A stretch of 32,000 nucleotides of DNA, taken from positions 480,001-512,000 of the forward strand of contig JBAQRV010000001.1 of assembly GCA_049296095.1 (NCBI GenBank). Direction: 5' to 3'. Positions 1 through 32,000 of this stretch are shown here, one piece after another. A model generated the notes under the pieces. That model made no database searches. It was not told the DNA's origin and saw nothing but the letters and a program-made list of their open reading frames with translations. A program made the position numbers and the translations under genes. This stretch comes from Candidatus Saccharimonadota bacterium (GTDB lineage: Bacteria; Patescibacteriota; Saccharimonadia; Saccharimonadales; Saccharimonadaceae). Within the stretch, counting starts at the first letter, position 1; the number at the start of each line of letters is the position of its first letter.

Positions 1-100
1 TTAGAATCTCACGACTCACGTCTACATCGACCCCTTTGCGTTTTGTTGTCTCTATAATAAGATCATCTTTAACTTCAAGTTGGTCTTTTCGCAGTCTCAT
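1..100 (-). CDS. 5' part of an unidentified CDS running off the left edge
   Basis: ATG at 100-98 is preceded by GGGAGG with a 9-nt spacer. The frame MRLRKDQLEVKDDLIIETTKRKGVDVDVSREIL stays open to position 1. No family recognised. Confidence 0.3.
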   Translation of the reverse strand, partial: MRLRKDQLEVKDDLIIETTKRKGVDVDVSREIL

Positions 101-172
101 CAAGCACATCCTCCCGAATTTTCTTTATCATAAATCAAACTTGTCGTCTCGGCAAGAAATATACAGTGTATT

Positions 173-181
173 TGTTACAAT
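173..181 (+). promoter_or_regulatory. extended -10 element (TGTTACAAT), leaderless-type promoter for the 188 CDS
   Basis: TGnTAnAAT match ends 6 nt before ATG 188. No SD lies in between. Confidence 0.45.
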
Positions 182-187
182 GGTCGT

Positions 188-538
188 ATGCCCCATCAAA
201 ATAACCTCAAAATTCTCGTCTTTATAGGTGAAGGCTCTGAGCATATTATCGAATACCTGACAAAAAAAGGCTTTCCAAAAGTATCACTCGAGAACATGCC
301 CTCCCAAATTGAACATCTTTCCGAGGCGGGACAACATCGAATTATAACAAATGAGGTTCCCGACCTTAGTTTGTACGAAATGCTCCAAAACCAGTTCCCA
401 GGTGAGATACAGCTTGTCGCAGTTGCATCAGAAAATAAGATGCATGAAGATGAGTTTATAAAACACGCCGATTACTTTGTTGACAATGATCCAACAAAGA
501 TTGATGAGCTTCTCCAAAAGCTCGATTTCACTCTCTAG
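188..538 (+). CDS. hypothetical protein (116 aa)
   Basis: Clean ORF with an ATG start 6 nt after an extended -10. No motif recognised. Its stop overlaps the convergent neighbour by 4 nt. Confidence 0.6.
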   Translation: MPHQNNLKILVFIGEGSEHIIEYLTKKGFPKVSLENMPSQIEHLSEAGQHRIITNEVPDLSLYEMLQNQFPGEIQLVAVASENKMHEDEFIKHADYFVDNDPTKIDELLQKLDFTL

Positions 539-1122
539 ACGAGTTCAAATTCTTGTTTCAAGAATGCTTCGTACGCTTCAACCGTATCGTAGTCATTGAC
601 GATCTTTATATCAGCAATATCCCGAACACCGCCCATATTCAAACTAGCAGCATTTCCAGCGATCGGCTGCATTTCAGAATTCTCTTCAGCAACAAACTGC
701 TCAAATGTTTTTTGATCTTCTGGTCGATCAGCATTTCTTTTTTGTATCCGTTCGTAACGGACATGTGGATCGGCATCAACCCAAATCACAATGCCACCCA
801 GGGCTTGAATTGCTTCAGCTTCTTTGGGATGCCGGATACTCGTTAAAGTTAAGCCTCTATAATTCTTCTCGGTTTTTTCTTCGTTATACAGTTCAACAGA
901 TTTATCAACCAGGACACCGGCACCACTTTCGGCGCGCCATCTATTACCAAGTGCACCGAGATTCTCGCGTTCGTGTGGCAATCCTTGACGATCCAATTCG
1001 TGACGCATAATATCACTCAGACTGACAAATTTAGCATTCTGAAGGGACTGACGCAAAGCGCCGAGCGTATCTTTACCCGATGCATTCGTTCCAGCGACTC
1101 CCACGATTTCTGGCAATTTCAT
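535..1122 (-). CDS. P-loop nucleotide/nucleoside kinase family protein (dephospho-CoA kinase / dNMP kinase-like)
   Basis: N-terminal Walker A GVAGTNASGKDT. Size of 195 aa and layout are typical of small NMP-kinase-fold proteins. Exact substrate unknown. Confidence 0.7.
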   Translation of the reverse strand: MKLPEIVGVAGTNASGKDTLGALRQSLQNAKFVSLSDIMRHELDRQGLPHERENLGALGNRWRAESGAGVLVDKSVELYNEEKTEKNYRGLTLTSIRHPKEAEAIQALGGIVIWVDADPHVRYERIQKRNADRPEDQKTFEQFVAEENSEMQPIAGNAASLNMGGVRDIADIKIVNDYDTVEAYEAFLKQEFELV

Positions 1123-1131
1123 AAGGAAACC

Positions 1132-2157
1132 CTAATTAAGATATTCGTGAAGTTTCTTTGAATCCTTGTGCTTTCGAAGCTTCGCCAAGGCCTTGGCTTC
1201 GATCTGACGAATGCGCTCACGAGTGACGGCGAATTCCTGTCCGACTTCTTCCAAAGTGTGACTCTTGCCGTTCTCTAGGCCAAAGCGCATCTTGATGATC
1301 TTTTGCTCACGGTCAGATAACGTCGAGAGGATTGATTGAACTTGCTCTTTCAATAGTTGAGAGGCAGCCGACTCTTCCGGTGTCGCACTATCTTCATCTT
1401 CAATAAAGTCACGCAGCACTGAATCTTCGTCATCGCCATCACGGCCAACACCAGCGTCGAGTGACGTAATGTCCTGCTTGATTTTCATAACATATTCAAC
1501 TTTTTCAGGTTCCATCTCGAGTTCTTTACCGAGCTCTTCAATGGTCGGTTCACGGTTCAACTCTTGAGTCATACGACGCTGTGTACGGAGTAATTTGTTA
1601 ATCGTTTCCACCATGTGAACTGGAATACGAATGGTACGCGCCTGGTCAGCGATTGCACGAGTAATTGCCTGACGGATCCACCAGGTAGCATAGGTCGAGA
1701 ACTTGAATCCTTTTTCAGGATCAAACTTTTCAACTGCACGAAGCAAGCCAGTGTTACCTTCTTGAATAAGGTCAAGAAAATCGAGACCGCGACCACTGTA
1801 ACGCTTGGCAATCGAGACAACCAGACGCATGTTGGCCTCCGCCATTTTGTCTTTGGAACGCTTGTCGCCTTCGACGACCTTCTTAGCAAGGGCAAGTTCC
1901 TCTTCTGCGTTTAGCAAAGGAATTTTACCTATTTCGCGCAAATACAAACGGACGCTGTCGTCGCTGGCATCGTCGAAATACTGGTCCTGGCTGAGAAGAT
2001 CGACGTCTTCCGCCTCTTCTTCTTCGAGGTCTTCAATTGCTGGCTCATCGATATCGATAGCCGACACACCAGCCACCGCAGTTGTATCATCCGCTGCGTC
2101 ATCAATCATTGCATCATCTTCGACGATGGGATCATCGTTCTTTTTACTTCTGGGCAC
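1132..2157 (-). CDS. rpoD: RNA polymerase primary sigma factor (sigma-70 family)
   Basis: Acidic N-terminus. Region 2 [27 protein letters not shown]. Region 4 [26 protein letters not shown] start at 2157 has AAGGAG 7 nt upstream, inside the dnaG 3' end (14-nt overlap). Confidence 0.95.
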
Positions 2158-3892
2158 GAGGCATCTCCTTTATTAGTTCATTGAGTTGTTGTCTGATCTT
2201 CATAGCTGTTTCGCTGTCGCCACTCTCCTCGGCGGTTCGCAGCCGTGCGGTCAGGTCGTCTTTGTTGATTTTCTTGTGTTCGGTTATCAGTTGGCGGACG
2301 AGGCGGGCAGTTTCGAAGTAACGATCTTCATCACTCCACTCCCCGTACCGTGCATCGGCCTTTAATAGTAATATTTTAACATAGGTGTCGTAATCCTTCA
2401 AATCCCTCGGGGTATTCTGCCAGAGTTCTGTGCTTTGGAGTAGCTGAGCAAGCACTGCTCGACGTTCGTCGTTAGACAGCATTGTCGGCGAGAGGTCTTT
2501 GAGGAGTTCTCGCACTGCAGGATCGATAACCGCAACCGCCAAAACATTATCCTGATACCCTGACGGGTCAGGACGCACTTCTTCAATTGGATGTACGACT
2601 TTTTTGAGTACTTTCTGGGTTGGCTCTTCAGTCCCCGCCAGCTTTTCCTTTAGGGTTTCGAGGGATGAATCAGTATAGGTCGCAATTTTTTGCAGATAAT
2701 GCTCTTGTTCGACCGCATCATTCAACACGCGGACCACTCTCAGGGCAGCGGTCGTAAAGTTTCGCTTGCCGATAGCTGTCGTCAGATCTTCGCGCAATGA
2801 ATATTGTTTCAAGACCCAATCGATCACTACCTCAGCCTCATCGATCGCCTTCTGCCACAGTGCTGGATCTTGTTGGATAAGTTCATCAGGATCTTTCACG
2901 TTATCAGGCAAACTAATAATCGTCAGGTCAACACCTACTGCTTGGGCAATTGGGATGGCACGTTCGGTCGCCGCTAGTCCTGCCGCATCTCCATCAAAGG
3001 CTAACTTAGCGTTCGGGCTTAGCCGTACCAAGGCCTTAAGGTGCGATTCGGTCATTGCTGTACCAGCCGTCGCCACTACCTGGGTAATACCCGCTTGGTG
3101 ACTACTGACGACGTCAAGATTACCCTCAACAATCACCGCATAATCATTCGCGCGGATGGCCTCTTTTGCTTGGCTGAGTCCAAAGACATGCCGACCTTTG
3201 TTGTAAAGAAGTGTTTCGGGAGTATTGAGATACTTTGGAGCATTTGGCTCGTCAGTGAGAATGCGACCAGTAAAGCCAATCACCTGTCCCGAACCGTCCA
3301 TCAAAGGCACGGTCATACGTCCACGGAAAAGATCACCGCCATAACGGTTTGTCAGGCCAGCAGCATCAGCCTCTTTGCGCGTAAAACCTTTCTTTGCCAA
3401 AAATTGCACCAAGGCATCCCCTGTGTCCGGAGCGTAGCCGATCCGAAACTGCTGCACAATATCCTTACTCAGGCCACGTTTTTTAAAAACGTATTCGAGT
3501 GCATGCTGATTCTTGACGAGACTCTGTTGGAAATAGTTGGTGGCCAGTTCGAGAATTTCTAATAATCGCTTTTTACGCTTCGCGATCTCTTGTGCACCTT
3601 TTGAATCATAGATCGAGAGATCAACTCCGACCCGCCGCGCGAGTAGCTCTAAGGCACCTCGAAAATCGACACCCTCCACTTCCATCACAAAACTAAAGAC
3701 ATCGCCACCTTTATTCGAAGAAAAATCGTGCCAGATATTTTTGTCTGGACTCACATAAAAACTCGGTGTCTTTTCACCACTAAATGGGCTGAGACCCTTG
3801 AAGTTTCGCCCAGCTCGCTTGAGCTGTACGTACTCCCCAATGACGTCCTCAATATTCAGACGTGCTCGGACTTCTTCCTTAGCGTCTTGCAT
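2144..3892 (-). CDS. dnaG: DNA primase
   Basis: N-terminal primase zinc-ribbon homology region [42 protein letters not shown] region [11 protein letters not shown] ... FDGDAAG. Sits directly upstream of rpoD, as in the classical dnaG-rpoD arrangement. Confidence 0.93.
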
Positions 3893-3898
3893 ATCCTG

Positions 3899-3907
3899 AT
3901 TATAGCA
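3899..3907 (-). promoter_or_regulatory. extended -10 element (TGCTATAAT), leaderless-type promoter for dnaG
   Basis: The minus strand reads TGCTATAAT-CAGGAT-ATG, so the element ends 6 nt before the dnaG ATG (3892). No SD. Confidence 0.5.
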
Positions 3908-3945
3908 CCCTTTACCTCTGTTATTGATTATGGTTAAATGGGGTC

Positions 3946-4569
3946 ATGTATCCCAACCAGACCCCGACGCCCCCAGTGCCGCCACCAGATTATCTTAATC
4001 AGATCGCCCCACAGGCGCCAAAAGTATTACCTTTCAAGGCAGGACCGAGATTATTTCTTATCATTGGCGCCGTCCTTGTTGTTCTGGTGAGCGGTATTGC
4101 CATCACTCTGAACATTATAAGGTCTGCCCAACAAGCGCCACTTGAAACGCTGTCTGCTCGCCTCACTACAACACAAACGATCGTCAATGACGCCCAGGCA
4201 AATCTCAAAAGCAGCCAACTGCGCAGTTTGAATAGCAACTTAGCTATCTACCTCACTAACACGACGCGTGACATCGGCGAACCCCTTCTCGCTAATGGCA
4301 TCAACACTGCAAAACTACCAGACTCGGTGACGAAAGCTGAATCAGGCGATGCGATTGCCGCCCGCTTGGAGGATGCTCGGCTGAATGCTGTCTTTGATCG
4401 AACCTACGCCCGCGAAATGACCTACCAGCTCAGCACTACCCTCACGCTCATGAAGCAGATTCGCGACTCAACAGGAAGCGCCAGTCTCAAGACTTTCCTC
4501 GACACAGCTATTACTAACCTCGAGCCGACTCAAGCATCATTTGCGAGCTTTGATGCAGCTAGTAGCTAA
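3946..4569 (+). CDS. hypothetical membrane-anchored protein (207 aa)
   Basis: Pro-rich N-terminus, one hydrophobic span (LFLIIGAVLVVLVSGIAITLNII), then a Ser/Thr/Ala-rich soluble domain. No family recognised. Confidence 0.6.
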   Translation: MYPNQTPTPPVPPPDYLNQIAPQAPKVLPFKAGPRLFLIIGAVLVVLVSGIAITLNIIRSAQQAPLETLSARLTTTQTIVNDAQANLKSSQLRSLNSNLAIYLTNTTRDIGEPLLANGINTAKLPDSVTKAESGDAIAARLEDARLNAVFDRTYAREMTYQLSTTLTLMKQIRDSTGSASLKTFLDTAITNLEPTQASFASFDAASS

Positions 4570-4901
4570 TCAGTAACTAATTGATAACTTAATCGCACAA
4601 GATCTTTAATCTCGTCGTCGTTCAGTTGGCCTGAACAAATAATAGTGTTCCAGTGTTTCTTGTTCAAATGGTAGCCGGCAACAACAGTCTCATAACGCTC
4701 ACGGAGTGTCTCAGCGAGCACTGGGTCACATTTCAGACTCACTCGAAGTGGCTTTGAGCCATCGGCAATCAAAGCAAACATCTTACCTTCCCCAGTCTCT
4801 TTGTGGCCAACCTTATAGACCGACGTTCCTTCACCAAAAGGAAAATCGAGCCACGTATTAGGAAAGCTGAGTATATATTCTTCAAGTTCTTTGTGGGTCA
4901 T
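4566..4901 (-). CDS. MmcQ/YjbR family DNA-binding protein
   Basis: 111 aa with the typical family pattern: FPFGEG..VYKV ... MFALI ... LKCDP ... GYHLNKKHWNTI. Confidence 0.8.
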   Translation of the reverse strand: MTHKELEEYILSFPNTWLDFPFGEGTSVYKVGHKETGEGKMFALIADGSKPLRVSLKCDPVLAETLRERYETVVAGYHLNKKHWNTIICSGQLNDDEIKDLVRLSYQLVTD

Positions 4902-4911
4902 TGTCCCTATT

Positions 4912-6132
4912 TTACAGACTCGAGTAGGGAGATTGCAACTGACTCATCGAAGTTGCCCAATTCAAACGGGTCAGAATACTCGACTGCTGCTCTGGAGTGG
5001 CCGGTTTGACGATCTTTCCGGAGTCGTTTGTCCCAACGACGCCGAATTGGTACGTAAACGGCAATTTAGCGAGCTTTTCACTCTCAACCTTGCTCAAACA
5101 ATCATCGTGGAAGGCTTTGCAGGTGTCACCCAAGGCGAGCCATTTTGTCAGTTCAGTTGAATCAACCTCATTCACGTTCATCACCACTCGTATGCCCGCC
5201 GAACGCACGACCTCGGCAGTATCTTGCTGATCGAAAATAAAGTTGCCCATCGAGTACACTATCAGGTGGCCTTTATAGACCTCGGTGGTTTGAATCCAGT
5301 GCGGATGATCGCCAATTACCATGTCAGCACCGTGATCAATCAGCGAGCGATAGGTTGTCGTCTTGATCTCGTCAGGAGCGGGTTTATACTCAACGCCCAT
5401 GTGTGGCATGGCGATGACGGGCATAACTCTGCTATATGCCTCCATCACCGCCAATGATTCTTGTGAGGGGATTTTAAATACCCCGTGATAGCCACACATC
5501 GCGACAGGCATAGATTCTTTTTTAGTCGAACCGTCATCATAAGTGACGGTCATGGGCATTGCAATCACATCACAGACATCATCTACTTCATCTGGGTCGT
5601 AATGTCCAAAATACTGAATACCATTTTCTTCTAAATGTCGTTTCGTTTCAGCAAAGCCCTCTACTTCCCTATTGTCCGTGTGGTTATTGGCGAGCGTAAA
5701 AGCAGTAAACCATTTGGCAGCTTCAGGAAGGTAGTCTGGTGAACAATTAAAAGAGAGGGTCAAATCTTCCTCGGCTGAAGTCTGTGAGAAGTTGGCAACC
5801 GTCGGACATTCCAACCCAGCAATCCAAGCATCGTAGGATTCGCGGTTAAACTCATTCAAGCGAGAAAACGGATAGGCGGTTTTGAGAGGACTCGCCATCG
5901 ACCAGTCATTAATATAACGACCCCAGAAAACATTTCCAAAGAACAACGTATTGGCAGATACGCTCACTGGTTGTGGAGTAGGCGCAGGCAGATCAACTGT
6001 CTGCTCGGGTGTTTGAGCCGTAGGGCTAAAGATAAGAAGTGCTGCAACCGTCCCCGCGGCAATCAATAAGATACTGCCAACAACCACCAACCATGATCGT
6101 AGTCGCCTCTTCCAACCCGACACTCGTTTCAT
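4912..6132 (-). CDS. CapA-family metallophosphatase-fold protein with N-terminal membrane anchor
   Basis: N-terminal TM (WLVVVGSILLIAAGTVAALLIF). CapA-like motifs LANNHTDN, MPHMGVEY, GDHPHWIQ, YSMGNFIFDQ. Confidence 0.8.
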   Translation of the reverse strand: MKRVSGWKRRLRSWLVVVGSILLIAAGTVAALLIFSPTAQTPEQTVDLPAPTPQPVSVSANTLFFGNVFWGRYINDWSMASPLKTAYPFSRLNEFNRESYDAWIAGLECPTVANFSQTSAEEDLTLSFNCSPDYLPEAAKWFTAFTLANNHTDNREVEGFAETKRHLEENGIQYFGHYDPDEVDDVCDVIAMPMTVTYDDGSTKKESMPVAMCGYHGVFKIPSQESLAVMEAYSRVMPVIAMPHMGVEYKPAPDEIKTTTYRSLIDHGADMVIGDHPHWIQTTEVYKGHLIVYSMGNFIFDQQDTAEVVRSAGIRVVMNVNEVDSTELTKWLALGDTCKAFHDDCLSKVESEKLAKLPFTYQFGVVGTNDSGKIVKPATPEQQSSILTRLNWATSMSQLQSPYSSL

Positions 6133-6138
6133 GAGCTT

Positions 6139-6147
6139 ATTGTAGCA
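6139..6147 (-). promoter_or_regulatory. extended -10 element (TGCTACAAT), leaderless-type promoter for the CapA-family gene
   Basis: The minus strand reads TGCTACAAT-AAGCTC-ATG (ATG at 6132). The element sits between the orn stop and the capA-like start. Confidence 0.5.
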
Positions 6148-6150
6148 CTA

Positions 6151-6723
6151 TTAAGAAGGCTTGATTTTACCGAGGTAATACTTGAGCTCGGTAATGCTAC
6201 CACGGATATCTTCGAGTGCCCTATGCGCCTCTGGCTTGGCAAACTTTTTCTTAAATTTATTCTCGAACACCACTTTCCAAGCAGTCACATCGAGCATGCG
6301 ATAGTTTAATCGTGCGTTCAAGCGGTGCCATTCGTTCTCAATAAATTTACGGTCCATGTGGATTGAGTTACCGCCAAGCAAGACAGGAAGATCTTTATCA
6401 AAATGCTTATCAACAAATTCGAGCAACTCATTTTCAATGGTTCGAGCCGATCGGCCGCTCTCTAGATTCTGTTTGATAAGCGCATCACGGACCTCAGGAA
6501 CCGATTCCCAAAAGCTCGCTGCTGGGCCTTTTTTCATTCGCTTTTCAACCAATCGTGGACCGACCAATACTGCCGCCTCGTACGTCGCAATCTCATTAAA
6601 TTCCCAATCGGTCACAATCGCGCCAATCTCTAAGATACGATCATTGATCGGATCAAGCCCTGTCATCTCTAGGTCAATCCACAAGATGCGCTCGACGCGT
6701 TTGTTTGTCAGTTTTCCAGACAT
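6151..6723 (-). CDS. orn: oligoribonuclease
   Basis: DEDDh exonuclease motifs WIDLEMTGLD, GNSIHMDRKFI and HRALEDIRGSI. 190 aa. SD AAGGAA upstream. Confidence 0.9.
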   Translation of the reverse strand: MSGKLTNKRVERILWIDLEMTGLDPINDRILEIGAIVTDWEFNEIATYEAAVLVGPRLVEKRMKKGPAASFWESVPEVRDALIKQNLESGRSARTIENELLEFVDKHFDKDLPVLLGGNSIHMDRKFIENEWHRLNARLNYRMLDVTAWKVVFENKFKKKFAKPEAHRALEDIRGSITELKYYLGKIKPS

Positions 6724-6724
6724 A

Positions 6725-7132
6725 CTATTCCTTCTTCTTATCGAGCTTGGTCAGTCCAAGCATGTGGAACACGAGGTAGACAACCAGAGCAATAATAATA
6801 AAGTTCACAAAGTCATTTAAGAAAGTCCCGTAGTAGATTATAGCTGGGTCACCACCGTGGCCTTTGCCGATCGTCCAAGTCAGACCTTTCAGGCCATCAC
6901 CCGAACCAAGCAAGAGCCCAATTGGCGGCAGGATGACATTATCAACCAGTGATTTAACAAGAATCGTGACGGCGCCACCAAGTATTAAACCGACTGCCAG
7001 GCCGATGACGCCTTGGGTACGAATAAAGTCCAAAAAGCCCTTCACGCCAGTTTCACCGACGACGACGATTCTATTTAACGGATTCTTCAAAGCTTCTTTG
7101 GCAAGTTGTTTCTTGGTTGGTTTTTCGGCCAT
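6725..7132 (-). CDS. mscL: large-conductance mechanosensitive channel
   Basis: GFLDFIRTQGVIGLAVGLILGGAV...LPPIG is the MscL signature. ATG 7132 has AGGAGA 6 nt upstream, so I prefer it over the longer ORF-track start at 7171. Confidence 0.9.
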   Translation of the reverse strand: MAEKPTKKQLAKEALKNPLNRIVVVGETGVKGFLDFIRTQGVIGLAVGLILGGAVTILVKSLVDNVILPPIGLLLGSGDGLKGLTWTIGKGHGGDPAIIYYGTFLNDFVNFIIIALVVYLVFHMLGLTKLDKKKE

Positions 7133-7171
7133 ACTCACTCTCCTATTTATCTCGTTACTACTATAGACCAA

Positions 7172-8857
7172 TTACATGCTACTCGGAACTTCAATACCGA
7201 GCAGGTCAAGCCCAGCCGTAAAGACTTGGCTTACTTTCGCAAGCACACCGAGTCGAGCTGACTTTTGCTCGTCACTTACGTCACCAGTCGCAATAGGCGT
7301 CGTTTCGTAGTAGCGGTTAAGGTCACGAGCAAGCTCATAGAGATAAGCTGCGACGCGGTGTGGTTCGAGATCGCGCGCACTCAGTGCAACGACCCCGGGA
7401 TATTCAAGCAGTTTGGCTATAATTGCCTTTTCTGCCTCGTAATCATAGCCCTCGATATCTGGGGCGCCGAGGCCATATTCATTCAAGATCTTATTTACCC
7501 GAACAGCCGCGTACTGAACATATGGACCACTAAATCCGCTGAGAGCAAAGATATTCTTCCAGTCAAATAAGATATTTGTACGACGGTCGGAAACAAAATC
7601 ACTAAACTTGATCGCACCAAGAGCAATCTTCTTGATATCTTCCTCACTGACAGCACGCTCAGCCACGACTTCACGCGCCTTTGCTTCTGCTTGATCGAGT
7701 AGTTCCTCCATCAGGACAACGCCTTTTCGGCTACTCATCTTTTCACGCGTACCGTCTTCACTGACTTGATCAATTGTTCCGAACCAAAGATGGGAGAGAT
7801 CGGTTGTAATACCAAGTTTTTTTGCCATAGCAAACAGCTGCGCAAAATAAAATTGTTGTTCAGCACCAACGGCGTAGATGACTTTGTCAGGATGCCATTC
7901 ATGCTCTCGGTATAAAATTGTTGCGAGATCGCTGGTCGCATACAAAGCAGCACCATTACTCTTTTGTACTAACAAAGGAACGTCATAGCCATAGTCATCC
8001 AAAGGAACAATAATCGAGCCATCTTCGTTCTGAATCGCGACACCAGTCTCGAGTAATTTCTGTACGGCCTCTTTTCCACGCGGCGCAAAAAAGGCTTCAC
8101 CCAGCTCATACTCCGTCGAAATCTTGAGACGGCGCATGACATTGTGAATATGTTCAAGCGAGATCTTGTTAAAACGATCGCTATAGGCCTTGGCTTGCTC
8201 ATCACCTGACTCAAACTTCAAGAGCCAGTCCTGCACTTCATCGGCCAACGTCGATTCACCACGCTCTTTTTCTTCTTTGAGCGCCTTCTTCATTTCAATG
8301 TAGACGCGGCCTAGCTCGTAGACACCATCTTTTTCCAAAGCTTCCTCGCTGCTGAACTTCAAAAAACCAGTAATCCAGATGCCAAGAGGCGCACCGTAAT
8401 CACCGAGATGATTGTCAGTAATCACCTTCCAGCCGGTCGCTTCCATTAGTTGTTTGGCAGCCCAGCCCTGATTGCCAGGACGAAGGTGACCAACACTGTA
8501 CGGCTTTGCCATGTTCGGACTCGGATACTCGACGACGACTGTTTTGCCAGCACCATCTTGATTTCGTCCGTAAGTCTCGCTCCAGTTCTGATTCAAGAGG
8601 TCGGCCAGCGAGCGAGCTTTGACACGCAGGTTGATAAACCCAGGGCCAGCGATAGTTACTTCACTAAAATCACTCGATTCGCGTAACTTCCCTGCTACCG
8701 CTTCCGCTACTTCGCGCGGATTCTTACCAAGAGGCTTCGCGATCTGTAATGCCACATTGGTTGCATAGTCGCCAAAGTCTGGCTCGGGACGAGTCAGTTT
8801 TACTTCTGCTTCTACCTCGAACAGTTCGCGGACAATCTGAGAAATTTTTTGTTCCAT
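7172..8857 (-). CDS. argS: arginine--tRNA ligase
   Basis: Full-length ArgRS-like sequence. It has an N-terminal additional domain, a class I catalytic core (PSPNMAKPYSVGHLR) and a C-terminal anticodon-binding domain ending in ..SSM. ATG 8857 is preferred over TTG 8863 because TGTTATAAT lies 8 nt upstream. Confidence 0.95.
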   Translation of the reverse strand: MEQKISQIVRELFEVEAEVKLTRPEPDFGDYATNVALQIAKPLGKNPREVAEAVAGKLRESSDFSEVTIAGPGFINLRVKARSLADLLNQNWSETYGRNQDGAGKTVVVEYPSPNMAKPYSVGHLRPGNQGWAAKQLMEATGWKVITDNHLGDYGAPLGIWITGFLKFSSEEALEKDGVYELGRVYIEMKKALKEEKERGESTLADEVQDWLLKFESGDEQAKAYSDRFNKISLEHIHNVMRRLKISTEYELGEAFFAPRGKEAVQKLLETGVAIQNEDGSIIVPLDDYGYDVPLLVQKSNGAALYATSDLATILYREHEWHPDKVIYAVGAEQQFYFAQLFAMAKKLGITTDLSHLWFGTIDQVSEDGTREKMSSRKGVVLMEELLDQAEAKAREVVAERAVSEEDIKKIALGAIKFSDFVSDRRTNILFDWKNIFALSGFSGPYVQYAAVRVNKILNEYGLGAPDIEGYDYEAEKAIIAKLLEYPGVVALSARDLEPHRVAAYLYELARDLNRYYETTPIATGDVSDEQKSARLGVLAKVSQVFTAGLDLLGIEVPSSM

Positions 8858-8865
8858 TGGCAATT

Positions 8866-8874
8866 ATTATAACA
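8866..8874 (-). promoter_or_regulatory. extended -10 element (TGTTATAAT) for argS
   Basis: The minus strand reads TGTTATAAT-AATTGCCA-ATG. The 8-nt gap implies a leaderless or near-leaderless mRNA. Confidence 0.45.
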
Positions 8875-8878
8875 GAGG

Positions 8879-10459
8879 TTAGTTTTTCGCCGCTTTGATC
8901 AGGCCAACAAACAATGGATGCGCCCGAAAAGGTCGACTCTTGAACTCTGGGTGAGCTTGAGTCGCCACAAAATAAGGATTATCGCTAGCTTCAATATATT
9001 CCACTAGTTTTCCATCAGGAGACAGCCCGCTAATCATCAAGCCACCCTTTGTAATATCATCGAGAAAGGCTTGATTTACCTCATAGCGGTGGCGGTGGCG
9101 TTCCACGATTTCCGTCTCACCATAAGCCTCGGCAACCTTCGATCCTGGTGTGAGTTTTGCAGTGTAATCACCAAGTCGCAATGTTCCACCCGTCGACTCC
9201 TTGCCCTGTTGACCATCCATAATGTAGACAACATTGTTTTTTGTATCAGGGTCAAATTCAGTACTATTTGCATCCGCTAGTCCAGCCCGACGAGCAGCTG
9301 CAATAACTGCAATCTGCAAACCTAAACAAAGGCCAAGGTACGGTTTTTTGTTTTCAAGTGCGTAGTCAGCCGCACAGATCTTGCCTTCGATTCCACGCTT
9401 ACCGAAGCCTCCTGGAACAAGGATTCCATCCATTTCAGCCAGCTGTGCAGTATCGCAATCCTCGGCGTTGATCCAGACAACTTCCAACCCAACCTCTTCT
9501 TGCCAGGCAGCCGCCTTCAAGGCTTCTAAAACAGAAATATAGGTATCTTCGTTATCGAGATACTTCGCAACCATGCCAATCTTCACCGTCTTGTCATAGG
9601 ATACTTCCTGGGCGGTAGCCAGTTTGCGCCATTTTGAAAGATCAGCCTTGGTCTTGTTGCCCGTAAAACGTTCTAGTACAGCATTAATGCCACTCGCATC
9701 GATCGTCAGAGGTACCTCATACACCGTTTTAGCATTTGAAAGTAAAATCACGGCATCCTTGCTGACGCCGCTAAATTGCGCAATCTTATCAGCAATCGCT
9801 ACTGGCGCTGGTTCATCGGTACGAACCACGACGCAGTCTGGCACAATACCAAACCCACGTAGGTCGTTCAAGGCATTTTGAGCGGGTTTCGATTTAAATT
9901 CTTTACTCGTATGAATAAATGGCACGTATACCACGTGGACATACATACAGTTCTCGCGTCCAACACGTGAAGCAAATTCACGAATTGCCTCAACATAGCT
10001 CAAGCCTTCATAGTCCCCAACCGTTCCACCGATTTCAACGATATGAACATCTGAACCGTTAGCCGCTAATTGGATCGCATCCTGAATTGCACTAGTCAGA
10101 TGCGGGACAAGCTGAATCGTTTGCCCATTAAACTTTCCGGCACGCTCATCAGCAATCAGCTGACTTAATAATTTCCCCGATAGTGTCGCGTTCTTCTGTG
10201 TTAATTCCAAATCCAAAAAACGCTCGTAGTGACCAAGGTCAAGATCCGTTTCTGCACCATCTTTAGTGACAAAACATTCACCATGTTCTTTTGGATTTAA
10301 AAGTCCCGCATCTACATTAAGATACGGGTCACATTTTTGAATTGAAACCTTTACACCCTTTGCCTGCAAAATCGCACCAATGCTTGCCGCAGTGATGCCT
10401 TTGCCTACCCCTGAAAGCACGCCCCCAGTTACAAAGATATATTTTTGTTTTTGCCCCAT
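8879..10459 (-). CDS. pyrG: CTP synthase
   Basis: N-terminal KYIFVTGGVLSGVGKG. C-terminal glutamine amidotransferase motifs GLCLGLQ and HPEF. ATG 10459 (MGQKQKYIFVTGG) is chosen because a TGCTACAAT -10 lies at 10489-10497 and GGAGG would fall in the leader. Confidence 0.95.
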   Translation of the reverse strand: MGQKQKYIFVTGGVLSGVGKGITAASIGAILQAKGVKVSIQKCDPYLNVDAGLLNPKEHGECFVTKDGAETDLDLGHYERFLDLELTQKNATLSGKLLSQLIADERAGKFNGQTIQLVPHLTSAIQDAIQLAANGSDVHIVEIGGTVGDYEGLSYVEAIREFASRVGRENCMYVHVVYVPFIHTSKEFKSKPAQNALNDLRGFGIVPDCVVVRTDEPAPVAIADKIAQFSGVSKDAVILLSNAKTVYEVPLTIDASGINAVLERFTGNKTKADLSKWRKLATAQEVSYDKTVKIGMVAKYLDNEDTYISVLEALKAAAWQEEVGLEVVWINAEDCDTAQLAEMDGILVPGGFGKRGIEGKICAADYALENKKPYLGLCLGLQIAVIAAARRAGLADANSTEFDPDTKNNVVYIMDGQQGKESTGGTLRLGDYTAKLTPGSKVAEAYGETEIVERHRHRYEVNQAFLDDITKGGLMISGLSPDGKLVEYIEASDNPYFVATQAHPEFKSRPFRAHPLFVGLIKAAKN

Positions 10460-10488
10460 GTTAGTTTTTTGCACCTCCATGGAGCCTC

Positions 10489-10497
10489 ATTGTAGCA
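10489..10497 (-). promoter_or_regulatory. extended -10 element (TGCTACAAT) for pyrG
   Basis: The minus strand reads TGCTACAAT about 30 nt upstream of ATG 10459, with GGAGG in the resulting short leader. Confidence 0.4.
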
Positions 10498-10565
10498 GGC
10501 TATAATATAAAAGCGCTAGCCCTGGGACGTTGTAGTATTGTCACTACGCTAGATGTAGCGGTGGA

Positions 10566-11741
10566 CTAGATAAGTTCGTCGAGCGATGAACCTGGAGTAT
10601 AAAGATGAAGTGGCTGATTATCCATCTCCCACGCCTGCTGAACAGGTGCCACAATTTCCCAAGATCGCAGAACCTCGGGGCCGGTCGTAAAGATCATCTT
10701 ACGACCCTCAATTGCCTCAATCAGTACGTGCTCATAGGCATCAGGAATATGTTCCTTGTGCAGCATCTTACCCTCTTCAAAAACATCCTCCGTCCCATCG
10801 TGATGGGTGAGCTTAATATAGGTTCGCTTCACATCGAGAGCTTTGCCTGTCGAGAGCCGTAGTGACACACCTTGCCAGTGCTCATCATTGCTTACCAGTT
10901 GCAAACTGGCGAATGTTTCCGTTAGACTACCCATATTTCCTACCTCAGTCTGATAGCCCTCGTACTGCGCCCTCACGGCCTTAACTGGATCTGCTGGTTC
11001 AATCGCCTCCAAGGCCTGTAAACGATACTGAGACAGCTTCTCGAGCGTGAAATCTTGAGGAATCTCCATTATCACCAACGATAATAGCTGCATGAGGTGC
11101 CCTTGGATAAAGTCGCGAAGCGCGCCAGTCTGCTCATAAAAAACCGCCCGATCCTCAACGCCGATCATTTCGCTGGCAACAACATCGATGGCCGCAACTG
11201 AATGCTTATTCCAGCTATGGTGGTGCGTCTCGATGTCCGAACGACGCCTAATAATTTCTTGGGCAATTTCCTTTGCCATGTAGTGATCGATTCGATAAAT
11301 CTGCGACTCATTAAAGTAGCGCCCCGTTCGAGCGATAAAATCCTGAGCCGAGGCAAGATCATAGCCAAATGGTTTTTCGAACAAAATCTTTACATTACGT
11401 GAACTGACCCCGGCTTGCCCGAGGAAGTCGACGATATCAGCGGCCGCGTTGGGTGGGACGGACAGATAAAAGAGGGCCTGTTCATCTTTTCCAAGTCGTA
11501 GATAGTCGGAGAGCTTGTCATAGTCACCTTTTTCAGCGAGATCCATGGTAAAGATTTCCGTTCGATCTATCAGGTTAGGCTGGTCTTCTAATAGTTCCTT
11601 GACATCGACTTCACGACGAGACACACCAACAACCGAAAGATCGTCGTAGTTACCCGACGCAACTATGTCACTTAAGACCGGCAGGAGTTTGCGCCGACTG
11701 AGGTCGCCAGTGATACCGAAGATAATGAGTTTTGTCTTCAT
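10566..11741 (-). CDS. zwf: glucose-6-phosphate dehydrogenase (short form, 391 aa)
   Basis: NADP-binding IIFGITGDLSRRKLLP, the EKPFG motif, and the RIDHYMAKE variant of the active-site nonapeptide. Confidence 0.85.
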   Translation of the reverse strand: MKTKLIIFGITGDLSRRKLLPVLSDIVASGNYDDLSVVGVSRREVDVKELLEDQPNLIDRTEIFTMDLAEKGDYDKLSDYLRLGKDEQALFYLSVPPNAAADIVDFLGQAGVSSRNVKILFEKPFGYDLASAQDFIARTGRYFNESQIYRIDHYMAKEIAQEIIRRRSDIETHHHSWNKHSVAAIDVVASEMIGVEDRAVFYEQTGALRDFIQGHLMQLLSLVIMEIPQDFTLEKLSQYRLQALEAIEPADPVKAVRAQYEGYQTEVGNMGSLTETFASLQLVSNDEHWQGVSLRLSTGKALDVKRTYIKLTHHDGTEDVFEEGKMLHKEHIPDAYEHVLIEAIEGRKMIFTTGPEVLRSWEIVAPVQQAWEMDNQPLHLYTPGSSLDELI

Positions 11742-11750
11742 ACTACTATT

Positions 11751-12362
11751 CTATCGCTCTTCATCATCATGCGGTTTAAAAATGTCAGGCAGTGGAGCAC
11801 CGAATTTTGCTTCTGGAAGGTCAATCAATCCGCGAGGATTACGCGCATTGGGATATTGGATCTGGAAAGCTTCTGTAACCGAACCGAATACTGCATCATC
11901 CCACGAGAATCCTAGCTTTGTAGCCATATCTTTTACTAGCTCTTCACTATGAGCTTCGATTTCAATATAGGGACTAAGCCAGGGCCACTCATCAAGAACG
12001 ACTTCAACACCGTCACCAACCCGCCAGGTCTCACGTTTTGACTCCTGAAGAGACTGGTGTTTCAAACCACCCTCTTCAAGGATGGCAAGCGTTGTTTCAA
12101 AATCACTCACAACAACTTCATGCTCAGATGCGCCCGTTAAAGAATTTTCTTTAAACTCTTTAAATGTCAAAGTCACCTTGTCGCCCTCATCTCGAAGACG
12201 CATAAACGAGTGTCTTCCATTCTTTATCATCGCGTCAGTTTGAATAAGCGCACGTCGCATTAACCGCATTGGTTGCTCACACACCCCACTCAACTCCTCC
12301 AACCTGGCACGTACATCATTGAAGTCAACATCTAAAAATTTAACTTCAATTTCCATCTTCAT
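11751..12362 (-). CDS. CYTH domain protein (class IV adenylate cyclase / triphosphatase family)
   Basis: N-terminal EIEVKF (ExExK signature). About 200 aa. Alternating acidic and basic beta-strand pattern. Confidence 0.75.
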   Translation of the reverse strand: MKMEIEVKFLDVDFNDVRARLEELSGVCEQPMRLMRRALIQTDAMIKNGRHSFMRLRDEGDKVTLTFKEFKENSLTGASEHEVVVSDFETTLAILEEGGLKHQSLQESKRETWRVGDGVEVVLDEWPWLSPYIEIEAHSEELVKDMATKLGFSWDDAVFGSVTEAFQIQYPNARNPRGLIDLPEAKFGAPLPDIFKPHDDEER

Positions 12363-12389
12363 AAATACACTCGCTTTCAGAACTTATGT

Positions 12390-13382
12390 TTATTCAGATT
12401 TTGACGTCCCAGCATTCACTTCATAACTAGTGTTCGTCGTTTCAAAGAAGTTCACCAACTGCAACGTGTCGTTAGCCGCAGCCATCCACTTCGCAGGGTT
12501 TGATACCTTATAGTGAGGCTCAAATCCGAGTTCTTCCAGACGACGATCGGCCAAGTACTTCACGTACTGGTTGATGTAATCGCTGTTCAGACCGAGAATA
12601 CCATTTGGCAATAAGTCCTTGTTGTAGGCTTCTTCCATTTCAACACCATCAAGGATCATTTGCTTGATCTCGGCCGCAAACTCCTCAGTTTGTAGGTCTT
12701 CGTTCTCTTCAAGTACCGTTAGAATCAAGTTGATACCAAACTTAAGGTGAAGTGATTCATCACGGACTACCCAGTCGATCAGGCTAGCAAAGTTACGAAG
12801 TAGGTTTCGTTGTCGGAAAGACAACGCTACCATAAAGCCGCTATAGAACCAGATGCCTTCAAGAATAATGTTGTAGGCGATCAGGTTCCGAATGAAGTCC
12901 TTCTTACCATCGGTCGTTGTGATGTCGAGAGTTTCTTCGGTCATACGCTTGATAAACTTGGTTTCAAACTCCTCTTTACGCGCCATCGAAGGGGTTTCAA
13001 CGTGAGCTGCATAGGCAACATCGCGATCAATTGGGAAGGTTTCGAGGACATATTCAAAACTCATACAGTGATTGGCTTCTTCCCACATTTGCTTCGCAAG
13101 ATACAGGTGGCACTCGGCTGCATTGACGTAAGGGTACACACCAAAAGCCAGCGCTTTATTCACCAATAGTTCGTTCGGGTTGAAGTAACTCATGAGGAAG
13201 GTCACCGCATGACGCTCTTCTTCACTCATTTCCTTCCAGTCGGCCAAATCCTGACCTAGTTGGATTTCGTTGGGAAACCACGTATTTGCCACAGCTTGGT
13301 TATAGAGGTCCATTGCCCACTTGTATTTTACGGGTTTGAGCAGTAGCCCGTCTTGGATTCCGGTTCCTAAAATTCCTGGCAT
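12390..13382 (-). CDS. nrdB: ribonucleotide reductase small subunit, class Ic-like (R2c)
   Basis: Ferritin-like metal motifs NELLV, EEANHCMSF, ILEGIWFYSGF and VRDESLH. C-terminal NFFETTNTSYEV tail. SD AGGAGA 6 nt upstream of the ATG. Confidence 0.93.
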   Translation of the reverse strand: MPGILGTGIQDGLLLKPVKYKWAMDLYNQAVANTWFPNEIQLGQDLADWKEMSEEERHAVTFLMSYFNPNELLVNKALAFGVYPYVNAAECHLYLAKQMWEEANHCMSFEYVLETFPIDRDVAYAAHVETPSMARKEEFETKFIKRMTEETLDITTTDGKKDFIRNLIAYNIILEGIWFYSGFMVALSFRQRNLLRNFASLIDWVVRDESLHLKFGINLILTVLEENEDLQTEEFAAEIKQMILDGVEMEEAYNKDLLPNGILGLNSDYINQYVKYLADRRLEELGFEPHYKVSNPAKWMAAANDTLQLVNFFETTNTSYEVNAGTSKSE

Positions 13383-13400
13383 TGTTGTTCTCCTAGTAGT

Positions 13401-13577
13401 TTATTGGCAACTATCGCACATGGTGAGATCAGCTGGATCAAGTGGTGCAGCCATGCTGAGGCCGTTAGCAGCAGCATCTTCTTGAGCTTGTTGTTGTGCA
13501 TTGGCCATTGCGGCATCAATTGCAGCGAGCTTCTCGTCGAGTGTCATAGTGTCGTTAATGATTGTTGTTGCGTTCAT
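13401..13577 (-). CDS. small protein (58 aa) ending in CDSCQ, encoded between nrdA and nrdB
   Basis: Not in the ORF track because it is under 60 aa. My minus-strand translation is MNATTIINDTMTLDEKLAAIDAAMANAQQQAQEDAAANGLSMAAPLDPADLTMCDSCQ. AAGGGGA lies 9 nt upstream of ATG 13577. The stop lies 18 nt before the nrdB ATG. Confidence 0.55.
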   Translation of the reverse strand: MNATTIINDTMTLDEKLAAIDAAMANAQQQAQEDAAANGLSMAAPLDPADLTMCDSCQ

Positions 13578-13642
13578 TGTCTTTTATCCCCTTATTCTGA
13601 TGCTTTATTGATCGTGTTTATGTTTCGTTCAGTTAATGCTTA

Positions 13643-16048
13643 TCATACGCCGACCTCTTGCTTTTTAGCAAATCCAAATCCTGTTTTTCGAGCTGATCCA
13701 TCTGAACTTTCGGCTTTGTTTACCTTGACGGTACTTTGTTCGGCAGTGTGTCGTGGTTTAACGTGTAGGTAGTAAGTCGTCTTTAGGCCTCGTTGCCATG
13801 CAGCTGAGTAAATCTTTACCATTTCGTCGATGTCGCGAGTTTCGAGGTACATGTTACGGCTGATTGCTTGATCGACCCACTTCTGTGCCCGAGCCGCTAC
13901 TTCGATAAAGCTGTATGGACTGAGCTGGAAGCTGGTCTTGTAAATGTCTTTGAGACGTTGCGGGATCGCTTCGATCTGTTGAACATCGCCCTGAGTGCGA
14001 AGAATTTCCTCTTTTACCTCATCCCACAAGCCTAGCTCTTTCAGGTCGTGAACAAGGTTTTTGTTCACTTCGAGGAACTTGCCGTTCAAGGTTGCACGAG
14101 AGAAAATCTGTGCGAACTGCGGGTCGAGTCCAGGTGTCGTGCCGGCAATGTGAGCGATATTTGCTGTCGGTGCAATTGCCATAAGAGTCGCGTTACGCAT
14201 TCCCTTTTTAACCTTCGCGCGGAGCTTATCCCAGTCGAGGCGAGTCTTGCGGTTCACTTCAACTTTTACCTTACGATCAGCGGCCAGTAGGTCAACAGTA
14301 TCAATAGGAAGGATTCCCTTGCTCCAGCCGCTTCCCTTGAAAGTTGGGTATGAGCCAAACTTCTTGGCGAGATCTGCTGATTCGTCGATCGCGTGATAGC
14401 TAATGAACTCAGCTAGTTGATCAACCAGGTCATAGGCCTCTTCAGATTCGTAGCTAAAACCAAGCTTCTCACTGACGTCGGTGAAGCCCATGAAGCCGAG
14501 GCCGAGGGCGCGGTTCTGCGTGTTCGAGCGCATCGCTTCTGGAACTGGCGTATTAGTGATATCAACCAGGTTATCGAGCTGGCGAATCGCACTTCGGGAA
14601 CTCGCAGCCAACGCATCCCAGTCCCAAGTCTTGTCTTCGCGTAGGTGAGCTGACAAGTTAATACTGACTAGGTTACACACGGCAGTATTGTTCTCGTCCT
14701 GCGGCAAGGTGATTTCAGTACAAAGGTTACTGAGGTGGATTGTCGAGGTGTTATTGTTGAGCGCTCGAACGTTAATGGTATCCTTCCAGGTCAGCCATGG
14801 GTGGCTCGTTGCCTGCAGAGTGATGAGGATCTGGCGATACTGTTGTAATGCCTTGATCTTTTTGAAGTTACGCATTTGTCCTGCCTCAGCCTTTTTGATA
14901 TACCCATTGTAGGCAGCCGAGAATTCAGCACCATAGAGTTCGTTCAAGTCAGCTACTTCGGCTGGGTCAAACAGATACCAGTCCTGATCCTTAGCAACGC
15001 GCTTCATGAATTCGTCGCTAATAAAGACGGCGGTGTTCATGATACGTGCACGCATGTATGGGTCACCCGAGTTCTGCTTGAGGTCGAGGAATTCTGGGAA
15101 ATCGATGTGCCAGTTTTCCATGTACATGGCAGCGGCGCCCATCTTTTTACCCTTACGACTGACGGCGAAGAGTGCTGAGTCGATCATCTTCATGAATGGA
15201 ATCGGACCCGTAGAAGTGGTGTTAGTGGTTTTGACTGGGCTCCCAGAGGCACGAAGCTTGTTCATGCTGATACCGATACCACCAGTCCCCTTCGCAATCC
15301 ACATCACATCGCGGATACCCTTAGCGATTGATTCCATGTCGTCTTGGACTTCTAAAAGGAAACAGTTCGATAGTTGCGGGAATGCTCCACCGGCGTTTAC
15401 TCGAGTTGAGCCACCAGGAACATATTCTAGCTTGCTCATGTGCTCGTAGAAATCGAGTGCGCTTTCAGTTGGGTCCTCGGCATTAAAGCTGAGCCCCATG
15501 GCAATACGCATGTGCGTGTATTGAGGTACTTCGATCGCAATGCCACCGTTACGACGCAGTGCGTAGCGGTTATTGTTGGTTAGCACACCGAGATAGTGGC
15601 TGAGCTGGTCGCGAGATGGGTCGATTGCCTTAGCAAGCTTTTTGAGATCGAATAGCTTGCTATTCATGCGCTTGTCGAGCAAACCTTCAGCAACGCCTTC
15701 TTTGAGGTATTCGAGGAATTTATCTTCGTGGAGCTTTTTGAGCTCAGCCGGTGTCTTGTATTCGCCCAAGATACCCTTATATGTATTCTTCAAAAGAAGC
15801 CGAGTCGCAATGACGTCGAAGTCTGGATCGTCTTTGACGTTCTGCAAAGCAACCTGGATCACTGCTTCATCGAGCTGTGTAGTCGTAATGCCGTCAAATA
15901 ATGTCAATGAAAGTTCTGATGCAACTTGAACTACCTTGCTGATTTGGTCTGGAAGGCCCTCACTTGCCTCGACCAATGCCAGGTTGATCATATTCGCGTC
16001 AAATGGTTCGCGTGTGCCGTCGCGTTTTACCACTGTGATTGCGCTCAT
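13643..16048 (-). CDS. nrdA: ribonucleotide reductase large subunit, class I
   Basis: N-terminal ATP-cone (VVKRDGTREPFD). Catalytic cysteine motifs LSNCFLLEV, LSNLCTEI and AVCNLVSINL. SD AGGGGA upstream. The C-terminal approximately 40 residues contain no Cys. Confidence 0.95.
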   Translation of the reverse strand: MSAITVVKRDGTREPFDANMINLALVEASEGLPDQISKVVQVASELSLTLFDGITTTQLDEAVIQVALQNVKDDPDFDVIATRLLLKNTYKGILGEYKTPAELKKLHEDKFLEYLKEGVAEGLLDKRMNSKLFDLKKLAKAIDPSRDQLSHYLGVLTNNNRYALRRNGGIAIEVPQYTHMRIAMGLSFNAEDPTESALDFYEHMSKLEYVPGGSTRVNAGGAFPQLSNCFLLEVQDDMESIAKGIRDVMWIAKGTGGIGISMNKLRASGSPVKTTNTTSTGPIPFMKMIDSALFAVSRKGKKMGAAAMYMENWHIDFPEFLDLKQNSGDPYMRARIMNTAVFISDEFMKRVAKDQDWYLFDPAEVADLNELYGAEFSAAYNGYIKKAEAGQMRNFKKIKALQQYRQILITLQATSHPWLTWKDTINVRALNNNTSTIHLSNLCTEITLPQDENNTAVCNLVSINLSAHLREDKTWDWDALAASSRSAIRQLDNLVDITNTPVPEAMRSNTQNRALGLGFMGFTDVSEKLGFSYESEEAYDLVDQLAEFISYHAIDESADLAKKFGSYPTFKGSGWSKGILPIDTVDLLAADRKVKVEVNRKTRLDWDKLRAKVKKGMRNATLMAIAPTANIAHIAGTTPGLDPQFAQIFSRATLNGKFLEVNKNLVHDLKELGLWDEVKEEILRTQGDVQQIEAIPQRLKDIYKTSFQLSPYSFIEVAARAQKWVDQAISRNMYLETRDIDEMVKIYSAAWQRGLKTTYYLHVKPRHTAEQSTVKVNKAESSDGSARKTGFGFAKKQEVGV

Positions 16049-16196
16049 GTAATTCCCCTATGCTACGTTCTTATATTAGTAATTGAGTCTGTCATACACT
16101 TTAACCTCCCCGGAAACCCCTATTTTAGGGGCGCAAGAATAACATCGGTGTAGCAGCCGTCTGTTAGTCTTGCTAAATGTGTATTTTGATGTCAGT

Positions 16197-16345
16197 ACTA
16201 CATATGTAGTGCTTATGTAAGACTATATGCCCCCACATATGGTTTTTCAAGCGTTTTTATGTGTTTTTTTCACCACATGAGCGCTTATGCTTATTTAACA
16301 CCTTATAGTGTGGTGTTTGTTATTTACAACGCTATATGTGGTGTG
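16197..16345. promoter_or_regulatory. cluster of ATATGTGG-type operator repeats upstream of nrdA (candidate NrdR-box-like sites)
   Basis: Plus-strand copies: ACTACATATGTAGT (16197-16210, a perfect 14-bp palindrome), CCACATATGG (16233-16242), CACCACATGA (16271-16280), TTATAGTGTGGTG (16303-16315) and CTATATGTGGTGTG (16332-16345). Both orientations occur. Confidence 0.45.
16222..16250 (-). promoter_or_regulatory. sigma-70-type promoter for the nrd operon (TTGAAA-17-TATAGT)
   Basis: The minus strand reads TTGAAA-AACCATATGTGGGGGCA-TATAGT. One operator copy lies in the spacer and the 14-bp palindrome lies just downstream of the predicted start. This implies a leader of about 165 nt. Confidence 0.45.
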
Positions 16346-16398
16346 TTGAGTACTTAGCCGTTTTCTCTATTCGACAAATTAATTTCGAGCGAGCACTC

Positions 16399-16830
16399 TT
16401 AATCTTGTACGGCGTCACGCACTTGATCTATTGATATATTGCTTCTAAGTGTTGCGGGGTCACCATAGTGCCTTGAACGTTTTATCTTTCCATTTTCAAT
16501 TTGACACACTAAAACATAGGGCCAAACTCGTTTAGAATCCTTAGTTGGTTCGACTTCAGCAAGTTCAACGAATACAGTTTGCGTCCTTTCATTGGCAGCG
16601 ACATTCCAGACATGAAATTCACGGCCTTCAAGTGCATATGCATCCTCAAGACCAACCGAAATATCTCCTCCGGCGAAAACCGGGAAAACTTTGTCTTCAG
16701 AGATAATCATACCTCTTTGCTTAAAGTCATCAGTAATTAGACGCTTGCCCTTCTTTACATTATTAGTTCGCTCGGCTTCGAATGAGTCGGTAACAATTTT
16801 GATGAGGTCATCTTGCGAGTAGTAGTGCAT
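16399..16830 (-). CDS. NTF2-like / SnoaL-like fold protein (143 aa)
   Basis: Size and alpha+beta cone pattern (helical N-terminus, then strands FHVWNVAANERTQTVFVEL, WPYVLVCQIENGKI). ATG 16830 is chosen because TGGTATACT lies 6 nt upstream. Confidence 0.6.
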   Translation of the reverse strand: MHYYSQDDLIKIVTDSFEAERTNNVKKGKRLITDDFKQRGMIISEDKVFPVFAGGDISVGLEDAYALEGREFHVWNVAANERTQTVFVELAEVEPTKDSKRVWPYVLVCQIENGKIKRSRHYGDPATLRSNISIDQVRDAVQD

Positions 16831-16836
16831 GCCACT

Positions 16837-16845
16837 AGTATACCA
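16837..16845 (-). promoter_or_regulatory. extended -10 element (TGGTATACT), leaderless-type promoter for the NTF2-like gene
   Basis: The minus strand reads TGGTATACT-AGTGGC-ATG (ATG at 16830). Confidence 0.4.
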
Positions 16846-16928
16846 AATCCTACACACACTACTTGACAAGTATTATATAGGTCTGTTTAATAGTACTAAA
16901 CTAAGCCCTAGGTTAATAAGGACTCCGC

Positions 16929-17117
16929 ATGCGAGAACGAACAACTGATCAGATCATTCGACAAAGCGCCGACCCAGAAGCACTTCTTGATGCTCTAAAA
17001 GAGGCTGATGATACAGACCTCATCGACACCCTCAAGCCTGAAATACGACGAGAGGTAGAAGAATCTGTTCGCGTCCGTTCAATGGGAAGTCGTGGCCTCG
17101 GCGGCTTTTCTCTCTAA
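16929..17117 (+). CDS. small acidic protein (62 aa) with Gly-rich C-terminus
   Basis: ATG is preceded by TAAGGA with a 6-nt spacer. A possible TTGACA (16863-16868) lies upstream. Sequence: MRERTTDQIIRQSADPEALLDALKEADDTDLIDTLKPEIRREVEESVRVRSMGSRGLGGFSL. Native-looking codon usage. Confidence 0.45.
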   Translation: MRERTTDQIIRQSADPEALLDALKEADDTDLIDTLKPEIRREVEESVRVRSMGSRGLGGFSL

Positions 17118-17118
17118 T

Positions 17119-17919
17119 CTATTGATTATGTTCTGTGTAGGTATAGTATGATTCGTTTGCTTTCATGGCAAGGCGAGCTAAACTTGCCGTACGACCAGAA
17201 ACAAATTGATGAGCGTATACCCAAGCGACATATCCATCTGGGAATTGGTCGACCTCGAGGTGAGTTGATGGCGCGGACGCCACTATCACCTGTCTTAGGC
17301 CTCCGATCACAGGCGCCTGTTCAATGAGTAAAAGACGCCGACGAAGCTCAGCAATGTCCCACAAGCCTAATTTTTGTCCTTGTTCCTTTTCCCACACACT
17401 TGCAGCCCACGACTGGGTGGATTCAACGAAAGCTTTTTCAGCAGCCACCCCTTTGTCTTCGTGAAAGGATGCACCGAGTACTATATACGGGTACGTTTGG
17501 GCATTTTCCAAAATAGAAACAGCTGCATACCCATCGCGCATCACCGTTTCGACAAACCCAATTGCAAAATGATAATCAGATGGTACATCATATTTCTCAT
17601 GCATTGCTGCGATGTCCGCATCGGAAGCCTTCCCCAATATCGGGCGGTCAAACGCCCACCAAGCAGCTACAGATATTCGCTCGTTAGCCTCTCTTTCGGC
17701 ATTTTCGATGGCCGCATCTCTCTCGACATGCGCCGCCGATGAAACAAAGCCCGATTCTCGATCAACTGAGGCTTGAATCTCTAACGCTTCCATTAGAGTT
17801 TTGAGTCTTATTTGATCTTCATTGTCACCCGTAGCAGCGGGGCGAAAGGTATCACTCTCGGCAAGCTTCACTGTCTTTAGTGAAGGAAACGGTGTTTTAA
17901 TTTCGATAAATGTATTCAT
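17119..17919 (-). CDS. hypothetical protein (266 aa) with motif-level resemblance to the YcaO superfamily
   Basis: Long clean ORF of native composition. Motifs DAAIENAER (aa 68-76), FVETVMRD (122-129) and GASFHEDKGVAAEKAFVESTQ (149-169) occur in the order I recall for the YcaO ATP/Mg-binding motifs. The coding call is solid; the function is speculative. Confidence 0.7.
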   Translation of the reverse strand: MNTFIEIKTPFPSLKTVKLAESDTFRPAATGDNEDQIRLKTLMEALEIQASVDRESGFVSSAAHVERDAAIENAEREANERISVAAWWAFDRPILGKASDADIAAMHEKYDVPSDYHFAIGFVETVMRDGYAAVSILENAQTYPYIVLGASFHEDKGVAAEKAFVESTQSWAASVWEKEQGQKLGLWDIAELRRRLLLIEQAPVIGGLRQVIVASAPSTHLEVDQFPDGYVAWVYAHQFVSGRTASLARLAMKANESYYTYTEHNQ

Positions 17920-17928
17920 AGTGATGTG

Positions 17929-17965
17929 CCACCACGGGGGGTCTACATGCGACCCCCCGCGGTGG
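17929..17965 (-). terminator. GC-rich 13-bp hairpin between the high-GC gene and the 266-aa gene (no U-tract)
   Basis: The minus-strand RNA reads CCACCGCGGGGGG-UCGCAUGUAGA-CCCCCCGUGGUGG. The single non-Watson-Crick pair is G-U on the minus strand and A-C on the plus strand, which favours a role in the minus-strand transcript. The hairpin ends 9 nt before ATG 17919. Confidence 0.5.
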
Positions 17966-17981
17966 TGGTGCGGCTGTCTTG

Positions 17982-18479
17982 CTAGACGGCCACGGCGACG
18001 CGCGACTTGGCGAACGACGACTGCCAGGCCATGGTGGCCATGACGGCCTCCGTGGCGGCGACGAAGTTGTCCGTCAGCGCCGACTGCTCCCAGAGCTTGT
18101 CCTGGACGCTGCCGTCCTCGCCGAGGAGCTCGAGCTCCATGCGCGCCGTGCTGACCGACGTGGCCGCGGCGGCGAGGTTCTCGAGCTGGGCGCCGAAGTC
18201 GACGTCGGTGCCGCCGAGCTGCTCGTAGAGCGAGGCGACGGAGCCGATCTTGGACTTGGCGTCCTCGAAGTAGTCCTCGCCACGCTTCAGAAGCGCGATG
18301 GCGTCGTCGAGGCTGCCCTCAGCGAGAACCGCCATCTCGATCTTGGCGTGAGCACCGAAGTAGCACTCCGTGCCGGTGAACATGACCTGACAGAACTCCG
18401 CCAGGTCGGTGACGTACGCCTCACGGACGCCCGGCATCGGCCGATCAGTGAGAGGCGGGGGGCAGTTCTTTCCACCCAT
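17982..18479 (-). CDS. hypothetical protein (165 aa) encoded by a high-GC cassette, probably of foreign origin
   Basis: ATG 18479 has GGAGG 8 nt upstream. By my full hand translation, 152 of 165 codons end in G or C. TAG stop. Sequence MGGKNCPPPLTDRPMPGVREAYVTDLAEFCQVMFTGTECYFGAHAKIEMAVLAEG... looks mostly helical. No family recognised. Confidence 0.75.
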   Translation of the reverse strand: MGGKNCPPPLTDRPMPGVREAYVTDLAEFCQVMFTGTECYFGAHAKIEMAVLAEGSLDDAIALLKRGEDYFEDAKSKIGSVASLYEQLGGTDVDFGAQLENLAAAATSVSTARMELELLGEDGSVQDKLWEQSALTDNFVAATEAVMATMAWQSSFAKSRVAVAV

Positions 18480-18511
18480 GATGGTGACCTCCAAAGGTCT
18501 CGCGTGTTTTT

Positions 18512-18538
18512 TTAACAGGACGAAGTCCGCCCTGTTAA
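18512..18538. other. imperfect hairpin at the upstream edge of the high-GC cassette
   Basis: The plus strand reads TTAACAGGAC-GAAGT-CCGCCCTGTTAA, preceded by T7. It lies between the candidate promoter and the SD of the 165-aa gene. On the minus strand it is followed by A7, so it is not a canonical terminator for the ABC-F gene. Confidence 0.35.
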
Positions 18539-18543
18539 GTTTT

Positions 18544-18571
18544 ATAGTAATATATATGGGTGTTTTGTCAA
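18544..18571 (-). promoter_or_regulatory. candidate promoter (TTGACA-16-TACTAT) for the high-GC gene
   Basis: The minus strand has TTGACA at 18571-18566, in AT-rich native-looking sequence just after the ABC-F stop. TACTAT follows with a 16-nt spacer, or TATAAA with a 19-nt spacer. Confidence 0.35.
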
Positions 18572-18576
18572 TGATA

Positions 18577-20190
18577 TTATATGTTGATCTCGTGCGTAAT
18601 ACCCAGCGCTTCTAAGAACTCGCGATCATGAGATACCACCACAACTCCCCCCTCGTATGAAGCAATCGCACTCTCAAGAGCCTCAACGGTCGCAAGATCG
18701 AGATTATTTGTCGGTTCGTCGAGTAGCAAAAGGTTCGCCTTGTTTGCGGCAATGGAAGCCAACAACACCTTTGCTCGTTCACCACCACTAAGGTCCCGAC
18801 CTCTAGTAGTAGAAATAATGTCTTTCTTTAGGTTAAAACGTATCAATAGATTAATAGCTTCATGAACCTCGAGATGAGGTGCCATGTGCTTGATATTATC
18901 AAAGGCCGTACCATCCATTAATGGGAGGCTTTGTTCTTGGTCGATATAGATCGGATGAGCTTCCTTATTAATGGCGATTCCTCCTAATATCTCTCCGGCG
19001 CTCTTGCCAACAATCGCCCGGAGCAATGAAGACTTCCCTATACCATTCGGTCCGTTGAGTGCATACCGCTCACCCGATCGAATACTTAGCGATAGAGGGC
19101 CAGCTGTGAAGCCGTCTAGATACGTCACTGTAAGTTCATTGACGGTGAGTAGGTTTAGCTTCTTTGCATCAGCTTCTTTAAACAAGAATTTGAGTGAAAC
19201 TTCTTCCTCGGGGCGTTCTGGCTCCTCAAGTTGTCCCGCGCGACTCTCGATACTCTGCGCAGCACGAGCAAGGCCGCTCGCCGCCTTTTCTGCCCGAAAG
19301 TTCGCTGTTGACTTGTCATTATCTGGTGCTTTTCGCCTACCCGAAGAGGCTCCGTTGGCACGAATGCTGGCGTCACGAGCAACTTTCTTTAAGCGCTTCT
19401 TTTCAGTCTCGTATTGATCATATCGTTTTACGACCGCAGCGCGATCCGCCTGACGGCTCTCCATATATTCGTCGTAGCCTAGCCCATACTGCTCAACACC
19501 CCTATCTTCACCCAGTAACTCGACAATGCGGTTAGTAGCGTTGCGCAGGAAACGACGATCGTGAGAAACCATCACAAATGCGCCCTTAGCTGTATCGATG
19601 AACCCTTCGAGAGCCTCAATACCCTTGCTGTCTAGATTATTCGTCGGTTCATCGAGCAAGACAACATCTTGTTGCGAGGCGAAGATTCCCGCTAGGGCAA
19701 TTCGAGTTCGCTGACCTCCCGAGAAGTGCTTGAGAGGACTAGTAACATCAATACCCTCCATATCAGCCGCTGCGAGAGCCTTCTCTATTTTGCTTTCAAA
19801 TCCTGGCACATCGTACTTCTCGTATTTTTCGAGGGCGTCAGCATAAAAGGCGAGCACTGTATCGCTCGTACTGTCTTGGAGCATTCGACAAGCCTCGTCA
19901 AAATCTTCACGGGCCTGTTGGACCCCAGTCACTGATTCAAGGAAATCGTAGACAGGTTTGTCGAGCCAGCCCCCAAGATCTTGAGGCATAAGTCCCACTT
20001 CGGTATCATTCCCGACTATCTCTCCCTGAGTAGGCTCAAGATCACCTGAAAGCAAATGGAGCAAGGTTGTCTTTCCGACGCCGTTTTTGCCTACCAACCC
20101 TAGCCGATCGCCCTTGTTAATGGCAAAAGAAACGTTACGAAAGACCTCATGGCCCGCAGTTTCATATCCAATATTTTTTACGCTCAACAT
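18577..20190 (-). CDS. ABC-F family ATPase (translation-associated, no membrane domain)
   Basis: Two ABC cassettes with Walker A GKNGVGKTT and GPNGIGKSS and signatures LSGGQRTR and LSGGERAK. A charged Arg/Lys/Glu-rich inter-domain linker. No TM segments. Confidence 0.9.
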   Translation of the reverse strand: MLSVKNIGYETAGHEVFRNVSFAINKGDRLGLVGKNGVGKTTLLHLLSGDLEPTQGEIVGNDTEVGLMPQDLGGWLDKPVYDFLESVTGVQQAREDFDEACRMLQDSTSDTVLAFYADALEKYEKYDVPGFESKIEKALAAADMEGIDVTSPLKHFSGGQRTRIALAGIFASQQDVVLLDEPTNNLDSKGIEALEGFIDTAKGAFVMVSHDRRFLRNATNRIVELLGEDRGVEQYGLGYDEYMESRQADRAAVVKRYDQYETEKKRLKKVARDASIRANGASSGRRKAPDNDKSTANFRAEKAASGLARAAQSIESRAGQLEEPERPEEEVSLKFLFKEADAKKLNLLTVNELTVTYLDGFTAGPLSLSIRSGERYALNGPNGIGKSSLLRAIVGKSAGEILGGIAINKEAHPIYIDQEQSLPLMDGTAFDNIKHMAPHLEVHEAINLLIRFNLKKDIISTTRGRDLSGGERAKVLLASIAANKANLLLLDEPTNNLDLATVEALESAIASYEGGVVVVSHDREFLEALGITHEINI

Positions 20191-20231
20191 CTATATCTCT
20201 CAAATTTATTAACAAATTAACACTTTTTACA

Positions 20232-20240
20232 ATTATAACA
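20232..20240 (-). promoter_or_regulatory. extended -10 element (TGTTATAAT) for the ABC-F gene
   Basis: The minus strand reads TGTTATAAT about 41 nt upstream of ATG 20190, with GAGAGA near the start codon. Confidence 0.4.
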
Positions 20241-20327
20241 TAAAAGAAGAATCTTGCTATTCACCAGACCTCTACCAAATGTATGCAGTGGTCTCAATAG
20301 AAAATTCTCAATCAACAACTCAAATCT

Positions 20328-20417
20328 TGGCGGAGAGAACGAGATTCGAACTCGTGGTAACATTGCTGCCACACACGCTTTCCAAGCGTGCGCCTTCAAC
20401 CACTCGGCCACCTCTCC
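20328..20417 (-). tRNA. tRNA-Ser (anticodon GGA), CCA encoded
   Basis: The minus strand reads GGAGAGGTGGCCGAGTGGTTGAAGGCGCACGCTTGGAAAGCGTGTGTGGCAGCAATGTTACCACGAGTTCGAATCTCGTTCTCTCCGCCA. It has a 7-bp acceptor stem, the anticodon stem CACGC/GCGTG with loop TTGGAAA, a long variable arm, and the T-loop TTCGAAT. Confidence 0.93.
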
Positions 20418-20500
20418 GTACAGGCACTTAGTATACTATTGTCATTTCCACGCCACAAATACAGTTGCCCCGGCGCGTACAGACTCGCATAATAAAGACA

Positions 20501-21271
20501 ATGCCAAAGACAAAAACCCCACCAGTTATTGTTCTCGCCGATCTTAAAAAGCGGTTCGGCATCGGTGACGCCGAGCACTTCGCTATAGACGGTATCAACC
20601 TCACTATTAAGAGGGGTGAATTCATCGCCATTATGGGTCCCAGTGGTTGTGGTAAAACAACCTTACTTAATATCTTGGGGCTCCTCGATAATGATGTCGA
20701 GGGTGAATACGAACTCGATGGCCGCCGCGTCTCGACGCTCAGTTCACGCAAACAAGCACGTATTCGCAGTCAGCAAATTGGCTTTGTCTTTCAGAGCTTT
20801 AATCTTGTGAATCGACTCAACGTTATCGAGAACGTCGCCCTACCACTCACCTACAAAGGACTTCCTCGTCTCGCCCGACTCAAGCAGGCTAGTAACATAC
20901 TTCAGAATTTCCACCTCAGTGAACGTGAGTATTACATGCCCCACCAACTGTCCGGTGGACAAACCCAACGCGTGGCCATTGCGCGAGCACTCGTCAATGA
21001 ACCGTCAATTATTCTCGCTGATGAGCCGACCGGCAACCTCGACTCGCACGCTAGTCATATTATTATGGAGGAATTATCTGACCTCCATAAACGCGGCAAC
21101 ACTATCATTATGGTGACGCACAATCCCCGACTGACTACCTATGCCAGTCGCGTCATCACTATGCTTGATGGACAAATCGATACCGATACCCAGACACCGA
21201 CACCAAAATCCAAACAACCCTCAAAGCGGGCTCTCGGCGCCAAACGTAAAAAAGCAAAGGCCAAACCATAA
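20501..21271 (+). CDS. ABC transporter ATP-binding protein (MacB/LolD/FtsE-like)
   Basis: Walker [10 protein letters not shown], signature LSGGQTQR, Walker [15 protein letters not shown] 20501 is preferred, with CATAAT 7 nt upstream. Lys-rich C-terminal tail. TAATG overlap with the permease gene. Confidence 0.9.
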
Positions 21272-22503
21272 TGCGCCTTCTCGTTATTAATCATCTCCAA
21301 AATGCCCGCCAATCGCTGCGAAGTAATCGAATGCGCAGCGGTCTGACCATGCTCGGCATTACGATTGGTGTTGCGAGCATTACAACAATCTTAGCCCTCA
21401 GCGGTGGTGCCAGCAAAATCGTCAGTGATCAGGTCGACGCCCTCGGCGGTAATATTGCCGTTATTCGTCCCGGCCTGATATCAGACAGTCCATTCGAGGA
21501 TCTGTCTCAACTCCCCGCTCAGCAAAACTTTTCAGCCAGTACAATTACCGAAACTGACCTGGCCTACATTCAGCAAGTTCCTCACGTCGCGGCGGCAGCA
21601 CCACTCATGATTCTGACCGGTGCAATCAAAGCCGCCAATACTGCACCCGCCAACTCAACCATTATTGCAACCACGCCCGAACTTGCGACGATTAATAATC
21701 TCGAGATTCGTACTGGTCAATTCCTCGACCCGAGGCTCAATCCAAATACTGCCGTCATAGGTCCACAGCTCTCCGTCGATATCTTTGGTACCGAAGAATC
21801 GATCGGCAAGACCATGAACATCCGCGGCCAGCAATTCACCGTCATTGGCATCCTAAAACGCACCAACAACCCGATCAACTACAATGGCGTCGATTTCGAT
21901 AAGTCGGTCATCATTAATATCGACAGTGGCCGCGTCATGAACCAGGGCATCCTCCAAATCCAACAAATCAACATTCAAAGTGATTCAGTCGCGAGTCTTG
22001 ACCAGGTCATTATCGATATTAACAAAACTCTTTTAAAAACTCATTTAGGCGAAGTGGATTTCACCGTTCTTTCAGGCGAACAGATCGCTCAACCGACTAA
22101 TCGTCTTTTCTACGCCATTGCTGGCGCCACTGCAGCTATTGCGGCAATCTCACTATTCGTTGGTGGGATTGGGATTATGAATATCATGCTCGTCAGCGTC
22201 GCTGAACGAACTCGCGAGATCGGCATTCGTAAAGCCCTGGGAGCTAGCAACGGTGACATTGTCGCTCAGTTCCTGATAGAGTCGCTCGCTCTCAGTATCG
22301 GTGGTGGTATTGTCGGCTACGTCCTCGGGTATCTGTTAGCCTTCGGGATCAGCACCTTCCTGACGTTCGACCCGATCTTTACTTGGGAAATCGCCGCTAT
22401 ATCGATGGGGGTCTCACTCATTATAGGAACCCTGTTCGGACTCTATCCTGCAATTCGCGCAGCCAGGAAAGACCCTATCTCTGCACTTCGCCAATACGAT
22501 TAA
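21271..22503 (+). CDS. ABC transporter permease, MacB/FtsX family
   Basis: N-terminal TM, a large periplasmic-type domain, and a C-terminal FtsX domain (SVAERTREIGIRKALGAS plus three hydrophobic spans). Translationally coupled to the ATPase gene. Confidence 0.9.
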   Translation: MRLLVINHLQNARQSLRSNRMRSGLTMLGITIGVASITTILALSGGASKIVSDQVDALGGNIAVIRPGLISDSPFEDLSQLPAQQNFSASTITETDLAYIQQVPHVAAAAPLMILTGAIKAANTAPANSTIIATTPELATINNLEIRTGQFLDPRLNPNTAVIGPQLSVDIFGTEESIGKTMNIRGQQFTVIGILKRTNNPINYNGVDFDKSVIINIDSGRVMNQGILQIQQINIQSDSVASLDQVIIDINKTLLKTHLGEVDFTVLSGEQIAQPTNRLFYAIAGATAAIAAISLFVGGIGIMNIMLVSVAERTREIGIRKALGASNGDIVAQFLIESLALSIGGGIVGYVLGYLLAFGISTFLTFDPIFTWEIAAISMGVSLIIGTLFGLYPAIRAARKDPISALRQYD

Positions 22504-23546
22504 ATGAGTTCGCGCTTCAACTTTTCAACCAGATCAACTGGTGTTGGGTCGACACCATTCAAAATAGCAACATAGATACTGACAAAATCCGCCAGGATCG
22601 TCCCCCACAATAATTGCGCCAATACTGTGTCACCTTTCAGATGTACCGTCGTTGCCTTTGGTCGTTTACCGCTTAATAATTTATCCGAAATCTTAAATCG
22701 CTTTAAAATCTGTGGATGCTCGAATGAACTGACGAGATCAAAGATAACAAACGGTTTCTCGATCGGGTGTGAGGTCCAGCCAATAAATTCATTGTGATTA
22801 AATTCGGGATATTCATTCCAAAACGCTACATTCTTGGCATTTTCATTCCAACTAATCTTCCACTTATATGCCAACGGAGCGGTCAGCGCACCACCATAGA
22901 TGACAGGGATCTTACCAACTGCTCGTTCGGCCAGTTGTTTAGCATAATTCTCACGAATTGGCACATCTGCTTGCCAGTGAGTACTCTCGCGCCCGAGCCA
23001 CCCAGACAGTTCGGCGATTTCTCGCTGTTTACCATGGATCACTCCAAAGTTCTCGAGTAGTGCCACCAACGCTTGTAGGTTATAGATTACCGTCATCCTC
23101 GGTTGGATACCCGTCGGTAGCGCAACGTGGGCAACATCATAGCCGGTCGCAATATCGATCAACTTTCCACCCGAAGCAATAATGGCCAATTGTGCTTCGC
23201 AGTGTTCAGCCTGCTCTAATGCACTTAAAGTTTCTTCAGTATTACCCGAGTAGCTCGTCGCGATCACCAACGTATGACGACCAACCCACGAAGGTAGTTC
23301 GTACCCGCGAATAATCTCAAAAGGAATCTTGATGACGTCCTTGAGCCATACCTTTGCCAGCAACGCTGCCAGCGGTGATCCTCCCATGCCTGTTACGACA
23401 ATTCCGGTAATCTCACGGTCATCATGCTCTTTGTTCCATACGGTCGTCTCAAATACTGCCTGTTCAAACTGCTCGGCAGCCACAGTCAAGGCCCCTTCCG
23501 GATCCTTCTGCGCCAACACGTTAGCATTGTCTAATACGTCGCTCAC
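22500..23546 (-). CDS. bifunctional phosphoglucose/phosphomannose isomerase (SIS-domain family)
   Basis: SIS motifs VVTGMGGS and SYSGNTEET. About 350 aa, typical of the PGI/PMI family. GTG start at 23546. Confidence 0.8.
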   Translation of the reverse strand: MSDVLDNANVLAQKDPEGALTVAAEQFEQAVFETTVWNKEHDDREITGIVVTGMGGSPLAALLAKVWLKDVIKIPFEIIRGYELPSWVGRHTLVIATSYSGNTEETLSALEQAEHCEAQLAIIASGGKLIDIATGYDVAHVALPTGIQPRMTVIYNLQALVALLENFGVIHGKQREIAELSGWLGRESTHWQADVPIRENYAKQLAERAVGKIPVIYGGALTAPLAYKWKISWNENAKNVAFWNEYPEFNHNEFIGWTSHPIEKPFVIFDLVSSFEHPQILKRFKISDKLLSGKRPKATTVHLKGDTVLAQLLWGTILADFVSIYVAILNGVDPTPVDLVEKLKRELI

Positions 23547-23620
23547 AAGCCTTGCCCACTCATATAAATCTATGATACAGTATTTTTAAACGAAGCATAA
23601 GTAGTATTGAAGAGGTGGGC

Positions 23621-24106
23621 ATGGATATAACTCCGCAAGCAACGACGCAACAACCGATTAGTGATGACCAAGAGCTCGCAAAAGCCCTCGCTGGCGTCAT
23701 GCCCGATGCGCCCGAAGAACCTACTCCAGCTCCAGTGCAAACTCCAACACCAGAACCAGTTTCGACAGTTCCACCAATGCAGTTCGAAGAGACCCCAGTT
23801 GCCCCTGCAGTTATACCGACACCGACAAACCAGGCCGCTCCTGTTTCTTCTGACCTCGACACTATCAAGAAAGATGCTCTCGGCGAGCTTCGTCCACTCA
23901 TCGACAAAGTTGAACTCCCTGCAGAAGAAAAGTTTGATACATACCTCATGTTAATCCGTAGCACAGATGACAGCTCTCTCATTGGCCCAGCCCACGCTGC
24001 CGCCCAAGGTATTGCCGACGAAAAGCGCCGCGCTGAAGCGCTGCTCGATATCATTAAAGAGATCGACTACCTCTCGCACGGTAATCAACCGACTGCGACA
24101 AAATAA
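23621..24106 (+). CDS. hypothetical protein (161 aa), Pro/Thr-rich N-terminal half
   Basis: ATG 23621 has AGAGG 5 nt upstream. A rho-independent terminator follows. No family recognised. Confidence 0.55.
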   Translation: MDITPQATTQQPISDDQELAKALAGVMPDAPEEPTPAPVQTPTPEPVSTVPPMQFEETPVAPAVIPTPTNQAAPVSSDLDTIKKDALGELRPLIDKVELPAEEKFDTYLMLIRSTDDSSLIGPAHAAAQGIADEKRRAEALLDIIKEIDYLSHGNQPTATK

Positions 24107-24114
24107 CACATCTC

Positions 24115-24142
24115 CCCGACTCCTCGCAGTCGGGTATTTTTT
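24115..24142 (+). terminator. rho-independent terminator
   Basis: CCCGACT-CCTCGC-AGTCGGG (7-bp stem) followed by TATTTTTT, 9 nt after the stop of the 23621 gene. Confidence 0.7.
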
Positions 24143-24159
24143 ACGTTACAATAAAAGCC

Positions 24160-25194
24160 ATGTCTGTACGCTTTGCTACCCCAGCTGAAATCGCCCGTTG
24201 GAACGAACTGATTCTTTCCAATCCAGACGGCGGTAATGTTTTTTCGAGCTACGAATACGCTCAACAAAAACTTCTCGGCGGCTACAAAGTACACTTTCTC
24301 ATCGTCGATAAGTTGGCTGTGACCGTTTTGGAAAAGTCGACTCCACCACTCGGAAAACTCTGGTATCTCCCAAAAGGCCCAAATGTGACCAGTTCAAAAG
24401 CACTGCTTGATACCTTGAAGCATTTAAAATCCTTTGCAGCGGAGCGCGGTGTCTTTGTTGTCCGCATTGAATCCGAACTCGACCGCTCCGACCGGCCAAC
24501 ACTCGCACGACACGGCTTGAAAAAGGCCGCGCCAATTATCCCCAACCCTTCAACCATTACTCTCGATATCTCACCCAAGCTCGACGACCTTCTGATGAGC
24601 CTCCCCCAAAAGGGTCGCCACGCTATTCGGCGAGCCGAACGTGACGGTGTCACAGTCGCCAAGGTCGAAGCATCCGACAAGAATTGTCGCACTATGTACA
24701 AGCTCCTCAGCGAAACAGCCGAGGGTCAGTTTGGTATCCGTAGTTATAATTACTACAAAACATTTTGGCAGCGCTTTGAAAAAAGCGGCCTCGGACAGCT
24801 TTTCTTTGCCTCGTACGAAGGTAAGGTTGTGGCTGGAGCTTACGCAATGGTCTACGGCAAAAAAAGCACCTACAAAGACGGTGCGTCTGTTCGCAAACGA
24901 ACTGCCTACGGTGCTAGCCATCTTCTCCAATGGCACGTTATCGAGTGGGCAAAATCTGAGGGCGCACTCATCCATGACTTTTGTGGCTCACCTCCAAGCG
25001 ACGAAATCGATGACCCAAAACATCCTCACCACGGTGTTGGTCTATTCAAGATGGCTTTTAGTAAACACGTAGTCGATTTTATTGGCTGCTATGACTATGT
25101 CCTCAGTCCTATTCGTTACGCGATGTGGACAAAATTAGGCGAACGCGTCCATCGCCACTACTACTACAAACGTACCAAAGACTACTACTACTAG
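24160..25194 (+). CDS. FemAB-family peptidoglycan interpeptide-bridge aminoacyltransferase (paralog 1)
   Basis: About 340 aa with a two-GNAT-lobe FemX/FemAB-like pattern (WYLPKGP, RHAIRRAERDGV, TYKDGAS..., HLLQWHVIEWAKSEG). TACAAT lies 7 nt upstream of the ATG. Confidence 0.8.
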   Translation: MSVRFATPAEIARWNELILSNPDGGNVFSSYEYAQQKLLGGYKVHFLIVDKLAVTVLEKSTPPLGKLWYLPKGPNVTSSKALLDTLKHLKSFAAERGVFVVRIESELDRSDRPTLARHGLKKAAPIIPNPSTITLDISPKLDDLLMSLPQKGRHAIRRAERDGVTVAKVEASDKNCRTMYKLLSETAEGQFGIRSYNYYKTFWQRFEKSGLGQLFFASYEGKVVAGAYAMVYGKKSTYKDGASVRKRTAYGASHLLQWHVIEWAKSEGALIHDFCGSPPSDEIDDPKHPHHGVGLFKMAFSKHVVDFIGCYDYVLSPIRYAMWTKLGERVHRHYYYKRTKDYYY

Positions 25195-25201
25195 GGCGTT
25201 A

Positions 25202-26509
25202 CTAACGCTGCTGTTTCATCGCTTGCAAGGCAGCCCTGGCAACTTCGGCCTCATTCCATGGATAAATGCCGTCTGCGCGCTCAATCGTCAACTCATGACC
25301 CTTACCTAACAGCACCACGACATCGTCAGGACTCTTCGCCTGCGCCATCGCAAAGCCAATCGCCTCTTCGCGATTCAGTATCAAGAACAAGTCCTTGCCT
25401 TCTTTCTTCCCAGCCTTTTTGGCACCACTAGCGATCTGTTGTAGGATTTCATTGCCATCGACGTCGCGGTCATCTTCCTCGGTCACGATAACAATGTCTG
25501 CATTCTTTGCTGCAATCCGTCCTTGGATTGCTCGCTTGGACTCATCGCGACGACCAGCCGAACCAAACACAGCAATCAGCTTACCTTTCGTTAGTGGGCG
25601 AACACTCTCAAAGAACTTCTCAAACCCATCAGGCGTACTGGCGAAGTCAACAATCACCGTAAACTTTTGGCCCTCGTCGATTGCATTCATGCGCCCTTCG
25701 ACACCACCTAATGCAGCGATGCCTTGCTCAATCTGTACCTTCGTAAGCCCCAATTTTCTTCCTACTGCGATAGCTGCCAGGCTATTACTGACGTTGAATT
25801 CACCGGGTATATTAACGCGAATATCGTAACTGTCGTTATCAATAGTTGCTCGATAGGTAGAGTGGTCACTCTCCAGTTGCACCTTCTCTGCCGATAATTC
25901 ACCCGTCCCTATTCCATACGTTGTTGAATGCGCAACAGTCTTGACGAACTTTTTAGCACTCGGGTCTTGGGCATTTACTACTCCAAAACGTAACCCATGT
26001 TTATTTGCAATCTTGAACAAACGTCGCTTGGCTTCGACATATCTTTTGAATGTCCCGTGATAATCAAGGTGTTCATGAGTGATATTTGTCATCACCGCTA
26101 CCTCGTAGGGTAGTCCCCACACTCGATGTTGCGCTAACGCGTGACTCGAAGTTTCTACCACTACCCATTCAACACCTACTCGTTCGAAATCTCTGAGTCG
26201 TCGCTGCAAAATACCCGACTGAGCAGTCGTAATATGTTCAGACTGAGGAATAATGTCACCGCCGACTCCGTTTGCCACCGTCGTCATCAGTCCAACCTTA
26301 ATACCTGCCTCGTGAAGCATCCGCTGAATCATAAAAGAAGTCGTCGTCTTACCATTAGTCCCTGTAACGCCGATAATGCGCATCTTGCGAGCCGGGAACC
26401 CGTATCGAACATTGGCCAGAACCGCCTCAGCAAGATGACCGATCGGTTCAATCTTTTTAAATAATTGCGTCGGTACCAACTTCTTAACCACTTTTCGTAT
26501 ATTCGCCAT
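25202..26509 (-). CDS. murE: Mur ligase family protein, MurE-like UDP-MurNAc-dipeptide amino acid ligase
   Basis: Motifs IIGVTGTNGKTTT, TNITHEHLDYH and FGSAGRRDESKR. Short N-terminal domain. The amino-acid specificity motif is not canonical (TEEDDRD where DNPR is expected). Confidence 0.8.
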   Translation of the reverse strand: MANIRKVVKKLVPTQLFKKIEPIGHLAEAVLANVRYGFPARKMRIIGVTGTNGKTTTSFMIQRMLHEAGIKVGLMTTVANGVGGDIIPQSEHITTAQSGILQRRLRDFERVGVEWVVVETSSHALAQHRVWGLPYEVAVMTNITHEHLDYHGTFKRYVEAKRRLFKIANKHGLRFGVVNAQDPSAKKFVKTVAHSTTYGIGTGELSAEKVQLESDHSTYRATIDNDSYDIRVNIPGEFNVSNSLAAIAVGRKLGLTKVQIEQGIAALGGVEGRMNAIDEGQKFTVIVDFASTPDGFEKFFESVRPLTKGKLIAVFGSAGRRDESKRAIQGRIAAKNADIVIVTEEDDRDVDGNEILQQIASGAKKAGKKEGKDLFLILNREEAIGFAMAQAKSPDDVVVLLGKGHELTIERADGIYPWNEAEVARAALQAMKQQR

Positions 26510-26515
26510 ATAGCC

Positions 26516-26521
26516 ATTATA
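26516..26521 (-). promoter_or_regulatory. -10 element (TATAAT), leaderless-type promoter for the murE-like gene
   Basis: The minus strand reads TATAAT-GGCTAT-ATG (ATG at 26509). Confidence 0.4.
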
Positions 26522-26555
26522 CCTAGTGACAGCCGCGACGCACCTAAATCAATCT

Positions 26556-29054
26556 CTAAGGTGGGTGGCGTGAACGTCGGTATCTTAAAATCAACCAGCT
26601 ACAGCCACCAATCCCAAGTACGCCACCCGCAATAATATAAAGAGGATAAAAAGTTTGGCTATCTGTTAATACTCCCTCGCTAGTATCACCGAGCACCGCC
26701 TGACTACTTTTAACGTTATTACCTTGAGGCTCTACCACTCCCCGCGGAACATCACCTGCTCCTTGCACCTCTTCTACTCTTACCTCATCATCGCGCAGTA
26801 GCAAGCCTTCATCTCTTACCTCTTTGCCAATCGATAGTTCTTGATATAGATCTACCCTTTCGTTCATATAAGAAGTAAAGGCTAGGTGGATCGTATAAAA
26901 TCCTTCTGCCAGATCCGTGGGCAATACCAGAGTGTCTTTTACTGCCCCATGGCCGTCGGCTGCAACAGTTTTTAGATGACGCTGCACCGAACCACCCAGT
27001 CGTATATCAATATTTGAGGAGGGTGTGACAGTATTATCGGGGAGTACTATCTCAATAGGTGTACTGTTATGAGCAACATGTATCGTGCTCAAAAACGACC
27101 CTTCCGCCAAACTCTCTTCGGCGTGCTCGGAGCCCCAATAGCCAGACATCGTCGCGCCCAGACTATTGCCCTCCATGTACACCTGCTGAATAGTCCGAGC
27201 AATCAACTCATGTCCAAACGGCGTCGGATGAAAAGTCTCACTCCCAATAAGCCGCCACGGCCCGATAATCGGCATGTCGTCTCCCAGACGCAGTCCATTC
27301 ATTGCGGGCGTTCGACTGCCGCTACATAGCTGATTCCCCTCAAGGCTTTGCTCGGTATCCACAAACTGTATAGTCTCCGACTCTGCAGCAGCCCGCACAG
27401 TATGATTGAGCAGCTGCAGTGTTTCATCAATAAACTCACGCTCACGACGTTCAAATAGCACACCTGTTATAACGTCACACATACCGTCTGGCTGAATAAT
27501 CCGCGGATAGCCTATCGCCAGAAAAGCAGTGCTAGGTGACAACTGTTTAAGGCGACGATACATACCCGCCAGTTGATCAAACAGACCTAAAATCTCGTCC
27601 CGCACCTTAGTACGATTCTCAATTGACACCCATTCGCACAGGCCAGGCATCGCACATGTCCGCAGCTTTGTCATGACCCCAGCACTATTGCCGCCAATCC
27701 CGATCGTAGCCACACGTGGCTCATAACGCTCAACAAACTCTTCTTGTAGCACTCTGCCAGGTTGAAACCCTTGAAGAGCCCGTGCTTGTGCATACCCCCG
27801 AGCTGATATGCTCAAACCCAACCCTCCCGCACCCAGTCTCTCGCCCTGCCCCTCATATACACTTCCTACTCCAACCACGTCACTAATCTTTGCACCCGAG
27901 CACGCCACGTTCTTTGTCGATAAAAAGCTGAGTAGCCGACCTAATAAGAACGGATACGACCGATTGCTGGTATGACACTTTTCGTACGTCTCATTAGTAC
28001 CTGTCAGATAGCGACTGTCTTCAGCCTCCCCTTCACCGCTACTAAACGAGTCGCCCATGCCTAAATATTCCAATGAAACGGTTTCAAATCCTGGCAACCG
28101 AAGTCGTATATACCGTGTCGTTTCGTCCCCCAACCTTACAATGAACGACAACTGTGTACCAGTCTGATTGAATTCAGGATCGTACATCGTCCGATAGTTA
28201 GGCGCAACAAGATTCATGTTAATCGGTGCCAAAGGACACCTCACCACCTCATCGGCAAATAATCGGCCCATTTCCATCCGAACAGCATCGCCACACCCTG
28301 GCGTAATCTGTATCACGGTAAATCCAGTTCGCTCACCCATAACCGCCAAGGTGCGTCCGTCATTTGATAATGCCATTTCGACGGACGGATCAAATCCAAA
28401 GCCGTACTTCATACCCTGCGCTAACACTCTTCGCGTCTCAAATGTCTCAAGATTCACGACAATAATGCCAAACTCTCGATACTCAATCGCCGCCCATTTC
28501 CCATTCTCGGAACTTGCAATCCCCTCGACCGCCAAAGGTGTCCCATTGTCATATGACAAAGTAAAATCAGGCTGAGAACTATCGAAAACAAAGCGAACCG
28601 CAGATGTAACAGGGTCGGCTATTCTTTGGATTCTTTGCGACACGTTTTTATAGACCCTTACTCCAAGGTGTGGCGATGCCGTATAAAATCGCGCAATCAA
28701 GGTGTCGCTGTTTGGCATGTATATACAGCTAATTGTCGAGCAAGCTCCCTCTAGACCATGGAATTCACGACCCGAGGGATAGCGAACCACCGCTCTTGGT
28801 GTGCCATGACTCCCTGTGGTGACTGCAATACTCAGTTTCTCTCCTTCATACACACAAGCCGGTACCTGAACCCCTACGCCCTTTACATTCACTGATTGGT
28901 AATAGGTTGGACAGTACGGCGACCAATTAAACAGGACTGGCTGCGAGTAATGAACATATGGAGCCACACTCGACCAATCGCCAGCTATGACCGGCGCGGC
29001 CGACAAAAACGCATAAGAAAGAATGCATCCGACGATGCTTAAAACAGCCCTCAC
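26556..29054 (-). CDS. large secreted, C-terminally membrane-anchored SGNH/GDSL hydrolase with beta-propeller-like N-terminal domain
   Basis: Signal-like RAVLSIVGCILSYAFLSAAPVIAG. Repeats of the type SENGKWAAIEY, SNDGRTLAVMG and NQTGTQLSFIV. GDSL block GMGDSFSSGEG and a later FHPTPFGH. C-terminal TM LYIIAGGVLGIGGCSWLIL followed by RYRRSRHPP. The GTG 29054 start has GGGAGG 11 nt upstream; the ORF-track TTG 29123 remains possible. Confidence 0.75.
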   Translation of the reverse strand: MRAVLSIVGCILSYAFLSAAPVIAGDWSSVAPYVHYSQPVLFNWSPYCPTYYQSVNVKGVGVQVPACVYEGEKLSIAVTTGSHGTPRAVVRYPSGREFHGLEGACSTISCIYMPNSDTLIARFYTASPHLGVRVYKNVSQRIQRIADPVTSAVRFVFDSSQPDFTLSYDNGTPLAVEGIASSENGKWAAIEYREFGIIVVNLETFETRRVLAQGMKYGFGFDPSVEMALSNDGRTLAVMGERTGFTVIQITPGCGDAVRMEMGRLFADEVVRCPLAPINMNLVAPNYRTMYDPEFNQTGTQLSFIVRLGDETTRYIRLRLPGFETVSLEYLGMGDSFSSGEGEAEDSRYLTGTNETYEKCHTSNRSYPFLLGRLLSFLSTKNVACSGAKISDVVGVGSVYEGQGERLGAGGLGLSISARGYAQARALQGFQPGRVLQEEFVERYEPRVATIGIGGNSAGVMTKLRTCAMPGLCEWVSIENRTKVRDEILGLFDQLAGMYRRLKQLSPSTAFLAIGYPRIIQPDGMCDVITGVLFERREREFIDETLQLLNHTVRAAAESETIQFVDTEQSLEGNQLCSGSRTPAMNGLRLGDDMPIIGPWRLIGSETFHPTPFGHELIARTIQQVYMEGNSLGATMSGYWGSEHAEESLAEGSFLSTIHVAHNSTPIEIVLPDNTVTPSSNIDIRLGGSVQRHLKTVAADGHGAVKDTLVLPTDLAEGFYTIHLAFTSYMNERVDLYQELSIGKEVRDEGLLLRDDEVRVEEVQGAGDVPRGVVEPQGNNVKSSQAVLGDTSEGVLTDSQTFYPLYIIAGGVLGIGGCSWLILRYRRSRHPP

Positions 29055-29142
29055 GTGATTATTCGCCTCCCAATTACCTTCTCTATCTACTCTAAGCCTA
29101 TTCTCAGGAACCAGCAACGCCAATCGAAAAAAGTTAAGAGCA

Positions 29143-29151
29143 TGTTAAAAT
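29143..29151 (+). promoter_or_regulatory. extended -10 element (TGTTAAAAT), leaderless-type promoter for tsaD
   Basis: TGTTAAAAT-GTAACAG-ATG (ATG at 29159). Confidence 0.45.
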
Positions 29152-29158
29152 GTAACAG

Positions 29159-30238
29159 ATGAGAGTCTTGGGAATCGAAAGTAGTTGCGACGAAACAGCC
29201 GCCTCAATTGTTGAGGATGGTCACCTATTGCTCAGTAATGTCGTTAACTCTCAAATCGATATCCATAAAATCTATGGCGGAGTCGTACCAGAAGTTGCGG
29301 CCCGCAGTCACCTCGAAGTTATTAACCCTGTCATTGAACAGGCGCTGACCGATGCACATCTTACTTGGGACGATATTGATGCCATCGCCGTGACGTATGC
29401 CCCAGGCCTAATCGGGTCGCTTTTAGTCGGAACCCTTGCGGCACGGACCTTAGCAGTCACTAAAAATAAACCCCTCTACCCTATCCATCACGTCGAGGCT
29501 CACGTTTACGCCAACTTTATTACCGACCAAAAAAACGGCCTCGAACTAACATTGCCACCAGAACAGCCAGACTTCCCTATGCTTGCCCTTATTGTCAGCG
29601 GTGGCCATTCGCAGCTCGTGCTATTTAAAGATCATGGCAATTACGAGCTTCTCGGCCAAACCCAAGACGATGCCGTTGGTGAAGCCTTTGATAAAGTTGC
29701 CAAAATTCTCGGCCTCCCCTACCCTGGTGGTCCGTCAATTGCCCAAGCTGCCCTCGAAGGCGACCCTCGCGCCTACCCACTCCCAAAAGCAAGGATGCAA
29801 GGGGCCTATGATTTCAGTTTCTCTGGCCTCAAAACAGCCGTTCTCAGAGCCGTACAGCGCGAAGTGGGCGTTGAGACATCTTTTCCATCCAGCGAGCTTG
29901 CAGCGCGCCTAGACGACGTCCAGAAGGCAAACTTCGCCGCCAGCTTCCAACGAGTGGCAATCGAGACGCTAGTTGATAAGGCAGAAGCGGCATTTAACGA
30001 TTACTCCCCCGCTTCCGTCGTCATCGCCGGCGGTGTCGCTGCCAATCAAGAACTTCGCCGACAATTATCAGAGCGCTTGCCTCTCTCTATCGAGTACGCC
30101 CCAATGAGTCTCTGTACAGATAATGCTGCGATGATCGCAACTCTTGGCTATTTCTACGCTCAAAAGAAAAGGCCAATCTCCCCACTCGATCTCGAGGTTA
30201 TCCCTAGCCTTTCGATGACAAAGACAGCCTGGGCTTGA
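29159..30238 (+). CDS. tsaD: tRNA N6-adenosine threonylcarbamoyltransferase
   Basis: VLGIESSCDETA, the metal-binding HHVEAH, VSGGHSQL and IAGGVAANQELR, which are classic Kae1/TsaD motifs. Confidence 0.95.
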   Translation: MRVLGIESSCDETAASIVEDGHLLLSNVVNSQIDIHKIYGGVVPEVAARSHLEVINPVIEQALTDAHLTWDDIDAIAVTYAPGLIGSLLVGTLAARTLAVTKNKPLYPIHHVEAHVYANFITDQKNGLELTLPPEQPDFPMLALIVSGGHSQLVLFKDHGNYELLGQTQDDAVGEAFDKVAKILGLPYPGGPSIAQAALEGDPRAYPLPKARMQGAYDFSFSGLKTAVLRAVQREVGVETSFPSSELAARLDDVQKANFAASFQRVAIETLVDKAEAAFNDYSPASVVIAGGVAANQELRRQLSERLPLSIEYAPMSLCTDNAAMIATLGYFYAQKKRPISPLDLEVIPSLSMTKTAWA

Positions 30239-30252
30239 GCTTAGCCCACCTC

Positions 30253-30281
30253 TTGACATTTGATCGTGGTTATGCTATATT
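30253..30281 (+). promoter_or_regulatory. near-consensus sigma-70 promoter (TTGACA-17-TATATT with a TGC extension)
   Basis: TTGACA at 30253-30258, an exact 17-nt spacer ending in TGC, and TATATT at 30276-30281. It lies upstream of the 30321 CDS. Confidence 0.6.
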
Positions 30282-30320
30282 TAAGGCAGAACCTACACTA
30301 AACAAACAGGATCATAAACA

Positions 30321-30734
30321 GTGGTAGAAGCACCTCACATGGCACCCGAACAGCATGAATTGAGCAGTCGTAAAAAAGCTATCAATCAAATTATTTATGA
30401 TGTTGAGACCGAGAACGCAAACCTCCCCTGGAATGAACAACTTCCCGTCTCTGACCGACGCATTGAGACCAAGCGACGTCTCATTAATCAGTTTGGTGAG
30501 CTTATTATCGAACAATTCCGTGTTGGAGAAGGGACCGATCCTGAACTTGACGATGCAATCAAACATGTCAGTAAACTTCTCGATAAATACGAACTAGTAG
30601 ACGAATCTACTCAGACAAAGCAAGAAGTCACATCAGCACTAGATGACTTAGCACTAAAAGAACAATCAGAGATCGCTCAGCGTATGATTGCCGATTTCAA
30701 AAACAAGAACCACACAGAGACAACCGACGCCTAA
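30321..30734 (+). CDS. hypothetical acidic protein (about 131-137 aa)
   Basis: Clean ORF downstream of the near-consensus promoter. The start is ambiguous between GTG 30321 (AGGA 9 nt upstream) and ATG 30339. No family recognised. Confidence 0.5.
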   Translation: MVEAPHMAPEQHELSSRKKAINQIIYDVETENANLPWNEQLPVSDRRIETKRRLINQFGELIIEQFRVGEGTDPELDDAIKHVSKLLDKYELVDESTQTKQEVTSALDDLALKEQSEIAQRMIADFKNKNHTETTDA

Positions 30735-31705
30735 CGTCGTAACTTCTGCAAAATAGCCTTAGCCGTTGGTAGCCCTTTACTCCAAAGAGAATAAGTAGGG
30801 GACAGCGGCTTATCAAATGTGCCCGCAAAGACAGTTTCTTCTTCGCTCCACCCCTGTTTAAAGACTGAAACACCGCCAACCACGAGGCCACCAAAGTCAT
30901 ACTGCGTAATACCCCATTCTTTCACCTTACGGATCGCAAACCACTTGAGGGCGTAGTTAGCTCGCAGACGCTGACCATCCTCATTCATACCCCCGTAGAG
31001 TTCGTATGCCGTGTCGGCACTGATCGCTAACCACAGGAATGCAATCGGCTTGCCCTCTAGGTAGGCGGCAAAAATAGGGGAGTGATCGCCCATCAGATTA
31101 AAGACATCGAGGTAGTACTGATTCTGATGTAAATTAAAGCCCGCCCGCTGCGCTGTTTGATGATAAATGTGCAAACACGCCTCCAGATCCTCCTTAGAGC
31201 GCACCTGGCGGATCGTGATGCCCTCAGCGGCCGATTTACGGATATATTGACGAGTTTTCTTTGCCATTACCGCCAGGAGGTCACTTTCGCTCTTTTGAAG
31301 GTCCAGTAGTATCGTTTCAGCAGACAATACCTTGTTATTCGAGCGCTGCCACCCCTCAGGCTTTTCAAACTCAAAACTATTCGGCTCAATCGAGAGAGCG
31401 ACCGAACGATAGTCGCGTTTTACCATCGCAGCAATTGCATTTAAGAATTCATCCTTATGGCTGTTCTCAACGAGAGGTCCCCGAGGAATATAGGCAAACG
31501 AGCGAAAGGGAAGTGGTAGCTTACGGATTAATACCTGAGCGGCTCCAACAATCTTGTCATCGTCATAAGCAAAGACACGTTCTGCCGTCCAGCCATGCCC
31601 AGCCTTTACCTGACCCCAGCCCCAAAGCTGAAGTGGATGTCCACCGTTCTCTAGTACATACTCATCCCACTGCTCTTTGTCGCTGCACTTTTGAATCTCA
31701 ATCAT
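30731..31705 (-). CDS. FemAB-family peptidoglycan interpeptide-bridge aminoacyltransferase (paralog 2)
   Basis: FemX-like pattern (HPLQLWGWGQVK, AYIPRGP, KTRQYIRKSAAEGI, AYELYGGMNEDG, NYALKWFAIRKVKEWG). ATG 31705 (MIEIQK...) is preferred over TTG 31720 because TATAAT lies 6 nt upstream. Confidence 0.8.
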   Translation of the reverse strand: MIEIQKCSDKEQWDEYVLENGGHPLQLWGWGQVKAGHGWTAERVFAYDDDKIVGAAQVLIRKLPLPFRSFAYIPRGPLVENSHKDEFLNAIAAMVKRDYRSVALSIEPNSFEFEKPEGWQRSNNKVLSAETILLDLQKSESDLLAVMAKKTRQYIRKSAAEGITIRQVRSKEDLEACLHIYHQTAQRAGFNLHQNQYYLDVFNLMGDHSPIFAAYLEGKPIAFLWLAISADTAYELYGGMNEDGQRLRANYALKWFAIRKVKEWGITQYDFGGLVVGGVSVFKQGWSEEETVFAGTFDKPLSPTYSLWSKGLPTAKAILQKLRR

Positions 31706-31711
31706 ACCCCC

Positions 31712-31717
31712 ATTATA
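31712..31717 (-). promoter_or_regulatory. -10 element (TATAAT), leaderless-type promoter for FemAB paralog 2
   Basis: The minus strand reads TATAAT-GGGGGT-ATG (ATG at 31705). Confidence 0.4.
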
Positions 31718-31729
31718 CAACGGGGGTTA

Positions 31730-31738
31730 TGCTATAAT
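31730..31738 (+). promoter_or_regulatory. extended -10 element (TGCTATAAT) for valS
   Basis: TGCTATAAT lies 75 nt upstream of the valS GTG, back-to-back with the FemAB paralog 2 promoter. The same GGTTATGCTATA core occurs at 30268-30279. Confidence 0.45.
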
Positions 31739-31813
31739 ACAAAACAAGAATAAAAGCGTGAATTATTACAAAATTATTAAATATTTCACGTGCATTAACG
31801 CAGAGACTTTCGT

Positions 31814-32000
31814 GTGAAACTAGCTAAAGCTTACGATCCTAATCAGTACGAACCAAACATCTACGCTCTATGGGAACAGAGTGGCGCTTTCAAGCCATCT
31901 GGAGAGGGCGAGCCTTTCAGTACGGTTATGCCACCGCCAAATGCAAATGGAAATCTCCATATTGGCCATGGGCTTGATGCTGCAATTAAAGACATCGTTG
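31814..32000 (+). CDS. valS: valine--tRNA ligase, N-terminal fragment (continues past the right edge)
   Basis: KLAKAYDPNQYEPNIYALWEQSGAFKP ... PPPNANGNLHIGHG (HIGH motif). GTG 31814 is the only start codon after the in-frame TAA at 31796. Confidence 0.85.
   Translation, partial: MKLAKAYDPNQYEPNIYALWEQSGAFKPSGEGEPFSTVMPPPNANGNLHIGHGLDAAIKDIV

Follow-up and report, generated by a model that had tools for sequence, protein, structure and literature searches.

The stretch of DNA analyzed here (32,000 nt in full, hereafter the window) carries on its minus strand three neighboring genes of a ribonucleotide reductase (RNR) locus: nrdA (13643..16048), encoding an 801-residue class I large subunit; a small gene for a 58-residue protein (13401..13577); and nrdB (12390..13382), encoding a class Ic-like radical-generating subunit of 330 residues. 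A promoter-like TTGAAA-17-TATAGT sequence upstream of nrdA (16222..16250, minus strand), recognized by consensus match only (10/12 positions), is likely the operon promoter for all three. An NrdR-box pattern searched for upstream of nrdA matched once, with 3 mismatches, which is no more than chance would give, and no thioredoxin or glutaredoxin gene lies within the window.

NrdB is assigned by NCBIfam NF007186 and by its top PDB match, the C. trachomatis R2c structure 1SYY (8.6e-70). It has a Phe at the tyrosyl-radical position (EEANHCMSF, aligning with EEAVHTHTF of 1SYY) and a Glu for the first Asp metal ligand (NPNELLV, aligning with STAESLV). Its start lies 18 nt past the stop of the small ORF, behind an AGGAG sequence.

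A large subunit with a cysteine-free end

NrdA contains the ATP-cone, all-alpha and ten-stranded barrel domains (Pfam PF03477, PF00317 and PF02867) and, with a score of 1360.6 bits, exceeds the 988-bit cutoff of the NCBIfam family NF005101 (PRK06539 equivalog; NrdAz-type). Among PDB entries it matches P. aeruginosa NrdA (5IM3) best. The whole protein has three cysteines, C229 (SNCFL), C443 (NLCTEI, with N441 and E445) and C458 (AVCNL), i.e., the catalytic triad alone. These residues, together with the radical-transfer dyad Y759/Y760, are invariant in 34 homologues and align with 5IM3. The initial annotation had recognized the three catalytic cysteines and had noted that the last ~40 residues lack a redox pair, and both observations hold.

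A flexible C-terminal tail bearing a redox Cys pair on the same chain is a general feature of class I RNRs (PMC9669993). The NrdA polypeptide of the window lacks such a pair: no Cys follows C458, and the protein ends in ...KVNKAESSDGSARKTGFGFAKKQEVGV, after which come two stops (TGA TAA). Comparison of loci and homologues shows the usual CxxC tail to be replaced by a Cys-free segment comprising the last 45 residues (13646..13780, minus strand). The last 40-45 residues are without Cys in 79 species loci, as are the last 40 in 120/120 of the closest homologues, and a GFGF motif within this segment (residues 790-793; 13670-13681, minus strand) is likewise present in 120/120 homologues. An AF2 model of NrdA alone, built with 34 close homologues, has a mean pLDDT of 44.8, too low to judge the GFGF end. 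The 27 C-terminal positions of the NF005101 profile that NrdA leaves unmatched were considered as a possible Cys tail and rejected, the profile end modeling a Cys-free GFG tail.

About 105 actinobacterial NrdA relatives are also without tail cysteines, and their ends carry repeated R[RK]GFG motifs. The tail-less state is a property of the whole NF005101 (PRK06539) family, cultured Actinobacteria included, and not of one genome.

The small gene and its linkage to nrdAB

A spacer of 65 nt (13578..13642, minus strand), free of terminator-like sites, separates nrdA from the small ORF, which lies in a different frame and is preceded by a Shine-Dalgarno sequence, AAGGGGA (13587-13593, minus strand), 9 nt upstream of its ATG. 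The product, MNATTIINDTMTLDEKLAAIDAAMANAQQQAQEDAAANGLSMAAPLDPADLTMCDSCQ, has two cysteines only, C54 and C57, the latter one residue before the end of the terminal MCDSCQ. The initial annotation had described the ORF in the same terms (good Shine-Dalgarno sequence, CDSCQ end, a gap that is not a multiple of 3), and each of these points is confirmed; public gene calls carry the ORF under the label 'hypothetical protein'.

Two blocks of the protein are conserved. The N-terminal one, defined by invariant or near-invariant columns, is an amphipathic helix (residues 11-28, MTLDEKLAAIDAAMANAQ; 13494..13547, minus strand) and a candidate docking module. The C-terminal one is the tail motif APLDPADLTMCDSCQ (13404..13445, minus strand), which includes the CxxC of C54 and C57 (13407-13418, minus strand) and matches the tails of unsplit NrdAz enzymes and of fused relatives. 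AF2 models the protein as a single helix (residues 13-37, pLDDT 65-72) with a disordered end and no strands, an arrangement to be expected of a tethered flexible arm. No Pfam or NCBIfam family matched the small ORF. Thioredoxins, glutaredoxins and NrdH share a thioredoxin fold of ~75-110 residues with the CxxC at the N-terminus of helix 1, and HMA-type metallochaperones a beta-alpha-beta-beta-alpha-beta fold of ~70 residues with MxCxxC in the first loop. The small protein has the features of neither group: it gives no PF00085, PF00462 or HMA match, its model contains a helix but no strands, and its CxxC is C-terminal.

Clustering of the small protein gives 601 clusters at 90% identity; at 50% identity there are 127 representatives, of which all but a few (about 120) are stand-alone and 40-90 residues long. 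Among 124 short representatives, 99 have the CxxC followed by a single last residue (Q in 76, E in 20). Across Saccharibacteria, the helix and tail blocks show a pN of 0.15 versus a pS of ~0.77, indicating purifying selection. Among 76 assessable species loci of Saccharibacteria, 75 have the gene linked to nrdAB, in the order nrdA-small-nrdB or nrdA-nrdB-PNPOx-small, and the spacer between nrdA and the small ORF ranges from 3 to 175 nt. At one locus (L043), a tRNA-Ser and no small ORF lies between nrdA and nrdB. A clade that appeared to be without the ORF in a regular-expression search directly after nrdA proved not to be so, a six-frame HMM search placing the ORF after nrdB. Comparative evidence of this kind marks the small ORF as a real gene and its linkage as not due to chance, because the same ORF recurs in the nrdAB cluster of nearly every assessable Saccharibacteria locus. 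The association between tail loss and small-ORF presence that the initial annotation had proposed to look for is thereby supported on both sides, by the tail-less ends of all 120 closest NrdA homologues and by this linkage.

The tail motif in unsplit enzymes, actinobacterial peptides and fusions

The small proteins end in the pattern P-[VIL]-D-P-x4-C-x-x-C-Q-COOH (also P[VIL]DPxxLxxCxxC[QE]), and the window protein, closing with PLDPADLTMCDSCQ and then the stop, fits at its very end the C-terminal NrdAz motif [IV]-D-(x)-P ... C-[ED]-x-C-Q. Unsplit NrdAz-type relatives carry such sequences in cis: the Pseudomonas tail reads ...ACSIDNPDCEACQ, and others read ...CSINDPDCEACQ or ...VEDPTCEACQ. Divergent small proteins retain a third Cys (ACPIDPAERAxCE[AG]CQ), and another divergent end is FTCPMDPAERALCDSCQ. 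At about 12-15 residues the shared motif is short, and homology to the cis tails therefore rests on the motif itself, its extreme C-terminal position and its context, and not on a significant alignment score. Motif and phylogenetic context together suggest that the C-terminal third of the small protein most likely derives from an ancestral tail. The initial statement that the ORF is not a simple read-through or fusion remnant therefore stands as regards a recent frameshift, but not as regards this tail-derived third.

Appending the last 27 residues of the small protein to the NrdA C-terminus raised the NF005101 score from 329.3 to 336.0 bits and carried the match to 821/822, with reversed and shuffled controls at 331.8 and 332.4 bits; this gain (+6.7 versus +2.5/+3.1 for the scrambled ends) is a small effect and is not relied on, because the end of the profile models a Cys-free GFG tail. 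The effect was also small with NF005544, where the score rose from 170.2 to 173.2 bits (controls 171.9 and 171.6) and the match reached 965/965. The Chlamydia-type and Pseudomonas-type profiles extend to the CEACQ end, and therefore class Ic enzymes do retain a cis tail.

In Microbacteriaceae-like loci, a micro-ORF abuts the 3' end of nrdA in 74/74 assessable cases. It is unannotated, encodes 21-54 residues and ends in VPVDPMDDLQCESCQ; in Microbacteriaceae it frequently overlaps the nrdA stop as ATGA (e.g., Protaetiibacter CP059987). The actinobacterial tail has a pN of 0.12 versus a pS of 0.59, and P, D, P, M, C, C and Q are invariant in 65 distinct sequences. The N-terminal helix of the Saccharibacteria protein is absent from these micro-ORFs, an observation that we count against helix docking.

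Three natural fusions of 986-1010 residues join an NrdA body through a GFG/Ala-Pro linker to ...GGVACPVDPMERLQCESCQ. They carry the same tail motif as the split small proteins, within the same NrdA family. An exhaustive profile search with the small-protein HMM returned no fusion at E <= 1e-3; the shared motif is too short for that profile, which is why it missed the fusions that were found via the NrdA side.

Proposed function, alternatives and precedents

We propose that this class I (Ic-like) RNR has the C-terminal redox tail of its large subunit made separately, as the 58-residue protein, and put the probability of this reading at roughly 75%. An RNR tail acting in trans was already suggested by the initial annotation, and the idea gains support from the tail-motif match, the tail-less NrdA, the fusions and the redoxin genes that flank some divergent loci: in L092, trxA and trxB are divergent from nrdA-small-nrdB, and in L179 a glutaredoxin-like gene lies upstream of the three genes. 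The absence of a thioredoxin gene from the window and the tRNA-Ser at the small-ORF place in L043 count against it.

In the proposed cycle, turnover would leave the active-site pair C229/C458 of NrdA as a disulfide. The flexible end PLDPADLTMC54DSC57Q would then enter the active site and reduce this disulfide by thiol-disulfide exchange, in parallel to the covalent CxxC tail of other class I enzymes, after which the oxidized peptide would depart, and thioredoxin or a glutaredoxin-like redoxin would reduce it again. Attachment to NrdA, perhaps close to the conserved GFGF end, is probably the job of the N-terminal amphipathic helix; the variable stretch rich in Ala and Gln would then act as a leash. 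The electron path, the helix docking and the identity of the reductant in the genome of the window are elements that we infer.

Other explanations account for part of the evidence. An independently evolved mini-reductant, convergent with RNR tails and reducing NrdA or a redoxin without docking, would fit the N-terminal two thirds of the protein, which have no counterpart in any NrdA tail, the free 21-54-residue peptides of Actinobacteria, and a motif short enough to arise by convergence. The likeness nevertheless goes beyond CxxC to the DP, the terminal Q, the one-residue offset and an optional third Cys at the same distance, and fused and split forms occur inside one NrdA clade, so we regard this origin as unlikely; functionally it differs little from a tail supplied in trans. 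We consider it very unlikely that the protein is a metal-handling peptide whose xMCxxC delivers or buffers metal as the class Ic-like NrdB assembles its Mn/Fe cofactor and takes no part in NrdA reduction. The C-terminal xMCxxC does recall the MxCxxC of metallochaperones, the small gene adjoins nrdB, and metal-transport and metal-dependent genes occur in the neighborhood of divergent members (Nramp beside nrdB in L092; Zip and an Fe/Mn SOD in L089, a case without linkage). Yet a lone CxxC does not normally bind Mn(II), no HMA or other Pfam family matches, and class Ic enzymes keep their cis tail, as the profiles reaching CEACQ attest. A metal role would also leave unexplained why NrdA has lost its Cys tail in exactly the NF005101 family, why the motif is identical to that of the unsplit NrdA tail, and why fusions are to NrdA and not to NrdB.

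A regulator resembling yeast Sml1, which would bind the large subunit and compete with the tail while a redoxin or small thiol re-reduces NrdA directly, could use the helix as its binding module, and direct small-molecule reduction has been raised for RNRs without C-terminal cysteines (Burnim et al.). Such a role appears remote, given that the invariant part of the protein is the CxxCQ end and not the helix, which is dispensable in Actinobacteria, and that an inhibitor could do without an invariant cysteine pair placed exactly where a catalytic tail has it. The chance that the ORF is an unexpressed artefact or decaying remnant, produced when a frameshift or sequencing error split nrdA, is close to negligible. 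Its position close downstream of nrdA in another frame is what such an event would give, but the ORF has its own Shine-Dalgarno sequence and ATG and a conserved N-terminal extension found in no NrdA. Read-through or frameshift is further excluded because the ORF is kept in hundreds of assemblies under strong purifying selection despite spacers of 3-175 nt and a clade-dependent gene order.

Extending the trans-tail proposal to the family, we lean slightly towards the view that in class I (Ic-like) RNRs of Saccharibacteria, Microbacteriaceae and related lineages the redox tail has become a genetically separate, possibly freely exchanging micropeptide of 21-68 residues, which would make RNR a three-gene enzyme (alpha, beta and tail peptide). 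The actinobacterial peptide, absent from genome annotations, would depend for its translation on coupling to the nrdA stop; fission or re-fusion would have occurred more than once, and the genes may have passed as a set between Actinobacteria and the Saccharibacteria that are their episymbionts. Every class I turnover includes re-reduction by the tail, a step that a disordered and covalently attached tail makes difficult to investigate. A separate, synthesizable tail of 21-58 residues, if real, would open this step to direct titration, trapping and structural study. A class I RNR would gain a third essential gene, and a systematic annotation gap would come to light, namely the conserved micro-ORF that overlaps the stop of nrdA in cultured Actinobacteria. 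The family would also illustrate cleanly how genes split and fuse at a flexible linker, and would connect the RNR of Saccharibacteria with the one found in the Actinobacteria that usually host them. Since RNR is an established drug target, a peptide-dependent reduction step, if confirmed, could offer a lineage-specific site for attack.

Searches for a class I trans tail, for the RNR of Saccharibacteria/Patescibacteria and for the motif strings gave no relevant report in the literature outside subscription-only papers. The closest precedent is the split class II RNR of P. aeruginosa (Crona et al. 2015, PMC4520616), where NrdJa receives its C-terminal cysteines in trans from NrdJb, which carries out the reductive dithiol exchange. 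Both chains are needed there for efficient turnover with physiological reductants, and the pair was termed a unique split RNR in a free-living organism (PMC4520616). As in NrdJa/NrdJb, the catalytic chain of the window lacks the Cys pair and an adjacent gene encodes the chain bearing it. [quoted passage not shown]

The covalent tails of NrdAz enzymes (5IM3; Chlamydia-type PRK12365; Halorussus, Legionella, Acaryochloris) share with the small protein the end (I/V)D(x)P...C-E/D-x-C-Q-COOH, at times with a third upstream Cys. These enzymes belong to the same family as the window NrdA, at ~40% identity, and an R2c-like or related NrdB is common to both. In the NrdAz-type enzymes, the motif sits inside NrdA behind a linker of 20-40 residues, whereas here it is on a separate chain with its own start codon, to which Saccharibacteria have added a new N-terminal helix. 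The CX2C tail of yeast Rnr1 reportedly reduces the active site of the other protomer in the dimer; that tail is still a covalent part of the large subunit, and 'in trans' there means between dimer protomers. In Aeromonas phage Aeh1, the class I nrdA gene is in two pieces whose products reassemble (Crona et al. 2011, PMC3045599), but that split lies inside the catalytic body, stems from a homing endonuclease and involves no detachment of the redox tail. NrdH is a dedicated RNR redoxin, as is the glutaredoxin that Facklamia ignava carries fused to its NrdB (PMC6187632). Like these, the protein described here would be a small CxxC protein of the nrd operon that feeds electrons to RNR. They have a thioredoxin fold and reduce tail cysteines still present on NrdA or NrdE, whereas the small protein lacks that fold and would replace the tail itself.

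Organization of the nrdA locus

In the window, nrdA (13643-16048, minus strand) encodes a protein of 801 residues with the C-terminus ...KVNKAESSDGSARKTGFGFAKKQEVGV, followed by TGA TAA. A 65-nt spacer, carrying AAGGGGA (13587-13593) 9 nt before the next ATG, leads to a small ORF of 58 codons (13401-13577, minus strand) in a frame other than that of nrdA, which encodes MNATTIINDTMTLDEKLAAIDAAMANAQQQAQEDAAANGLSMAAPLDPADLTMCDSCQ. The nrdB gene (12390-13382, minus strand), preceded by AGGAG, starts 18 nt past the stop of the small ORF. nrdA is preceded by a promoter-like site, and no terminator-like site was seen in the window between the three genes. The three cysteines of NrdA are those of the catalytic triad only (C229 in SNCFL, C443 in NLCTEI and C458 in AVCNL), and the small protein has exactly two, C54 and C57. 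The initial annotation had described the nrdA end, spacer, Shine-Dalgarno sequence, small ORF and cysteine content in the same way.

Structurally, NrdA comprises ATP-cone, all-alpha and barrel domains, with P. aeruginosa NrdA (5IM3) as the closest solved structure, and its score of 1360 bits (cutoff 988) makes it a full member of NCBIfam family NF005101/PRK06539. NrdB, whose closest match is C. trachomatis R2c (1SYY, 8.6e-70), carries Phe at the class Ia radical-tyrosine position and Glu at the first ligand position; for these reasons the ribonucleotide reductase (RNR) is predicted to be class Ic-like. Names given to near-identical proteins and loci indicate that the window comes from a Microsaccharimonas-like member of the Saccharibacteria.

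Downstream of nrdB on the same strand (8879-12362) are genes for a CYTH-domain protein, glucose-6-phosphate dehydrogenase (an NADPH source) and CTP synthase, an order kept in the three public contigs that have an identical small protein. Upstream of nrdA (16190-16350), AT-rich palindromes and repeats resemble NrdR boxes, for example AGTACTACAT/ATGTAGTGCT at 16194-16213 and ACGCTATATGTGGTGT at 16329-16344; a search of this upstream region with the NrdR-box consensus gave nothing above chance.

Conservation of the small ORF and its linkage to NrdA without tail cysteines

The small ORF is a genuine gene and is conserved. In a word-indexed search its relatives formed 601 clusters at 90% identity (57-61 residues in the best 120), named only 'hypothetical protein' in the sources. 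When 1.84 billion representatives were searched exhaustively with a profile, 127 were found at 50% identity, nearly all standing alone at 40-90 residues. The family consists of a helix-forming N-terminal block, (D/E)xM(T/S)L(D/E)EKLAAIDxAM, a linker of variable length and composition, and an invariant extreme C-terminus, P-[VIL]-D-P-x-x-L-x-x-C-x-x-C-[QE]. CxxC plus one residue ends 99 of the 124 short representatives, and most of those without it have the appearance of a frameshift or truncation in the assembly. In an alignment of 71 loci (the window and 70 species loci, with four divergent loci excluded), synonymous sites are saturated (pS 0.70-0.77) and pN is 0.15 in helix and tail versus 0.38 in the linker. 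AlphaFold2, run with the family alignment, models a single helix at residues 13-37 (pLDDT 65-72) and disorder elsewhere.

Every complete NrdA among 80 species-representative loci has a GFGF motif and no cysteine within the last 45 residues, and the same is true of the 120 closest NrdA homologues; in the window this invariant motif is G790-F793 (13670-13681), with a possible role in docking or as a linker. It recurs as R[RK]GFG repeats in actinobacterial and fused relatives. A six-frame HMM search located the small ORF in 74 of the 80 loci. Four contigs (L041, L056, L059 and L080) stop short of its expected position and a fifth (L061) ends after its first 20 codons. The small ORF is absent only from L043, a 5.2-kb contig with a tRNA-Ser (2503-2595) between nrdA and nrdB; it may lie elsewhere in that genome. 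Two gene orders occur: the window type, and nrdA, nrdB, a PNPOx-like gene and the small ORF, in a clade including the cultured TM7i genome. One NrdA (L068) is 887 residues long, its ORF continuing into an unrelated Ser/Asn-rich tail with the small ORF still downstream, probably because the assembly has a frameshift or has lost the stop.

Actinobacterial micro-ORFs and natural fusions

With the NrdA of the divergent locus L092 as query (69% identical to that of the window), the nearest relatives outside Saccharibacteria were found in Microbacteriaceae (Leifsonia, Cryobacterium, Protaetiibacter, Homoserinimonas, Naasia and Pontimonas). These proteins of ∼815-835 residues all lack tail cysteines and have Ala/Pro-rich ends with repeated R[RK]GFG; such Cys-free ends rule out that the unmatched end of the NF005101 profile is a cysteine tail. 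The complete genome of Protaetiibacter sp. SSC-01 (CP059987.1) has an nrdA ending in ...RRGFGGLA-TGA, and the 131-nt gap preceding nrdB holds an unannotated micro-ORF of 26 codons (L095, 7463-7543), MSGYTAVDEYAVPVDPMDELQCESCQ, whose ATG is formed by the A of the last nrdA codon and the TG of the stop (ATGA overlap). Among 80 Microbacteriaceae-like metagenome loci (L099-L178), all 74 that reach far enough contain a micro-ORF of 21-54 codons, starting at or near the nrdA stop (ATGA/GTGA, TGATG, or a few nt off) and ending in [Y]xVP[VI]DPMD[DE]LQC[ED]SCQ. The 65 versions that are distinct at the nucleotide level give pS 0.59 and pN 0.12, with P, D, P, M, C, C and Q invariant. Since junction frames vary, these sequences argue for translation by reinitiation or independent initiation, not programmed frameshifting. 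A missing cysteine tail with a separate tail motif marks the whole NrdA family in two phyla. The finding is thus broader than the initial annotation could see, and the micro-ORF is missing from annotation even in cultured Actinobacteria.

Three natural fusions of 986-1010 residues (P0406, P0468 and P0469; also L097, 4001-7033) join the NrdA body to a ∼190-residue linker rich in GFG and Ala/Pro and an end ...GGVACPVDPMERLQCESCQ, with the same tail motif as the split forms (...ACPVDPMERLQCESCQ) and nrdB downstream. A rough neighbor-joining tree groups the fused forms as sister to the split forms of Actinobacteria and puts the short split forms of Saccharibacteria in a second subclade, which suggests that fission, or fission followed by re-fusion, may have occurred more than once. 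Saccharibacteria live as episymbionts on Actinobacteria. Together with NrdA identities of 64-74% to Microbacteriaceae and a few other lineages, and only ∼40% to other NrdAz, this lifestyle is a hint that the nrdA-tail-nrdB set may have been transferred horizontally.

A candidate thiol tail acting in trans

In class I RNRs, the active-site cysteine pair is oxidized after each turnover and is re-reduced by a flexible C-terminal pair, which thioredoxin or glutaredoxin reduces in turn (PMC9669993; PMC4520616 and references therein). Unsplit NrdA proteins from the same broad clade, ∼40% identical, end in ...PQACSIDNPDCEACQ (P. aeruginosa), ...ACSINDPDCEACQ (Phyllobacterium), ...MCSILDPNCEACQ (Legionella), ...VEDPTCEACQ (Halorussus) and ...FDDCEACQ (Acaryochloris), and such covalent tails match the Pseudomonas-type and Chlamydia-type family profiles up to the last position. 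The small proteins end in ...PLDPADLTMC(D/E)(S/G)CQ, sharing with them Asp-Pro, a CxxC placed one residue before the end, and Gln as the last residue; divergent members (...ACPIDPAERAQCEGCQ in L092, ...FACPIDPAERALCEACQ in P0328 and ...FTCPMDPAERALCDSCQ in L180) retain the third cysteine seen in the Pseudomonas-type tail. A motif of this length cannot reach a significant score, and a profile-extension test gave a weak signal. We take the small-protein end as a putative homolog of the covalent tails, or at least their strict functional equivalent.

Judged from its sequence, the window NrdA cannot re-reduce its active site in cis, and the only cysteine pair with the right motif in the operon is on the small protein, which is why the latter is proposed to be the tail of NrdA in trans. 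Its helix would dock on NrdA, possibly near GFGF, the linker would serve as a leash, and the CxxCQ end would shuttle between the active site and a redoxin. Because the actinobacterial peptide has no helix, recognition there would have to reside in its 16 conserved residues; it may be a freely exchanging redox mediator.

The small ORF might otherwise be an artefact, or its product a metal chaperone, an RNR regulator or a convergent mini-reductant. A sequencing or frameshift artefact is excluded by the variable spacers (3-175 nt across loci) and the two gene orders, which also bear out the initial view that the ORF is not a simple read-through. None of the four alternatives accounts as well for tail loss, motif identity and natural fusions together, and this comparative evidence favors the reading, already put forward in the initial annotation, of an RNR tail in trans. 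This supports, for the window, a split RNR whose thiol subunit acts in trans, an enzyme of a known general kind.

Among known systems, the split class II RNR of P. aeruginosa comes closest: NrdJb gives C-terminal cysteines to NrdJa, and the study describing this enzyme calls it unique as a split RNR in a free-living organism (PMC4520616). NrdJb, however, is a large folded protein unrelated in sequence, whereas the present case concerns class I and a micro-protein or peptide. The nrdA of phage Aeh1 is split inside the catalytic body, and NrdH and fused glutaredoxins reduce tails still on the large subunit. In their survey of RNR C-termini, Burnim et al. give a CXXC consensus for class I, and the tail-less enzymes they discuss are class II. 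Subscription-only literature aside, a literature search turned up no account of either a class I trans tail or this small-protein family.

No redoxin gene was found within the window; the gene for the reductant presumably lies in another part of the genome. In L092, the genes for thioredoxin (trxA) and thioredoxin reductase (trxB) are divergent from nrdA-small ORF-nrdB-Nramp (trxB/trxA and Nramp neighborhood, 2241-3469 and 7173-8417), and in L179 a glutaredoxin-like gene (CGFC, 2490-2756) lies just upstream of nrdA-small ORF-nrdB. A PNPOx-like gene (FMN-binding split-barrel, ∼135 residues) repeatedly adjoins nrdB and/or directly precedes the small ORF (L072, 7649-8056; L089, 116-523; L041, ∼4650 to the contig end; L095, 8652-9056). 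It was found in TM7i-type Saccharibacteria, L089 and Protaetiibacter, and its product might contribute to the cofactor or redox chemistry of RNR.

Follow-up and report, generated by a model that had tools for sequence, protein, structure and literature searches.

A conserved three-gene module in Saccharibacteria

Across Saccharibacteria, genes for an ABC-F ATPase, a small four-helix-bundle protein and a minimal YcaO enzyme form a conserved three-gene module. The interval 16399-18571 of the window (the entire 32,000-nucleotide stretch of DNA that was analysed) comprises the core of this trio, namely the small gene (17982-18479, minus strand; 165 aa from its ATG) and the minimal standalone YcaO-like gene (17119-17919, minus strand; 266 aa), together with two independent neighbours, an SnoaL/NTF2-like gene and a 62-aa ORF. 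The ABC-F gene (18577-20190, minus strand; 537 aa) lies beyond the interval and had been taken by the original prediction as mere housekeeping context; it is actually the third conserved member, which remains next to the pair in each of three gene orders and disappears together with it.

The trio is adjacent at every locus with enough flanking DNA, with the decaying L008 lineage as the sole exception, and in the window and nearly all other flanked loci, including those of the oral TM7 HOT-348 and of a complete 0.7-Mb chromosome, the three genes are also co-oriented. It should be noted that Saccharibacteria genomes are highly syntenic, which makes plain adjacency a weaker argument, and that this is countered by the rearranged and co-lost cases. 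One locus (L049) shows the order small gene, YcaO, ABC-F, and in another (L050) the ABC-F gene is on the opposite strand and still adjacent to the pair. The trio has been truncated or deleted as a block in three lineages: in L008 the ABC-F gene is reduced to a C-terminal remnant and the small gene carries a TAG at codon 126, and in L011 and L015 N-terminal ABC-F remnants of 97 and 28 aa, respectively, stand directly before the SnoaL-like gene. Furthermore, pairwise identities among the three proteins are correlated (rho 0.67-0.80).

The original prediction had placed all four genes of the interval in one accessory islet. The ORFs, four in number, were recovered at the positions given earlier, as were the GC anomaly, the spacer of 62 bp and the candidate promoter. 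The interval does contain non-housekeeping genes including a YcaO homologue, and the YcaO and high-GC genes are a linked, co-oriented pair with a promoter of its own; but the four-gene unit, its boundary and the foreign origin did not hold. The SnoaL-like and 62-aa genes are distributed differently from the pair. The SnoaL-like gene (16399-16830, minus strand; 143 aa from ATG, with another possible start, TTG, at 16869) is an independent syntenic neighbour of the pair. Its product scored below threshold against SnoaL_2 (PF12680; 16 bits, cut-off 27; e-value 0.02), and 12 of 17 relatives matched this profile, the best with an e-value of 9.2e-06. This family spans 39 clusters as compared with 8 for YcaO, and in L011, L013 and L015 the gene is present in other contexts where the pair is missing. 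In the window an oppositely oriented 62-aa gene stands between it and the pair, and in L008 it follows the YcaO gene by 26 nt. The 62-aa ORF (16929-17117, plus strand), which is convergent with the YcaO gene with 1 nt between the stop codons, is a real gene: between the window and L006 it shows a pN of 0.167 and a pS of 0.670, and it is the sole frame open in both. It is a lineage-specific neighbour and no member of the module, being present only in the window and the L006/L027 lineage, and profile searches and PADLOC retrieved no family match for it. No PADLOC model was matched by any of the four proteins (0/4), leaving a defence role unsupported.

Sequence and structure of the YcaO-like enzyme

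The YcaO label given earlier to the 266-aa protein was borne out at the level of the family, and the Pfam matches of its relatives and the structural matches of its model identify it as a true homologue. The window protein itself reached 15.3 bits against the Pfam YcaO profile (PF02624; cut-off 25.7; e-value 0.013), and seven of eight close relatives matched the profile (best e-value 3.9e-10). A profile of the family matched MusD (e-value 6.5e-5) and, weakly, TruD, LynD and MJ1094. When the AlphaFold model (pLDDT 87.4, pTM 0.89) was used in a Foldseek search, the top 20 matches were all YcaO structures (McbD, 8.5e-08), and those of M. kandleri (TM 0.67-0.68 on the query) and E. coli were among the closest. 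As judged from this predicted model, the protein has the YcaO fold.

An alignment of 33 sequences revealed the glutamate motifs ExxE and ExxER and a later glutamate, with E44, E47, E77, E80 and E166 invariant and R81 and Q169 nearly so. The motif 'EAiERxSxAAWW' aligns with MusD, TruD, LynD and MJ1094, and the extreme C-terminus is conserved as (V/I/T)-F-T-x-H-N-x. In McbD both the Mg2+-coordinating glutamates and the C-terminus are catalytic (PMC6395948). The family comprises about 42 clusters, nearly all full-length members have 250-290 residues, and it is clearly set apart from canonical YcaOs. Its invariant glutamates presumably have the Mg2+/ATP roles described for McbD and for the E. coli YcaO. 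The window enzyme is about 100 residues shorter than the solved YcaOs and has no Pro-rich C-terminal motif of the kind seen in azoline formers, and its activity is therefore not assured.

A SagD-type azoline cyclodehydratase was considered and rejected: the window protein scores 14.2 bits against TIGR03604 (cut-off 219), it has no Pro-rich C-terminal motif, and the candidate substrate has a single conserved cysteine and no Cys/Ser/Thr-rich core. No protease, dehydrogenase, TfuA, E1-like or ThiF-like gene was found beside the pair in the loci examined, and any product would thus stay protein-bound. The McrA-thioamidating YcaOs of methanogens, which work with or without TfuA, and the E. coli YcaO resemble the window enzyme in structure, and they act on or are linked to full-size proteins and not short peptides. 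The E. coli enzyme is linked to modification of ribosomal protein S12. The window enzyme differs from these in being about 100 to 300 residues shorter, in having a dedicated, co-inherited small protein as partner or substrate, in its link to an ABC-F gene, and in the lack of a TfuA domain among its neighbours at the loci examined.

The small protein and its invariant N-terminal tail

The product of the high-GC gene is acidic (pI 4.3) and its AlphaFold model (pLDDT 87.1) predicts four long helices and one short helix that form a four-helix bundle. Residues 1-8 fall below a pLDDT of 50 and the first helix begins at residue 16. The protein is typified by an N-terminal M-G-G-x-N-C signature, which is invariant across 18 diverse sequences that share an overall identity of only 28-40% and which contains the only conserved cysteine, Cys6. 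Beyond this signature, most of the proteins show a PPP, PPPP or poly-Gly run at residues 7-11, and the folded body displays many conserved core and surface residues. Our searches recovered no significant sequence or structural match to the protein, and neither an RRE-like nor any other recognisable partner fold was found in it. A comparison of the reading frames of the GC-rich gene showed that only the minus-strand sense frame is open in all lineages; a 178-aa antisense ORF stays open only in lineages with high third-position GC.

Architecture of the transcript and the origin of its GC content

A consensus scan detected a sigma-70-like promoter of the small gene, TTGACA-16-TACTAT (18544-18571, minus strand). 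Five promoter-like sites were seen in the region against 2.6 +/- 2.0 in shuffled sequences, so that a single site is weak evidence; a TTGACA/TAnnAT site is also seen at the equivalent position in L006, L008, L019 and the oral TM7 loci. The 75-nt leader has a folding energy of -21.6 kcal/mol (z -4.0) and contains a 5'-proximal hairpin (18514-18536, minus strand; AACAGGGCGGA-CTTCG-TCCTGTT), which recurs at the same position with a different sequence in L006, L008, L019, the oral loci and L028. The Shine-Dalgarno sequence GGAGG (18488-18492, minus strand) is presented by a small hairpin that comes after it.

The 62-bp spacer between the two genes (17920-17981) harbors a GC-rich hairpin of 15 bp (17929-17965, minus strand; -35.7 kcal/mol, z -5.5) with no U-tract after it. 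Hairpins of 15-17 bp with energies of -31 to -40 kcal/mol lie just past the stop codon in all lineages with elevated GC3; their stem sequences are unrelated between clades, and in the oral clade 4 of 16 pairs show compensatory changes. The YcaO gene begins 10-25 nt past the hairpin and has no clear free ribosome-binding site. We regard the hairpin, which precedes the YcaO gene, as probably a 3' mRNA stabiliser or a partial terminator (attenuator). In mccA-mccB and nisA-nisB the first gene is short and highly expressed, a strong hairpin separates it from the enzyme gene, and substrate is made in excess of enzyme as a result. The present locus shares this layout of precursor gene, hairpin and enzyme gene, and differs in that its hairpin lacks a U-tract, its first gene codes for a folded protein of 165 aa, and the whole coding region of that gene is also GC-enriched at synonymous sites.

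The small gene has a GC content of 0.67 and a GC3 of 0.92, as against GC3 values of 0.35-0.56 in the other 27 genes of the window, and its longest A/T run is 3 nt, compared with 9 nt in the YcaO gene. It is found wherever YcaO is, always immediately upstream, and its GC enrichment recurs in most lineages. L010 and L025/L026 have an ordinary-GC version at the same position, and the strong hairpin is absent; as these carry the pair, neither the GC3 excess nor the strong hairpin is essential to function. The divergence of the small gene tracks that of YcaO and ABC-F (rho 0.80 and 0.70), and searches covering 5.8 billion proteins, plasmids and phages gave no homologue beyond Saccharibacteria-type contigs. 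The claim that the gene is foreign thus fails on its vertical co-inheritance, its ordinary-GC orthologues and the lack of outside homologues, and its high GC is a long-maintained property of one transcript. The GC3 enrichment is a gene-specific compositional equilibrium held over deep divergence, probably by selection on the transcript.

Causes other than selection at the RNA level are unlikely to account for the enrichment. One would be a local recombination hot spot with GC-biased gene conversion, the other a match of codons to high-GC actinobacterial hosts if the gene or its message were used there. The short-term synonymous divergence of the small gene equals that of its neighbours and its long-term divergence plateaus low, which points to compositional bias and not to sequence freezing, and where hosts of cultivated Saccharibacteria are known, they are high-GC Actinobacteria. 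However, the GC-rich tract coincides with the transcript, from the leader through the 3' hairpin, the enrichment always co-occurs with RNA hairpins, and oral strains show neither excess diversity nor mosaicism in the small gene. As for use in the host, we know of no mechanism by which a gene or message would be passed to it, which speaks against this variant. Recent acquisition of the gene from a high-GC donor into a four-gene islet is very improbable: an extreme GC3, codon usage typical of high-GC organisms and the adjacency of the four genes in the window and in L006 stand against its fixed place upstream of YcaO, its ordinary GC in some lineages, its concerted divergence with its neighbours, the differing distribution of the SnoaL-like and 62-aa genes, the absence of a donor homologue, and the persistence of elevated GC3 where neighbouring genes are saturated at synonymous sites, given that a transferred gene would over that time have drifted towards the composition of its new genome. 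Of the marks of a recent transfer, the atypical composition was seen, and discordant phylogeny, patchiness and donor homologues were not.

The ABC-F ATPase

Like antibiotic-resistance (ARE-type) and housekeeping ABC-Fs, the window protein has two ABC domains with an inter-domain linker, and it reaches the cut-off of the NCBIfam model NF000355 ('ribosomal protection-like ABC-F'), although only just (384.2 bits against 380). It differs from both groups in falling far below the cut-offs of every named resistance or housekeeping subfamily compared (Uup, EttA, Vga, Msr, Lsa and the producer type); the next-best NCBIfam match is the antibiotic-producer TlrC/CarA/OleB/SrmB type, also below cut-off. 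The protein resembles the housekeeping Uup and EttA as well. It is further distinguished from known ABC-Fs by its conserved clustering with the YcaO pair, and full-text literature searches found no paper linking the two.

A proposed mechanism and its alternatives

Of the functions suggested originally, a role in protein or peptide modification stands as the most reasonable reading of the pair, with the substrate relationship and the chemistry as our own inferences. We propose, with a probability of about 0.45, that the trio is built around an abundant, stable mRNA that supplies a substrate protein, and that a weakly expressed YcaO modifies the N-terminal tail of this protein in an ATP-dependent manner, with the GC content held by selection on the transcript. 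The dedicated promoter, 5' hairpin, strong Shine-Dalgarno sequence, coding region with hardly any A/T at its synonymous positions and 3' hairpin would together yield a long-lived and abundant message. Given that the YcaO gene starts just after the hairpin with no clear free ribosome-binding site, the enzyme is probably made in much smaller amounts than the small protein, and such an arrangement would be that expected for a substrate and its modifying enzyme. The glutamates responsible for Mg2+/ATP binding in known YcaOs are retained in this enzyme, which would most likely activate a backbone amide of the small protein within its flexible, invariant tail, Gly-Gly-x-Asn-Cys. Either a thiazoline at Asn5-Cys6 or, as in bottromycin, an N-terminal amidine could result.

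Bottromycin biosynthesis combines an N-terminal core, a C-terminal follower peptide, partner-less YcaOs and the ribosome as target (PMC7136475, PMC5103208). Like BotC/BotCD, the present YcaO has no E1-like, ThiF-like or TfuA partner; as in BotA/BtmD, the candidate site lies at the extreme N-terminus, right after Met-Gly, and ends in X-Cys, with the remaining polypeptide C-terminal to it like the follower peptide; and where bottromycin targets the ribosome, a ribosome-associated ABC-F is linked here. The present module has a candidate core at the N-terminus and a partner-less YcaO, as in bottromycin biosynthesis, and this is a resemblance of layout only. The systems differ in that there is one YcaO of about 266 aa here and not two longer YcaO-domain enzymes, that the 'follower' is a conserved, folded four-helix bundle of 150 residues and not a short peptide, and that the genes are inherited vertically in an episymbiont with a reduced genome and do not belong to a Streptomyces gene cluster. 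None of the bottromycin accessory genes (Met-aminopeptidase, follower hydrolase, methyltransferases, P450, exporter) was found in the flanks examined.

Two features weigh against the small protein being the substrate: a folded 165-aa protein with many conserved residues is unlike a RiPP precursor and could be an enzyme partner instead, and with accessory modification genes missing beside the pair the chemistry is not fixed. The small protein might accordingly be an adaptor or sulfur carrier for YcaO, its flexible arm relaying a persulfide or thiol through Cys6. The substrate would then lie elsewhere and could be the ABC-F itself, a ribosomal protein or some translation factor. Known YcaOs often need an E1-like, ThiF-like or TfuA partner (PMC7136475), which is lacking here, the folded body is well conserved, and the link to a translation ATPase fits a ribosome-related target. 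Nevertheless, partners are normally needed in similar amounts, whereas the promoter, hairpin and GC design points to a large excess of the small protein, and it has no recognisable partner fold; we consider this role doubtful.

Two further proposals center on the ABC-F. The pair may make a modified N-terminal peptide or protein directed against the ribosomes of hosts or competitors, with the ABC-F shielding those of the producer. The ribosomal-protection-like best match and the sub-threshold producer-type match of the ABC-F are consistent with this, as are its dispensability and loss along with the pair and the survival of its adjacency through rearrangements; several YcaO-made peptides, including bottromycin with its N-terminal core, inhibit translation (PMC7136475). 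However, a protease, an exporter and a signal sequence are all absent, the candidate core would have just 5-6 residues with a single cysteine, the ABC-F is barely at the family cut-off and is also Uup/EttA-like, and the pair is inherited vertically like a core gene and is not patchy like biosynthetic clusters. Such an inhibitor is quite unlikely. Alternatively, the ABC-F could be a dedicated translation helper that relieves stalls at the start of the small protein, where Cys-Pro-Pro-Pro or Cys-Gly-Gly-Gly-Gly-Gly comes right after codon 6, which would explain why the genes travel together. The runs at residues 7-11 in most of the small proteins favor this, and there is precedent in the ABC-Fs YfmR, Uup and YbiT, which free ribosomes stalled at polyproline and further sequences that are hard to translate (PMC10895253, PMC11381351, PMC11162784). 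Nonetheless, L010 (CKLPKG) and L025/L026 (CQTPPS, CNTPPS) have kept the trio without such runs, and general translation factors are seldom clustered with a single client gene, leaving this proposal with comparably little likelihood.

The supply of a substrate protein to YcaO remains our preferred reading, and the ABC-F/small protein/YcaO module is previously undescribed. A bolder possibility, which we regard as a long shot, is a compact bottromycin-like system, in which YcaO would cyclise the Gly-Gly-x-Asn-Cys tail of an abundant carrier into a ribosome-directed warhead, the ABC-F would protect the producer, and host-like codons would reflect use against or within a high-GC host. If true, ultra-small episymbionts would gain their first example of a modified peptide or protein that targets translation, and the system would provide a molecular handle on how Saccharibacteria control their hosts.

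Gene content and conservation of the module

The window belongs to a metagenome-assembled genome of Candidatus Microsaccharimonas (Saccharibacteria). All four ORFs that the original prediction had grouped into an accessory islet were found in the window, namely the genes for a SnoaL-like protein (16399-16830, reverse strand, 143 aa), a 62-aa protein (16929-17117, forward strand), a YcaO-like protein (17119-17919, reverse strand, 266 aa) and a 165-aa protein encoded by a gene of high GC content, hereinafter the small gene (17982-18479, reverse strand). The predicted spacing of 62 bp between the last two genes and the candidate promoter ahead of this pair (TTGACA-16-TACTAT at 18571-18544, reverse strand) were also borne out, and the position of the promoter is conserved across lineages. 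We compared about 40 loci (labeled L006, L008 and so on), which were obtained through scans of species-representative genomes and metagenomes and through exact-protein look-ups. The gene orders, rearrangements, joint decay and distributions seen in these loci establish that the conserved unit is not the predicted set of four genes, but a trio consisting of the ABC-F ATPase gene (18577-20190, reverse strand, 537 aa), the small gene and the YcaO gene. The SnoaL-like family (39 clusters) is also found in unrelated contexts, and the 62-aa gene is confined to the window and the L006 lineage. The ABC-F protein scores 384.2 against the NCBIfam model 'ribosomal protection-like ABC-F', just over its cut-off of 380, and falls under the cut-off for every named subfamily.

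Loci with the trio come from sources as different as soil Microsaccharimonas and human oral TM7 HOT-348, and one is on a complete 0.7-Mb chromosome. Wherever upstream DNA is present the three genes occur on one strand in the order ABC-F, small gene, YcaO, with the decaying L008 lineage as the sole exception, and the small gene always directly accompanies the YcaO gene on its upstream side. Two divergent loci carry the adjacent trio in other arrangements: L049 (158-1874) has the small gene first, then YcaO and then the ABC-F gene, all co-oriented, and L050 (462-3553) has the ABC-F gene in this downstream position but on the opposite strand. The trio also decays jointly in three lineages. In the first (L008/L009/L017), a C-terminal remnant of about 20 aa is all that is left of the upstream ABC-F, and in two independent assemblies codon 126 of the small gene (L008 2263-2760) is an in-frame TAG instead of the CAG of its relatives. 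The YcaO gene itself is intact. Homologous sequence continues past this TAG, which could reflect either decay of the module or read-through. In Ca. Microsaccharimonas sossegonensis (L011, 4570-6597) a 97-aa N-terminal ABC-F remnant immediately precedes the SnoaL-like gene, indicating that the small gene and the YcaO gene have been deleted, and in the third lineage (L015/L016) a 28-aa N-terminal ABC-F remnant occupies the same position.

The predicted SnoaL label holds for the family, with 12 of 17 members producing matches (best e-value 9.2e-06). By its pattern of substitution, the 62-aa ORF behaves like a genuine gene: when the window is compared with L006, its nonsynonymous divergence (pN) is 0.167 and its synonymous divergence (pS) 0.670, and no other frame is open in both. 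It has no match in Pfam or NCBIfam. Searches with the four interval proteins recovered no hits in PADLOC and only weak hits in PHROGs (e-values of at least 0.017). The divergently oriented SnoaL-like and 62-aa genes share a 98-bp region (16831-16928). The 62-aa and YcaO genes are convergent, with 1 nt between their stop codons, and antisense read-through between them is therefore possible. In L008, 26 nt separate the YcaO gene from the SnoaL-like gene.

Some further features of the surroundings were noted. A 350-nt AT-rich untranslated stretch upstream of nrdA (16049-16398, GC about 0.39-0.40) contains a promoter-like site (16250-16222) and matches no Rfam family; it may be an NrdR-type control region. 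The ABC-F gene is separated from a pair of MacB/FtsX-type ABC transporter genes by a tRNA-Ser(GGA) gene (20328-20417, reverse strand), and an Rfam scan of the window recovered tRNA only. In L010 (8244-12831) the YcaO gene is followed, at a distance of about 3 kb, by genes for a Tn3-family transposase and a resolvase, and a Fic-domain gene is found upstream of ABC-F. An rve integrase adjoins the ABC-F gene in L050, and a gene with an Mtd_N domain, which is typical of diversity-generating retroelement targets, is situated about 150 nt downstream in L011. The GC-rich small gene has no second copy in the window, which argues against it being the template or variable repeat of such an element, or being repeated elsewhere.

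A minimal YcaO and an orphan four-helix protein

The 266-aa protein, an identical copy of which is encoded on GCA_049286885.1 and several related assemblies, is a true but minimal YcaO. Its sequence scores under the Pfam cut-off, and the predicted YcaO-like label is upheld by the PF02624 matches of seven of eight relatives (best e-value 3.9e-10) and by its predicted fold: the AlphaFold model (pLDDT 87.4) has YcaO structures, including McbD, M. kandleri YcaO and E. coli YcaO, as all of its 20 best PDB matches. A scan of 1.84 billion representative proteins recovered about 42 clusters of this family, with nearly all full-length members spanning 250-290 aa; beyond these the score drops sharply to the canonical YcaOs of 330-420 aa. 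Across 33 diverse members E44, E47, E77, E80, E166, W87 and W88 are invariant and the extreme C-terminus nearly so, and MusD, TruD, LynD and MJ1094 have a corresponding motif that aligns with its 'EAiERxSxAAWW' segment. Glutamates of this kind coordinate Mg2+ in McbD, whose C-terminus has a catalytic role (PMC6395948).

The small protein is an orphan, having no relative in Pfam, NCBIfam, PHROG, PADLOC or PDB. It is confidently predicted (pLDDT 87.1) to fold into a bundle of four helices preceded by a disordered N-terminal tail, and Foldseek searches with this model recovered only generic helical bundles with e-values above 0.1; profile searches of the PDB with the families of the small and the SnoaL-like protein likewise gave no significant match. 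None of the libraries searched contains a model for the minimal YcaO subfamily or the small protein. The small protein is acidic (pI 4.1-5.8 across lineages), and its residues 1-6, M-G-G-x-N-C, are invariant in 18 sequences with a between-clade identity of only 28-40%. Linkers rich in Pro or Gly come after this motif, which contains the sole conserved cysteine (Cys6).

In public databases the small gene (17982-18515) is annotated inconsistently and unreliably. NCBI starts it at Met15 (151 aa), thereby losing the invariant MGGxNC, and conservation and a GGAGG 8 nt upstream support the ATG at 18479. One Logan assembly replaces it with an antisense 178-aa ORF; this frame is interrupted by 4-18 stops in L010, L019, L025 and L028, a set that takes in each of the three lineages of low GC3 (third-position GC), and the antisense ORF is an artefact of high GC3.

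Composition and RNA features of the small gene

The predicted compositional anomaly is extreme, with a GC3 of 0.92 in the small gene versus 0.35-0.56 in the other 27 genes of the window. Its Glu, Lys and Phe codons are exclusively GAG (14/14), AAG (7/7) and TTC (7/7), and A-ending codons make up only 1%. However, the suggestion that the gene is foreign fails, given its constant association with YcaO, its correlated divergence and the lack of outside homologues. Over ten lineages the three proteins of the trio show correlated pairwise identities (rho 0.80, 0.70 and 0.67), no small-protein homologue was found outside Saccharibacteria-type contigs, and neither tblastn searches of plasmids with the protein nor blastn searches of phages with the GC-rich tract gave a match.

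The excess is seen in most lineages, though not all. Against 0.41-0.47 in its immediate neighbors in the window, the small gene stands at 0.92; corresponding values are 0.86 versus 0.34-0.36 in L006, 0.80 versus 0.44 in L008, 0.70 versus 0.30-0.35 in L019, 0.74-0.78 versus about 0.4 in the oral TM7 loci, 0.74 versus 0.32-0.33 in L050, 0.59 versus 0.22-0.30 in L049, 0.39 versus 0.25 in L028, 0.41 versus 0.36-0.38 in L010 and 0.27 versus 0.24-0.29 in L025/L026. Seven of the eight largest excesses among 197 ORFs from 19 loci belong to the small gene; this near-exclusivity, and the lack of enrichment in the ribosomal protein genes of L015, argue against general translational selection for GC-ending codons. 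Between distant lineages the synonymous sites of the neighbors are saturated (pS about 0.8), whereas the pS of the small gene levels off at 0.32-0.59. In comparisons of close oral strains, the small gene and its neighbors have the same pS, which rules out synonymous sites frozen by a conserved RNA sequence. The low long-term plateau combined with the ordinary short-term divergence indicates that GC3 in the small gene is kept at a compositional equilibrium, and reflects neither a recent import nor a frozen sequence. Selection for RNA stability, biased gene conversion and host-matched codon usage are candidate causes; literature searches on Saccharibacteria and codon usage found nothing relevant.

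The GC-rich tract extends from the leader to a spacer hairpin (roughly 17925-18480) between AT-rich flanks. A 5'-proximal hairpin (18536-18514, reverse strand) lies upstream of the small gene, whose GGAGG is displayed in a small hairpin. Directly after its stop codon is the spacer hairpin (17965-17929, reverse strand), a 15-bp perfect stem of -35.7 kcal/mol (z -5.5). Every lineage whose GC3 is raised has an equivalent stem of 15-17 bp (-31 to -40 kcal/mol, z -5 to -10). Stems of different clades are not related in sequence, 4 of 16 pairs show compensatory changes in the oral clade, and none of the hairpins is followed by a U-tract. Lineages without the GC3 excess have a spacer of only 12 nt (L010, whose small gene is of ordinary GC and lacks the hairpin) or a weak hairpin (L025/L026). 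The longest A/T run is 3 nt in the small-gene coding region versus 9 nt in the YcaO gene.

Possible function of the module

We infer that the small gene is designed to yield an abundant, nuclease-resistant message. The YcaO gene starts 10-25 nt past the hairpin and has no free Shine-Dalgarno sequence, making low expression, by read-through, probable. The excess over YcaO that this would produce, and the flexible, invariant tail at the N-terminus, suggest that the small protein is the YcaO substrate. The enzyme would activate a backbone amide within Gly-Gly-x-Asn-Cys in an ATP-dependent manner, yielding either a thiazoline at Asn5-Cys6 or an amidine at the N-terminus. In layout, the closest precedent is the bottromycin system, which combines an N-terminal core and a C-terminal follower peptide with YcaOs that act without a partner and a target on the ribosome (PMC7136475, PMC5103208); membership in the bottromycin pathway, as in the azoline-forming TOMM and TfuA types, fails on accessory genes and motifs. 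Alternatively, the small protein could be a partner or sulfur relay, with YcaO modifying another target. As for the ABC-F protein, it may help ribosomes through the beginning of the small protein, with its Cys-Pro-Pro-Pro or poly-Gly stretch, as ABC-Fs are known to resolve stalls of this kind (PMC10895253, PMC11381351, PMC11162784); it may instead provide self-protection against a translation-directed product, or be linked to the pair for some further reason.

Implications

Full-text literature searches recovered no paper tying YcaO to Saccharibacteria or to ABC-F proteins. A single transcript with a GC3 of 0.7-0.9 against 0.3-0.5 in its neighbors, across deep divergence and always with flanking hairpins, makes the small gene an unusual natural case for the study of synonymous-site selection and mRNA stability, and illustrates that a gene inherited vertically can be mistaken for foreign DNA when judged by composition alone. 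Outside the gene clusters for antibiotics, YcaO enzymes are still poorly understood. Here, a stripped-down version of about 266 aa is tied to one obvious candidate substrate or partner and a translation ATPase, in genomes of only a few hundred genes. The presence of the trio in human oral TM7 lineages, some of which have cultivable relatives, makes a clean test of a minimal YcaO feasible.

Follow-up and report, generated by a model that had tools for sequence, protein, structure and literature searches.

The enzymes of the YcaO superfamily activate a peptide backbone amide by ATP-dependent phosphorylation, and they are the main route to backbone azoline, thioamide and amidine modifications. 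The azoline-forming members known so far depend on a PxPxP tail and on a partner of the E1-like or RRE type, which an FMN dehydrogenase usually accompanies. Methanogen YcaOs, such as those with the structures 6CI7 and 6PE3, modify a glycine of McrA, and some of them function without TfuA, the protein for which sulfur delivery has been proposed as the role in YcaO-TfuA pairs. A further point of comparison is bottromycin.

The bottromycin precursor places an N-terminal core before a C-terminal follower and thus offers a precedent for a modification site at the N-terminus of the substrate (PMC4979651). Whole proteins can also serve as YcaO substrates, with McrA and uL16 as precedents (PMC13063428). 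Biosynthetic and modification systems have rarely been reported in Saccharibacteria (PMC7298704), and a search of the literature on YcaO together with Saccharibacteria or Patescibacteria yielded no description of the family presented here.

A minimal YcaO domain in Saccharibacteria

The window, meaning the whole stretch of 32,000 nucleotides that was analysed, carries on its minus strand (positions 17119 to 17919, ATG start) a gene for a 266-residue protein that is currently annotated as hypothetical. We find that this open reading frame is a real gene and that its product, called mini-YcaO below, is a YcaO-superfamily member with a minimal domain. The original prediction had delimited the frame exactly and had suspected a YcaO relationship from three short strings, each of which does lie at the residues quoted (DAAIENAER at 68 to 76, FVETVMRD at 122 to 129 and GASFHEDKGVAAEKAFVESTQ at 149 to 169).

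Searched as a single sequence, the protein matches the Pfam YcaO profile PF02624 only weakly (15.3 bits, E 0.013) and under its gathering threshold of 25.7 bits. Its best NCBIfam match, TIGR03604, is likewise weak, reaching 14.2 bits (E 0.015) against a cut-off of 219 bits and covering residues 62 to 173 only. Because the PF02624 threshold is missed by the window sequence, membership rests on family-level evidence. PF02624 is matched at E <= 0.1 by 32 of 35 family members (best E 3.9e-10), and hhalign aligns the family profile with canonical YcaOs at 99.3% probability (E 2.4e-20), with motifs 1 to 3 in register. A PDB search with the single sequence gave no matches; family profiles were required, and with these the best sequence match is MusD.

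Structure comparison leads to the same assignment. The AF2 model of mini-YcaO (pLDDT 87, pTM 0.89) shows the YcaO alpha/beta fold with its central nucleotide-binding cavity, and Foldseek ranks 1 to 20 against the PDB are all YcaO proteins (E 8.5e-8 to 2e-3), with noise below. McbD has the best E-value (8.5e-8), the M. kandleri YcaO 6CI7 has the highest TM-score (0.67 to 0.68), and E. coli YcaO is also among the structures matched. The suspected relationship therefore goes beyond chance, and every significant PDB match of this confident model is a YcaO; the Pfam comparison bears it out for the family and falls short of the cut-off for the single sequence. Together, the profile-profile alignment, the family Pfam matches and the structure comparison support the earlier description of a minimised, divergent YcaO-type enzyme.

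The family comprises about 45 clusters at 50% identity, and its full-length members nearly all measure 250 to 290 residues. All loci with names come from Saccharibacteria, and the family has so far been found only there. The 35-sequence alignment was too diverse for the locus scan, for which narrower alignments were used.

As had been noted before, mini-YcaO is 100 to 150 residues shorter than typical YcaOs, among them the TOMM/LAP cyclodehydratases (the SagD family TIGR03604, with McbD, LynD/MusD and BalhD), with which it has the fold in common. It is without about 35 N-terminal residues of canonical YcaOs and without a stretch of about 80 alignment columns between motifs 1 and 2. The protein-modifying, thioamide-forming YcaOs measure 360 to 590 residues, against 266 here. 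The motif 1-2 stretch is also missing from a group of short YcaO-like proteins of 331 residues (e.g. P0050 and P0057), which, among matches outside the family that extend over motif 1 as well, are the nearest. Unlike mini-YcaO, these proteins are 65 residues longer and score above the Pfam YcaO threshold (38 to 43 bits). In locus L021, a histidine kinase gene overlaps downstream of such a protein, and no counterpart of the partner gene described below was seen beside it on this short contig.

ATP/Mg motifs and probable catalytic competence

All three ATP/Mg motifs of canonical YcaOs have counterparts in mini-YcaO, in the same order as in the TOMM/LAP enzymes. Motif 1 lies at residues 43 to 51 (MEALEIQAS, that is M43-E44-A-L-E47-I..A50-S51; positions 17767 to 17793, minus strand). 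M43, E44 and E47 are invariant in the 35-sequence alignment, and an Ile takes the place of the Arg of the canonical ExxER, giving ExxEI. The segment lies on a long helix of the model (residues 34 to 51) and is paired by hhalign with the canonical 'FEAIERY'.

Motif 2 spans residues 62 to 88 (AAH...REANERISVAAWW; positions 17656 to 17736, minus strand). Here E77, E80, W87 and W88 are invariant across the 35 sequences, and A62, A63, H64 and R81 are nearly so. The ExxER of the family, E77-A-N-E80-R81 (residues 77 to 81, on the helix of residues 67 to 89), corresponds to canonical motif 2, and HMM alignments place it on the ExxERD of MusD (7U58) and MJ1094 (6PE3). The family has Ile, Val or Leu instead of the canonical Asp.

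Motif 3 (residues 149 to 171, GASFHEDKGVAAEKAFVESTQSW; positions 17407 to 17475, minus strand) has G149, E166 and S170 invariant and Q169 and W171 nearly invariant in the same alignment, with Q169 invariant among closer homologues. Its pattern, G149...E166..Q169-S170 on the helix of residues 156 to 179, is that of canonical motif 3.

This assignment retains one of the three motifs that had been proposed in canonical order. The late motif was identified correctly, and its residues are conserved among homologues. The early one had been set at residues 72 to 76, where homologues do not conserve E72, E75 or R76; the true ExxER lies five residues further on and is motif 2, so that the true motif 1 had been missed. 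The string FVETVMRD (positions 17533 to 17556, minus strand), once taken for the middle motif, falls in a beta-strand region of the model (strand 117 to 123). Its columns are variable among homologues, and only G121, just before the string, is conserved, and then only among closer homologues. Since it is not conserved and has no canonical counterpart, FVETVMRD is a chance match, and the remark that Met replaces an expected Glu within it becomes moot.

In the hhalign comparison, E44/E47, E77/E80/R81 and E166 fall on the motif glutamates of canonical YcaOs in canonical order. The five motif glutamates are invariant in 35 homologues that are 25 to 73% identical to the window protein, and they sit on three long helices of the model. 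In McbD, too, the ATP coordination sphere is described as being set on three long helices (PMC6395948).

The C-terminus is altered as well. In place of the PxPxP or PHPF tail of azoline-forming YcaOs, the family ends in the consensus (V/I)(F/Y)TxHNx (positions 17122 to 17142, minus strand). Within it, T262 is nearly invariant across the full set of 35 and N265 fully so among closer homologues, whereas canonical relatives terminate in PHPF-type tails. A role of the C-terminal Pro has been described for McbD (PMC6395948).

Such losses might be read as signs of a degenerate, catalytically dead remnant with a binding or scaffolding role only, and an inactive scaffold had indeed been offered as an alternative. 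The domain is truncated and lacks both the PxPxP tail and the Asp of ExxERD, motif 1 has Ile for Arg, and the window sequence scores below the Pfam threshold. We nevertheless consider this reading very improbable, because the five Mg-coordinating glutamates, R81, H64 and Q169/S170 are kept down to 25% identity, a pattern expected of a selected active site and not of a scaffold. As judged from these residues, all invariant or nearly so, mini-YcaO is probably a catalytically competent enzyme.

A partner protein with an invariant N-terminal tail

A second gene (positions 17982 to 18479, minus strand) lies directly upstream of the mini-YcaO gene wherever the sequence reaches far enough upstream, which amounts to 48 loci; in one further locus the two are fused as partner-YcaO. 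The pairing persists down to mini-YcaO identities of 26 to 33%. This ever-present partner, a protein of about 165 residues beginning with MGGxNC, had gone unnoticed in the original prediction. NCBI annotation starts the window gene at an internal Met (151 residues), which omits the MGGxNC codons, and in current annotations generally the partner gene either begins at an internal Met or is assigned to the wrong strand.

The 165-residue product is predicted to form a four-helix bundle with a disordered N-terminal tail. Its AF2 model (pLDDT 88) contains helices at residues 16 to 53, 58 to 87, 95 to 117 and 125 to 162, and residues 1 to 9 fall below pLDDT 50. Neither Pfam nor PADLOC searches revealed relatives, and comparisons with the PDB by sequence profile and by Foldseek returned generic helical bundles only (best Foldseek E 0.055).

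Conservation was computed on 31 distinct full-length partners. All 31 share M1, G2, G3, N5 and C6, position 4 varies among I, K, V and Q, and a Pro/Gly-rich linker follows; outside the MGGxNC tail, identity between partners falls to about 29%. The codons for this segment (M-G-G-K-N-C in the window; positions 18462 to 18479, minus strand) vary synonymously between loci (GGT/GGC/GGA/GGG, AAC/AAT and TGC/TGT), which indicates selection at the amino-acid level. The protein, predicted to be co-transcribed with mini-YcaO, has an invariant Cys6 in a tail that is disordered in the model, and codons 1 to 6 are our proposed modification site in a proposed substrate or recognition protein. A comparison of charges was uninformative: apart from a few basic enzymes, mini-YcaOs and partners are mostly acidic, and the two show no obvious electrostatic complementarity.

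The small open reading frame next door, to which attention had been drawn earlier, has a different standing. This 62-residue frame (positions 16929 to 17117, plus strand) converges on the mini-YcaO gene, and its codon-position differences from the L001 counterpart (13:4:37) point to purifying selection and a real gene. It is a clade-specific gene outside the conserved module, occurring in the window, in L001/L002/L027 and in L009/L010 and in none of the other loci. The suggestion that it encodes a precursor peptide of mini-YcaO could appeal to this selection, to its acidic, leader-like N-terminus and Gly/Ser-rich C-terminus, and to its position abutting the enzyme gene. It is limited, however, to the three closest lineages, other loci keep mini-YcaO and the partner without it, it lies on the opposite strand and it has no Cys. 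A precursor role is thus highly improbable, and we rejected the frame as a substrate for want of co-conservation with mini-YcaO.

Transcription unit and gene neighbourhood

A Shine-Dalgarno sequence, GGAGGT, lies 7 nucleotides upstream of the partner ATG (positions 18487 to 18492, minus strand), and GGAGG or a close variant (e.g. AAAGGG or GAGAGG) is found at the same distance in every locus. Further upstream, between the stop codon of an ABC-F gene and the partner gene, is a sigma-70-like promoter, TTGACA-16-TACTAT, with 10 of 12 matches (positions 18544 to 18571, minus strand). Most other loci show a promoter-like motif of the TTGACA type at the corresponding position. On these sequence signals, the partner and mini-YcaO genes are predicted to form a two-gene unit with its own promoter, separate from ABC-F.

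The predicted start of this transcript includes a 5'-UTR stem-loop (positions 18514 to 18536, minus strand) with compensatory changes in all 8 pairs across 11 loci. The paired share of its cells is 85.9%, compared with 68.5% for shuffles, none of which (0 of 500) attains the observed value, and with at most 52.5% for slid controls. A comparison with Rfam gave no match for this element.

The ABC-F gene encodes a ribosomal-protection-like ATPase of 537 residues (positions 18577 to 20190, minus strand) that scores 384 bits against NF000355, whose cut-off is 380 bits. It adjoins the pair in nearly all loci; it is not adjacent in L004 and L006/L007, and in L022/L023 it is inverted downstream and still adjacent. 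The MGGxNC protein and ABC-F are the only constant neighbours of mini-YcaO. Downstream in the window lies a gene for a SnoaL/NTF2-like protein (positions 16399 to 16869, minus strand; probable start at an internal ATG, giving about 143 residues), whose SnoaL_2 match is weak (E 0.025) and whose homologues occur downstream of mini-YcaO only in L001, L004/L011 and L009/L010, which makes it clade-specific. The rest of the window consists of housekeeping genes.

An E1-like, Ocin-ThiF or RRE domain is absent from mini-YcaO itself, from the window and from the related loci, and TfuA from the window and the related loci. The window also has no ThiF, dehydrogenase, nitroreductase or protease gene, and no dehydrogenase, protease or exporter gene is conserved near mini-YcaO.

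A model for mini-YcaO and its partner

To the model that we favour, we assign roughly even chances: mini-YcaO would activate a backbone amide in the partner tail, and the likely product would be a thiazoline at Asn5-Cys6. The helical bundle of the partner would dock on mini-YcaO as a built-in follower or recognition domain, replacing the missing E1-like/RRE partner, and the N-terminal tail would enter the active site. There the Asn5-Cys6 amide would be activated with ATP, and attack by the Cys6 thiol would yield the thiazoline (-18 Da). Alternatively, the chemistry on the same tail could give a thioamide or else an amidine in which the N-terminal amine takes part.

A Cys directly after the amide proposed for activation would match the substrates of TOMM/LAP enzymes. 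The system departs from theirs in that E1-like, Ocin-ThiF and RRE partners and a dehydrogenase are lacking, motif 1 reads ExxEI, motif 2 has no Asp, the C-terminus is TxHNx and not PxPxP, and the presumed substrate is a folded 165-residue protein with an N-terminal site and not a leader-core peptide. The joint absence of the E1-like/RRE partner and of the PxPxP tail speaks against the favoured model.

Several features instead recall the thioamide-forming YcaOs (M. kandleri 6CI7, MJ1094 6PE3 and E. coli YcaO acting on uL16). The protein-modifying members of this group use whole-protein substrates without an E1 partner (PMC13063428), as we propose for mini-YcaO, and both may be linked to translation, here through the ABC-F neighbour. 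Met is preferred in motif 1 of TfuA-associated, thioamide-forming YcaOs (PMC8120280), and the invariant M43 before E44 agrees with this Met if the positions correspond. Given M43 and the best TM-score to a thioamide-forming YcaO, thiazoline is not clearly favoured over thioamide. Mini-YcaO differs from these enzymes in having a dedicated, predicted co-transcribed partner with an invariant Cys-containing tail and no TfuA gene nearby, and it has no match to TIGR03266 at E <= 1, far below the cut-off; as some methanogen YcaOs work without TfuA, mini-YcaO may still carry out thioamide chemistry.

These likenesses bear on a different reading, which we hold to be unlikely. Instead of being the substrate, the invariant Cys on its flexible arm might have a catalytic or carrier function, in which case the partner would be an accessory subunit whose Cys6 delivers sulfur (e.g. 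as a persulfide) or completes the active site, and mini-YcaO would thioamidate another protein. That protein might be ribosomal or translation-associated, since the ABC-F gene stays adjacent in almost all loci, even after its inversion in L022, although it is not adjacent in L004 and L006/L007 and the pair has a promoter of its own. E. coli YcaO thioamidates uL16 near the peptidyl transferase centre (PMC13063428). The highest TM-score, to the M. kandleri enzyme, the Met preference of TfuA-associated YcaOs (PMC8120280) and the occurrence of M43 before E44, as in 'CMEAIER' of the M. jannaschii YcaO, would all agree with thioamidation, but the partner resembles neither TfuA nor any sulfur-transfer fold. 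Moreover, the whole of G-G-x-N-C is invariant and not the Cys alone, which fits a recognised substrate better.

The partner tail also invites comparison with bottromycin-type systems, in which recognition runs through the C-terminal part of the substrate (PMC4979651), as it would here. Both have a Cys near the N-terminus, and the proposed partner site lies right at the N-terminal end, behind a Met-Gly start that can be removed. The pair could on these grounds be a small RiPP-type locus in which the partner is a precursor, with GGxNC as an N-terminal core and a large folded follower; a short modified peptide would be released, and ABC-F would provide self-immunity against a translation-targeting product. 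ABC-F does score above the NF000355 ribosomal-protection cut-off, core-plus-follower precursors are known from bottromycin (PMC4979651), and other CPR phyla do carry LAP clusters of the YcaO type (PMC7298704). Yet the putative core would comprise only about five residues and is invariant across very divergent lineages, unlike most RiPP cores and unlike the variable peptide of bottromycin, and a follower that is a well-folded bundle of 150 residues is without precedent. No other bottromycin tailoring, protease or export genes occur at the mini-YcaO locus, and a short precursor gene with co-conserved protease and export genes, as expected of a RiPP cluster, was not seen at mini-YcaO loci. With no conserved protease, exporter or dehydrogenase gene nearby and with an ABC-F gene that is not under the promoter of the pair and is missing at some loci, such a locus is improbable.

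Implications

Current annotations hide the mini-YcaO/partner system, which is present in Saccharibacteria including human oral TM7. It may, though this is less likely than not, be an undescribed two-protein system of Saccharibacteria: a YcaO domain smaller than any other known would introduce a backbone thiazoline, thioamide or amidine into the invariant N-terminal GGxNC tail of a dedicated four-helix-bundle protein. Its product might act with ABC-F on the ribosome, as a translation factor or regulator, or might represent a new RiPP-like class in which a folded protein serves as the follower of an N-terminal core. The product that acts on the ribosome would then be the modified partner or a peptide released from it. 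The adjacency of ABC-F echoes E. coli YcaO, which modifies the ribosomal protein uL16 (PMC13063428).

The family bears on two questions about YcaO enzymes, namely the way in which substrates are recognised and the minimum size of a functional domain. It would define a catalytic core of about 265 residues that does without the motif 1-2 stretch, the PxPxP tail and any known partner, and such a minimal core would be useful for mechanism studies and engineering. The partner, in turn, is likely a genetically encoded substrate, a folded protein in which five of the first six residues are invariant.

A divergent YcaO family in Saccharibacteria

The predicted open reading frame (ORF) is present as claimed (17119..17919, minus strand, ATG start, 266 aa), and the three strings quoted from its product, hereafter mini-YcaO, are found at the residues assigned to them. 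A metagenome-assembled genome of Candidatus Microsaccharimonas, a genus within Saccharimonadaceae of the phylum Saccharimonadota, encodes an identical protein, labelled hypothetical. When searched alone, the window protein gives weak, below-cut-off matches over residues 62-174 to the Pfam YcaO profile (E 0.013) and to TIGR03604 (SagD; E 0.015), and a PDB sequence search yielded no direct match. The signal is strong, however, at the family level. When 1.84 billion cluster representatives were searched exhaustively by HMM, a family of about 45 clusters was recovered, in which nearly all full-length members span 250-290 aa, and the next matches beyond this family are canonical YcaOs of 330-420 aa. 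PF02624 is matched by 32 of the 35 aligned members (best E 3.9e-10), and profile-profile comparison with canonical SagD-like YcaOs gives a probability of 99.3% (E 2.4e-20). The AlphaFold2 model of mini-YcaO (pLDDT 87.4, pTM 0.89) matches only YcaO proteins in the PDB, namely McbD (E 8.5e-8), M. kandleri YcaO (TM 0.67-0.68) and E. coli YcaO, with the lower-ranked remainder being noise. Family-level HMM, profile-profile and structure matches therefore establish that mini-YcaO belongs to the YcaO superfamily, as the divergent, minimal protein originally proposed.

Active-site motifs and missing regions

The original prediction placed three YcaO motifs in canonical order, of which the late one (G149...E166..Q169-S170) is confirmed. 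The early motif, read as ExxER within DAAIENAER (aa 72-76), is offset: E72, E75 and R76 are unconserved among 35 homologues, whereas E77, E80, W87 and W88 are invariant and R81 is nearly so. When aligned with MusD (7U58), MJ1094 (6PE3) and the canonical profile, the segment ‘AAH...REANERISVAAWW’ (aa 62-88) coincides with canonical motif 2 (ExxERD, then W). The true motif 1 is M43-E44-A-L-E47-I-Q-A-S, which aligns to the canonical ‘(F/A)EAxER(Y)’ with Arg replaced by Ile. The proposed middle motif, FVETVMRD (122-129), was rejected as a chance resemblance, being variable among homologues and located in a strand of the model.

The model carries the invariant residues of mini-YcaO on its three long helices (34-51, 67-89 and 156-179), which matches the arrangement published for McbD's ATP coordination sphere (PMC6395948). 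Three regions of canonical YcaOs are missing from mini-YcaO: approximately 35 residues at the N-terminus, a segment of approximately 80 alignment columns separating motif 1 from motif 2, and the C-terminal Pro-rich tail, in place of which the family has a conserved (V/I)(F/Y)TxHNx ending. That such a protein serves as a dead scaffold is highly improbable, because all five Mg/ATP-type glutamates are invariant at identities to the window protein as low as 25%, a pattern of conservation that favours an active enzyme. Another, distinct group of YcaO-like proteins, short at 331 aa and represented by P0050 (locus L021, 46-2420), is likewise missing the segment that separates motifs 1 and 2; in the single contig examined, its gene and that of a histidine kinase overlap by 4 nt, a context unlike that of the Saccharibacteria gene pair described below.

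A partner protein with an invariant N-terminal peptide

A set of 54 related loci was assembled by looking up exact protein matches and by scanning genome and metagenome collections for sequence patterns, and every locus with an organism named in its record derives from Saccharibacteria, oral TM7 HOT-348 included. Wherever enough upstream sequence is available, a gene for a partner protein of 159-180 aa (165 aa in the window; 17982..18479, minus strand) lies 12-113 nt upstream of the YcaO gene and in the same orientation. All 31 distinct full-length versions begin M-G-G-(I/K/V)-N-C, with Q at position 4 in one truncated copy; Pro or Gly occupies positions 7-9, followed by a variable linker. Residues M1, G2, G3, N5 and C6 remain invariant even where the rest of the partner is approximately 29% identical or barely alignable (locus L022).

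Synonymous codons for these invariant residues vary between loci, and a GGAGG-type Shine-Dalgarno (SD) sequence lies 6-8 nt upstream of the MGGxNC ATG in every locus. Public annotations hide this start, since NCBI annotates a 151-aa protein from an internal Met, and in two contigs (L009/L010) the gene caller chose an antisense ORF over the partner gene. In the window, the antisense ORF (178 aa; 17979-18515, plus strand) overlaps the minus-strand interval 17982-18494 containing the partner gene. Together, these observations identify the MGGxNC ATG as the true start and show that the peptide is under selection.

The partner is confidently modelled as a four-helix bundle (pLDDT 87.8), in which residues 1-15 have no secondary structure and residues 1-9 fall below pLDDT 50. 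No relatives were found by Pfam, PADLOC or PDB-sequence search, and Foldseek returned no significant match. The partner gene is unusually GC-rich (about 58%, versus about 47% for the window). At locus L004 (2263-2640; P0004 lineage) the partner ORF ends after 125 aa and is separated from the YcaO gene by a gap of 180 nt, possibly owing to a frameshift, pseudogene formation or sequencing error. A metagenome contig (L052, about 1640-2100) carries an in-frame fusion of the first ~78 partner residues (MGGINC...) to mini-YcaO from about residue 66, the result of either a deletion or chimeric assembly.

Probable transcription unit and gene neighbourhood

A sigma-70-like promoter (TTGACA-16-TACTAT; 18571-18544, minus strand) begins 6 nt past the stop codon of the upstream ABC-F ATPase gene, and most other loci have a similar TTGACA-type motif at the equivalent position. 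After it, where the partner/YcaO transcript is predicted to start, comes a stem-loop (18536-18514, minus strand) with compensatory changes at 8/8 pairs among 11 Saccharibacteria loci. Pairing occurs in 85.9% of cells versus 68.5% in shuffles, none of 500 shuffles reaches this value, and slid controls are at most 52.5% paired. The stem-loop, which has no match in Rfam, could stabilise the mRNA or have a regulatory function. Several loci also have the SD enclosed by GACC...GGTC, and this flanking sequence might sequester it. Given the promoter and conserved stem-loop, the partner and mini-YcaO genes look like a two-gene unit under its own promoter.

The ABC-F gene (18577-20190, minus strand) just passes the NCBIfam ribosomal-protection-like model NF000355 (384 bits; cut-off 380). 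It adjoins the pair in nearly all loci across very divergent Saccharibacteria, and adjacency survives inversion in L022/L023, where it lies on the downstream side (L022 1925-3553); in L004 and L006/L007 it is not adjacent. Either functional coupling or inherited synteny would account for this proximity. A locus producing a released RiPP-like product, with ABC-F providing immunity, seems quite unlikely to us. Genes for E1/ThiF-like, TfuA, nitroreductase, protease or dedicated exporter proteins are neither present in the window nor conserved in other loci. A MacB/FtsX-type ABC exporter pair (ATPase and permease; 20465-22503, plus strand) runs opposite to the adjacent tRNA-Ser (GGA) gene (20328-20417, minus strand), which is just upstream of ABC-F, and is not conserved beside the YcaO pair elsewhere.

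The small ORF noted beside mini-YcaO (62 aa; 16929-17117, plus strand, convergent) is a real protein-coding gene, as judged from its codon-position differences from locus L001 (13:4:37), with an acidic helical N-terminus and a conserved C-terminus, GS(R/H)G(L/I)GGFS. It is not part of the conserved module, since it and a SnoaL-like gene occur in the closest lineages only. The remainder of the window encodes housekeeping functions (sigma-70, DnaG, ArgRS, CTP synthase, G6PD, ribonucleotide reductase, PGI, Mur ligase, FemAB and TsaD).

Candidate substrate and chemistry

YcaO enzymes use ATP to activate a backbone amide after nucleophilic attack, with the nucleophile deciding whether an azoline, thioamide or amidine results, and some modify intact proteins such as McrA and uL16 (PMC13063428). 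The sole strictly co-conserved element of these loci is the partner, whose invariant, disordered N-terminal peptide places Cys directly after Asn. From these sequence patterns, the best-supported reading is that the tail would be the substrate of mini-YcaO, onto which the four-helix bundle would dock as a built-in recognition domain; the product would most likely be a thiazoline at the Asn5-Cys6 amide. This organization formally resembles bottromycin, with its N-terminal core and C-terminal follower (PMC4979651). The partner could instead be a Cys-bearing accessory or sulfur-carrier subunit, the substrate of mini-YcaO then being another protein, perhaps ribosome-related, which we consider unlikely.

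Mini-YcaO may perform either azoline or thioamide chemistry. By sequence it matches azoline-type enzymes best (TIGR03604, MusD and McbD), whereas its invariant Met before E44 parallels M. jannaschii YcaO and its top TM-score is to a thioamide-forming YcaO. This Met may be the equivalent of one for which TfuA-associated YcaOs reportedly show a preference in motif 1 (PMC8120280).

We found no description of the mini-YcaO family in the searchable literature, and the YcaO clusters reported from CPR bacteria are canonical LAP clusters of other phyla (PMC7298704). What is new here is a minimal YcaO domain confined to a single lineage and coupled with a new type of partner, a pair that offers a specific and inexpensively testable hypothesis.
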